Part shown: positions 1 to 8,233 of the stretch, one piece after another
Layout of the letters: each line of letters opens with the position of its first letter
Numbering within the stretch: position 1 is the stretch's first letter
Origin: a virus
Lineage: Duplodnaviria > Heunggongvirae > Uroviricota > Caudoviricetes
Reading direction: 5' to 3' (one strand)
Length of the DNA: 8,233 nt
Virus record (IMG/VR): IMGVR_UViG_2548876858_000010
Coordinates: 1 to 8,233 of that record
Made by a program: the position numbers and the translations under genes
The notes under the pieces: model-generated
Told to the model about the DNA's origin: nothing
What the model saw: the letters and a program-made list of their open reading frames with translations, nothing else
Databases searched by the model: none

Positions 1-7
1 CCCACGC

Positions 8-54
8 CAGCGCAGACTCTTTTACCCGTTCTCTTCTGCGCTGGCTCTTTTTTT
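8..54 (+). terminator. Putative rho-independent terminator facing right (10-bp stem 8-17/35-44, 17-nt loop, T-run 48-54)
   Basis: Read directly: ccagcgcaga pairs with tctgcgctgg, followed by ctcttttttt. The loop is large, so confidence is moderate. Confidence 0.35.
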
Positions 55-229
55 ATGATGCTGCTGCATTTACCTCTGGCACCAGGCTTTCTATCTCAAC
101 ACAATACGTGGTACTTCTTGTAACCAATATCATAACGATTAATCGACATAGAATTTCTCCCGAGTACAGGAACAGAGTTAAAAAGCCGGAATCAAATCGC
201 AGGATGAACATCTGCCAGTAACAGGGCGT

Positions 230-258
230 AAAAAAAAGGCCGCGCCATGCGCAGCCGG
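230..258 (-). terminator. Putative rho-independent terminator for minus-strand transcription (GC-rich stem about 238-258, U8 tract from plus A-run 230-237)
   Basis: Minus-strand RNA reads ggcugcgc-aug-gcgcggcc then UUUUUUUU. Stem is 7-8 bp with one G-U pair. Confidence 0.45.
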
Positions 259-458
259 AAATAAAGGGATAACGATGATAGTTTGAGAAAAACAGAAATA
301 ACACTTTTGTTGCAGCGCATGGTGCCGGGTGCCTCCCGGTGAATTCAGCCGGTGTCACTGAACCCGCGTCGGCTTGCCTATAACATAATAAATGCTACCT
401 ACACCAGTCGCCCCTCCGCACAGGGGGATTCACCATGCAGTAGTGTTTTTAATAAACA

Positions 459-489
459 GCAAATAAAAAAATCAAGCATTATTTATGCT
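459..489 (-). terminator. Weak AT-rich hairpin plus U-tract at the end of the TerB/small-membrane operon
   Basis: Minus strand: AGCAU-AAAUA-AUGCU followed by UGAUUUUUUUAUUU. The stem is only 5 bp and AT-rich and overlaps the last codons of the 55-aa ORF. Confidence 0.3.
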
Positions 490-639
490 GTTTCTTTTTA
501 TCACCGACCACAGCAATACCACAATGCCGCAGACCAGCACCCCATCCGCCAGCACCGACATGATTCTGCTGGTGAAATCCACCATCACCACCAGAAACAG
601 CAGGAGTGCAGCCACAGTCAGGCGCAGTTTTACCGTCAC
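472..639 (-). CDS. Small hydrophobic protein (55 aa, two predicted transmembrane segments), translationally coupled to the TerB-like gene
   Basis: GTG start at 639..637 overlaps the TerB-like stop as GTGA; GGAG lies 8 nt upstream. Manual translation: MTVKLRLTVAALLLFLVVMVDFTSRIMSVLADGVLVCGIVVLLWSVIKRNSINNA. Below the ORF-track cutoff; start codon uncertain (in-frame ATGs at codons 19 and 27). Confidence 0.35.
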   Translation of the reverse strand: MTVKLRLTVAALLLFLVVMVDFTSRIMSVLADGVLVCGIVVLLWSVIKRNSINNA

Positions 640-1068
640 AGGTGATTCTCCAGACGAAGACCCAGAACACCGGCAATCTCTTCCAGCACCTTGCGCTCTT
701 CCGGCTCAATTTCGCCTTCTGCCTCCGCAATGGCCACCGCCACATCCAGCACATCTTCCGCTTCACGCGTATCGTGTTTCACATCCTCGATCTCACGTAA
801 CGCCGCACGACGACCAATTTTAAAGTTCGTATCCAGCTGACCGATAATGGTTGCGCTCATCGCATTAATTTCTGACGTAAACGCGGACAGCGCTGGCTGA
901 TTACGCAGTACCTGTTCGATCTTCGCTTTCTCGGAAGCCTCACATTCACCATCTGCACAGGCCACCAGGTATGCGGCGTTAATCACCGCCTGTGCCAGAT
1001 CGCGTTTTTCAAACTTTTTAATTTCCGTTGCCGCTCTGCGGGCTTTTTTTACCAAAAATACCAAACAT
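636..1068 (-). CDS. TerB-domain (tellurite-resistance TerB-like) protein with an apparent frame break at an A7 run near the 5' end
   Basis: Track ORF 636..1097 translates to a TerB-like sequence (…KKARRAATEIKKFEKRDLAQAVINAAYLVACADGECEASEKAKIEQVL… acidic C-terminus). The only ATG with a good SD (AAGGAA-N7-ATG, ATG at 1068..1066) gives MFGIFGKK then hits a stop after 16 codons. Removing one A from the A7 run (plus T7 at 1044-1050) joins it to the long frame. Confidence 0.65.
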
Positions 1069-1237
1069 CGTGACGTTCCTTTGGGTGGGTGAGCCAACGC
1101 CCGGGAGCGATCTGCCCACAGAGAAAGTCACACTGACCACTCCATAAGCTCCCCCCGAAAGGCTCTGTGGTTGGTATGCGCCGGGCGTGGTGCGGATACA
1201 AAAAAGGTCCGCAAAAGCGAGCGAGGGAAAATAAGTG

Positions 1238-1314
1238 TGGTGCGTTGTACTGGGTTCGAACCAGTGACCGATTGCTTAGAAGGCAATTGCTCTGTCCGGC
1301 TGAGCTAACAACGC
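1238..1314 (-). tRNA. argO: tRNA-Arg, anticodon TCT (77 nt)
   Basis: Manual cloverleaf: GCGTTGT/ACAACGC acceptor, GCTC/GAGC D-stem, anticodon loop CTTCTAA, ACTGG-TTCGAAC-CCAGT T-arm, 3' ACCA encoded. Symbol is by analogy with the Stx-phage ileZ-argN-argO triplet and is not verified. Confidence 0.85.
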
Positions 1315-1327
1315 AGAATACCGATAA

Positions 1328-1404
1328 TGGACCGCCATCGGAGACTCGAACCCCGCGAAACCAGCTTCGAAGGCTGGCGTTCTATCCCGATGAGCTAATG
1401 GCGG
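1328..1404 (-). tRNA. argN: tRNA-Arg, anticodon TCG (77 nt); one D-stem mismatch and discriminator U
   Basis: Manual cloverleaf: CCGCCAT/ATGGCGG acceptor, anticodon stem CCAGC/GCTGG with loop CTTCGAA, T-loop TTCGAGT, 3' TCCA. D-stem GCTC/GAAC has one mismatch. Symbol by analogy only. Confidence 0.75.
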
Positions 1405-1405
1405 T

Positions 1406-1481
1406 TGGTGGCCCTTGCTGGATTTGAACCAGCGACCTGGCGATTATGAGTCGCTCGCTCTCACCACTGAGCTAAAGGGCC
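1406..1481 (-). tRNA. ileZ: tRNA with CAT anticodon, ileX-like (probable lysidine tRNA-Ile2; elongator Met not excluded)
   Basis: GGCCCTT…AAGGGCC acceptor, anticodon loop CTCATAA, T-loop TTCAAAT, CCA encoded. Close to the E. coli ileX sequence from memory. Separated by 1 nt from the next tRNA. Confidence 0.85.
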
Positions 1482-1521
1482 GGGAGCAGAATAATAACGG
1501 TGCATAATTAATTCTTCAATA

Positions 1522-2580
1522 TCATCCGTTCTGGCTGACTAAATCCTGTACTTCCCGAACCGTCTGCTCAAAACGTTCAGTCTCCAGTTCAACACCAGTT
1601 GCACGACGTCCCAGCGCCATCGCTGCTTTGACTGTCGAACCCGACCCCATGAAGAAATCTGCAACCAGGTCTCCCGGACGACTGCTTGCGCTGATTATCT
1701 GCTGCAACATTTCTGCCGGTTTTTCGCACGGATGTTTCCCGGGATAGTAATGCATCGGTTTATGCGTCCACACATCGGTGTACGGCACCTGCACCGTCAC
1801 ACCGAAATACCGCCGCAGATGCTTATATTCACTCTGCAGTTCCGTATACTGCCGGTTCAGTTCACTGTATGTGCTGACCAGCTGGTGGTGTGGCTTTTCC
1901 AGTTCACAGCGTTGATGTTTTTCTGCTGCAACACGCGCAAACAACGCCTGTAATTTCAGATAATCGCCTTCGTTCGGCAACTGCCACTGACTGATACCAA
2001 ACCAGTGCGAAACCATGTTTTTCTTTCCGGTGGCTTCCGCTATCTGTTTTGACGTTATTCCCAGTGATTTACGCGCATCACGAAAGTAAGAAATCAGCGG
2101 GGCCATGACGTGCTGTTTTAGCTCGCGCCCCTTTGCCGCATAGCCGTCATTTTTGGGCTGGTATGGCCCCTGATAATGTTCTGCAAACAGAATGCGTTCT
2201 GTTGCCGGGAAATACGCCCGCAGGCTTTCCTTGTTGCATCCGTTCCAGCGTCCGGACGGCTTCGCCCAGATAATATGGTTCAGCACACTGAAGCGTTCAC
2301 GCATCATGATTTCGATATCAGATGCCAGGCGATGACCACAGAACAGGTAAAGACTTCCGGCAGGTTTCAGCACCCGCCAGAACTGCGCCAGACACTGGTC
2401 CAGCCACTTCAGGTAATCATCGTCGCCCTTCCACTGGTTATCCCAGCCCTCAGGCTTCACTTTAAAGTACGGCGGGTCCGTGACTATCAGGTCAACAGAA
2501 TTTTCGGGTAACGACCGGATAAATTCCAGGCAGTCGGCGTTGATTAACTCACAACTGGATATTTTTACAGTATTAAGCAT
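1522..2580 (-). CDS. Orphan DNA methyltransferase, beta-class (likely N6-adenine; N4-cytosine not excluded), 352 aa
   Basis: Track ORF. Catalytic DPPY motif near the N-terminus (LIVTDPPYF) and AdoMet motif FFMGSGST near the C-terminus, the order typical of beta-class amino-MTases. No adjacent restriction endonuclease ORF. Confidence 0.9.
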   Translation of the reverse strand: MLNTVKISSCELINADCLEFIRSLPENSVDLIVTDPPYFKVKPEGWDNQWKGDDDYLKWLDQCLAQFWRVLKPAGSLYLFCGHRLASDIEIMMRERFSVLNHIIWAKPSGRWNGCNKESLRAYFPATERILFAEHYQGPYQPKNDGYAAKGRELKQHVMAPLISYFRDARKSLGITSKQIAEATGKKNMVSHWFGISQWQLPNEGDYLKLQALFARVAAEKHQRCELEKPHHQLVSTYSELNRQYTELQSEYKHLRRYFGVTVQVPYTDVWTHKPMHYYPGKHPCEKPAEMLQQIISASSRPGDLVADFFMGSGSTVKAAMALGRRATGVELETERFEQTVREVQDLVSQNG

Positions 2581-2672
2581 GGATCATTAAGCCTGTCTCT
2601 GATAGGCTCATTCTGCTTTTGCGCAAAGCAGTGGGCCTGAGGTTTGCTTGTGAACCCAACGCATGAGCAGAT

Positions 2673-2703
2673 GGCTGGTGGGTGCCCCTAACACCCACCA
2701 GCC
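2673..2703 (-). promoter_or_regulatory. Perfect 12-bp inverted repeat with 7-nt loop in the methyltransferase leader
   Basis: ggctggtgggtg-cccctaa-cacccaccagcc read directly. No U-tract follows on either strand, so it is not an intrinsic terminator. Further hairpins at about 2613-2631 and 2590-2606. Confidence 0.35.
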
Positions 2704-2716
2704 GCCCATTTACCAC

Positions 2717-2744
2717 AAATAAAAAAGCCTTCACTGCGGAAGGC
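2717..2744 (-). terminator. Rho-independent terminator at the 3' end of the small HTH-like ORF
   Basis: Minus strand GCCUUC-cgcagu-GAAGGC followed by UUUUUUAUUU. The stem includes the stop codon. Confidence 0.5.
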
Positions 2745-2928
2745 GTCTGTAACAACCGAACTGATAGTCTGCCAGACCCGCCATAACCAGCTGGGTCAGT
2801 ATTAACTGGCAGCGTTCGCGTGAAAGGTAAGTATTCTGTGCAATCTCCCCGACTGTCGCCGGTTCGGTAACGCTTAATTCATTAAACACTACTCTGGCGG
2901 TTTCTGTCATATCCTGCTGTTTTAGCAT
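2731..2928 (-). CDS. Small protein (65 aa) with a helix-turn-helix-like segment; possible DNA-binding regulator
   Basis: Internal ATG at 2928 preceded by AAGGGAAAAAGAC; the longer track ORF (to 3015) would run into the pR'/tR' region. Sequence MLKQQDMTETARVVFNELSVTEPATVGEIAQNTYLSRERCQLILTQLVMAGLADYQFGCYRRLPQ. Function is inferred. Confidence 0.5.
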   Translation of the reverse strand: MLKQQDMTETARVVFNELSVTEPATVGEIAQNTYLSRERCQLILTQLVMAGLADYQFGCYRRLPQ

Positions 2929-3048
2929 GTCTTTTTCCCTTTTCCGGTTAACGTGACACACCAATAACTCTTGTCGAAAAAGCCAGCAAGCTGAAAGACA
3001 GGTATTCACCGCCACCAGCGCGTTTACTGTACTGACGCGATTTCAGTC

Positions 3049-3072
3049 ATAAAAAACCCGCCAGGCGGCGGG
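3049..3072 (-). terminator. tR'-like intrinsic terminator downstream of the late promoter
   Basis: Minus strand CCCGCC-gccu-GGCGGG followed by UUUUUUAU, about 60 nt downstream of the predicted pR' start. Confidence 0.6.
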
Positions 3073-3121
3073 GTGTAAAAAATCTTCTAACGTCAGGCAT
3101 AAAACGCCCATCGTTAGAGCA

Positions 3122-3149
3122 AATTTACCACAGATTCGGGAAAAATCAA
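3122..3149 (-). promoter_or_regulatory. pR'-like late promoter with Q-utilisation region
   Basis: Minus strand TTGATT-(16 nt)-TAAATT then TGCTCTAACGATGGG, resembling lambda pR' (TTGACT-N17-TAAATT-TGACTCAACGATGGG) as recalled. Lies immediately downstream of the Q stop. Confidence 0.55.
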
Positions 3150-3154
3150 CAACA

Positions 3155-3976
3155 CTATCGCGTTACCCTCTTTAACTGCCGCTCCGCCCATGCCTCTTCA
3201 ATGTCAAACCGAACCACCAACGTATCGTAAAAGCGTTTCACTGATTTTTTCCACGTATCAAGCGTGATAGCACTCGTCACTTTGCATATGGCATTAAATG
3301 CCTCCGTTGATGGCAGCCTTTCACAGCCACGACCACCACAACGCTGGCAATCTCTGATAACAGGCATACCACGTTTTACCGACTCTTCACGATGAATGGC
3401 GACACCACGCCCACGGCAATCCTTACAGGCGGTGGAAACCTCACCCTTTCCGCCACACTCCGGACAGGCAACTTTTACCACCTCCCTGACTTTTTTCCAT
3501 TCTTCCCAGTAAGACGGATACACGCCTTTTGTGCACTTTGCCCACACTGGTGGCTTACCATCCGGATACTGGATCTTGTTTGTAAAAACCTCGCTTTCAA
3601 TAAATTTTTTTCCGTGACAGCAGGGGCACTGTTTTTTGCTCGCCGCGCTACGGGCATAATCTTCAAACGCATACGAAGCCATAATGCGCATCACTACCGG
3701 TTTTATTTCTGCCGGAAGTTTTCTCAACGCCGCCACACGATCGCACCGACTGAGTGCATAATCTGCCAGTAATTCTGTTGCCCGCGCCCTGTCATTCATA
3801 CTGATGCCCATTTTCCCCAGGAACGCAGAAAACCCCATCTCAGCCCGATTCTGTGTCATGCCCTGCGCGGCCATCACATCAGTGATACTCAGCGCATCTT
3901 TTGACGTTGAGGCCGATGCATCGGTCAGGCCAGGGGATTTTGGGGAGTAGTATTTCGGTAAATCTTCCAGTTTCAT
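3155..3976 (-). CDS. Q-family late-gene antitermination protein (273 aa) with DnaJ-like CxxCxGxG zinc-finger repeats
   Basis: Track ORF. ATG overlaps the rusA stop (ATGA). Motifs CPECGGKG, CKDCRGRG, CQRCGGRG plus CPCCHGKK. Directly upstream of pR'/tR'. Size and position resemble Qin quuQ-type Q proteins (recalled). Confidence 0.8.
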   Translation of the reverse strand: MKLEDLPKYYSPKSPGLTDASASTSKDALSITDVMAAQGMTQNRAEMGFSAFLGKMGISMNDRARATELLADYALSRCDRVAALRKLPAEIKPVVMRIMASYAFEDYARSAASKKQCPCCHGKKFIESEVFTNKIQYPDGKPPVWAKCTKGVYPSYWEEWKKVREVVKVACPECGGKGEVSTACKDCRGRGVAIHREESVKRGMPVIRDCQRCGGRGCERLPSTEAFNAICKVTSAITLDTWKKSVKRFYDTLVVRFDIEEAWAERQLKRVTR

Positions 3977-4347
3977 TTTTTGACCTGCCCTTCAAGCATT
4001 ATGGGGTAAATCTTCACCCCCAGACGTCCACCAGATACTGGCTGACCACGAACGATATTGATTTCATCAAACTGCTCATCGTCCATTAACACTCCCGCAT
4101 GCGTCAGCGCATCCAGCGGTGCTTTCAGGATATTGTCCAGGTCGCGACGACGCTTATCCGGTGGCTCTGCAATCACCTTTATCGCCAGCCTTCCGGACAG
4201 GCTTAATTTCAGCCGCTGCTGGCGAACAATAAGCGCCACAGCCCGGCGATAACGCTTTCCCTCCTCCGAGATAAAATATGTGCTGCCACGGCGTCGCCAG
4301 TAAGTGTTCACCGTCGGCGGGTAAGGTAAAACCAAATCTATGAGCAT
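3973..4347 (-). CDS. rusA: RusA Holliday-junction resolvase (124 aa)
   Basis: Track ORF MLIDLVLPYPPTVNTYWRRRG…DKRRRDLDNILKAPLDALTHAGVLMDDEQF… matches the RusA family signature. Strong SD AAGAGGTGA upstream. Confidence 0.9.
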   Translation of the reverse strand: MLIDLVLPYPPTVNTYWRRRGSTYFISEEGKRYRRAVALIVRQQRLKLSLSGRLAIKVIAEPPDKRRRDLDNILKAPLDALTHAGVLMDDEQFDEINIVRGQPVSGGRLGVKIYPIMLEGQVKK

Positions 4348-4359
4348 CAGTCACCTCTT

Positions 4360-5406
4360 TTACCCAAGCACGCCAGTTGCAAAGGCGTGATCAAGAAAAC
4401 GAAAAATTAAATCAACCTGAGAACCATGCTTTTCTTCGAACGCCAGAGGATCCGCATGAAGCTCGTTGTGATGCTCCCGACACAGCGGTAGCGTGAAAAT
4501 ATCGTGAGATTTTGTCCCCATTCCGCCCTGACCATGACCAATCAGGTGATGGGGATCGTCGGCTGGCTTACCACAACACGCACACGGCTGTGTCTTCACC
4601 CAGCGTGTGTATTTCTCGTTAACCCAGCGGCGACGTTTAGGTCGTTTCATGAAAGATTCCGGAGACTCAGGATCAACGGCAATGCTGACCACCGTCTCTT
4701 CCTGTGGCGGGTTTTGCTGGTGGGCGTGAGGCAGCGGCGCAAGATTTTTTGTGCGCTGCTTCAGTATGCTGGTGGCGGTCTGCTCTCCCGGTACGATGTC
4801 GCTTTCACGGTACATTGAGCGGATTTTTTCCGCACGCAACCCCAGCGAACGACGTAATACCGCTTCCGGTAGCGCGTCCGCCACCTGATTGCGGACCGCC
4901 CACCAGGATAATTCAGCCAGCGATAATTCCCGTTCCTGCGAGCCATTCATTGCATGGAGTATGACGTCAATCATCCATGCAGACAGGTTTTGGTGAGCAA
5001 GTTGCCCGAGTGATTCGGAGGTCTGGTCGCGCAGCTGGTTGTCGCAGTGCCAGCACAACACCATTGCGCCGGTACCATAACGGTGAATGACGGTTTCACT
5101 GTGGTGATAATCGCCGTGTGGCCACTGGCAGGATTTAACATGGCGCAGTAACCAGTCAGACAATGCGCCAGCGCCACCAGCAGCACGAATCACTCGTTCG
5201 TCGCTGAAAAATGGCAGTAATGATTTATCCTCCGCCAGCGGCTGGCGAACGGCAGGAACGACCCCGGACGACAGATTACGCATGCTTTTCGGTTCCGGCT
5301 CCACCAGTACCCGGGTATTGTGGAATACCGGCATGGATTCACAGCCCGGCTTAACGATCACCAGCCCGAGTTCCGGTACCAGAACAGGTCGAAGTAATAC
5401 CCGCAC
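4360..5406 (-). CDS. ydfU: DUF968/YdfU-like prophage protein with C-terminal HNH-like Cys/His motif (348 aa)
   Basis: Track ORF. GTG start at 5406 preceded by GGAGG-N4; alternative ATG at 5334. C-terminus CACCGKPADDPHHLIGHG…LCREHHNELH. Symbol by synteny with Qin (hokD-rem-ydfU-quuQ) and similar length, recalled not verified. Confidence 0.75.
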   Translation of the reverse strand: MRVLLRPVLVPELGLVIVKPGCESMPVFHNTRVLVEPEPKSMRNLSSGVVPAVRQPLAEDKSLLPFFSDERVIRAAGGAGALSDWLLRHVKSCQWPHGDYHHSETVIHRYGTGAMVLCWHCDNQLRDQTSESLGQLAHQNLSAWMIDVILHAMNGSQERELSLAELSWWAVRNQVADALPEAVLRRSLGLRAEKIRSMYRESDIVPGEQTATSILKQRTKNLAPLPHAHQQNPPQEETVVSIAVDPESPESFMKRPKRRRWVNEKYTRWVKTQPCACCGKPADDPHHLIGHGQGGMGTKSHDIFTLPLCREHHNELHADPLAFEEKHGSQVDLIFRFLDHAFATGVLG

Positions 5407-5407
5407 G

Positions 5408-5686
5408 TTACCTCCAGATACGTTGCTGGAATGTGCGGGACGGACGCGGTGGCCGTTCGGAGTAAGGGAGCCTGACGGAGATTATCCAGTGACGGTAGTC
5501 GAGGCTAAGGGCTTTTTTAACCTCGCATCCGCGCCTGCGGTAACACTGAATGAGCCATTCGGCCTGTTCTTCAGTGCATGGGGGGTGCTGGTACCAGTCT
5601 GACTTAAATGCATGAGAATACCGCTCGTGCGTGTGGGCAAGAACGGTCGAATTATCATGATTGTAATATTTTGCGTTGCGTGCCAT
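5408..5686 (-). CDS. Hypothetical prophage protein (92 aa), His/Cys-containing, directly upstream of the DUF968 gene
   Basis: Track ORF with ATG at 5686 and GGAG 9 nt upstream. Its stop is 1 nt from the DUF968 GTG start. I cannot assign a family from memory. Confidence 0.55.
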   Translation of the reverse strand: MARNAKYYNHDNSTVLAHTHERYSHAFKSDWYQHPPCTEEQAEWLIQCYRRRGCEVKKALSLDYRHWIISVRLPYSERPPRPSRTFQQRIWR

Positions 5687-5752
5687 CGGTTTTCTCCGGT
5701 GGCACGGTGTTACTCAGCGGGAGTTCAGCCCCGCGCAAGATTGTAGATGAGT

Positions 5753-6004
5753 TTATTCTTCTGAAAAAGCAGAAAAGCCAGCTTTTATTCCGATCTCTTT
5801 CAATGCCTGTAATGAAGTGACAAACTCACCGTCGCGCAAGATAAATCCGTCCGTCACTCGGGCATCCACAAAATTAATTAACGCAGCCCCATTTTTTTGC
5901 AAACACACAATGCGGTAATGACTAACAATATTTCCATTTTCAACGCACACAGCATAGAGGCCATCTTCACAAAAAATTTTACGCAGTTCTTCGATGTTCA
6001 TCAT
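5753..6004 (-). CDS. rem: Rem-like small prophage protein (83 aa)
   Basis: Track ORF with tandem ATG ATG start and SD GGAAGGA. Same length and same position (between hok and ydfU-like) as rem in Qin; sequence identity not verified. Confidence 0.55.
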   Translation of the reverse strand: MMNIEELRKIFCEDGLYAVCVENGNIVSHYRIVCLQKNGAALINFVDARVTDGFILRDGEFVTSLQALKEIGIKAGFSAFSEE

Positions 6005-6082
6005 CAGAATCCTTCCGGATAATTAGCTCTCCCCTTTAAGGGACCATCCCTCTTATCCCTGCGCGCTACTTAAGTATTTTTG

Positions 6083-6112
6083 ATTCTATTCCGGCACCGT
6101 CCAGAACTTCAA
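6083..6112 (-). promoter_or_regulatory. Candidate sigma70 promoter upstream of rem-like gene (TTGAAG-N18-TAGAAT)
   Basis: Hexamers read directly on the minus strand between the hok terminator and the rem SD. Confidence 0.3.
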
Positions 6113-6122
6113 ACGCGTTGAA

Positions 6123-6150
6123 AATAAAAACAAAAACCCGCCGAAGCGGG
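6123..6150 (-). terminator. Rho-independent terminator of the hok transcript
   Basis: Minus strand CCCGC-UUCG-GCGGG followed by UUUUUGUUUUUAUUUU. Confidence 0.6.
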
Positions 6151-6220
6151 TTAAGTGCGGGTGCGTTGAGGATGCCTGACACATCAGAGGTGGCGAGGGA
6201 TTTCTCCCCCGCCTGGTCTC

Positions 6221-6376
6221 TTACTCCTCAGGTTCGTAAGCTGTGAAGACAGCGACCTCCGTCTGGCCGGTTCGGATTCGTACCTCGCAGAGGTCTTTCC
6301 TCGTTACCAGTGCCGTCACTATGACGGTTAAACAGATGACGATCAGGGCGATTAACATCGCCTTTTGCTGCTTCAT
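6221..6376 (-). CDS. hok: Hok-family type I toxin (51 aa)
   Basis: Manual translation MKQQKAMLIALIVICLTVIVTALVTRKDLCEVRIRTGQTEVAVFTAYEPEE, matching the HokD/RelF sequence as I recall it. Missing from the ORF track because it is under 60 aa. Confidence 0.92.
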   Translation of the reverse strand: MKQQKAMLIALIVICLTVIVTALVTRKDLCEVRIRTGQTEVAVFTAYEPEE

Positions 6377-6432
6377 AGCCTGCTTCTCCTTGACCTTTCG
6401 GTCCGTAAGAGGCTAATCTCTATGTGTCGCAT
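6373..6432 (-). CDS. mok: mok-like leader reading frame (19 codons) ending in TGA overlapping the hok ATG
   Basis: ATG at 6432 with GAGG 8 nt upstream; MRHIEISLLRTERSRRSRL. Start region aligns with the R1 mok start (cuAUG…GAUAGCCUCUUAC) from memory. Shorter than R1 mok. Confidence 0.45.
   Translation of the reverse strand: MRHIEISLLRTERSRRSRL
6390..6419 (+). promoter_or_regulatory. Sok promoter candidate (TTGACC-N18-TAATCT), antisense to the hok/mok translation-initiation region
   Basis: Hexamers read on the plus strand in the position equivalent to the R1 Sok promoter. Confidence 0.45.
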
Positions 6433-6495
6433 AGATATGGCCTCAGATTAATGTTAAGCGTCTTGCAGGACGCGTAATGTTAACTGGGGCTTTTC
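6426..6495 (+). ncRNA. sok: Sok-like antisense RNA (approximate extent; 3' end not resolved)
   Basis: Inferred from the promoter at 6390-6419 and complementarity to the hok mRNA leader. Contains hairpin GCGTC-ttgcag-GACGC; I could not identify a clean terminator. Confidence 0.35.
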
Positions 6496-6552
6496 TCTAT
6501 CTGCCTTTTGGTGTTCATGCCTGAGACAGATAGCCTCAAGCACCCGCAGTCA

Positions 6553-6579
6553 TTCTACTTAACTAAGATTTCCCCGCAA
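6553..6579 (-). promoter_or_regulatory. hok mRNA promoter candidate (TTGCGG-N16-TAGAAT), transcript start near 6546-6548
   Basis: Hexamers read directly. The predicted 5' end GCGGGUGCUUGAGG is complementary to a 3'-UTR element at 6157-6171. Confidence 0.45.
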
Positions 6580-6634
6580 ACCGTTTTTGTCCGGCACAGT
6601 AAATATCCAACTAAACCAATGGCGTTCGCTGTAT

Positions 6635-6814
6635 TTACCGCCAGTATTCAATGCACATGACCGCCATGAACACCCCTAAAAAAAGGGCATTTATATGTCC
6701 AAACATTAATATCAAAACATCAACTTTTTCCATATACCTTGCTGTGAAGATGATGGGCATACATGATGCGAACAACCAGAACGCAACAAACAAAAACTGC
6801 AATGCGTTTTTCAT
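6635..6814 (-). CDS. Small membrane protein (59 aa, two hydrophobic segments) in an AT-rich islet
   Basis: ATG at 6814 with AGGGGG 4 nt upstream; MKNALQFLFVAFWLFASCMPIIFTARYMEKVDVLILMFGHINALFLGVFMAVMCIEYWR. The track lists a GTG-extended 72-aa form (6635..6853). Confidence 0.45.
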   Translation of the reverse strand: MKNALQFLFVAFWLFASCMPIIFTARYMEKVDVLILMFGHINALFLGVFMAVMCIEYWR

Positions 6815-7296
6815 TATTCCCCCTACAATCAATGTGCAATAACATTTAAACACACCTCAATTTAGCCGGACATATAAATATCTAAACCAGAAAAAATCAC
6901 TTACATAGCGTTACAAACTCTTTAGTCTAAATATTCATCGTAAAACATTCCCCATACTTATCAGCCCGTTCTGCGCCAGGTAGCTCATTGCCTTATCTGG
7001 GAATCTGTAATCAGGTTTCCGGATGCTGGTGGATTTTCGCATTTTAGTTGTTCATAAAAGTGCACAGCTTTAACCAGTTCTTCTGATGTAACCGGGACTG
7101 GCGGGGCAGTGAATAAGGCCTGAATTTCATAGTTCGGCCTGTCGTTACAATCCTCTTTTTTCGGTACATATTTCCAGTCACCAGACCACTACTTCCCCTG
7201 AAAGTCCGTAACGCCTTTTTTTCACGTAGCGATATCGCCATGCCACTGTTTTTGCTTGCCCCGCCGTTTCATGCCCTTCCTGATAATTAACCTCGC

Positions 7297-7473
7297 TCAT
7301 TCATCGCCCCACTCATCACAATATGCTTCGACCGGAGTTTTTCCTGCTTCATAATCATCACGCCATGCTTCAGCATCAGCAGCACTGCCACCACGTAACT
7401 CTGCATAGTCCATTAACAGTTCATGCCATTCTTCAAAACCGACGTTGTATTTAGTTGAACCAAAATCAGCCAT
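7297..7473 (-). CDS. Small acidic protein (58 aa), W/Y/D/E-rich
   Basis: Manual translation MADFGSTKYNVGFEEWHELLMDYAELRGGSAADAEAWRDDYEAGKTPVEAYCDEWGDE. Its ATG overlaps the upstream 60-aa ORF by 8 nt (AATGGCTGA). Not in the ORF track. Confidence 0.45.
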   Translation of the reverse strand: MADFGSTKYNVGFEEWHELLMDYAELRGGSAADAEAWRDDYEAGKTPVEAYCDEWGDE

Positions 7474-7648
7474 TTTGTTCTTCCTCTTCGTCTTTTATTT
7501 CGTGATATGAGTAATTGCAGTAGTTAAAGAAAATATCTTTTGCTTCGTCATGTATTTCATCAGGCGTCGCATCATCATCCACTTCGAATTCATCCTCGAA
7601 ATCTCCACCGGCTATTCCCGTTTCAATAATTATTTTAAACTTTCGCAT
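7466..7648 (-). CDS. Small, strongly acidic protein (60 aa)
   Basis: Track ORF MRKFKIIIETGIAGGDFEDEFEVDDDATPDEIHDEAKDIFFNYCNYSYHEIKDEEEEQNG, about 20 D/E against 5 K/R. AGGAGG lies upstream, separated from the ATG by a stable hairpin. Confidence 0.5.
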   Translation of the reverse strand: MRKFKIIIETGIAGGDFEDEFEVDDDATPDEIHDEAKDIFFNYCNYSYHEIKDEEEEQNG

Positions 7649-7656
7649 TTAACTAC

Positions 7657-7672
7657 CGCCCTTTCGGGCGGC
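7657..7672 (-). promoter_or_regulatory. GC hairpin with GAAA tetraloop between an AGGAGG SD and the ATG of the 60-aa ORF
   Basis: Minus strand AGGAGG-CCGCCC-GAAA-GGGCGG-uaguuaa-AUG, read directly. Confidence 0.35.
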
Positions 7673-7741
7673 CTCCTGATGTTCTGAGGGTGCAGAAATC
7701 CCTCCGGTTAAGGATTAAATTTTTAACAGAGCTAAATTTAA

Positions 7742-8098
7742 TTATTCAGTTCTGGATTTTGTCGCCCTGCGTATCCGCGCTTTCGCGTTACGCTCAATCT
7801 GAATTAGCTTTTCTATATTTTTTCGCCTTTCCCGCTCCTCCTGACGCAAGAGCCTTACATCATCTGCCAGTCTGGTTTCTCTTTTCGCCACAGAGAGCAT
7901 CCAGTCAAATGGTTCCACAACTGCACCGCAGATTTTACAGCGGACCTGACGCTCTTTTTCGTCAACCCGGACAGAGGCGTGATGACAATATGGTCTTTCC
8001 GATGGCTCATAAAGAAAATTAACCTGATTACGAGGGTCATCCTCTTTTACCGGAAATAAAACGATATTGCTTAACTCATCCTCTGGTTTTATTTCCAT
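7742..8098 (-). CDS. Hypothetical prophage protein (118 aa) with zinc-ribbon-like Cys/His cluster and basic coiled-coil-like C-terminus
   Basis: ATG at 8098 preceded by GGAGAGGAG. MEIKPEDELSNIVLFPVKEDDPRNQVNFLYEPSERPYCHHASVRVDEKERQVRCKICGAVVEP… then an R/K/E-rich tail. The track's 137-aa version starts further upstream and overlaps the 47-aa ORF. Confidence 0.55.
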   Translation of the reverse strand: MEIKPEDELSNIVLFPVKEDDPRNQVNFLYEPSERPYCHHASVRVDEKERQVRCKICGAVVEPFDWMLSVAKRETRLADDVRLLRQEERERRKNIEKLIQIERNAKARIRRATKSRTE

Positions 8099-8219
8099 GC
8101 TCCTCTCCTTTGATGCGAATGCCAGCGGTAATTGAAGCCTGATAGCTAATTTCACTCACAGTACCGCCTCCTGAAAATTTAATGAACAATTCAATACGTT
8201 CTTTGGTAATAGTGGTCAT
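8076..8219 (-). CDS. Possible small ORF (47 aa) with strong SD, overlapping the start of the 118-aa ORF
   Basis: AAGGAG-N6-ATG at 8219. MTTITKERIELFIKFSGGGTVSEISYQASITAGIRIKGEEHGNKTRG. Below the ORF-track cutoff; coding status uncertain. Confidence 0.3.
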   Translation of the reverse strand: MTTITKERIELFIKFSGGGTVSEISYQASITAGIRIKGEEHGNKTRG

Positions 8220-8233
8220 GTGTTACTCCTTAA

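Follow-up and report, generated by a model that had tools for sequence, protein, structure and literature searches.

We consider it virtually certain that positions 472-1068 (minus strand) of the window, that is the whole stretch of 8,233 nt analyzed here (IMG/VR record IMGVR_UViG_2548876858_000010, positions 1 to 8,233), correspond to one copy of tciA-tciB, an accessory cassette of phages that encodes a TerB-family protein and a small DUF3927 membrane protein. The explanation that best fits all observations, which we hold with good confidence, is that the products of this cassette form an inner-membrane complex acting in lytic growth and that the copy in the window is a derived allele. The preliminary description of this DNA had reported a TerB-domain gene whose stop codon overlapped, as GTGA, the start of a 55-aa ORF for a two-helix membrane protein. 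It had placed both genes downstream of Q, a methyltransferase gene and three tRNA genes, in the cargo slot of the late operon, which is occupied by stxAB in Stx phages. All of these elements were recovered at the expected places and the assignment to the cargo slot was correct (Table 1). The genes of the region are all encoded on the minus strand in the order RusA, Q, N6/N4 DNA methylase, three tRNAs, the TerB ORF and the 55-aa ORF.

Table 1. Features in and around the tciA-tciB cassette, with positions in the window.
Feature	Position	Strand	Remarks
Intrinsic terminator	238-256	minus	From terminator scan; follows the sRNA
STnc100/PasD-type sRNA	284..464	minus	Rfam RF02076, 117 bits, E 8e-26; immediately after the tciB stop
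tciB	472..639	minus	DUF3927 two-helix predicted inner-membrane protein, 55 aa; GTG start, GGAG Shine-Dalgarno at 648-651
GTGA overlap of tciA stop and tciB start	636..639	minus	Overlap kept among relatives
tciA	636..1064	minus	TerB family; 142 codons plus stop, from TTG 1062-1064 (RefSeq start of identical alleles)
A7 homopolymer	1044..1050	minus	+1 insertion, derived; JLK-2012 has A6 at the aligned place
Ancestral tciA ATG	1066..1068	minus	8 nt behind AGGA Shine-Dalgarno (1077-1080); out of frame here
Conserved non-coding leader	1069..1198	minus	130 nt; conserved across genera
Terminator-like hairpin and T-run	1200..1223	minus	Precedes the leader in all relatives (upstream alignment); weakened by mismatch here
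Three phage tRNA genes	1238..1481	minus	CAT, Arg-TCG, Arg-TCT; directly upstream of leader and tciA
N6/N4 DNA methylase	1522-2580	minus	
Antiterminator Q	3155-3976	minus	Pfam Antiterm, E 2e-49
RusA	3973-4347	minus	

The preliminary description had further not recognized the pairing as a described system. It is, however, the known pair tciA-tciB, which received its name in phage P1 and carries it in phage records. Both proteins belong to families in Pfam and PHROGs, hundreds of genomes carry the annotation, and the pair itself is therefore ordinary. The PHROG 632 family of TciA is labeled 'tellurite resistance' and the PHROG 1470 family of TciB 'TciB-like'. The names tciA and/or tciB, or TciA/TerB-like together with TciB-like, were found in the records of JLK-2012, PPyecE, D6, 434, Fostie and FSL SP-076. 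In RefSeq, 787 of 5426 complete E. coli genomes were annotated at this locus with a 'tellurite resistance TerB family protein' followed by a 'DUF3927 family protein', and such a genome usually carried the pair in several prophages. The genes in the window should accordingly be called tciA and tciB, a label that is assigned by homology only. The literature searched contained no experiment showing a function of TciA or TciB. In P1, tciA, tciB and tciC all scored as non-essential by CRISPRi (PMC10695390), and the tci genes are transcribed during P1vir infection (10.64898/2025.12.28.696737). Any novelty would lie in the question of function and in side observations on the leader and the homopolymer tracts, and not in the pairing.

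TciA is a small, acidic, soluble, single-domain protein of the TerB family. The mechanically called ORF (636..1097) matched Pfam TerB (PF05099) over residues 36-148 with an E-value of 5.5e-13 and 49.7 bits (cutoff 24.4), and TciA matched PHROG 632 with an E-value of 1.4e-65. BLASTP gave 40% identity to P1 TciA over 140 aa (E 6e-28). The ORF also matched the solved structure of Klebsiella KP-TerB (2JXU) over nearly the whole length (residues 13-136, E 1.1e-7). An AlphaFold2 model of TciA built with 18 homologues displayed an all-helical six-helix bundle (pLDDT 83.6). The best Foldseek matches of this model were TerB-like 2H5N (probability 1.00, TM 0.55-0.63) and 2OU3 (probability 0.75), with E-values of only 0.015-1.6. 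A weak match to the NCBIfam model of DjlA (E 1.3e-5) fell far below the cutoff of that model.

The TerB family carries two acidic DG....E motifs, which are putative metal-binding sites. The first of these is present in the TciA of the window as ADGECEASE. The second reads AEGEIEPEE, where all 17 aligned homologues have ADG. The replacement of the nearly invariant D of this motif by E was found in the alignment only in this allele, and a heavily decayed copy of the gene (L014) displays the same change.

TciB was identified by profile searches (Pfam DUF3927, PF13064, E 7.5e-16; PHROG 1470, E 5.5e-28) and showed 48% identity to P1 TciB (E 8e-12). Its hydropathy profile contains two hydrophobic helices around a polar core, in agreement with the two-helix membrane protein described before. 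The core is near-invariant between genera and follows the pattern DF[TS]S..MS[VI]L[AS]DG. According to the positive-inside rule, both ends of TciB are suggested to be cytoplasmic, with the conserved acidic core DFTS..MSVLADG at the turn of the hairpin. The DUF3927 TciB proteins of the phage cassette measure 51-55 aa and have two predicted transmembrane helices. The dN/dS was 0.02-0.07 for tciA and, between genera, ~0.1-0.4 for tciB, so that both genes are, judged from sequence comparison, under purifying selection between genera. Within E. coli, the dN/dS of tciB is uninformative on selection because there are too few differences. The 55-aa ORF was kept in every relative examined; the preliminary description had made its proposal depend on this conservation.

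The overlap of the tciA stop and the tciB start is a conserved arrangement, occurring as GTGA, TAATG or TGATG in E. coli, Pantoea, Pseudescherichia, Franconibacter, P1, D6, Fostie and metagenomic relatives. It suggests that translation of the two genes is coupled. The GGAG of tciB itself lies 8 nt upstream of the GTG start.

The association of both genes was strict in nearly all loci analyzed. A TerB gene was located directly upstream in all 80 IMG/VR loci retrieved with TciB. Conversely, seven loci from other genera (Pantoea, Pseudescherichia, Franconibacter and others) were retrieved with TerB, and in all seven a DUF3927 ORF followed directly with a stop/start overlap; their TerB proteins were 87-96% identical and their DUF3927 ORFs about 50-78%. 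When 1.84 billion representative proteins were searched with the profile, DUF3927 appeared in only 112 clusters at 50% identity. Almost all members of these clusters were stand-alone proteins of 50-65 aa, and there were no genuine multidomain forms. Five distant cluster representatives were traced to contigs, and each of them was immediately preceded by a TerB-family gene, which in one case fell slightly short of the Pfam cutoff. The few longer members and the apparent TerB-DUF3927 fusions (P0134, P0183, P0251, P0288 and P0294) resemble artefacts of frameshifts or chimeras, and the fusions were discarded as evidence of interaction. Every DUF3927 gene examined lay immediately downstream of a TerB gene, in most cases with the stop and start codons overlapping, except in phages 434 and 2B8, in which TciB is encoded without a TerB gene behind a 247-aa membrane protein without a Pfam match.

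The pair was detected in lambdoid, P1-like and N4-like phages, among them the virulent N4-like Salmonella phage FSL SP-076. In the virulent jumbo phage pSal-SNUABM-04, a TerB gene is followed by a 60-aa two-helix ORF. This ORF is annotated as DUF3927 in its record; it matched the TciB profile weakly (E 0.003) and had no Pfam match at E <= 0.01. The TerB and DUF3927 genes represent a strictly coupled module, which purifying selection maintains in enterobacterial phages of four unrelated types, both temperate and virulent. Genes for tRNAs adjoin tciA-tciB also in P1, D6, JLK-2012 and pSal-SNUABM-04. Many Pseudomonas and Vibrio phages encode TerB without DUF3927. Together with phages 434 and 2B8, which lack TerB, this indicates that TciA and TciB are each able to exist alone. 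A membrane protein tends to follow TerB even without DUF3927 and is a recurring theme. In Vibrio phage D505, TerB is followed by a protein of the Na+/Ca2+-exchanger family Na_Ca_ex (PF01699, E 4e-28), and in Pseudomonas phage AF an unannotated ORF with one transmembrane segment overlaps the TerB stop.

In the window, the cassette is part of the Q-dependent late operon and lies between the phage tRNA and lysis genes. In P1 it is located in the ban operon controlled by a C1 operator, and in two metagenomic phages it follows cro. In view of these positions, the respective operons are presumably repressed in lysogens, and the cassette would be transcribed in the lytic cycle. Homology, adjacency, purifying selection and carriage by virulent phages, taken together with the putative complex and lytic transcription, favor an accessory function in lytic growth. 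We lean towards such a role rather than protection of the lysogen, and the pair is dispensable for plaque formation in P1.

It is quite probable that the two proteins work together as a complex, which would be formed by TciA and TciB at the inner membrane. TciB would serve as the membrane partner of the TerB domain, comparable to TerC in ter operons or to the N-terminal membrane helix in DjlA. The complex would probably act during lytic growth, where its task may be to sense, or to buffer, the membrane state or divalent cations. In this way, colicins, superinfecting phage or host suicide systems might be prevented from killing or depolarizing the infected cell prematurely, ahead of holin firing. 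This specific role in membrane protection or ion homeostasis is proposed tentatively, and we regard it as rather doubtful. Superinfection exclusion during the lytic cycle, as with Imm and Sp of T4, is counted within this explanation.

Among known systems, tciA-tciB-tciC of P1 (also present in D6, P7 and SJ46) is the closest. The proteins are homologous, the genes have the same order with a stop/start overlap and are accompanied by tRNA genes, and in P1 they are non-essential. The cassette of the window differs in lacking a third small gene like tciC, no such ORF being found between the tciB stop and the sRNA. It also differs in its location, which is a Q-dependent late operon here and the C1-controlled ban operon in P1. 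In addition, its conserved leader could not be aligned with P1, and the A7 run separates its tciA from the ATG. The terZABCDE cluster, which occurs on IncHI2 plasmids and O157 islands and is linked to tellurite, colicin and phage inhibition, includes a TerB of which TciA is a full-length single-domain homologue. The TerB gene is followed by a gene for an integral membrane protein in the cluster as well as in the phage pair, but the partner in the phage pair is a 55-aa hairpin unrelated to TerC. Neither the window nor its relatives contained terZ, terA, terC, terD or terE, and the neighbors were tRNAs, tciB, the sRNA and an esterase or holin gene. DjlA, a membrane-anchored DnaJ-like co-chaperone, likewise holds a TerB-like domain at the inner membrane, which for TciA is only proposed. 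The anchor and the J domain of DjlA are part of one chain, whereas tciA-tciB lacks a J domain and would supply the anchor as a protein of its own.

The start of tciA has been displaced in the window. Relatives outside the A7 lineage, including other genera and other intact E. coli allele classes, start with MFG..KK at the ATG listed in Table 1 as ancestral, and the TciA of P1 starts at the homologous ATG (MLGILKKK). This N-terminus is not encoded in frame in the window, where the A7 run puts the ATG out of frame and only a TTG is in frame. From the ATG, an ORF of only 16 codons is opened that ends at 1018-1020, and its product would be MFGIFGKKSPQSGNGN followed by the stop. The TTG lies 12 nt from the Shine-Dalgarno sequence and is the RefSeq start of a 142-aa product. 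Position 1097, at which the mechanical ORF begins, is not a real TerB start but an ORF-calling artefact, since it is merely the first start codon after a stop.

Intact alleles sharing this 5' sequence have A6 at the run. Of the 771 E. coli genomes carrying the gene, 554 contained the exact 91-mer with A7 and 8 the exact 90-mer with A6; the other in-frame E. coli alleles have diverged in sequence at the A-run. A7 is thus the commonest allele in E. coli, and its occurrence in 554 genomes led us to reject a sequencing error. Among 90 tciA copies examined, about 40 were intact with the ATG in frame. Ten carried A7 only, including the window and one copy of EDL933, and about 14 were disrupted otherwise, by a replaced 5' end or other frameshifts. 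A further 26 copies combined A7 with one and the same GAG-to-TAG nonsense codon. In all examined copies, tciB was intact with ~55 codons (53-63 aa, some truncated by contig ends). Programmed -1 frameshifting on the A-run was rejected as a rescue by sequence reasoning, because a shift of +1 or -2 would be needed to restore the frame. Only transcriptional slippage by RNA polymerase or initiation at TTG could yield TciA here. Given the A7 run, with a poorly placed TTG or rare slippage as the remaining routes, and a DG motif reading EG, the output of TciA is probably low or nil. The window copy is a derived allele with an intact tciB, from which TciA is probably expressed weakly or not at all.

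These observations raise the question whether tciA in the window is a pseudogene in early decay, with only tciB, if anything, being made and without a function as a pair. We regard this as a real possibility, though short of probable. The in-frame TTG competes with the out-of-frame ATG, which is closer to the Shine-Dalgarno sequence, and the D-to-E change in the second DG motif is shared with the heavily decayed copy. The recurrent TAG was found in 26 of the 36 A7 copies and, in combination with a replaced 5' end, in about a dozen further copies, all of them with an intact tciB. Against early decay, the frame is open for 142 codons, RefSeq handles the TTG-start product as a normal protein, and the exact A7 sequence is widespread; an open frame in the commonest E. 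coli allele suggests that A7 may still be expressed. In addition, pN/pS was 0.12 among the A7-only alleles, which therefore still look constrained, a value that may be inherited through recombination. The preliminary description had likened the layout to that of small modules for abortive infection or superinfection exclusion. The decay of tciA bears on this idea, in which the prophage would express the pair and thereby protect the lysogen population, TerB sensing infection at the membrane and TciB depolarizing the cell or blocking DNA entry. A host-protecting gene would not be expected to be frameshifted, nonsense-mutated or replaced at its 5' end in roughly half of 90 copies. Moreover, virulent phages carry the pair and every context seen fits a lytic promoter. 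In PADLOC, no model was matched by TciB and the best match of TciA was to PDC-S48, over 35 residues with E 0.017, so that neither protein had a significant match. With no significant PADLOC match, virulent carriage and frequent decay in prophages, a defense of the lysogen is unlikely. It keeps some plausibility because TerB domains are also part of validated defense systems, namely Shango (SngA), Bunzi (BnzA) and Dionysus (DinB, with the membrane proteins DinA and DinC), in which TerB is likewise combined with membrane proteins and is proposed to watch over the membrane (10.1101/2025.09.30.679545). Unlike these systems, tciA-tciB has no helicase, ATPase or pore-forming toxin partner nearby and is carried by phages, including virulent ones, instead of defense islands. 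Phage inhibition and colicin resistance have also been reported for the terZABCDE cluster (Whelan, 1995). The cargo position shared with stx and the small membrane protein TciB would suit such a module as well. A promoter-like site precedes the tRNAs in the window and the terminator upstream of the leader is weakened, so read-through expression in lysogens is possible.

Another alternative assigns the pair to lysis timing, with TciB as a holin- or antiholin-like protein controlled by TciA just upstream of a class II holin. In E. coli EC12, which with 98.1% identity is the closest relative, a class II holin indeed follows directly after the sRNA. Class II holins have two helices as does TciB, and for TciB the positive-inside rule points to the N-in/C-in topology of these holins. 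TciB nevertheless shared no sequence similarity with the holin families of Pfam and PHROGs, and the pair is located far from the lysis genes in the P1, N4-like, jumbo and cro-proximal contexts. We therefore consider a function in lysis timing very unlikely and retain the lytic-growth complex as the preferred explanation. TerB domains are now appearing in anti-phage systems, and a two-gene phage version with a 55-aa partner would offer a simple model for TerB at the membrane.

The leader preceding tciA was 74-78% identical between genera, compared with 34-48% at the 4-fold degenerate sites of tciA. The CCTTT of the leader (1158-1162) can pair with the Shine-Dalgarno sequence AAAGG (1078-1082), and the RNAalifold consensus contained this pairing with three compensated pairs. 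The minimum free energy of the leader was no better than that of shuffled sequences (z = 0.39), and no Rfam family was matched at E <= 0.1. A second long-range helix, between CCACAGAG and CTCTGTGG, was rejected, as its pairing is broken in one lineage without compensation. A small ORF in the leader was likewise rejected; relatives differ by 1-nt indels and the leader must therefore be non-coding. A poly-G tract is located at 1151-1156, and its length varies from ~5 to ~12 between copies. It is conceivable, but improbable in our estimation, that TciA-TciB is a minimal phage-borne TerB membrane module with an undescribed lytic role, the expression of which is set by the leader RNA and slippage tracts. 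If so, its role might be to counter membrane-triggered suicide defenses, to exclude superinfecting phage or to keep cation balance and membrane potential until lysis. The leader would then be a new structured RNA hiding the ribosome-binding site, and its poly-G together with the poly-A at codons 7-9 would be on/off or dimmer switches in E. coli prophages.

The terminator-like hairpin before the leader was not called by the consensus terminator scan of the window. In Fostie and Pantoea stewartii, this hairpin is located directly after a promoter-like sequence downstream of Q. The tRNA with the CAT anticodon was assigned to Met by ARAGORN and to Ile in the RefSeq annotation. A 2026 preprint counts TerB among the conserved neighbors of the PasA and PasC sRNAs, places PasD upstream of an esterase gene and describes the relation of PasD to STnc100 (PMC13192938). 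The leader could not be regarded as a PasA sRNA, since PasA is found beyond the esterase gene and only PasD/STnc100 adjoins tciB. The esterase gene (nanS-p), which is normally next, is deleted in the window after about 20 nt.

The non-coding leader of tciA, the TerB-family gene of the phage gene pair, was 74-78% identical between genera, compared with 34-48% at the 4-fold sites of tciA itself. In the predicted fold, CCTTT (1158-1162) was paired with the Shine-Dalgarno sequence AAAGG (1078-1082), and no Rfam family was matched by the 130-nt leader. The leader may serve as a translational control element. The length of its poly-G tract differed among copies, with G5-T in most alleles, G6 in the window and about G8-G12 at the upper end in some prophage contigs; these differences could reflect slipped-strand variation or else assembly noise.

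Whether the ancestral ATG start codon of tciA stands in frame depends on A7 or A6 in the adenine run near the start of the gene. A7 was the commonest state in E. coli, with an exact copy in 554 of 771 genomes. The other A7 copies often also shared a TAG nonsense codon, located 290 nt ahead of tciB, the DUF3927 partner gene.

In Vibrio phage D505, TerB was followed not by DUF3927 but by a 360-aa membrane protein of the Na+/Ca2+-exchanger family (PF01699, E 4e-28), an arrangement which hints that phage TerB proteins are partnered by cation-handling membrane proteins. Pseudomonas phage AF encoded an unannotated 73-aa ORF (L094 1614-1835) with one hydrophobic helix, whose GTG start overlapped the TerB stop codon. 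Distant TerB-DUF3927 pairs were located immediately 3' of cro in two metagenomic phage contigs (L180 and L181), and that of L181 adjoined a divergent CI-like repressor. Their position directly after cro places these two pairs in the early operon, not the late operon.

An Hfq-dependent sRNA gene of the STnc100/PasD type was located directly 3' of the tciB stop codon. Beyond it, homology of the window to EDL933 and JLK-2012 stopped near position 128 in the esterase region, and of the SASA/NanS-p esterase gene itself just the initial ~20 nt were left. E. coli EC12, the closest relative, has the class II holin directly next. This phage lineage has thus lost the esterase gene.

Features in the window and at compared loci
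Feature	Position	Strand	Remark
SASA/NanS-p esterase gene remnant	1-148	-	
Terminator with sRNA gene	238-256	-	
STnc100/PasD-type sRNA gene	284-464	-	RF02076, 117 bits
A7 run in tciA	1044-1050	-	A7/A6 polymorphism
tciA leader, 130 nt	1069-1198	-	Conserved across genera
Leader poly-G tract	1151-1156	-	Also compared at L040, L079, L124, L163
tRNA, CAT anticodon	1406-1481	-	
isrK-like match	6131-6212		Weak
hok-like ORF, 51 aa	6221-6376	-	Within 6221-6545
sok antisense RNA match	6374-6545		RF01794, 107 bits
TerB and exchanger locus, Vibrio phage D505	L096 1207-2787		

The CAT-anticodon tRNA was assigned to Met by ARAGORN, whereas RefSeq annotates the same gene in relatives as tRNA-Ile; the latter would be an ileX-like tRNA with a lysidine-modified anticodon.

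Follow-up and report, generated by a model that had tools for sequence, protein, structure and literature searches.

A natural A7 frameshift allele of the prophage TerB-family gene tciA in Escherichia coli, most likely a young pseudogene

In the window, by which we mean the whole stretch of 8,233 nucleotides of prophage DNA analysed here, an ATG with a well-placed Shine-Dalgarno (SD) sequence leads into a run of seven A residues (A7), and its frame closes after 16 codons, with a long TerB-like frame lying open in another register. This raises the question whether the extra base is an error of homopolymer sequencing, a mutation which has inactivated the gene, or a slippage-prone on/off switch, as variously proposed in an earlier note on this DNA, or whether the long frame is translated from a start of its own.

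Sequence and translation of the minus strand confirmed the frame break near the start of the TerB-like gene as it had been described (Table 1). The ATG at 1068, preceded by AAGGAA at a distance of 7 nt, opens the reading MFGIFGKK, enters the A7 run and ends at the TAA at 1020-1018. An open TerB frame extends from 1064 to 636, with the reading (L)VFLVKKARRAATEIKKF.. Deletion of one A from the run restores a continuous protein, as had been stated, the length being 143 aa and not the 147 aa given in the earlier note; this equals the length of the A6 allele of phage JLK-2012. The additional base is likewise apparent when the window and the E. coli strains EC12, FORC_042 and EDL933 are aligned with JLK-2012. 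The statement that the TerB frame has no good start of its own was incomplete, as a TTG at 1064, 4 nt after the ATG and in the TerB frame, shares the same SD at 11-nt spacing and is the start annotated by RefSeq in A7 alleles.

Table 1. Features of the tciA region and its neighbours. Positions are those of the window, except in the last row, where they belong to the loci named.
Feature	Position	Strand	Evidence
STnc100 sRNA, immediately downstream of tciB	284-464	-	Rfam, 117 bits at a gathering score of 47
tciB-like DUF3927 small membrane protein	472..639	-	Pfam PF13064, E = 7.5e-16
TerB-frame ORF, 142 codons from TTG 1064	636..1064	-	Translation; Pfam TerB match
Truncated 16-codon ORF MFGIFGKKSPQSGNGN*, from the ancestral start in the A7 allele	1018..1068	-	Translation
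A7 homopolymer, derived +1 insertion in GGT AAA AAA GCC (A6)	1044..1050	-	Plus-strand T7
Ancestral ATG start of tciA (TerB family)	1066..1068	-	Plus-strand CAT; homologue N-termini
Shine-Dalgarno AAGGAA, 7-nt spacer to ATG	1076..1081	-	Plus-strand TTCCTT, read directly
3' arm of predicted leader helix: GGCUCACCC..AAAGG, SD included	1078..1099	-	RNAalifold, duplexes, covariation
5' arm of predicted leader helix: anti-SD CCUUU plus GGGGGGAGC	1142..1163	-	RNAalifold, duplexes, covariation, arm variants by allele
Three-tRNA cluster	1238-1481	-	ARAGORN: Arg(TCT), Arg(TCG), Met(CAT)
hok/sok-type toxin-antitoxin module	6221-6545	-	Rfam sok match and Hok-like ORF
RefSeq/PGAP CDS examples of the A7 allele, TTG start	L001 1637-2065; L003 1637-2065; L274 2522-2950		

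The window represents a segment of the late region of a lambdoid prophage on the minus strand, with the gene order DUF968-type gene, RusA, Q, DNA methyltransferase, three tRNAs, tciA, tciB and STnc100 sRNA. The tciA-tciB pair is an accessory cassette whose neighbours are the Q-tRNA region on one side and, on the other, the downstream end of the window. Phage JLK-2012 has the two genes in the same order, and its pair is annotated as tciA/tciB; the tRNA set at the same place differs in this phage (Asn, Thr, Gly). The CAT tRNA is annotated as tRNA-Ile by RefSeq in matching loci. The hok/sok-type module combines a sok RNA match (6374-6545, 106.7 bits) with a Hok-like ORF of 51 aa (MKQQKAMLIALIVICLTVIV..) at 6221-6376. 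In a megablast search with the whole window, single locations in complete E. coli genomes matched at most 84% of it (best match 97.0% identity over 83%). The window is a mosaic which is not represented as such in that collection.

The long frame encodes a member of the TerB family (Pfam PF05099, residues 26-138, 50.1 bits at a cut-off of 24.4, E = 4e-13). In tblastn searches it showed 96.5% identity to tciA of JLK-2012, 51% over the full length to terB of P7 and 42% over residues 1-107 to tciA of P1. The tciB gene starts with a GTG overlapping the tciA stop codon (GTGA) and has its own GGAG upstream. With homologues in JLK-2012, P7, D6 and P1, and with a DUF3927 gene overlapping its stop, the gene belongs to the phage tciA-tciB cassette, described as a variable part of P1-like elements that is frequently lost (PMC9603915). 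The window shares with this cassette the combination of a TerB domain gene and an overlapping DUF3927 gene, but differs from phage tciA in being frameshifted after codon 8 and in changes of invariant residues. TerB of the terZABCDE tellurite-resistance operon belongs to the same domain family, comprises about 140-150 aa as well and carries an acidic motif of the A-D-G-E type in both halves. In the window these motifs read ACADGE and, in altered form, EAEGE. Unlike TerB of the operon, however, the window gene is a solitary phage gene, the rest of the ter operon being absent, and the aspartate of its second motif is replaced (D117E).

Homopolymer miscalls are common on some platforms, and the extra A might be an error of sequencing or assembly in an A6 gene. 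This explanation was excluded by the distribution of the allele. Among the IMG/VR loci retrieved with a tract-neutral 23-mer, 49 carried A7 and 46 carried A6, the four others being substitutions or remnants, and in an independent metagenome sample 12 A7 and 8 A6 tracts were counted. When 5,426 complete E. coli genomes were searched, the best match was the exact A7 61-mer in 593 records (up to about 590), including EDL933, and the exact A6 60-mer in 140 records (about 110-140), with a background of partial matches of ~30 records in both counts as gauged by queries with A8 and A5. A7 is thus found in hundreds of independently finished genomes and is the commonest allele of its haplogroup in the complete E. 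coli genomes. The closest relative among the latter, EC12, is 99.7% identical to the window over 601 nt and likewise has A7, as have FORC_042 and EDL933, compared with A6 in phage JLK-2012. The window has the haplotype with C37 and with AGAGCGGCAACGG behind the tract, and this haplotype nearly always carries A7 (42 of 44 C37 copies in IMG/VR). A single difference between A6 and A7 in the sibling assemblies of strain 86-24, described below, could itself be a sequencing error. For the window such an error is hardly conceivable; A7 is a real, common and stably inherited allele of E. coli.

Which of the two tract lengths came first, and which start codon is the original one, can be judged from relatives outside E. 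coli. Among 5.8 billion proteins searched, 145 relatives were found. Those of full length, which come from Klebsiella, Salmonella, Serratia, Pantoea, Enterobacter and Erwinia jumbo phages (51-97% identity) start with MFG[IFLM]F[GK]KK or a close variant, and altogether the N-terminus MFG.F.KK at the SD-ATG is present in about 80 full-length homologues. In tblastn searches against 50,697 phage genomes, alignments began at residue 1 of the query in JLK-2012, P7, D6, P1 and the Erwinia jumbo phages. At the DNA level, loci in Pseudescherichia, Pantoea, Franconibacter, Enterobacter pulveris and Buttiauxella show AAAGGA, a spacer of 7-8 nt and ATG TTY GGT TTC GGT AAA AAA GCN, with A6 in the ATG frame and differences which are synonymous in that frame. 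More distant metagenomic loci have the same arrangement, some of them with in-frame runs of A7 or A8. Homologues starting downstream of the tract would have made the upstream ATG irrelevant, as the earlier note had recognized; instead, they use the SD-ATG. Because the relatives from other genera carry GGT AAA AAA GCN in frame, A6 is ancestral and A7 a derived +1 insertion, and the SD-ATG at 1068 is the ancestral start. Compared with JLK-2012 and five other genera, the window therefore shows what is expected of a frameshift pseudogene, namely a derived indel by which most of the ORF is cut off from its ancestral start.

In a second E. coli haplogroup (proteins P0015, P0103, P0032, P0041; loci L101-L103) the gene starts with MFGIFKKKTRR (AAAAAGAAAACC) without a long run. 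Rare variants of this haplogroup are frameshifted or re-started at the N-terminus, e.g. MNLQKKTRRASA.. and MESSKRKPAERLRKLKKFEKRDL.., so that the 5' end of the gene has been broken more than once.

If the insertion had inactivated the gene, its carriers should have a relaxed constraint on the remaining frame, and this is what we observed, though the number of independent events is small. A nonsense codon, E46* (GAG to TAG, codon 46), occurs in 30 of 48 full-length A7 copies, and one A7 locus (L019) has a further 1-nt deletion. We took the 50 positions at which conservation reaches 95% or more among 67 homologues with less than 90% identity. Changes at such residues (A27V, E46*, I70M, D117E; 1-2 per copy) were found in 45 of 48 A7 copies compared with 3 of 35 A6 copies, and in 14 of 16 unique A7 proteins compared with 3 of 12 unique A6 proteins. 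The excess is highly significant in the Mann-Whitney test (p = 1e-14 on copies, 1e-4 on unique proteins), but the copies are not phylogenetically independent and the excess corresponds to about 4-5 mutational events. Of 80 homologues, 78 have D at position 117, 77 have I at position 70 and 79 have Y or F at position 37, where the allele of the window itself exhibits D117E, I70M and Y37C. This allele has thus not retained all invariant residues of the TerB family, which include the two A-D-G motifs; its fold and its assignment to the family are not in doubt, but its functional integrity is. A27V and Y37C may predate the insertion, since one A6 allele (L081, 86-24/6565) already carries both. In a strict polarised count of derived substitutions, 6 nonsynonymous and 3 synonymous changes were specific for A7 and 7 and 14, respectively, for A6. 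As this comparison is not significant (Fisher p = 0.12), we relied on the conserved positions; young A6 variants are likewise rich in replacements. The ORF of tciB is intact in both groups alike.

A few loci have lost most of the gene. In E. coli 2017C-4109 (L112) the leader, the ATG and the A7 run are kept and the next annotated CDS follows about 280 nt downstream of the ATG, and in two loci with an A5 run (L038/L077) the similarity is lost within some tens of bases, unrelated sequence following. Such loci are remnants of recombination or deletion in which only the first part of tciA survives.

A functional A7 allele is nevertheless conceivable if translation begins at TTG 1064. This would yield a 142-aa protein (MVFLVKKARR..) in which the first 5-6 residues are changed, and the ATG ORF would be reduced to a short upstream ORF overlapping it. 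In favour of this, 142 codons are open in frame from the TTG, the Pfam TerB domain begins only at residue 26 so that the altered N-terminus falls outside it, and the allele is very widespread. Furthermore, RefSeq/PGAP annotates exactly this CDS: the coordinates in EC12, FORC_042, EDL933 and 86-24/6564 all map to TTG 1064 and give 142 aa without a pseudogene flag, compared with 143 aa from the ATG for the A6 allele of 86-24/6565. However, the TTG is present in every allele as a by-product of ATG-TTT-GG, and its presence is therefore no evidence of selection. TTG is a weak start codon in E. coli and would have to compete with a better-spaced ATG 4 nt upstream. Among the protein relatives the N-terminus MVFLVKK was restricted to A7-type sequences from E. 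coli and absent from every distant homologue, whereas MFG.F.KK is kept down to about 50% identity. Together with the nonsense codon and the changes of invariant residues which A7 carriers accumulate, this makes initiation at the TTG an unlikely basis for a working gene, and the MVFLVKK CDS is probably a systematic misannotation by start rescue across hundreds of E. coli genomes.

Alternatively it might be that A7 is a recoding site, at which a +1 ribosomal or transcriptional slip joins the frames, or a heritable phase-variable switch between A6 and A7, the on/off switch of the earlier note. Homopolymers of Lys codons are intrinsically slippery, and A6 and A7 are similarly frequent overall in the prophage collections. 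The programmed -1 site of dnaX (A-AAA-AAG), the +1 site of prfB and the slippage at runs of A9 or longer in IS elements and endosymbionts resemble tciA in that a Lys-Lys A run marks the place at which two frames would have to meet. In tciA, on the other hand, -1 frameshifting was rejected because the -1 frame meets a TAA at once, and joining of the frames therefore needs a shift of +1. The codon following the run, AGC, is neither rare nor a stop, a slow A-site codon is missing, and no stimulator was identified on reading the sequence. Efficient transcriptional slippage and phase variation typically involve runs of about 9 bases or more (A/T runs in the case of slippage), and the run in tciA has 7. 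Nor is an out-of-frame slippery site conserved in diverged homologues: the out-of-frame A7 is restricted to one E. coli haplogroup, and the runs of A6 to A8 in homologues are all in frame. The downstream frame, moreover, decays in A7 carriers. In this comparison, which rests partly on established knowledge, a programmed slippage event at A7 is unlikely.

The population data argue against a switch as well. The check which had been suggested, that of tract length among homologous prophages, revealed two lengths tied to the flanking haplotype. In IMG/VR, A7 goes with AGAGCGGCAACGG and most A6 tracts go with CGAGCGGCAGTGG downstream, and an exact A5 or A8 tract was not found among the 5,426 complete E. 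coli genomes; the several tract lengths among close strains that mark a phase-variable contingency locus are thus not seen. When the EDL933-type haplotype was probed with a 148-nt sequence in its A6 form, A6 was present in 1 of about 332 records at at least 99% identity, the other matches listed differing by a single gap. This lone exception is the laboratory mutant 86-24/6565 (L273), in which Q, RusA, DUF3927 and esterase genes neighbour the gene as in the A7 copy of EDL933. The wild-type sibling 86-24/6564 (L274) contained no exact A6 copy, the prophage copies reached being different ones in the two strains. The pair speaks for a switch, and the A6 copy of 86-24/6565 reflects either one real -1 slippage event or an assembly indel; the same kind of A6 allele occurs at the IMG/VR locus L081. 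With one deviating record in about 332, a switch is unsupported and the tract behaves as an ordinary mutation and not as a contingency locus. We therefore regard recoding and switching, taken together, as very improbable.

Of the possibilities raised in the earlier note, an inactivating mutation is the one supported, as E46* and the changes at conserved residues are concentrated in A7 copies. Ancestral tciA starts at the SD-ATG 1068 and reads MFGIFGKK-ARR... through GGT AAA AAA GCC; in a single E. coli haplogroup, insertion of one further A into A6 then gave rise to A7. From the strong SD-ATG, ribosomes would since then read 16 codons and stop at the TAA, and because they do so the TerB frame would no longer be translated from its own start. 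Residual product might arise in two ways, both presumably weak: by initiation at TTG 1064, with its poor codon, its 11-nt spacing and the competition of the ATG, or by an occasional +1 slip within the run of A residues. The A7 allele probably yields hardly any TerB protein, if any at all. As A7 carriers show secondary damage, a loss or strong reduction of function is the most likely consequence, and with good though not full confidence we consider tciA of the window a natural frameshift allele that has become a young pseudogene. Against this it can be held that neither the window nor the EDL933-type allele has lost the open TerB frame of 142 codons, and that RefSeq treats this frame as intact.

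The frame break is an ordinary homopolymer frameshift of a known kind. Frameshift pseudogenes in cryptic prophages likewise show a derived single-base indel followed by secondary lesions in sister copies, and we see no substantive difference between these and tciA; unusual is only that the annotation hides the break by means of an in-frame TTG. This has practical consequences, since hundreds of RefSeq E. coli genomes, including that of O157:H7 EDL933, list the A7 allele as an intact 'tellurite resistance TerB family protein'. Studies which count TerB/tciA as present in EHEC prophages may therefore count a broken gene.

In front of the start codon we detected a second feature, which is more likely than the frame break to repay further work: a leader RNA that would mask the predicted ribosome-binding site of tciA. 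The structured leader lies at 1078-1200 on the minus strand. The stretch of about 130 nt from an upstream terminator-like hairpin to the ATG is more conserved across genera than the synonymous sites of the gene. RNAalifold applied to 26 diverse leaders, which came from several genera plus jumbo-phage-like contigs, predicted a long helix of CCUUU..GGGGUGAGCC with GGCUCACCC..AAAGG, by which an anti-SD would pair with the SD of the 1068 start. The duplex is formed in every sequence, at -23 to -35 kcal/mol, that of the window being the weakest. In the helix 96% of the cells of the alignment are paired and 6 of 14 pairs exhibit compensatory changes; 0 of 500 shuffles came up to this, and slid controls were paired to 33-58%. 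Crossing covarying helices were noticed by eye and left uncounted, namely a hairpin with a loop complementary to a GRGCR further downstream, and CCACAGAG/CUCUGUGG; they suggest that the RNA forms a pseudoknot or folds in alternative ways. Folded as a single sequence, the leader of the window was no more stable than shuffled sequences (z = -0.22), so that the support for the leader is solely comparative. In Rfam the leader had no match at the gathering threshold. Two weak matches at the E-value threshold, to eukaryotic lncRNA families, were taken as chance.

The leader could be a new cis-regulatory RNA of phage TerB genes, i.e. a riboswitch, a thermosensor or a protein-binding leader, and if the predicted pairing is correct it would independently mark the SD-ATG at 1068 as the regulated start. 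In a comparison by allele (loci L005-L100 and L113-L192) the 5' arm GGGGGUGAG was intact in 39 of 45 A6 copies compared with 8 of 45 A7 copies, which adds to the signs of decay in the A7 allele. In the window the usual U of GGGGUGAGC is missing from this arm. The variants of A7 copies (~1148-1156) were mostly GGGGGGAG, in which the U is lost as in the window, GGGGGGGAG, or a poly-G of 8-12.

As leader arm and frame are both altered in A7 carriers, one might suppose that the allele is not dead but re-tuned, with TerB made at a low level by +1 slippage or from the TTG, and coupled to translation of the 16-codon upstream ORF. In that case an attenuated and differently regulated phage stress or defence gene would be maintained in EHEC prophages. 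We rate this as quite improbable and retain the young pseudogene as the preferred reading. The poly-G in the leader arm represents a second variable homopolymer next to the gene; phage Evi, which belongs to the other haplogroup, has G11 there.

Follow-up and report, generated by a model that had tools for sequence, protein, structure and literature searches.

Three tRNA genes ahead of stx are a textbook feature of Stx phages, and the locus studied here raises the question of what such a trio is, and what it may do, in a prophage from which the toxin is missing. The window, that is, the whole stretch of DNA that was analysed (8,233 nucleotides), was the entire contig AIBE01000267.1 of assembly GCA_000446645.2. 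It is a fragment of an stx-negative E. coli lambdoid prophage, which on the minus strand leads from nin-region to late-region genes (Table 1). The trio is very probably a phage-borne cassette of the lambdoid late region, homologous to ileZ-argN-argO and placed beside a polymorphic slot; it would have a promoter of its own and a role in rare-codon supply, and its UCG member would be dispensable.

Table 1. Features of the window, listed in the order in which they are met on the minus strand.
Feature	Position	Strand	Evidence and remarks
sok RNA	6374-6545	-	RF01794, 106.7 bits
Hok, 51 aa	6221-6376	-	PF01848
Rem-family ORF	5753-6004	-	
DUF968 protein	4360-5406	-	
RusA	3973-4347	-	
Late antiterminator Q, 273 aa	3155-3976	-	PF03589, 2e-49
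Terminator-like hairpins 3' of Q	3121-3105 and 3072-3057	-	Terminator scan
Small ORF	2731-3015	-	
DNA N6/N4 methyltransferase, directly upstream of the trio	1522-2580	-	PF01555, 3.1e-43
Promoter-like site, TTGAAG-17-TATTAT	1491-1519	-	Consensus scan
CAU tRNA, ileX-type (tRNA-Ile2), ileZ homologue	1406-1481	-	ARAGORN; Rfam 72.5 bits; PGAP tRNA-Ile
tRNA-Arg(UCG), argN homologue	1328-1404	-	ARAGORN; Rfam 44.4 bits; C11·A24, C1-G72, U73
tRNA-Arg(UCU), argO homologue	1238-1314	-	ARAGORN; Rfam 69.1 bits; cloverleaf intact, A73
Hairpin and T-run after argO, left slot edge	1200-1223	-	CGCTCGC-TTTT-GCGGACC-TTTTTT, read from sequence
Cargo segment: 5' leader, TerB, 55-aa peptide	458-1188	-	Junctions by blastn against Stx2a and empty alleles
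TerB	636-1064 (TTG start) or 636-1097	-	PF05099, 5.5e-13, 49.7 bits (cut-off 24.4)
DUF3927/TciB-like membrane peptide, 55 aa	472-639	-	PF13064 on the called gene; PHROG 1470
STnc100-family structured sRNA element, right slot edge	284-464	-	RF02076, 117 bits
Terminator-like site, strong, after STnc100	256-238	-	Terminator scan

The three tRNA genes and their setting

ARAGORN called exactly three tRNAs in the window, with anticodons CAT, TCG and TCT and all on the minus strand, at coordinates identical to those of the original prediction (1238-1481). Rfam called the same three, each above the gathering score of RF00005 (29 bits), and the bit scores and E-values (8e-15 for CAU, 4.6e-7 for UCG and 7e-14 for UCU) put the calls far beyond chance. 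The spacers were 1 nt (CAU-UCG) and 13 nt (UCG-UCU). Stem integrity was judged by fixed cloverleaf pair counts, which replaced minimum-free-energy folding; such folding of the single tRNAs gave no cloverleaves, and this says nothing on function. An ORF on the plus strand (1167-1427), which overlaps the tRNAs, was rejected as a spurious by-product of ORF listing.

The CAU tRNA shared 68 of 76 bases with K-12 ileX, with a compensatory change at the 6-67 pair, and retained C4-G69 and C5-G68, the pairs reportedly involved in discrimination by TilS. By its sequence it is of the tRNA-Ile2 type and is predicted to read AUA after lysidine modification; copies identical to it were labelled tRNA-Ile by PGAP, and the label Met given by ARAGORN follows from the unmodified anticodon alone. 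The identity elements of E. coli tRNA-Arg are A20, C35 and U/G36. In both Arg tRNAs of the window the D-loop ended in GGA(T/C)A with A20 present, and the anticodons were TCG and TCT. The UCU tRNA had zero stem mismatches on the cloverleaf pair count and a purine discriminator (A73; A73/G73 being the purine forms), and the UCG tRNA had U73 at that position.

In the nin region, the hok/sok type I toxin-antitoxin locus was followed by the Rem ORF, as in Qin/Rac-like nin regions of E. coli prophages. The Q protein was of the same type as quuQ of Stx2_EH1910. The two hairpins that follow the Q gene are probably tR' of the Q-dependent late promoter region. The hairpin at 3072-3057, just downstream of Q, read CCCGCCGCCTGGCGGG and was followed by a T-run. 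The original prediction had the tRNAs downstream of Q, which holds for their order but not in the sense of direct adjacency, the small ORF (2731-3015) and the methyltransferase lying between; the same separation of Q and tRNAs by a small ORF and a methyltransferase was found in many Stx2 phages, and the methyltransferase position matched that in Stx2a phages. In some relatives a related hairpin (CCCGCCGCCGAGCGGG, with a T-run) abutted the promoter-like element of the tRNAs on the upstream side, with no methylase between.

The promoter-like element ended, at its -10 hexamer, 9 nt from the first tRNA base. Among the matches listed, 131 related copies were compared, and the -35 position was TTGCAx or TTGAAG in 122 of them and the -10 hexamer TATTAT in 120, in the same register (about 92%). 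This register was kept across three upstream contexts (methylase 3' end, terminator hairpin and Q-adjacent), with divergent spacers, again among the matches listed. The evidence for a promoter consists of the consensus match and its conservation, and the start is a predicted one. Judged by this arrangement, the promoter, the three tRNAs and the hairpin with its T-run would make up an autonomous unit with a sigma-70-type promoter of its own, whose expression would not depend on Q.

A polymorphic moron slot directly follows the trio

Between the hairpin after argO and the STnc100 element, the DNA that directly follows the trio is a polymorphic moron slot. Homology of the window to a Stx2a phage and to a cargo-free allele ended at about 1189-1197 and restarted at about 457, the start of the STnc100 core, and blastn found no stx2AB homology between window positions 457 and 1189. 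Genes stxA and stxB were missing downstream of the tRNAs, and the slot held TerB and DUF3927. The STnc100 element (gathering score of RF02076, 47 bits) lay directly 3' of stx2B in Stx2a phage L001 and directly 3' of the trio in empty alleles.

A search with an exact 42-nt ileZ pattern gave 135 cassette copies among the matches listed (129 from 120 IMG/VR loci, the others from the window and further loci), and the state of the slot was scored from the last tRNA to the STnc100 core in the 96 of these copies that had both flanks. The slot was gene-free (111-146 nt) in at least 31 loci, held TerB and DUF3927 (about 800 nt) in at least about 24, an unrelated 108-aa ORF (about 730 nt) in at least 18, and Stx2AB (about 1440 nt) in at least 7-8. 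Rarer contents among the matches listed were a 311-aa methyltransferase-like ORF, TerB behind extra small ORFs, and others. With flanks shared and contents differing (nothing, TerB/DUF3927, Stx2AB or other ORFs), the suggestion that the trio adjoins a cargo-exchange site was borne out.

In Stx2a, PPyecE and empty-slot alleles the terminator-like hairpin at the left edge of the slot was GGCTCGC-TTTT-GCGGGCC with a T-run of 7-9; in the window it was weakened, and the terminator scan gave no call for it. At the right edge, the related locus L022 carried the STnc100 element in two copies, and a 2026 preprint links STnc100 to PasD sRNAs. Positions 41-124 of the window matched the DNA that precedes the holin gene in relatives. 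Both the window and EC12 lacked the nanS-p/SASA esterase gene that is usually found between STnc100 and the holin.

The cargo itself agreed with the original prediction of a TerB gene and a membrane-protein gene, the second being the DUF3927/TciB-like 55-aa membrane peptide downstream of TerB (PF05099). TerB fell into PHROG 632 (tellurite resistance; 1.4e-65) and the 55-aa peptide into PHROG 1470 (TciB-like; 5.5e-28), both of the moron category, and PADLOC gave no defence-system match for either. An A7 run (GGTAAAAAAAGCC) put the ancestral TerB ATG (1068-1066), which has an AGGA Shine-Dalgarno sequence upstream, out of frame, and translation of TerB may be poor; where relatives have A6 or TTCAAAAAGAAAACC, the ATG is in frame. 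The A7 allele was present in 14 of the 31 TerB loci sampled among the matches listed. A sequencing error at the start of TerB was rejected as the source of the A7 run, which is also found in EC12 and EDL933; the start chosen by PGAP is the TTG at 1064.

Constraint on the middle tRNA and role of the cassette

Genes of the window used, per 1000 codons, ATA 11.7, AGA 6.4, AGG 8.2, CGA 4.7 and CGG 14.0 times, and the corresponding values for E. coli K-12 are roughly 4-5, 2-3, 1-2, 3.5 and 5-6. The cassette may top up the tRNAs for AUA, AGA/AGG and CGA/CGG, since the prophage genes use those codons at two to six times the typical E. coli level. The comparison of codon usage that the original prediction had proposed gave a divided outcome: relative to the approximate K-12 values the prophage genes were enriched as a group, and the methylase had 5 ATA and 7 CGG, but TerB was not enriched (143 codons with 0 ATA, 1 AGA and 0 AGG, CGA or CGG). 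The 55-aa peptide had 2 ATA and 2 AGA, and Stx2A 15 ATA per 320 codons. Because TerB is nearly free of ATA, AGA, AGG, CGA and CGG, the trio is not matched to the TerB cargo, and the supply would serve the phage genome as a whole. In a published comparison by t-test, lambdoid phages that have these tRNAs did not differ in codon adaptation from those that lack them (PMC4631060), which tempers the case for supplementation.

The middle gene departed from its neighbours. In the D-stem of the UCG tRNA, GCTC stood opposite GAAC, giving the C11·A24 mismatch that had been noticed in the original prediction, at a cost of about 10 Rfam bits (44.4, against 54.8-56 for canonical Stx-phage alleles); the EDL933 copy, an identical UCG allele, likewise scored 44.4 bits. 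The unusual discriminator base noticed with it was present too (U73), but as a family-wide trait rather than a defect of the window copy: U73 and C1-G72 were found in 33 of 33 distinct 77-nt alleles among the matches listed, toxin-phage copies included, and are therefore uninformative on the copy in the window. This tRNA may be impaired, as had been suspected; the mismatch and the weak constraint across copies make that plausible.

Among the matches listed, the middle tRNA was intact in 43 of 118 copies, had one to three mismatches in 39, and was rearranged or deleted (any length other than 77 nt) in 36; ARAGORN called none of the rearranged copies. Among the same matches argO was intact in 88 of 98 copies, and ileZ and argO were both nearly invariant and intact. 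On these sequences, the middle tRNA is visibly less constrained than both its neighbours. Compensatory changes (pairs 7-67, 28-44 and 31-41) occurred only in TTT-anticodon alleles out of the 33 distinct 77-nt alleles, and TCG alleles varied solely by G·U or broken pairs (both among the matches listed). By cargo, argN was intact in 8/8 copies with Stx2AB, 9/28 with TerB, 9/21 with an empty slot and 0/18 with the 108-aa ORF among the matches listed; this pattern is a lead only, because the copies are related and the counts are not independent events.

A common argN allele kept both acceptor halves and had the anticodon arm swapped for unrelated sequence (…GAGCAGACGACACGATAACAGGGTTGTTGGTGCGGGGGCGGG…, 80-81 nt). 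It was carried by L025, L014, L005, L006 and about 30 other loci among the matches listed, was linked to the 108-aa ORF, and received no call from ARAGORN; PGAP annotated it as tRNA-Val in one genome and made no call for it in a second. In L041, a copy linked to Stx2AB, the middle anticodon was TCT rather than TCG.

How far this erosion reaches in the window bears on what the cassette delivers. A non-functional UCG relic, with the cassette working as a doublet of Ile2 and Arg-UCU, is a serious possibility, although we would sooner expect a tRNA that still works to some degree. The lowered Rfam score (44.4 bits instead of about 55) points to a relic, as do the shares of intact and of rearranged or deleted copies (43 and 36 of the 118 sampled among the matches listed) and the lack of compensatory changes in TCG alleles among those matches. 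E. coli decodes CGA by an inosine tRNA and CGG by tRNA-Arg(CCG), so that the UCG tRNA is not needed there, and this too counts for a relic. Against it, the score still exceeded the Rfam gathering score, ARAGORN and PGAP both called the tRNA, and A20, C35, G36, the T-loop and the encoded CCA were all kept; a single C·A in the D-stem can be tolerated, and the identical allele persists across several prophages, EDL933 included. Another view of the same gene takes it as an evolving, context-dependent element, the C11·A24 allele of the window being an intermediate in loss and upkeep being tied to cargo (stx) or to escape from defence. In relatives the middle scaffold bore UCG, UCU or UUU anticodons, the UUU form with three compensatory stem changes (among the matches listed); this view is unlikely to be the right one. 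Under the preferred reading, a rare-codon cassette with a dispensable UCG member, the window copy would be mildly damaged and may work poorly.

The switching of that scaffold among UCG, UCU and UUU, with the three stem changes of the UUU form (matches listed), would also suit a cassette that mainly shields the phage or lysogen from tRNA-cleaving toxins or defences; examples are anticodon nucleases and colicin D, which attacks tRNA-Arg. Some phages are known to carry tRNAs with which they evade defences directed at tRNAs, and the family of the adjoining cargo is labelled colicin resistance or cell-division inhibition in PHROGs. The anticodon loops were however standard-looking, PADLOC gave no match for the cargo, and the codons in which the phage genes are enriched are exactly those matched by the three anticodons, so that shielding as the main role is quite unlikely. 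It is extremely unlikely that the tRNAs are not working phage genes at all, and are instead a leftover host integration site or a captured piece of chromosome. tRNA genes have been suggested to mark a region captured by ancestral phages (PMC7366253), and a preprint on Pas sRNAs takes nearby tRNA matches as integration hot spots. The trio nevertheless lies inside the late operon, with the methylase and TerB as neighbours and no integrase or att site anywhere near, and a host attachment site was rejected on these grounds; the tRNAs are present, moreover, in genome records of Stx-converting phages. Conservation of the promoter-like element in every context and the near-invariant, intact ileZ and argO (both among the matches listed) also argue against a host origin, and K-12, to our knowledge, offers no tRNA-Arg(UCG) gene to capture. 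The preferred reading remains that of a phage-borne cassette of the late region.

Frequency of the trio and comparison with known cassettes

Of 5426 complete E. coli genomes, 2575 matched the trio alone at 80% coverage or more, the largest number of copies in one genome being 13, and 681 matched, at the same threshold, the block from the trio to STnc100, TerB and DUF3927 included. The full window had its best match in these genomes at 97% over 83%. In a scan of one genome per species, all carriers of the ileZ pattern belonged to Escherichia or Shigella, apart from two metagenome bins whose labels are implausible. The toxin-free trio is the usual state and not the exception. Because roughly half of the complete E. 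coli genomes carry the trio, seeing it is evidence neither of a toxin phage nor of toxin loss, which is a useful point of calibration. The feature is not new and is very common, PGAP and PHROGs naming every part of it; the arrangement is not unusual, since it is annotated in hundreds of genomes, the TerB version including that of the reference O157:H7 strain. The slot boundaries, the conserved promoter-like element and the erosion of the UCG tRNA might make a comparative note, if confirmed by phylogeny-aware statistics.

The window matched 445 phage records, among which Stx1a, Stx2a and Stx2c converting phages were numerous, and the trio as query matched 277 phage records at 80% coverage or more. 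Against Stx2a phage Stx2_EH1910, mean column identity was 95% for the trio with short flanks, and identity was about 92% over window positions 1189-4674 (a shared region of about 3.5 kb). Against 933W (Y10775) the trio had 90% identity, and 933W and other Stx2 phages reached 90-92.6% over 100% of the query. The gene order in Stx2_EH1910 was ydfU, rusA, quuQ (the 273-aa Q), small ORF, DNA methylase, tRNA-Met/Ile, tRNA-Arg, tRNA-Arg, stx2A and stx2B. A Met-Arg-Arg tRNA set has been placed between q and stx2a/c/d (PMC7366253), and a published order runs from rusA through Q, DNA methylase and tRNA genes to stxAB, yjhS and lysis (PMC3491183); the latter order was also found in Stx2a phage L001. Full-text literature searches found no paper naming ileZ, argN and argO all three. 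Homology and agreement with the layout in the literature identify the trio of the window as the ileZ-argN-argO cassette: at 90-95% identity to the Stx2-phage trio and in the same gene context, the match named in the original prediction held, and alignment with Stx2 phages showed the cluster to be homologous to their triplet.

Relative to K-12 ileX and argU, the tRNAs of the window are additional copies carried by a phage, and their stems have diverged. The UCU tRNA had the anticodon loop, D-arm and T-loop in common with K-12 argU, and in the comparison with ileX/argU the 27-43 pair was A·C in place of G·U. We know of no tRNA-Arg(UCG) gene in E. coli K-12, and hence of no counterpart there of the UCG tRNA of the window.

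A four-tRNA cluster (CAU, UUU or UCU, UGU, UCC) of other Escherichia and Shigella lambdoid prophages had the same ileZ and a 1-nt spacer after it. The second tRNA of the cluster is homologous to argN, with the anticodon switched to UUU or UCU and three compensatory stem changes; unlike in the window trio, it was followed by Thr and Gly tRNAs, and no STnc100 core was found downstream of this cluster. Carriers were L008, L011, L007, L013 and about 15 IMG/VR loci among the matches listed. The 1-nt CAU-UCG spacer (window position 1405), which is the rule in the four-tRNA variant, was found only in the window and in EC12 among the CAU-UCG-UCU trios sampled from the matches listed. This pattern hints at recombination between cassette types.

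Two prophages, of strains EC12 and EDL933, shared with the window the order tRNA-Ile, tRNA-Arg, tRNA-Arg, TerB-family protein, DUF3927 protein. In the EC12 prophage the trio was 100% identical to that of the window and the whole block 98.6%. In EDL933, a toxin-less prophage at 2.42 Mb (NZ_CP120944.1) carried tRNA-Ile, tRNA-Arg, tRNA-Arg, TerB, DUF3927, SASA esterase and holin, with an argN allele identical to that of the window; it differed from the window in having another Q directly upstream, with the methylase missing, and in having the SASA esterase (nanS-p) after STnc100, where the window and EC12 run from STnc100 towards holin.

Stx2 phages (933W, VT2-Sakai and Stx2a phages) had the same anticodons, order and strand as the window trio, the same placement after Q and a DNA methylase and before the lysis region, and the hairpin after argO and the more distal STnc100 element in common with it. 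The window differed from them in the absence of stxAB, its slot being filled by TerB and the TciB-like peptide; in the spacer between ileZ and argN (1 nt, against 7-9 nt in Stx2-phage alleles); in the C11·A24 of argN, unlike the Stx2-phage trio; and in the discriminator of argO, which was A73 in the window and G73 in Stx2 phages.

Follow-up and report, generated by a model that had tools for sequence, protein, structure and literature searches.

The mRNA of the DNA methyltransferase encoded in the analyzed stretch of Caudoviricetes DNA (8,233 nucleotides in length, here called the window) carries a structured, covarying leader RNA that is absent from Rfam. This RNA is the new result of the present analysis; the enzyme itself, a relative of M.EcoGII by sequence, is no novelty. 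The minus strand of the window contains, in this order, a Q gene, a pR′-like promoter, terminators, a 65-aa ORF, a further terminator, the leader, the methyltransferase gene and three tRNA genes. The methyltransferase, the small ORF, its terminator and the leader had been pointed out in a first-pass annotation, and all four parts were recovered at their minus-strand coordinates. The best overall explanation for this locus, which we favor with moderate confidence, is that of a late-regulatory region of a lambdoid prophage with a three-part cassette (65-aa gene, leader, and enzyme), in which a Q-dependent late transcript would encode an M.EcoGII-type enzyme and the leader would serve as a translational gate. 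The features of the locus are as follows:

3155–3976, minus strand: Q antiterminator of the phage-82 type, 273 aa, with DnaJ-like zinc-finger repeats (PF03589, E = 2e-49; phrog_127)
3122–3149, minus strand: predicted pR′-like late promoter, TTGATT (3149–3144), 16-nt spacer and TGgTAAATT (-10 at 3127–3122), read by eye
3049–3121, minus strand: tR′ equivalent, two intrinsic-terminator-like hairpins (3121–3105 and 3072–3057) and a T run (terminator scan)
2953–2990, minus strand: conserved non-coding block of CTTGCTG, 17 nt, TAnnTG and TGTCAC, candidate promoter/operator of the 65-aa gene (conservation)
2731–2928, minus strand: 65-aa stand-alone winged-helix protein, phrog_331, database name TrmB family regulator (ORF, homologs, AlphaFold)
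2719–2744, minus strand: terminator hairpin GCCTTCCGCAGTGAAGGC (2744–2727) with T run, overlapping the stop codon of the 65-aa ORF (terminator scan)
2581–2730, minus strand: leader between the 65-aa ORF and the methyltransferase gene, 150 nt (position)
2581–2718, minus strand: conserved structured leader RNA of the methyltransferase mRNA (covariance model R1, 149.7 bits and E = 1e-33 for the window)
1522–2580, minus strand: M.EcoGII-family N6-adenine methyltransferase, 352 aa, ATG without Shine-Dalgarno sequence (PF01555, identity to M.EcoGII)
1238–1481, minus strand: tRNA genes ileZ-type (CAT), argN (TCG), and argO (TCT) (ARAGORN and Rfam)

The assumption that the leader is structured was borne out by its MFE of -63.4 kcal/mol (z = -3.64), a stability equaled by 1 of 200 shuffles, and by strong covariation. 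The spacer measures 134–153 nt in 35 loci from at least 15 genera, ranging from Escherichia to Plesiomonas, and its nucleotide conservation persists despite saturated synonymous sites in the flanking gene. Neither the window nor the loci from Salmonella, Proteus, and Plesiomonas gave a hit with E ≤ 1 when the leader strand was searched against Rfam 15, including all riboswitch classes. The known prophage sRNAs AgvB, AsxR, and Pas were rejected as candidates, since they belong to different loci. The following elements were delineated within the leader:

2663–2709, minus strand: extended hairpin consisting of HB1 (AUGGGC, 2709–2704, with GCUCAU, 2668–2663) and HA (2703–2692 with 2684–2673) (covariation)
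2581–2656, minus strand: helix HE (2656–2646 with 2592–2581), enclosing HD (2637–2631 with 2611–2605) and hairpin HC (2630–2625 with 2619–2614) (covariation)
2643–2671, minus strand: alternative hairpin P3 (2671–2662 with 2652–2643), mutually exclusive with HB1 and HE (covariation, moderate support)

Fold I, predicted to comprise the long hairpin of HB1 and HA followed by a second domain, was paired in 95.6% of cells in 64 enteric sequences compared to 28–45% in slid controls. Among 86 distinct sequences including N15-like types, the corresponding values were 92.5% and 30–45%, with double changes in 30 of 40 pairs. Covariation in these 86 sequences reached 0.323 as opposed to 0.035–0.092 in slid controls and 0.149 in shuffles (reached by 0 of 500), with the qualification that the strongest covariation figures stem from alignments which were fitted, and are thereby biased, toward fold I by the covariance model, and that shuffle controls overstate significance for phylogenetically related sequences such as these. 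An alignment produced with MAFFT only was still 93% paired (controls, 30–45%). RNAalifold on MAFFT alignments of the divergent types misaligned the hairpins, making a covariance model necessary, and clade effects drowned the signal when all columns were compared with each other for covariation. At the level of single helices, compensatory changes were present in 10 of 12 pairs of HA (95% of cells paired) and, for the 86 sequences, in 10 of 10 HE and 6 of 6 HC pairs. HB1 was 98.6% paired, its changes being nearly all one-sided with the pair kept. The G-U pairs of this extended hairpin are workable on the minus strand only. Two further helices were less informative: P1 (UGGGC with GCCCA) was 100% paired and nearly invariant, its lone double change (locus L033) being equally explained by improvements of HB1 and HD, and the variation of P0 (UGUGR with UCACA) was uninformative. 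A leader peptide was rejected, as the invariant AUG (GUG in a few cases) opens ORFs of 4–45 codons with unrelated sequences. A promoter within the leader, suggested by a conserved, extended -10-like TGTGRAAAT preceding AUGGGC, was rejected as well, because its hexamer is inconsistent between clades and because a transcription start at this site would delete one strand of the well-supported HB1.

The cassette was also found in Stx phages, SfV, phiP27, N15, phiKO2, and VHML. Using the covariance model, exactly one copy of the leader was located directly upstream of the methyltransferase gene in 53 of 69 divergent loci, and the leader was likewise found in SfV, phiKO2, VHML, N15, and phiP27. It was missing from the other 16 loci and from phiO18P, showing that members of the enzyme family can do without the RNA. 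Of 232 leaders, 214 are flanked by both genes, a co-occurrence observed directly, with most exceptions being contig ends. Seven enteric loci with sufficient upstream room contain leader and methyltransferase gene and no 65-aa gene, and for VHML, L244, L245, L289, L298, L300, and other leader-bearing loci neither the 65-aa profile nor tblastn with gp51 revealed an upstream homolog. Comparison of gp51 from N15 and phiKO2 with the 65-aa family (hhalign probability 92.7%, E = 4e-7) suggests that it is a probable remote homolog; it is encoded at a distance. A role of N15 gp51 as the phage Q was rejected, since Q of the telomere phages is located in immB (PMC4488713). The expectation that the 65-aa ORF would be conserved upstream of homologous methyltransferase genes thus holds for the leader loci of Enterobacterales, but not for the seven loci with room, nor for the N15-like phages with their remote and distantly located homolog. 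The leader, not the 65-aa ORF, is the most faithful companion of the enzyme.

The position of the second domain relative to the start codon bears on a possible function of the leader. The 3′ strand of HE (2592–2581) comprises the 12 nt just 5′ of the AUG, with this strand ending 2 nt short of it; a Shine-Dalgarno sequence in front of the methyltransferase start is absent. In the MFE structure of the window the AUG itself is paired, and the predicted pairing probability for positions -14 to +3 averages 0.58 in 79 sequences, indicating moderate predicted occlusion of the start region overall, which becomes weak (about 0.3) in N15-like types. Leader and start codon do not adjoin each other in seven divergent loci. 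The competing hairpin P3 showed a covariation of 0.145 compared to 0.072 in shuffles (reached by 0 of 500), a signal contributed largely by two or three columns. One P3 pair occurs as CG (28), UA (21), AU (11), and UG (6), and in column 87 of alignment A5 an A to G change is accompanied by U to C changes in both alternative partners. The energy difference between the two folds has a median of -1.7 kcal/mol. Since a helix pairs the 12 nt preceding a start without Shine-Dalgarno sequence and the competing hairpin covaries, these predictions suggest that the leader is probably a translational gate.

The methyltransferase matches PF01555 (N6_N4_Mtase) with 148.7 bits against a cut-off of 26.7, covering residues 29–340, with about 90 additional residues between the two Pfam halves. 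Its translation contains the catalytic DPPY (35–38) and the SAM-binding FFMGSG (309–314; FxGxG at 310–314), i.e., the beta-class order, and DPPY and FxGxG are invariant in an alignment of 14 homologs. An endonuclease gene was found neither next to it nor elsewhere in the window, and inspection of related loci revealed none either. The first-pass description as orphan beta-class methyltransferase is thereby confirmed for this prophage-borne enzyme. It shares 319 of 349 residues (about 91%) with M.EcoGII, the comparison sequence having been machine-read from the PDF of Table S1 in PMC11551740, and is 92% identical to the enzyme of phage 1720a-02, itself described as very similar to M.EcoGII (PMC5778455). 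With M.EcoGII/M.EcoGI from prophages of E. coli O104:H4 C227-11 (PMC5778455) the window enzyme has in common its prophage setting, a similar length (352 vs 349 aa) and the order of DPPY, target-recognition domain and FxGxG. It differs by about 30 substitutions, many of them within residues 140–260 of the target-recognition region, and the published account mentions neither a leader RNA nor a 65-aa gene (PMC5778455).

M.EcoGII methylates adenine non-specifically, is toxic and is silent in the lysogen (PMC5778455). In a second study, homologs with about 93% similarity were classed as non-specific, and the lysogen displayed only GATC and CTGCAG motifs, other methyltransferases being seemingly inactive (PMC6602927). 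By homology, the window enzyme would methylate adenine in any context, harm the cell and be silent in the lysogen. A methylome comparison of a lysogen with a cured strain, as proposed earlier for finding the target motif, would consequently be uninformative, since M.EcoGII-type enzymes are motif-less and silent in lysogens (PMC5778455; PMC6602927). The idea of a phage anti-restriction methylase raised in the first-pass annotation is in line with the role suggested by the authors who characterized the near-identical M.EcoGII (PMC5778455), and we infer the same function for the window enzyme.

The surroundings of the cassette follow the layout of a lambdoid Q-dependent late operon, with Q (PF03589), a promoter-like site, two terminators and, in the closest E. 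coli relative, late genes downstream, namely those for holin, lysozyme, and terminase. The pR′-like site scored 8/12, which is under the threshold of the promoter scan, and its position directly after Q agrees with SfV and with where late promoters are annotated in N15 and phiKO2. The annotated order in SfV is Q, terminator, orf47, methyltransferase, terminator, and holin; that in N15 and phiKO2 is late promoter, terminator, methyltransferase, terminator, and lysis or other late genes. Phages mEp460 and Evi, which carry the same Q, match the window only at 3049–3976, and the homology breakpoints at about 3050–3072 mark the tR′ region as the point where Q module and cassette are joined in mosaic fashion. 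Neighbors of the cassette include tRNAs, a TerB protein, Q, RusA, and DUF968. The tRNA genes were rejected as cassette members: none of 27 other loci scanned has tRNA genes downstream of the cassette (two have them upstream instead), this placement being confined to E. coli-type phages. As a predicted late promoter and two sets of terminators precede the methyltransferase gene, expression of the latter would be Q-dependent and lytic, and the earlier proposal of late expression downstream of pR′/tR′ is thus retained in the form of a dependence on antitermination implied by gene position.

According to the explanation favored here, synthesis of the methyltransferase mRNA would be restricted to lytic growth and to RNA polymerase that Q has modified and rendered terminator-resistant, and the enzyme would then hypermethylate progeny DNA as a protection against restriction; both steps are suggested by gene position together with the literature. 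Within fold I, the second domain may pair an internal segment (GGUUCAcAAGC here, AGGUCAcAAGC in the majority of relatives) with nucleotides upstream of the start and in this way mask the ribosome landing site. P3 would take up the same segment along with one strand of HB1, leaving the start region free. The leader might hence constitute a second lock on a toxic gene, with a logic like that of the translation-inhibiting stem of phage Mu mom, and candidate triggers for the switch would be the 65-aa winged-helix protein, autoregulation by the enzyme, a metabolite, or RNA processing. Common to Mu com-mom and the cassette are a toxic late DNA-modifying enzyme, a start region within an mRNA stem (predicted here), a small gene directly upstream and stacked controls. 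However, Mu Com is a zinc-finger protein and the com gene overlaps mom, whereas the 65-aa protein has a winged-helix fold and lacks a Cys4 motif, with a terminator and a 150-nt multi-helix RNA lying between its gene and that of the enzyme; sequence or structural homology is absent and the analogy is one of logic only. Similarly, mutually exclusive helices of which one sequesters the start region of a methyltransferase are known from erm-type attenuation and other bistable leaders, the differences to erm being that the present leader lacks a conserved leader peptide (variable uORFs of 4–45 codons), that the enzyme acts on DNA and that the cassette belongs to a phage late operon.

The 65-aa ORF is a genuine gene, as directly evident from 334 clusters of homologs across Enterobacterales and a dN/dS of 0.04–0.12 with saturated synonymous sites. 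Its description as HTH-like with its own terminator proved accurate: the AlphaFold model (pLDDT 90) shows three helices followed by a beta-hairpin, i.e., a winged helix, and the hairpin at 2744–2727 is followed by a T run. When profiles were compared, a C-protein or Xre identity found no support, with neither an Xre nor an HTH_3 match, and the winged-helix alternative was upheld by the AlphaFold model and by the sole hit, a weak match to Pfam TrmB (PF01978; 18 bits, under the gathering score of 25.6, E = 0.0026). The name "TrmB family" given in databases goes back to this weak similarity, and NCBIfam models gave no match to the protein, which has two cysteines and no Cys4 motif. In every genus, Escherichia through Plesiomonas, the block at 2953–2990 is conserved and keeps a constant distance to the ATG; it was not seen upstream of the leader in loci without the 65-aa gene. 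As a sigma-70 promoter it agrees at only about 6 of 12 positions, and a partial palindrome within it is lost between clades. Among 85 distinct loci, 51 have a terminator-like hairpin immediately before the leader, and such a hairpin is retained in enteric loci that lost the 65-aa gene. With conserved upstream block, ORF, and terminator, the 65-aa gene forms a unit of its own, and it genuinely accompanies leader and enzyme as a conserved partner.

This partnership raises the question of whether the 65-aa protein acts on the leader. It could be a trans-acting effector which, as in a Com/mom-like pair, binds the leader RNA or its DNA and switches translation. Such a function is conceivable, albeit doubtful, since the seven enteric loci retain leader and methyltransferase without the gene, many divergent leader-bearing loci such as VHML and L244 lack an upstream homolog, the fold is generic with DNA-binding regulators as best matches, and the gene with its own upstream block and terminator resembles an independently expressed unit.

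Alternatively, the 65-aa protein might serve the methyltransferase as subunit or as targeting factor, altering its substrate (phage vs host DNA, or RNA). Apart from the linkage of its gene to leader and enzyme, a precedent is provided by M.EcoPA8orf6770P of Stx phage PA8, which forms a 1:1 complex with the adjacently encoded small winged-HTH protein PNB-2 and then prefers 16S rRNA (PMC10810198). That enzyme, however, is of the MT-A70 family (DPPW, 208 aa), its 143-aa partner is encoded by an overlapping gene in the early region without a leader, and no homology is detectable between this pair and the window cassette (hhalign probability of 2.9% for PNB-2 against the 65-aa family). The Koudelka rRNA methyltransferase was accordingly rejected as a match, being an unrelated MT-A70 enzyme from the early region. 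Moreover, M.EcoGII by itself is fully active and non-specific in vitro (PMC5778455), and the terminator and 150-nt leader between the two genes (in N15 also a promoter) are unlike what is found for co-translated subunits. We consider a subunit function unlikely.

A metabolite riboswitch, responding for instance to SAM or SAH as cofactor and product of the enzyme, would account for two mutually exclusive, covarying folds of similar energy, for the many invariant unpaired positions (among them AAUGGGCG, UCAC, GCCCA, and the HA loop) and for a leader spread wider than any single protein partner. Against it stand the absence of any match among the riboswitch models of Rfam 15, those for SAM and SAH included, the lack of a usual terminator-type expression platform after the aptamer-like part and the lack of a pointer to any particular ligand; to our knowledge, riboswitches on phage late DNA-modification genes would also be unprecedented, so that this option appears quite unlikely. 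There is a similarly small chance that the leader is a bistable riboregulator set by the products of the cassette, with the winged-helix protein as RNA-binding or m6A-sensing effector, or with feedback of the methyltransferase on its own mRNA. In the latter variant the enzyme, which is known to methylate RNA, might methylate conserved adenines in the competing helices and so shift the fold.

If the leader were a stable non-coding RNA with its own function (a trans-acting sRNA, a processing or a decoy element) and not a gate, its frequent position directly after a terminator could mark it as a discrete unit, and the seven divergent loci in which it does not adjoin the start codon would find an explanation; prophage regions downstream of pR′ are also rich in sRNAs (PMC4104026). 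Yet leader and methyltransferase gene share a strand and directly adjoin one another in almost every locus, the leader has no terminator behind it, the bases immediately 5′ of the AUG belong to the helix with the most abundant covariation, and the conserved -10-like motif would start transcription within HB1, contradicting the pairing, which together make an independent RNA very unlikely. The earlier analogy to restriction-modification units, with the 65-aa protein timing methyltransferase transcription like a C protein, fared worst and is hardly credible: a small protein with a nucleic-acid-binding fold is indeed encoded just 5′ of the methyltransferase gene and preceded by a conserved non-coding block, but it is a winged helix in place of the Xre-type HTH of C proteins, no consistent palindromic C-box was recognized upstream of its gene, no endonuclease is present, and a terminator separates it from a methyltransferase gene lying within a Q-dependent late operon.

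M.EcoGII is a much-used reagent for chromatin and RNA footprinting and is common in Shiga-toxin phages, where it is located between Q and stx. We know of no explanation so far for how a lethal, non-specific enzyme of this kind is first silenced and then released, and the conserved, covarying leader turns this question into a testable one. The leader is a candidate for a new class of cis-regulatory RNA extending from Stx phages to N15 and the Vibrio phage VHML. The analysis also defines a family of small winged-helix proteins (phrog_331, N15 gp51), whose sole known property is that they travel with this RNA and the enzyme. As the leader lies on the late transcript upstream of stx in Stx phages, it may be speculated that its folding or processing could affect the toxin mRNA. 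Feedback of the methyltransferase on its own mRNA, if true, would represent an m6A-dependent RNA switch in a bacteriophage.

All genes of interest lie on the minus strand of the window, in the following order from 5′ to 3′:

6221-6545, minus strand: hok/sok-type toxin-antitoxin module (sok RNA at 6374-6545, 106.7 bits; 51-aa hok-like ORF at 6221-6376)
4360-5406, minus strand: DUF968 gene
3973-4347, minus strand: rusA
3155-3976, minus strand: Q antiterminator of the phage-82 type (PF03589, E = 2e-49)
Between Q and the 65-aa ORF, minus strand: spacer of 226 nt
2731-2928, minus strand: 65-aa ORF
Between the 65-aa ORF and the methyltransferase gene, minus strand: spacer of 150 nt, here called the leader
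1522-2580, minus strand: methyltransferase, 352 aa (PF01555, 148.7 bits)
1238-1481, minus strand: three tRNA genes
3′ of the tRNA genes, minus strand: TerB-family gene
284-464, minus strand, downstream of the TerB gene: STnc100 sRNA (full-length Rfam match, 117 bits against a gathering score of 47)

The nearest E. coli relative, 96% identical across this stretch, goes on with holin, lysozyme and terminase, and the region is the late-regulatory part of a lambdoid prophage. Positions 1200-3200 match 292 phage records, mostly Stx2 phages together with phiP27 and 1720a-02, as well as 3397 of 5426 complete E. coli genomes (median two places per genome, maximum 15). An isrK-like match of 24.9 bits, below threshold, lies beside the hok/sok module (6131-6212), and Q has CXXCXGXG zinc-finger repeats of the DnaJ type (PF00684, 28 bits, sub-threshold). 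The tRNA cluster, ileZ-argN-argO, is found 3′ of the cassette of small gene, leader and enzyme only in E. coli-type phages; L012 and L013, loci from two other genera, instead have a different cluster (Met-Thr-Gly) upstream of the 65-aa gene.

The first-pass annotation had placed the methyltransferase downstream of the late promoter pR′ and the late terminator tR′. Sequence inspection revealed a promoter-like site 3′ of Q (TTGATT, 16-nt spacer, TGgTAAATT; 3149-3122), followed by two terminator-like hairpins (3121-3105 and 3072-3057). Homology to mEp460 and Evi, which have the same Q and no cassette, covers 3049-3976, whereas homology to phages with the cassette but a different Q covers 2929-3072, so that the module junction is the terminator itself. 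These breakpoints support the late promoter and terminator reading. The same placement is found in the annotation of SfV (Q, terminator, orf47, methyltransferase, terminator, holin) and of N15 and phiKO2 (late promoter, terminator, methyltransferase, terminator, then lysis or other late genes).

The motifs of the methyltransferase follow the beta-class order (DPPY at residues 35-38, FxGxG at 310-314) and no endonuclease gene was found near it, in agreement with its initial description as an orphan beta-class enzyme. It is 92% identical to the enzyme of phage 1720a-02, which was called very similar to M.EcoGII (Murray et al., PMC5778455), and 319 of 349 residues are identical to M.EcoGII as listed in Table S1 of the SUPREM paper, a machine-read copy that may contain a few wrong letters. 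M.EcoGII methylates adenine whatever its context, on dsDNA, ssDNA and RNA; it is deleterious upon expression and unexpressed in the lysogen, and its authors suggested that it is switched on at prophage excision (PMC5778455). Homologues from O111 STEC (~93% similarity) are listed as non-specific, and the lysogen showed only GATC and CTGCAG motifs, the other methyltransferases appearing inactive (PMC6602927). Since enzymes of this type are non-specific and silent in the lysogen, a methylome comparison of a lysogen with a cured strain is expected to be blank, and such a result would leave the finding unrefuted. It is no new enzyme, and phage genomes have commonly shown this arrangement ever since phiP27 and N15 were sequenced.

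A genome scan seeded with the 65-aa protein yielded 34 loci from at least 15 genera. The methyltransferase lies directly 3′ of the small gene in 32 of them, the two exceptions being a contig end and a locus that has lost the enzyme gene. Spacer length is 134-153 nt in every scanned locus, though protein identity falls to 41% and 57%. A spacer profile over 237 sequences found exactly one copy in 232, flanked by both genes in 214, with the remainder mostly at contig ends. Conservation of the ORF upstream of homologous enzymes holds in these 214 loci and fails in seven loci where spacer and enzyme are kept and the small gene is replaced by other DNA. One locus (L019:5001-5285, Enterobacteriaceae bacterium MGYG-HGUT-00110) looks like a decaying copy, with a 5′-truncated or divergent 65-aa gene, a degenerate truncated leader and no methyltransferase. 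In a Providencia sp. (L025:5339-5476), the methyltransferase frame ends after 45 codons while tblastn matches run on, probably a pseudogene behind an intact leader.

The leader is, on comparative sequence grounds, a conserved structured RNA; that it is structured had been proposed from the sequence alone. Long spacer blocks are invariant across genera in which synonymous sites are saturated, the G-U pairs fit the mRNA-sense strand only, and the window's leader folds with -63.4 kcal/mol (z = -3.64). Compensatory changes are plain on inspection: the E. coli pair GGCUGGUGGGUG/CACCCACCAGCC is replaced by GACUGUAAAAGUG/CACCUUUACAGUC in Proteus and by GCUGCAGCAUG/CAUGCUGCAGC in N15-like phages. The main structure, fold I, and its competitor comprise:

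HB1, fold I: AUGGGC with GCUCAU
HA, fold I: apical hairpin
HE, fold I: AGGUCAcAAGC as consensus (GGUUCAcAAGC in the window) with GCUUnnUGAUCY, which stops 2 nt short of the AUG
HD and HC, fold I: helices inside HE
P3, alternative fold, minus strand: local hairpin of 2671-2662 with 2652-2643

Fold I pairs in 93.0% of cells in a MAFFT-only alignment of 64 sequences (slid controls 30-45%). After covariance-model realignment, which is fitted to fold I itself, the values were 95.6% for these 64 (28-45%) and 92.5% for 86 sequences including divergent loci (30-45%). In the latter set, 30 of 40 pairs show both-sided changes, the covarying pairs include all of HE, all of HC and 10 of 12 in HA, and covariation was 0.323, against 0.149 in shuffles (0/500) and 0.035-0.092 in slid controls; as the sequences are related to each other, covariation figures are not probabilities. 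Rfam 15 gave no match on the leader strand in the window or in the Salmonella, Proteus and Plesiomonas loci, and literature text searches turned up no account of an element of this kind.

P3 takes the 3′ strand of HB1 and the 5′ strand of HE and therefore excludes both helices. One of its pairs occurs as CG (28), UA (21), AU (11) and UG (6), and only the Proteus, Providencia and Plesiomonas types have its inner pairs. Together with P1, a UGGGC/GCCCA helix, P3 pairs in 81% (slid controls 18-50%), with a covariation of 0.145 against 0.072 in shuffles (0/500). At one shared position, an A-to-G change is accompanied by U-to-C in both alternative partners. In constrained folding the median difference between the two states was 1.7 kcal/mol, with fold I the stabler one in 50 of the 86 sequences. 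P3 is moderately supported; a two-state leader is what a switch would look like.

A second scan, with the Plesiomonas enzyme as seed, added 69 more diverse loci. In 53 of them (scores from 167 to 24 bits), the covariance model placed the leader directly 5′ of the methyltransferase; the remaining 16 have none, filters off included. Among named phages it scored 174.6 bits in SfV, 150.1 in phiP27, 71.3 in phiKO2 (precisely in the interval from the annotated late terminator to gp52), 51.7 in N15 (just 3′ of the annotated terminator) and 47.3 in Vibrio phage VHML. It is absent from phiO18P, a P2-like Aeromonas phage with the methyltransferase gene inside the lysis cassette. This distribution makes the RNA the enzyme's most faithful companion, though not a universal one. 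In N15 (L313, NC_001901.1, 2852-3230), the leader model puts the start codon at about 2996 and gene 52, the methyltransferase gene, is annotated from 3230; either this annotated start may be wrong or the 5′ part of the gene may be disrupted. In four cases (L251/L252, L258/L259, L261/L264, L270/L271), a single IMG/VR contig holds one N15-type locus twice, in inverted orientation, probably through fold-back assembly of hairpin-telomere phage genomes.

Several features point to a translational gate. No Shine-Dalgarno sequence is suitably spaced from the conserved CUGAUCYAUG, HE spans positions -14 to -3, and the methyltransferase AUG is also paired in the window's MFE structure. Ensemble pairing probability from -14 to +3 has a mean of 0.58 and a median of 0.63 (only ~0.3 in N15-like types), and the invariant upstream AUG opens no conserved reading frame, but 4-45 codons encoding unrelated peptides.

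The 65-aa ORF is a real gene, with a dN/dS of 0.04-0.12 against relatives (synonymous sites saturated). Its homologues fall into 334 clusters, from genera that include Escherichia, Shigella, Salmonella, Klebsiella and Citrobacter; the family is small and narrow, an exhaustive profile search of 1.84 billion proteins returning just 86 representatives. It belongs to phrog_331, a family of unassigned function, and the Pfam TrmB match behind its database name reaches 18 bits, below the threshold of 25.6. The AlphaFold model (pLDDT 90) predicts three helices and a beta hairpin, a winged helix, which is silent on DNA or RNA as the ligand. The first-pass annotation's HTH-like protein with its own terminator thus stands, and of the two identities it had offered for a profile search the winged helix is favoured; the protein is no Xre-type controller, and the analogy to controller-protein and methyltransferase units is not supported. 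Upstream, a non-coding block at 2990-2953 on the minus strand (CTTGCTG, 17 nt, TAnnTG, then TGTCAC) keeps a fixed distance from the ATG in all genera from Escherichia to Plesiomonas; a poor sigma-70 match (about 6/12), it may act as promoter, operator or 5′-UTR element. With its own block and terminator, the gene has the look of an autonomous unit lying between tR′ and the leader.

N15-like phages carry gp51 (75 aa, winged helix; L308:1503-1730 in phiKO2, L313:2501-2728 in N15), which is separated from the leader, some 125-175 nt further 3′, by the late promoter and terminator. Profile-profile comparison with the 65-aa family (hhalign probability 92.7%, E = 4e-7, 48 columns) makes gp51 a probable remote homologue. 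By analogy with Com, the small activator of phage Mu mom, the 65-aa protein is a candidate effector of the leader. It is also a candidate enzyme partner resembling PNB-2, which serves the MT-A70 enzyme of phage PA8, unrelated to the M.EcoGII type (PMC10810198). A regulator without relation to the enzyme is the third candidate. That the trio is seen again in a phage type of a very different kind speaks for a functional link.

Two locks would then act in series: methyltransferase mRNA would require Q-dependent read-through of two terminator sets, and the leader RNA would gate translation of the toxic enzyme. The leader is the part worth attention, being strongly conserved, covarying and without a description found, and attached to a famous enzyme of unexplained silencing; a small winged-helix family travels with it.

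Follow-up and report, generated by a model that had tools for sequence, protein, structure and literature searches.

Is the hok gene in this DNA part of a complete hok/mok/sok module, and could its mRNA be controlled by pairing between its two ends? The DNA under analysis, a stretch of 8,233 nt that is called the window throughout, represents the nin-to-late region of a lambdoid prophage. An earlier note had claimed that all parts of a hok/sok module are present in it, namely an exact Hok-family ORF, a mok-like leader frame, an antisense promoter for Sok, a promoter upstream of hok and an intrinsic terminator, and that the 5′ end of the predicted mRNA (tac) is complementary to an element of the 3′-UTR (fbi). 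All of these parts were found, on the minus strand in every case except the Sok promoter, which is on the plus strand (Table 1). The leader frame differs from what had been expected: an AUG and a Shine-Dalgarno sequence of mok are present, but they open merely a 19-codon ORF and not the long mok of plasmid R1. Our analysis indicates that the locus is very probably a structurally intact hok/sok module of the hokD/hokW type in a lambdoid prophage, with a mechanism like that of R1.

Table 1. Features of the hok/mok/sok locus, with positions in the window
Feature	Position	Strand	Description
hok promoter, candidate -35	TTGCGG 6579..6574 or TTTGCG 6580..6575	-	weak, 3/6 matches
hok promoter, -10 TAGAAT	6552..6557	-	from sequence; kept across 82 distinct hokD/W-type loci
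Predicted full-length hok mRNA	6131..6545	-	about 415 nt; starts at G6545, ends at the T run of the terminator
tac, GCGGGTGCTTGAGG	6547..6534	-	12-nt element GGGUGCUUGAGG at 6534..6545; DNA complementarity extends two bases further, to 6547
tac's partner in the predicted 5′ metastable hairpin	6517..6527	-	fold of 3′-truncated RNA: nt 1-13 with nt 19-29
ucb, AAGCCCC	6486..6492	-	predicted partners: tac (active form), mok Shine-Dalgarno sequence (full-length form)
mok Shine-Dalgarno sequence, GAGG	6441..6444	-	8 nt upstream of the mok AUG; paired with ucb in the full-length fold
Minimal mok	6373..6432	-	AUG 6432..6430, 19 codons, stop codon UGA 6375..6373, which overlaps the start codon of hok (AUGA)
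dcb, GCCUC	6409..6413	-	pairs with GAGGC of the mok Shine-Dalgarno region in the Rfam active-form structure
Sok promoter	6390..6419	+	-35 TTGACC 6390-6395, 18-nt spacer, -10 TAATCT 6414-6419
Predicted Sok antisense RNA	6426..6496	+	about 70 nt; 13-nt single-stranded 5′ tail, long hairpin, U tail
hok Shine-Dalgarno sequence, AGGAG	6386..6390	-	from sequence; homology to the truncated K-12 hokD begins here
hok (hokD) CDS	6376..6221	-	51 aa plus stop, MKQQKAMLIALIVICLTVIVTALVTRKDLCEVRIRTGQTEVAVFTAYEPEE; ORF call, Pfam, RefSeq identity
fbi, CCTCAACGCACCCGC	6171..6157	-	CCUCAA-C-GCACCC-GC, bulged C at 6165
Intrinsic terminator	6125..6152	-	7-bp stem (6152..6135), 4-nt loop, T run

The hok/sok cassette and its prophage setting

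The toxin gene is an exact member of the Hok family, as had been claimed. Its product is identical to RefSeq HokD (WP_000813254.1) over all 51 aa and in a profile search matched Pfam PF01848 (HOK_GEF) with 82.9 bits, where the cut-off is 22 (E = 1.2e-23). In a scan with NCBIfam profiles Hok gave only sub-threshold matches (48.5 bits at a cut-off of 73), and the Pfam match was taken as decisive instead. Toxicity of HokD and HokW as well as antitoxin activity of sokW have been reported (10.1101/2025.08.07.668861, PMC8621323). Codon 46 of hok is UAC and is followed by a G (UACG, 6241-6238, minus strand). A tRNA-like hairpin around this UACG was considered and rejected, as it is unsupported by the local fold (z = -0.88).

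To the leader of hok we applied the Rfam covariance models, a check that the earlier note had proposed. The model RF01794 (‘sok’) matches 6545..6374 on the minus strand over its full length (model positions 1-157) with 106.7 bits, against a gathering score of 59. The matched strand is that of the hok mRNA, and the match stops at the hok AUG; RF01794 thus in practice describes the hok leader. The window thus carries the conserved structured leader of this model, consisting of the tac-ucb hairpin, the Sok-target hairpin and the hairpin formed by the mok Shine-Dalgarno sequence and dcb. Position 1 of the match is G6545, 7 nt past the -10 element of the hok promoter. The predicted RNA of 415 nt has a minimum free energy (MFE) fold of -170.8 kcal/mol (z = -7.97). 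A terminator scan of positions 5900-6900 returned a single terminator-like site, the stem 6152..6135 with its T run, in agreement with the intrinsic terminator that had been proposed.

The promoter upstream of hok is also present, with a conserved -10 and a weak -35. A comparison of 82 distinct hokD/W-type loci showed conservation of the -10 but not of the -35 region, and the cassette is kept as a unit from the -10 through the terminator; the conserved block extends from about 6565 to 6135, with the hok -35 outside. The promoters of hok and Sok both went unflagged in a generic sigma-70 promoter scan of positions 5900-6900, and their assignment therefore rests on homology and conservation.

The antisense promoter for Sok could be assigned in this way, though it was not flagged by the generic scan. 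Its -10 shows only 3/6 consensus matches, at a spacing of 18 nt, and aligns with TAACCT of sokW. This sokW element was replaced in a ‘pro-less’ construct (primer YO-421), and antitoxin activity was lost in Sp5 (PMC8621323). The predicted Sok RNA ends in the U run 6491-6496, folds with -29.5 kcal/mol (z = -5.57) and is the exact complement of the mok Shine-Dalgarno sequence and the mok AUG. Sequence, homology and fold point to a cis-encoded Sok gene with a promoter and a terminator of its own that overlaps the mok translation start.

The cassette is 93-100% conserved apart from its most variable patch, the mok-start hairpin (6439-6418, minus strand), which is the target of the Sok 5′ tail and whose stem sequences vary between alleles. 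By determining specificity, this hairpin may limit cross-talk among the multiple copies in a genome.

The cassette is located in the nin region of the prophage, between early genes and rem-DUF968-rusA-Q, and is co-oriented with them. Downstream of hok on the minus strand, the order is rem, a hypothetical gene, DUF968, rusA, the Q antiterminator gene and a DNA methyltransferase gene, followed by three tRNA genes and the gene of a TerB-domain protein. Upstream of hok, profile searches of the ORFs gave no match to the RelE and RelB families, which bears out the statement that relBE is absent there.

Several neighbouring features were noted on the way. Directly upstream of the cassette, a 72-aa hydrophobic ORF (6853-6635, minus strand) belongs to no Pfam or NCBIfam family; the closest RefSeq prophages that were examined lack it upstream of hokD. 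The sole sigma-70-like site flagged in positions 5900-6900 is at 6112-6083 on the minus strand (TTGAAG, 18 nt, TAGAAT), just past the terminator of hok, upstream of the rem gene (6004..5753), and may be a promoter of rem. The Q antiterminator (3976-3155, minus strand, 273 aa) shows a sub-threshold match to a DnaJ-type CXXCXGXG zinc finger beside its Antiterm domain. The three tandem tRNA genes (1238-1481, minus strand) have the anticodons CAT, TCG and TCT; the TCG tRNA scores only 44 bits in Rfam, the CAT tRNA is annotated by RefSeq as tRNA-Ile in a similar prophage, and the group corresponds to the rare-codon tRNA clusters typical of lambdoid late regions. Beyond the tRNAs are the TerB-domain protein (1097-636, minus strand, 153 aa) and, past this ORF and on the same strand, a full-length match to the sRNA STnc100 (RF02076, 284-464, minus strand) with 117 bits at a gathering score of 47.

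The setting suggests another way in which hok could be expressed. Hok might be an accessory lysis protein that is made chiefly from antiterminated early-right (PR-type) read-through after induction, with its own promoter and the fold-back switch being secondary. We regard this as possible but rather unlikely, and we are just as tentative about the accompanying proposal that read-through, which would run antisense across the Sok promoter, silences Sok. The orientation of hok, which is that of all flanking phage genes, would allow such read-through, no terminator-like site is found between the upstream ORFs and hok, and the hok -35 is outside the conserved cassette. Furthermore, treatment of Sp5 with mitomycin C leads to disappearance of sokW RNA and appearance of HokW in a way that depends on RecA, and phage release is halved when the locus is absent (PMC8621323). 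Against a secondary role of the switch, the -10, tac, fbi and the terminator are kept as a unit across many phage contexts, and tac and fbi covary (see below), which argues that an autonomous transcript and its switch are under selection. Expression by read-through would in any case complement an intact R1-type module rather than exclude it.

The mok leader frame

We did not find a long, R1-like mok frame (about 70 codons over most of hok) in the window. The ORF that starts at the mok AUG ends at 6373, and in the leader both the R1-like frame and the hok frame are blocked by stop codons, with no start codon after the last stop. Compared with phage Rac, for which a 68-aa Mok is annotated, 2 nt are missing just after the mok AUG; the leader is net 1 nt shorter than the in-frame majority type of its relatives. 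In the 143 loci sampled, the mok AUG shares the frame of hok 105 times (64-72 aa) and opens the R1-like overlapping frame 13 times. A short mok of 19-20 codons that ends in AUGA is found in 20 of the 143, on at least five sequence backgrounds: thirteen carry the exact leader of the window, and the other seven are distributed over at least four backgrounds (L027, L064, the hokC-type loci of E. ruysiae and E. whittamii, and Erwiniaceae).

Such a short frame could be read as damage. The locus would then be a silent, decaying copy in which indels have shortened mok to 19 codons and uncoupled hok, resembling the inactive chromosomal hok loci of K-12. The nucleotides missing relative to phage Rac and to the majority type are in line with decay, as is the lack of a usable upstream start in the stop-blocked R1-like and hok frames. 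In addition, no post-segregational killing was found for chromosomal hokA, hokB and hokC in earlier work that is cited in a preprint (10.1101/2025.08.07.668861). Nevertheless, we judge decay to be improbable. Mutagenesis of R1 revealed that translation of mok is required as far as the hok initiation region and is dispensable beyond it; stop codons matter only upstream, and 19 mok codons precede the hok start (PMC9841398). In the window, the leader ORF starts in the Sok target and runs as far as the hok initiation region, which is the functional requirement from R1 genetics, and it reaches the hok AUG exactly. The allele is also common: of 5,426 complete E. coli genomes, about 14% (777 records) have the 73-nt leader of the window with at least 99% identity. 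Strains with exactly this leader allele include E. coli SK1144 and EBJ003. In each of the 13 sampled carriers of this leader allele hok is intact and Hok matches the consensus, and the recurrence of the 19-20-codon AUGA form on at least four other backgrounds likewise argues against decay. Given that R1 requires translation just to the hok start and that the leader allele is common, the short mok of the window is probably a minimal but sufficient coupling ORF and thus a working variant.

The very short leader frame is the sole unusual detail of the locus. The overlap of stop and start codons in AUGA could reflect coupling by termination and reinitiation, with selection acting on ribosome traffic and on the specificity of the Sok target and not on the Mok peptide, a proposal to which we give about equal weight for and against. 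A survey that appeared as a preprint in 2026 explicitly leaves Mok out of its analysis (10.1101/2025.08.07.668861). The plasticity of the mok frame and the minimal mok allele are modest side observations.

A decaying leader is exemplified by the locus of E. coli ECMA0423 (CP178302.1, L126). Unlike the window, this locus combines an identical Hok ORF with a degraded 5′ end, in which GACTGCATGTGGCTATGTGCC replaces tac, and its leader has a 1-nt insertion.

Pairing of tac with fbi and the proposed mechanism

The complementarity with one indel that had been described between tac and fbi corresponds to a 12-bp pairing with a single bulged C (C6165), which is formed in the predicted folds. Of the positions given for the two elements, those of fbi (6157-6171) were confirmed, and those of tac (6535-6548) were one base off. 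The 12-nt core of tac forms a duplex with the 3′-UTR of -21.1 kcal/mol, an energy that was equalled in 9 of 5000 dinucleotide shuffles of the 3′-UTR. Anywhere in the hok mRNA, fbi is the best partner of tac, and the pairing appears in both the MFE and the centroid fold of the 415-nt RNA.

To assess covariation, we sampled 120 loci of viral contigs, collected by the tac motif, and 53 loci of other species, collected by the Hok protein. RNAduplex applied to the 120-nt and 170-nt flanks of 46 loci produced over-extended and uninformative duplexes. Motif-anchored extraction was used instead and yielded 36 distinct tac/fbi combinations; for counting of pairs, an N was placed at the bulge position of the tac and fbi alignment, which keeps sequences without a bulge in register. 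Across these combinations, the 14 scored pairs (the 12-bp core and two outer pairs) are paired in 90.7% of cases, versus 33-53% in slid registers with the partner shifted by 1-3 columns. Changes on both sides were observed. Position 4 changes from UA to CG in eight sequences and position 12 from GC to AU in eight sequences, in each case from Photorhabdus and Pantoea, and Citrobacter has GAAG/CUUC, which is changed on both sides as well; these compensatory changes represent few independent events, because they come mainly from one clade or a few clades. The two outermost pairs, at 6547 and 6546, are unpaired in 15/36 and 21/36 combinations, respectively. Since these two pairs are not conserved, the hok mRNA most likely starts at G6545, the nucleotide with which the Rfam match begins.

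It is hardly credible that tac and fbi, in untranslated sequence rich in G+C, are complementary by chance and that their pairing plays no structural role: the 9 shuffles in 5000 that do as well make the single-sequence statistic less than overwhelming, but fbi is the best partner of tac and pairs with it in both predicted folds, all intact relatives that were examined have the pairing at the homologous position, and the conserved register clearly exceeds the slid ones, with changes on both sides.

The predicted alternative structures resemble those of R1. In the MFE fold of the full-length RNA, GCC.C of ucb (6490-6486) pairs with G.GGC of the mok Shine-Dalgarno region (GAGG, 6444-6441), which corresponds to the closed state described for plasmid R1 (PMC9841398). 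Folding of the 3′-truncated RNA yields a metastable hairpin at the 5′ end, as in the R1 model (PMC9841398), and not the pairing of tac with ucb. As thermodynamic folding of the truncated RNA cannot show the switch, the tac-ucb pairing is taken from the Rfam consensus structure, in which GGG-GCUU pairs with AAGCCCC.

From the R1 paradigm and the anatomy of the locus we infer the transcription, processing, coupling and biological role of the module as follows. The weak promoter would give rise to an hok mRNA of about 415 nt that starts at G6545. During its synthesis, the 5′ hairpin would sequester tac. In the finished RNA, tac would pair with fbi near the 3′ end and ucb would mask the mok ribosome-binding site, and this fold-back form would be stable, untranslated and refractory to Sok. 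Slow trimming of the 3′ end would strip off fbi, upon which tac would move to ucb and the mok start region would become exposed. Abundant but unstable Sok (plus strand, about 6426-6496) would then pair over the Shine-Dalgarno sequence and the AUG of mok, with translation being blocked and the RNA being cleaved by RNase III. If Sok is lost, ribosomes would read the 19 codons of mok, stop at the UGA on the hok AUG and start Hok, which would damage the inner membrane. In the prophage setting, induction would be the likely trigger of Sok loss, as for hokW-sokW of Sp5.

Relation to known hok loci

A closely related locus that has been characterized experimentally is hokW-sokW (with mokW) of the Stx2 phages Sp5 and 933W, with about 91-92% DNA identity to the window from tac to fbi. 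Both loci are prophage-borne, encode a Hok of 51 aa, agree in the sequences of tac and fbi and have an equally placed Sok promoter. They differ in the leader frame, since the upstream AUG of Stx2-phage hokW is in frame and opens an annotated 70-aa ORF (ORF-33c), whereas the 19-codon ORF of the window ends on the hok AUG. Differences are also found in the C-termini of HokW and the Hok of the window (FVDYESEK versus FTAYEPEE), in the sequence past fbi including the terminator, which is unrelated, and in the neighbours, which are EaA-like and hypothetical ORFs at hokW-sokW and rem-DUF968-rusA-Q in the window. In Sp5, hokW-sokW is a functional type I toxin-antitoxin system; HokW appears upon RecA-dependent induction, and the locus doubles phage release (PMC8621323).

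The K-12 copy of hokD (relF), in the Qin prophage, encodes the identical 51-aa protein (WP_000813254.1) and has an identical 3′-UTR with fbi and terminator. The downstream genes are also those of the window (rem, a hypothetical gene and the DUF968 gene ydfU). However, relB-relE is directly upstream of hokD in K-12, and homology to the window begins only at the AGGAG (6390), 14 nt before the AUG. Consequently, K-12 lacks the promoter, tac, ucb, the mok start, the Sok body and the Sok -10. The contrast that had been drawn between the window and a truncated, relBE-fused K-12 hokD is therefore correct: the leader of the window is complete, and that of K-12 starts at the hok Shine-Dalgarno sequence.

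The hok/mok/sok locus of plasmid R1 (parB) has the same architecture. It shares with the window tac, fbi, ucb, dcb and the metastable 5′ hairpin, the antisense Sok over the mok start, the matches to RF01794 and PF01848 and, upstream of the hok AUG, 19 codons of mok. In R1, mok extends over about 70 codons and overlaps hok in a different frame, whereas mok of the window ends at the hok AUG. R1 is a plasmid on which the locus acts in post-segregational killing, whereas the copy in the window is prophage-borne. The identity between HokW and R1 Hok is 44% (PMC8621323).

A common leader architecture and the same tac GGGUGCUUGAGG are also found at the chromosomal hokC/mokC/sokC (gef) loci, in which fbi pairs via G-U wobbles. 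The protein identity of hokC-type loci to the Hok of the window is about 82%, and their leader is about 20 nt shorter, with 149-150 nt from tac to the AUG compared with 169 nt in the window. In most hokC-type loci mok is in frame with hok (69 aa), as in K-12 mokC, whereas the hokC-type copies of E. ruysiae and E. whittamii have a 19-codon mok, as does the window.

Judged by sequence searches, a full-length hokD-type locus is the common state in E. coli. A place that covers at least 80% of a 501-nt query was found in 3,827 of 5,426 complete E. coli genomes (about 70%), with a median of two and a maximum of nine places per genome, of 12,276 E. coli places in all; coverage of at least 80% was also seen for 67 records of the phage collection. 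The locus is of an already known kind, annotated as hokD in thousands of RefSeq genomes. Where the PGAP annotation was inspected (the RefSeq loci L001, L178 and L179), it contained only the hokD CDS, with Sok and mok unannotated. In one genome, a 50-aa hokC-type ORF is itself labelled mokC.

With a textbook R1 mechanism and a sister locus tested in an Stx2 prophage, the locus has little discovery value. The window documents the full-length hokD-type locus against the truncated reference copy of K-12, at a type of locus for which RefSeq annotation omits Sok and mok. Its minimal mok allele, in which only the part required in R1 remains, provides a ready-made test of the translational-coupling model.

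Follow-up and report, generated by a model that had tools for sequence, protein, structure and literature searches.

The AT-rich islet found directly upstream of hok in the window (i.e. the whole 8233-nt stretch of DNA analysed here) is probably an ordinary, old part of the nin region in a set of lambdoid prophages from E. coli and Shigella. It encodes a 59-aa protein, predicted to form a hairpin in the inner membrane, and the imperfect repeat around it is coincidental. Judged by its sequence in two diverged lineages, the open reading frame (ORF) of the islet is a genuine protein-coding gene with a history of long-term purifying selection. The coding question is settled by this two-lineage comparison and not by dN/dS within either lineage. 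The product represents a new, unnamed two-lineage family of small prophage membrane proteins, albeit of a familiar type.

The window belongs to an E. coli lambdoid prophage, from which it covers part of the early-right (nin) region. All genes relevant to the analysis are located on the minus strand (Table 1). Besides the DUF968 gene, these include a rem-like ORF and hok, for which the hexamers TTGCGG and TAGAAT, read off the sequence, are the putative promoter elements. Farther upstream in the direction of transcription there is a pair of small acidic ORFs, of which one is assigned to DUF7167. The preliminary description had placed the islet between hok and the acidic ORFs. This holds on the hok side, but on the acidic side a pseudogene that had been missed intervenes. 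It derives from a 171-aa gene that is intact in many related prophages (e.g. L020 2365-2880), and PGAP calls it a pseudogene because ca. 150 bp have been lost from the copy in the window near 7015-7026. In other relatives, a difference of ca. 56 bp is observed at the same spot. The arrangement recurs in RefSeq records with an identical 701-bp stretch, which list hokD, an unannotated gap, a frameshifted pseudogene, and the acidic ORFs in succession. Downstream of the Q-like gene, a homologue of the STnc100 sRNA (Rfam RF02076, 117 bits) and three tRNA genes were identified at 284-464 and 1241-1481 (both on the minus strand), with a 352-aa ORF in the same area at 1522-2580.

Table 1. Features of the islet and its surroundings (window coordinates)
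Feature	Position	Strand	Evidence or remark
DUF968 protein	4360-5406	-	window gene
hok toxin gene, 51 aa	6221-6376	-	Pfam HOK_GEF (PF01848), E = 1e-23; hokD in RefSeq
hok mRNA leader with sok/mok region, and hok promoter region	6374-6592	-	Rfam RF01794 at 6374-6545
Kept 3' flank of the 59-aa gene, holding the left repeat copy	6597-6634	-	resembles the second-lineage locus, z = 5.6
Imperfect direct repeat, left copy AAATATCCAACTAAACCA	6601-6618	+	chance match
CDS of the 59-aa two-helix membrane protein, stop included	6635-6814	-	ORF list, sequence, homologue comparison, AlphaFold2 prediction
A7/T7 homopolymer inside the ORF, codons 44-46	6678-6684	.	frameshifted database variants break here
AT-rich leader/intergenic DNA, from stop of upstream gene to ATG	6815-6934	-	30.8% GC; resembles the second-lineage locus, z = 5.1
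Shine-Dalgarno site GGGGG	6819-6823	-	4 nt ahead of the ATG
Imperfect direct repeat, right copy AAATATCTAAACCA	6876-6889	+	chance match; not conserved in the second lineage
Pseudogene, deletion derivative of the 171-aa gene (phrog_660-like)	6935-7300	-	PGAP 'frameshifted; internal stop'; PHROG remnants

The ORF begins with an ATG at 6814-6812 and terminates with a TAA at 6637-6635; its product reads MKNALQFLFVAFWLFASCMPIIFTARYMEKVDVLILMFGHINALFLGVFMAVMCIEYWR. A 59-aa membrane protein with two helices and a strong Shine-Dalgarno (SD) site had been proposed beforehand, and the ORF, the SD site, and the predicted helices were all confirmed once the coordinates had been corrected to 6814-6635 on the minus strand. 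In about half of 108 related copies the SD site reads GGAGG (6821 G/A = 55:53); written as a hexamer, it is GGGGGA or GGAGGA. AlphaFold2 predicts helices at residues 2-26 and 31-58 (pLDDT 82). The C-terminal tail has only four residues (EYWR), and the protein is strongly hydrophobic with a GRAVY of 1.19. Across seven aligned sequences the invariant positions are W13, S17-C18-x-P20-I21-I22, T24, and Y27 in helix 1, and L36, F38-G39, N42-A43-L44, F49, and I55-E56-x-W58-R59 in helix 2 and the tail. Helix 2 additionally features a series of small residues, G39-x3-A43-x3-G47, of which G47 is swapped in two rare variants of the second lineage; the adjacent V48 is likewise replaced in one or two. H40 is polymorphic to Y. 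The 55-aa database forms that end in ...FFRGVHGGHVH, frameshifted at the homopolymer run, could be due to real slippage or to homopolymer sequencing errors.

The second lineage came to light when 1.84 billion representative proteins were searched exhaustively with phmmer, yielding a further E. coli group (P0083/P0088) of exactly 59 aa and 44% identity over the full length. It resides in a decayed prophage remnant beside ttcA, where Rac attaches, with an integrase fragment on one side and sitD fragments next to uspF/ompN on the other. In CFT073/ST131-type strains the remnant is found at L209 7000-9300, where the sitD (ABC-3) fragments precede uspF. In strain L213, a sitABCD-like operon is found intact just upstream, together with a gene for tail-fibre assembly. 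At the nucleotide level, L209 7856-8217 matches window positions 6949-6597 in one block of 62% identity, which reaches from the final codons of the upstream gene across leader and ORF to the 3' flank, thereby passing through both repeat positions. Only 18 nt beyond this block, L209 8235-8324 is 74% identical to the 3' half of hok (6308-6215), and on the upstream side remnants of nin genes are arranged in the same order as in the window. As hok and the same gene end flank both diverged lineages, the order upstream gene – 59-aa gene – hok predates the lineage split. In the remnant the 59-aa gene is intact, whereas hok lacks its promoter and 5' part including the start.

Comparison of the two lineages provides the main evidence for a coding function. 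Nucleotide identity follows codon position, with values of 0.59, 0.71, and 0.49 for the first, second, and third position, respectively. Accordingly, pN (0.32) is well below pS (0.72), and with dN = 0.42 and a saturated dS of 2.5 the dN/dS ratio amounts to ca. 0.17. Start, stop, and the length of 180 nt are kept at 60% nucleotide identity, whereas the lengths of the flanks differ. Moreover, the ORF is the sole frame that is open in both lineages; it contains no stops in either, and each other frame has at least two stops in at least one of them.

Regarding its working, the 59-aa gene shares its strand with the 171-aa gene (here the pseudogene) and hok/sok, between which it lies, and would be transcribed with the nin operon in lytic growth. 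A strict consensus scan of both strands over 6150-7350 returned neither a promoter nor a terminator. Read by eye, a weak extended -10 element for the 59-aa gene may be present (TG at 6852-6851, TTAAAT at 6849-6844), and could perhaps contribute to transcription; the TG-n-TTAAAT at 6852-6844 aligns with a TG-n-TTAACT in the second lineage. Translation would start from the strong SD site. Both ends of the protein are presumably cytoplasmic (N-in/C-in), as suggested by a basic N-terminus (MK / MRK) and by the acidic loop of the second lineage. Within the membrane, the protein may act by helix packing via the small-residue face of helix 2 (G39/A43/G47) together with N42 and the polymorphic H40.

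Small membrane proteins with two helices and 57-83 aa are known from phages and prophages, among them the class II holin S21, the toxin GhoT, and exclusion proteins of the T4 Imm type. The 59-aa protein resembles these in size, in its two-helix hairpin, and in the probable location of both ends in the cytoplasm, but shows neither a sequence match nor a significant fold match to them. With class II holins it has the two transmembrane helices predicted by AlphaFold2 in common; unlike these, it carries no charged C-terminal tail and is encoded upstream of Q in the nin region, not next to the endolysin downstream of Q, and searches against Pfam and PHROGs gave no match to a holin family. Similarly, it can be compared to Hok/Gef proteins (PF01848) as a small hydrophobic inner-membrane prophage protein that adjoins hok in both lineages, but it has two predicted helices instead of one and no sequence relationship to Hok. 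A third point of reference are the morons of lambdoid phages, reportedly accessory genes inserted between conserved neighbours and defined from HK97/HK022 comparisons. The 59-aa gene is moron-like in that it is a small extra gene of deviant base composition (36% vs 49% GC), which is present in some but absent from other related nin regions and is not needed for the surrounding core phage functions. It differs from a moron by having no detectable promoter or terminator of its own and by its long co-evolution with the neighbouring genes, and the islet-less relative 689R5 differs by replacement with diverged flanks.

Taking the islet as an old nin-region component, the likeliest single role of the protein is that of an accessory, 'moron-like' factor of the host membrane, which excludes other phages or modulates a membrane protein of host or phage. 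This assignment is tentative, falling somewhat short of an even chance, and homology lends it no support. A toxic peptide or an exclusion factor, as suggested in the preliminary description, is likewise a guess, with no hits to toxin or defence families. If membrane function is indeed altered, be it by phage exclusion, toxicity, or modulation of Hok, the gene would provide pathogenic E. coli with a widespread trait carried by prophages.

The alternative that survives best, though still improbable, is a membrane-damaging toxin: a second killer beside hok, either holin-like or of the type I toxin-antitoxin (TA) kind, which would be held in check by antisense RNA or by folding of its mRNA. With 59 aa, pronounced hydrophobicity, and two predicted helices the protein would fit a type I toxin, it adjoins hok in two lineages, and the small-residue zipper of helix 2 is accompanied by polar residues. 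In addition, a perfect 12-nt inverted repeat would allow the leader (6868-6879) to pair with codons 39-42 (6689-6700), and the 351-nt minus-strand RNA folds somewhat better than its shuffles (z = -2.4). Still, the pairing does not hold as a hok-like fold-back element, as the 12-nt inverted repeat is absent from the second lineage. Neither a mok-like leader ORF nor a sok-like RNA nor fold-back elements were detected for the 59-aa gene, Rfam at a permissive threshold returned nothing inside the islet, and the opposite strand shows no promoter- or terminator-like site; an antisense partner, if there is one, would be an undescribed RNA. Pfam, NCBIfam, and PADLOC do not contain a matching toxin family. 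The tail of four residues and the position outside the lysis cassette are unlike those of holins. The second lineage is intact in a dead remnant where hok has been truncated, which is unexpected for an unguarded toxin. For this reason a non-lethal role is favoured, and our guess is that a stand-alone lethal toxin is less likely than a non-lethal accessory function at the membrane.

Two further observations concern the RNA. Within the inverted repeat, the 6871A variant occurs only together with 6697T, a compatible double change that probably reflects one event. In the minimum free energy fold, the ca. 65 nt past the upstream stop (6874-6938, minus strand) fold into a long, AU-rich hairpin, within which the right repeat copy lies; this is not a canonical terminator.

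According to another reading, the ORF is spurious and the islet is AT-rich spacer DNA that codes for no protein, such as a regulatory region or a stretch bound by H-NS ahead of the hok promoter. Several observations are compatible with this. PGAP leaves the ORF uncalled, hydrophobic frames arise by chance in T-rich DNA, and frameshifted or truncated variants are common in the databases. Between the lineages, the non-coding flanks are conserved to roughly the same degree as the ORF itself, each being significantly similar in its own right (z = 5.1 and 5.6), so that part of the similarity of the ORF is due to shared ancestry of the whole block. Moreover, all ten substitutions among the 108 copies of this lineage are nonsynonymous, where ca. 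20-32% of the possible changes would be synonymous (nominal P = 0.03). The same is true for both substitutions among ten copies of the second lineage (L209 8001-8180), giving a pooled count of 12 nonsynonymous to 0 synonymous changes with a nominal P of ca. 0.02-0.03. Within the lineages, dN/dS thus gives no sign of present-day purifying selection in these 108 + 10 copies. The excess, as opposed to the ratio of 0.17 between lineages, may stem from relaxed selection in decaying prophages or from assembly errors (T>G singletons). The ORF of the second lineage has 2 polymorphic sites in 180 compared to 30 in 1020 for its surroundings, which is lower but not significantly so. In IMG/VR, 112 of 114 loci have an intact ORF, and as these loci were picked by a pattern in the flanking DNA there was no selection for ORF integrity; intactness within a lineage nevertheless says little because the copies are too alike. 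Conversely, a spurious ORF is difficult to reconcile with conservation that tracks codon position (second > first > third), with identical start, stop, and 59-codon length in the only shared open frame, with motifs that are kept in both helices, and with a strong SD at the right distance that is retained or even improved (GGAGG) across copies. On balance, we consider the non-coding reading unlikely.

The constant proximity to hok allows for a third alternative, namely that the 59-aa hairpin is a functional partner of hok/sok. It may tune or gate killing by Hok, or its transcript may read into hok and couple it to the early operon. Such a partnership would explain why two lineages with 62% nucleotide identity both keep the gene directly upstream of hok, and read-through is conceivable because no terminator is detectable before the hok promoter. 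An upstream membrane ORF goes unmentioned in a recent survey of hok loci. We regard the partnership as unlikely, slightly more so than the non-coding reading; if true, a TA system so far described as hok, mok, and sok alone would gain a protein component.

The islet attracted attention by its base composition and a bracketing repeat. A sliding GC check bears out the first of these claims: positions 6593-6934 have a GC content of 36.3% compared to 49.2% for the window, a value this low is reached by only 0.6% of all 342-nt windows, the lowest of which begins at 6596, making the islet essentially the lowest-GC stretch of the window. This low value mainly reflects that a very hydrophobic protein is encoded by T-rich codons and that its leader is AT-rich. 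The repeat, with the motif core TAAATATC..TAAACCA, is present as claimed on the plus strand, but its significance is not upheld. It is the top gapped direct self-match in 6500-7000 with a score of 24. Of 300 dinucleotide-preserving shuffles, 20.7% score at least as high, and the match is therefore no more than expected by chance. For an ungapped repeat finder, it reduces to 11 nt at 91%. Furthermore, the two positions are dissimilar to each other in the homologous locus of the second lineage, and the homology block 6949-6597 runs through both of them.

The junctions of the islet were traced in related phages. On the left side, the islet has its mosaic boundary at ca. 6588-6592, just upstream of the hok promoter, where homology with the hok modules of 933W, further Stx phages, and 689R5 ends. 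On the right side, 689R5-type phages become homologous again only from 7026 onwards, and 6918-7019 resembles the C-terminal end of the 'ACLAME 31' gene family. In 689R5, which has no islet, merely ca. 85 nt separate the stop of the homologous gene from the -35 element of hok. The preliminary description had suggested that insertion junctions be defined from homologous prophages that lack the segment. The 689R5 type does lack it, but its intervening DNA is unrelated and its flanks are diverged alleles, indicating mosaic replacement rather than clean excision. No empty-site junction, defined as right flank, 0-30 nt, and left flank with one repeat copy, was found in IMG/VR and the JGI metagenomes; IMG/VR also gave no match in which the end of the upstream gene closely adjoins the hok promoter, and the sampled E. 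coli matches contained no empty-site allele. Across ca. 190 IMG/VR copies, the islet has hok on its left and the 3' end of the upstream gene on its right, the only exceptions being IS insertions. None of these copies places the islet in an unrelated genomic context, and the second lineage conforms to the same order. With chance-level repeats, constant neighbours, an order older than the split of two lineages, and no empty site, a separately acquired mini-cassette between the upstream gene and hok, whose repeat would mark the junctions as target duplication or recombination sites, is highly improbable in spite of the low GC content, the top-scoring self-match around the ORF, and the short spacing in 689R5. 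Thus, the repeat-bounded cassette that made the islet look unusual is not real, and no unusual mechanism has been demonstrated.

Individual copies vary in other respects. Deletions within the upstream gene differ among the ca. 190 IMG/VR copies, and L039 contains an IS insertion of ca. 1.26 kb at the equivalent of 6622-6625, just past the stop of the ORF. L152 diverges at 6883 and was considered as an alternative junction by the right repeat; this proved to be an IS1-like end.

The islet is widespread in E. coli. Of 5426 complete E. coli genomes, 1569 carry this lineage, always with at least 95% identity and with no RefSeq feature beneath, and 1045 carry the second lineage, which is unannotated too. 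CFT073, EC958, NU14, and ATCC 11775 are among the carriers of the second lineage, while ST131, CFT073, and ATCC 25922 are found among the carriers of the ORF when both lineages are taken together. Word-indexed protein searches returned only Escherichia/Shigella sequences of at least 88% identity, along with many truncated or frameshifted forms; tblastn against GenBank phages gave only three near-identical copies, and the GTDB representative genomes yielded two Shigella copies and one spurious match. A profile built on both lineages retrieved no further relatives, so that the family appears confined to Escherichia/Shigella.

Family searches with both lineages (Pfam, PHROGs, NCBIfam, PADLOC) gave no match, which includes zero hits to PADLOC defence families for either lineage. 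DUF4212 was recorded at E = 0.07 with 13.9 bits against a cut-off of 30; this sub-threshold hit is regarded as compositional. A Foldseek comparison with BFVD produced only generic hairpins and nothing at E < 1, the best match (E = 1.1) being an unnamed 'putative membrane protein'. The peptide string of the 59-aa protein is absent from the literature searched.

The significance of the gene lies in its wide annotation gap, with ca. 1500 plus ca. 1000 carriers among the 5426 complete E. coli genomes, and in its suggestive linkage to hok. It illustrates how small-protein genes with clear evolutionary support slip past annotation. Where GenBank submissions name the product at all, it is a 'hypothetical protein' or 'membrane protein'. 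In two phage records (ON470612.1 and ON470619.1), an antisense ORF at 6651-6842 on the plus strand is labelled 'hornerin' instead; this frame contains two stops in the second lineage, and the label is almost certainly a mis-annotation.

Follow-up and report, generated by a model that had tools for sequence, protein, structure and literature searches.

The overlapping genes orfA and orfB of an Escherichia coli lambdoid prophage encode small, strongly acidic proteins of two separate families which, on the evidence of profile and fold comparisons, are already catalogued, uncharacterised and unrelated to any known DNA mimic. To judge from the loci at which each gene occurs without the other, their apparent pairing is an accident of mosaic assembly and not a functional unit. 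It is tentatively proposed, at somewhat less than even confidence, that the products are two independent stoichiometric inhibitors of host proteins, of the class that serves host takeover or counter-defence; binding itself, the kind of target and any effect on defence are inferred from circumstantial evidence.

Genomic context

The window, meaning the whole 8,233-nt stretch of DNA that was analysed, comes from a Rac/Qin-type lambdoid prophage of E. coli, and the early rightward operon is read on its minus strand. The features discussed below are as follows, in operon order.

7742-8155, minus strand: zinc-ribbon protein, first in operon order, before orfA
7649-7677, minus strand: orfA translation-initiation block (sequence and RNA fold)
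7466-7648 (read 7648 to 7466), minus strand: orfA, ATG start, TGA stop, 60 aa
7483-7486, minus strand: Shine-Dalgarno-like motif GAGG of orfB, lying within the acidic-tail codons of orfA, 9 nt before the orfB ATG
7466-7473, minus strand: orfA/orfB junction ATGGCTGA, 8 nt, in which the start of orfB is, in the other frame, the GGC TGA end of orfA
7297-7473 (read 7473 to 7297), minus strand: orfB, 58 aa
7044-7300, minus strand: decayed gene directly downstream of orfB
6635-6853, minus strand: hydrophobic 72-aa ORF between the decayed gene and hok/sok
6221-6545, minus strand: complete hok/sok type I toxin-antitoxin locus, with a 51-aa Hok ORF and the sok RNA (Rfam, 106.7 bits)

Beyond hok/sok, the operon continues with an 83-aa protein, a 92-aa protein, DUF968, RusA, Q, a DNA methylase, three tRNAs and a TerB-domain gene. 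An identical stretch is present in E. coli CFSAN061770, where it lies downstream of cI/Cro-like, YdaT, O-like and DnaC-like genes; in the annotation of that genome, orfA is WP_001224662.1 (DUF7167 family protein) and orfB is WP_000753057.1 (hypothetical protein).

Evidence for two genuine genes

An initial annotation, made from the DNA letters, had described a pair of ORFs of 60 and 58 aa that overlap by 8 nt, both highly acidic and the second rich in aromatic residues, with one of them missing from the ORF track. The two ORFs and their overlap (7466-7473, minus strand) are as described, and the missing one is orfB, whose 58 aa fall below the usual 60-aa cut-off. Their acidity likewise holds: orfA carries 20 D/E against 5 K/R (33% D/E, net charge -15, pI 4.05) and orfB 16 against 4 (28% D/E, net charge -12, pI 4.05). 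The two are the most acidic of the 31 ATG-initiated ORFs of at least 50 aa in the six frames of the window, the other real genes of which contain 4-18% D/E. The aromatic richness of the second protein was also borne out (nine residues), but not as a trait of orfB alone, orfA having eight. Finally, the same annotation could place neither protein in a family; neither family is indeed characterised, but orfA belongs to DUF7167, and both proteins fall into PHROG families (1997 and 519, respectively).

Both genes are clearly conserved and widespread. Of 5,426 complete E. coli genomes, 1,909 contain the 352-bp orfA-orfB segment, the exact orfA and orfB sequences are found on at least 1,000 contigs each, and a search of viral contigs returned at least 80 identical copies. 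A search of genome contigs returned 0 loci with a single protein as query, and only four with an alignment. In comparisons with copies that are diverged but intact, orfA shows 7 synonymous and 3 non-synonymous changes, a dN/dS of 0.08, and orfB has a dN/dS of 0.07-0.16, the upper value coming from a copy with a dS of 1.45, and by these ratios both genes are under purifying selection. Antisense ORFs on the plus strand (7323-7454 and 7550-7687) were set aside as coding sequences, lying as they do opposite two genes under such selection.

Diverged copies of both genes lie in the Qin prophage remnant beside dicC/ydfW (L009 and L012, 3001-3352), with approximately 89% DNA identity to the window and with stop codons in each (K37* in orfA and W37* in orfB); NCBI labels the orfA copy a pseudogene. 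The decay of both genes in this domesticated remnant would fit a role in the phage cycle, as opposed to a benefit to the lysogen. These stop codons, together with the pseudogene that follows orfB in the window, could also be taken to mean that the ORFs are chance or decaying remnants without function. That reading is refuted by the conservation and selection data and is given practically no credence: conservation extends over phage families and plasmids, the dN/dS values lie well under 1, both proteins yield confident predicted models, and their exact sequences recur on contigs in the numbers given above. Thus, by family HMM matches, selection and RefSeq annotation, orfA and orfB are real, conserved genes.

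Protein families and predicted folds

By its profile matches, orfA is a full-length member of DUF7167 and PHROG 1997. It aligns with the Pfam DUF7167 model (PF23768) over profile positions 1-60 of 60, scoring 55.1 bits against a gathering cut-off of 24.4 (E=7.9e-15), and with PHROG 1997 over columns 1-57 of 57 (E=9e-31); with DUF7167 it shares length, acidity and the conserved residues E9, T10, E22, I32, A36, F40, C44 and Y46. A profile search gathered 165 relatives, and among 49 members of DUF7167 the net charge has a median of -14 and a range of -18 to -6. The conserved acidic positions are 9, 22, 24-26 and 38, and there is one conserved cysteine. Scans of Pfam, NCBIfam and PADLOC returned nothing besides DUF7167, a family with neither a recorded function nor a literature of its own.

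orfB, in turn, is assigned by sequence to PHROG 519, the family of plasmid R721 ORF R721_90; it matches columns 76-137 of the 143 in that profile (E=5.5e-22) and is 88% identical to the IncI2 plasmid protein WP_000753050.1. It has no match in Pfam, NCBIfam or PADLOC, and none of 32 orfB relatives scanned against Pfam gave one either. An exhaustive search of 1.84 billion representative proteins yielded only 62 clusters, and the family is on this count a small, tight one of proteins of about 55-60 aa. Residues F13, W16, W37, Y41, G44 and P47 are at least 90% conserved and L20, A24, G28 and T46 are conserved at 81-88%; the net charge of the 32 relatives has a median of -10 (range -15 to -4), and acidic residues are conserved at positions 14, 15, 33, 40, 42, 49 and 53. 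For each family, the conservation of acidic residues at particular positions suggests that its acidity is more than a matter of composition. Weak matches of orfB to long repeat proteins were dismissed, since they covered one helix only.

Structure prediction with family alignments as input gave confident AlphaFold2 models for both proteins. The orfA model (pLDDT 89.6) has a predicted beta-hairpin (strands 2-8 and 17-23), a helix (29-43), an ordered and conserved C-N-Y-G segment (C-x-Y) and a C-terminal acidic tail that is predicted to be poorly ordered; a fold search of BFVD with this model returned uncharacterised phage proteins only, from phAPEC8, Lactococcus phage 949 and Streptomyces phage Paedore. 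The orfB model (pLDDT 86.5) is a predicted three-helix bundle (helices 13-27, 34-42 and 47-55), each helix of which carries acidic residues at i, i+4 and i+8, a pattern that may hint at phosphate-like spacing. No catalytic or metal-binding motif was found in either protein. With about 57 aa each, confident compact models and no catalytic motif, both are probably too small for catalysis.

Translation signals and independence of the two genes

The initiation block of orfA is composed of the sequence AGGAGG (7672-7677), a hairpin CCGCCC-GAAA-GGGCGG (7656-7671) and a 7-nt spacer (7649-7655), followed by the ATG. The GC hairpin has 6-7 bp and a GNRA loop, and its RNA fold is predicted at -21.6 kcal/mol (z=-2.7); in one relative the loop has changed from GAAA to GGCA and the stem has been kept. 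The linear distance from the Shine-Dalgarno sequence to the ATG is 23 nt. The block is a candidate split Shine-Dalgarno, in which folding would bring the Shine-Dalgarno sequence near the start codon, an arrangement that we take to resemble the split Shine-Dalgarno of T4 gene 38. The whole block moves together with orfA, being found behind a different upstream gene as well.

The junction between the two genes likewise appears to travel with only one of them. On IncI2 plasmids, the very same ATGGCTGA ends an unrelated DUF1187 gene upstream of orfB (...TAT GGC TGA; L110, 9001-9008), and on a Klebsiella IncU plasmid orfB shares 8 nt with the gene for a 140-aa membrane protein, as given by annotated coordinates only (L113, 7001-7008). 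The recurrence of the same junction behind unrelated upstream genes indicates that the 8-nt overlap belongs to the start, or module, of orfB itself, and on this sequence evidence it is not a mark of an orfA-orfB partnership. The stop codon of orfB also overlaps the next ATG (ATGA), and overlapping stop-start junctions of this type are common in such operons. A 127-aa "fusion" protein (P0144) was rejected as an artefact of read-through from DUF1187 into orfB.

Outside close E. coli lambdoid prophages, each gene is found without the other within flanks of 2.5-4 kb or more per locus. For example, Serratia, Scandinavium and Thiotrichaceae loci and phage Det7 have orfB but not orfA, and the reverse holds for Klebsiella, Enterococcus and Phapecoctavirus-like phages. 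A profile comparison of the two families revealed no relationship between them. The description of the proteins as a pair has therefore been abandoned, and a toxin-antitoxin system or an obligate two-protein complex was rejected because each family occurs alone.

Distribution across phages and plasmids

Relatives of orfA were found by tblastn in lambdoid and Stx phages, Klebsiella phages, Enterococcus Herelleviridae and Phapecoctavirus-like phages. In Klebsiella Guernseyvirinae, the DUF7167 gene overlaps an exonuclease gene and lies upstream of it; in Enterococcus Herelleviridae, the DUF7167 gene abuts an exonuclease gene and lies downstream. Elsewhere, it overlaps an SNF2 helicase gene that follows DNA polymerase A, or is located near DNA polymerase A or PDDEXK genes, and in a P22-like left operon it forms part of the series Arf-Erf-SSB-Dam-DUF7167-theta-xis-int, where theta is a theta/HOT homologue. 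In the Stx phage ArgO145, DUF7167 is present in the Ea22 region together with orfB.

The orfB family is distributed across temperate phages, virulent phages and plasmids. Among phages, it directly follows the P2-type replication protein gpA in two lineages, lies between two HU-like genes and GemA/Mor in the early region of a Mu-like prophage, and is present in approximately 177 genomes of the virulent Ackermannviridae. In the T7-like phage phiKDA1, an orfB homologue is located between the DNA polymerase and the 5'-3' exonuclease, and the depositors had annotated it as similar to R721_90 (plasmid R721 ORF 90). Among plasmids, 554 PLSDB entries carry orfB, 516 of them conjugative and most about 60 kb in size, and the match is at 80-90% identity in 412 of the 554. 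An example is the mcr-1.1-bearing IncI2 plasmid NZ_AP027644.1, the one record examined in detail, which encodes an orfB homologue of approximately 88% identity. Specifically, the gene lies in an operon (L110, 8348-10974) with a CaiF/GrlA-like regulator, DUF1187, SPFH and NfeD, between repA and the type IV secretion genes. The leading region of a plasmid was taken to span roughly 30 ORFs, counted from oriT on its leading side; on this plasmid orfB is approximately the 23rd listed ORF from mobC/relaxase, a count for which the nick site and transfer direction are set by analogy and the PLSDB gene tables are incomplete. Finally, on IncT and IncU plasmids, orfB is embedded in long same-strand arrays of small hypothetical genes.

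Comparison with known systems

DNA mimics are structurally diverse, and T7 gp5.9, with 52 aa and a pI of 4.0, is one of unprecedented fold (PMC9836394). The absence of a fold match thus lowers the chance of membership in a known family and does not bear on mimic-like action. Such absence was general: sequence and profile searches of PDB chains (phmmer and hmmsearch) with both proteins gave nothing at E<=0.1, comparison with solved structures, known DNA mimics included, found none that either predicted model resembles, and no likeness of sequence or fold was seen to Ocr, ArdA, Gam, gp5.9, Arn, Ugi, p56 or DMP12/19. Both proteins are small and carry conserved, strongly negative charge, and this generic property is the only one that they share with the mimics.

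T7 gp5.9, an inhibitor of RecBCD and MukBEF, resembles orfA and orfB in its length (all in the range of about 52-60 aa), in its pI of about 4.0 and in being encoded by a non-essential early gene. Moreover, the interval between polymerase and exonuclease in T7, which contains the host inhibitors 5.5 (anti-H-NS) and 5.9 (anti-RecBCD and anti-MukBEF), is also the position of the orfB homologue of phiKDA1. However, gp5.9 is a dimeric parallel coiled coil (PMC9836394; its inhibition of MukBEF, PMC7617805), unlike the predicted three-helix bundle of orfB and the predicted hairpin plus helix of orfA, and hhalign gave a probability of <1% for gp5.9 against either protein. The anti-restriction proteins Ocr and ArdA, which phages and conjugative plasmids produce early on entry, are also strongly acidic (PMC3439906, PMC2731889). 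Their size is two to three times that of orfA and orfB, and they form elongated dimers that mimic a stretch of bent B-DNA; neither was among the best 60 structural matches of orfA or orfB, and there was no Pfam match.

By position, the natural comparison is with the nin region of lambda, which also lies between the replication genes and Q and encodes small proteins of similar size. NinD, NinE, NinF and NinH, of 57-68 aa, are basic or zinc-binding and not acidic, and neither orfA nor orfB matched the Pfam and NCBIfam models of these or other Nin families at E<=1. A match to a characterised nin-region family, which the initial annotation had held out as grounds for abandoning its proposal, was accordingly not found.

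No component of a defence system in PADLOC was matched at E<=1 by orfA, orfB or the other ORFs submitted. Within the library searched, DUF7167, DUF1187, the peptide motifs and the WP accessions are not named in any paper, and experiments on either family were likewise not found; neither family is present in the supplements of the accessory-gene screen of Silas et al. or of the leading-region study of Samuel and Burstein. The only functional claim for PHROG 519 is a machine-learning prediction, in which PaCRISPR/AcrHub nominated its members as candidate anti-CRISPR proteins (Acrs) in five of six Kuttervirus genomes (PMC9409062).

Proposed function and alternative explanations

In the proposed scheme, orfA and orfB, two unrelated accessory genes of the delayed-early rightward operon that lie between the replication genes and the hok/DUF968/RusA/Q block, would be transcribed together and translated in tandem. 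Each product would be a small, independently folded, enzymatically inert and very acidic protein, made early after induction or entry, which would act alone by binding stoichiometrically to a basic, probably nucleic-acid-binding, surface and thereby block its target, either a host protein or a protein of a competing element. Consistent with such inhibitors, the genes occupy early or accessory positions in all contexts viewed. Against them, neither a 58-aa bundle of three helices nor a monomer made of a hairpin and a helix comes near the length of a DNA-mimicking rod, barring oligomerisation, and many of the conserved residues make up the aromatic and hydrophobic core, so that conservation alone reveals no interface. 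The absence of both families from the supplements of the two studies named above also counts against the proposal.

The case for an inhibitor is stronger for orfB than for orfA because orfB is so widely spread. Its presence in temperate phages, virulent phages and conjugative plasmids alike suggests a target that gammaproteobacterial hosts share and that matters to any DNA on entry; the obvious class of candidates would be nucleases of restriction or repair. That orfB is specifically an anti-defence protein is plausible but rated well below even odds. Rated similarly low is a bolder form of the proposal, in which the orfB family would be a new structural class of acidic three-helix counter-defence proteins that mimic nucleic acid or in some other way plug the site where a nuclease conserved in gammaproteobacteria (for instance a RecBCD-like enzyme or a type I restriction enzyme) holds DNA, and DUF7167 a second, independent inhibitor with a broader host range that includes phages of Firmicutes.

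The main rival is that one or both proteins serve the DNA replication or recombination machinery of the element itself, as accessory subunits or as modulators, for instance as partners of an exonuclease, helicase or recombinase. It is stronger for orfA, whose family sits beside an exonuclease gene in two unrelated groups (Guernseyvirinae and Herelleviridae), overlaps the SNF2 helicase gene, and recurs in the Erf-SSB-Dam block and near DNA polymerase A or PDDEXK; for orfB, the positions after P2 gpA and between the polymerase and exonuclease of phiKDA1 point the same way. However, the neighbouring enzyme varies and no partner is constant, the window and its close relatives have no adjacent exonuclease or recombinase, and the IncI2 operon examined places orfB beside a regulator, DUF1187, SPFH and NfeD and not beside replication enzymes. 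Early DNA-metabolism modules, moreover, also house host inhibitors such as T7 5.5 and 5.9, and we regard an accessory role of this kind as unlikely overall.

Another alternative retains the mode of action and moves the target, so that the proteins would affect host physiology outside defence, as general factors of takeover or establishment. The nucleoid proteins H-NS and HU, RNA polymerase, the SOS response and cell division are examples of what they might act on. The evidence that suggests an inhibitor (small, acidic, early and widespread on mobile elements) serves this alternative equally; orfB follows two HU-like genes in the Mu-like prophage, and T7 gp5.5 (H-NS) and gp5.9 (MukBEF; PMC7617805) demonstrate that such targets exist. 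Nothing indicates a specific target, however, and this alternative, which overlaps the proposed inhibition and differs from it in target class only, is likewise judged improbable. Far less probable still is an anti-CRISPR role for orfB and perhaps for orfA. Small size and acidity are frequent among Acrs, and the nomination of PHROG 519 in the Kuttervirus genomes speaks for it, but that nomination is a machine-learning score alone (PMC9409062); no aca-type HTH gene was annotated or noticed beside either gene in the contexts viewed, as judged by annotation only, neither protein matched any solved structure in sequence or fold, deposited Acrs included, and the elements that carry the family have hosts with very different CRISPR types, or with none active.

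As the evidence stands, orfA and orfB are ordinary uncharacterised accessory genes, and the useful results are negative or clarifying: the genes are real and catalogued, they form no pair, and they have no kin among known mimics. If either does prove to be an inhibitor of host immunity or DNA metabolism, then a very small new fold would join the anti-defence repertoire. For orfB, such an inhibitor would be encoded by prophages in about a third of complete E. coli genomes and also by IncI2 colistin-resistance plasmids, and were its target a nuclease, it would aid the spread of phages and of mcr-1 IncI2 plasmids. Both genes are cheap, well-defined candidates for anti-defence screens.

Other features of the window

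The decayed gene at 7044-7300 (minus strand) consists of two overlapping ORF pieces of 40 and 65 aa and is described by PGAP as frameshifted with an internal stop; an intact 119-aa version is present in another strain (locus L010, 2645-3004). The 72-aa ORF at 6635-6853 (minus strand) is very hydrophobic, has a GC content of 37% and is without a match in Pfam, PHROG, NCBIfam or PADLOC, and could be a moron that encodes a small membrane protein. Another IMG/VR viral contig, IMGVR_UViG_2534681663_000008, distinct from the window although likewise 8,233 bp long, aligns to it in three blocks at 87-99% identity, with different orfA coordinates. Finally, the region downstream of Q and the 352-aa DNA methylase (284-1481, minus strand) contains the tRNAs Arg-tct, Arg-tcg and Met/Ile-cat, together with the TerB-domain protein (636-1097) and the sRNA STnc100 (284-464). 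The position of these tRNAs downstream of Q is presumably that at which Stx phages carry tRNAs followed by stx.
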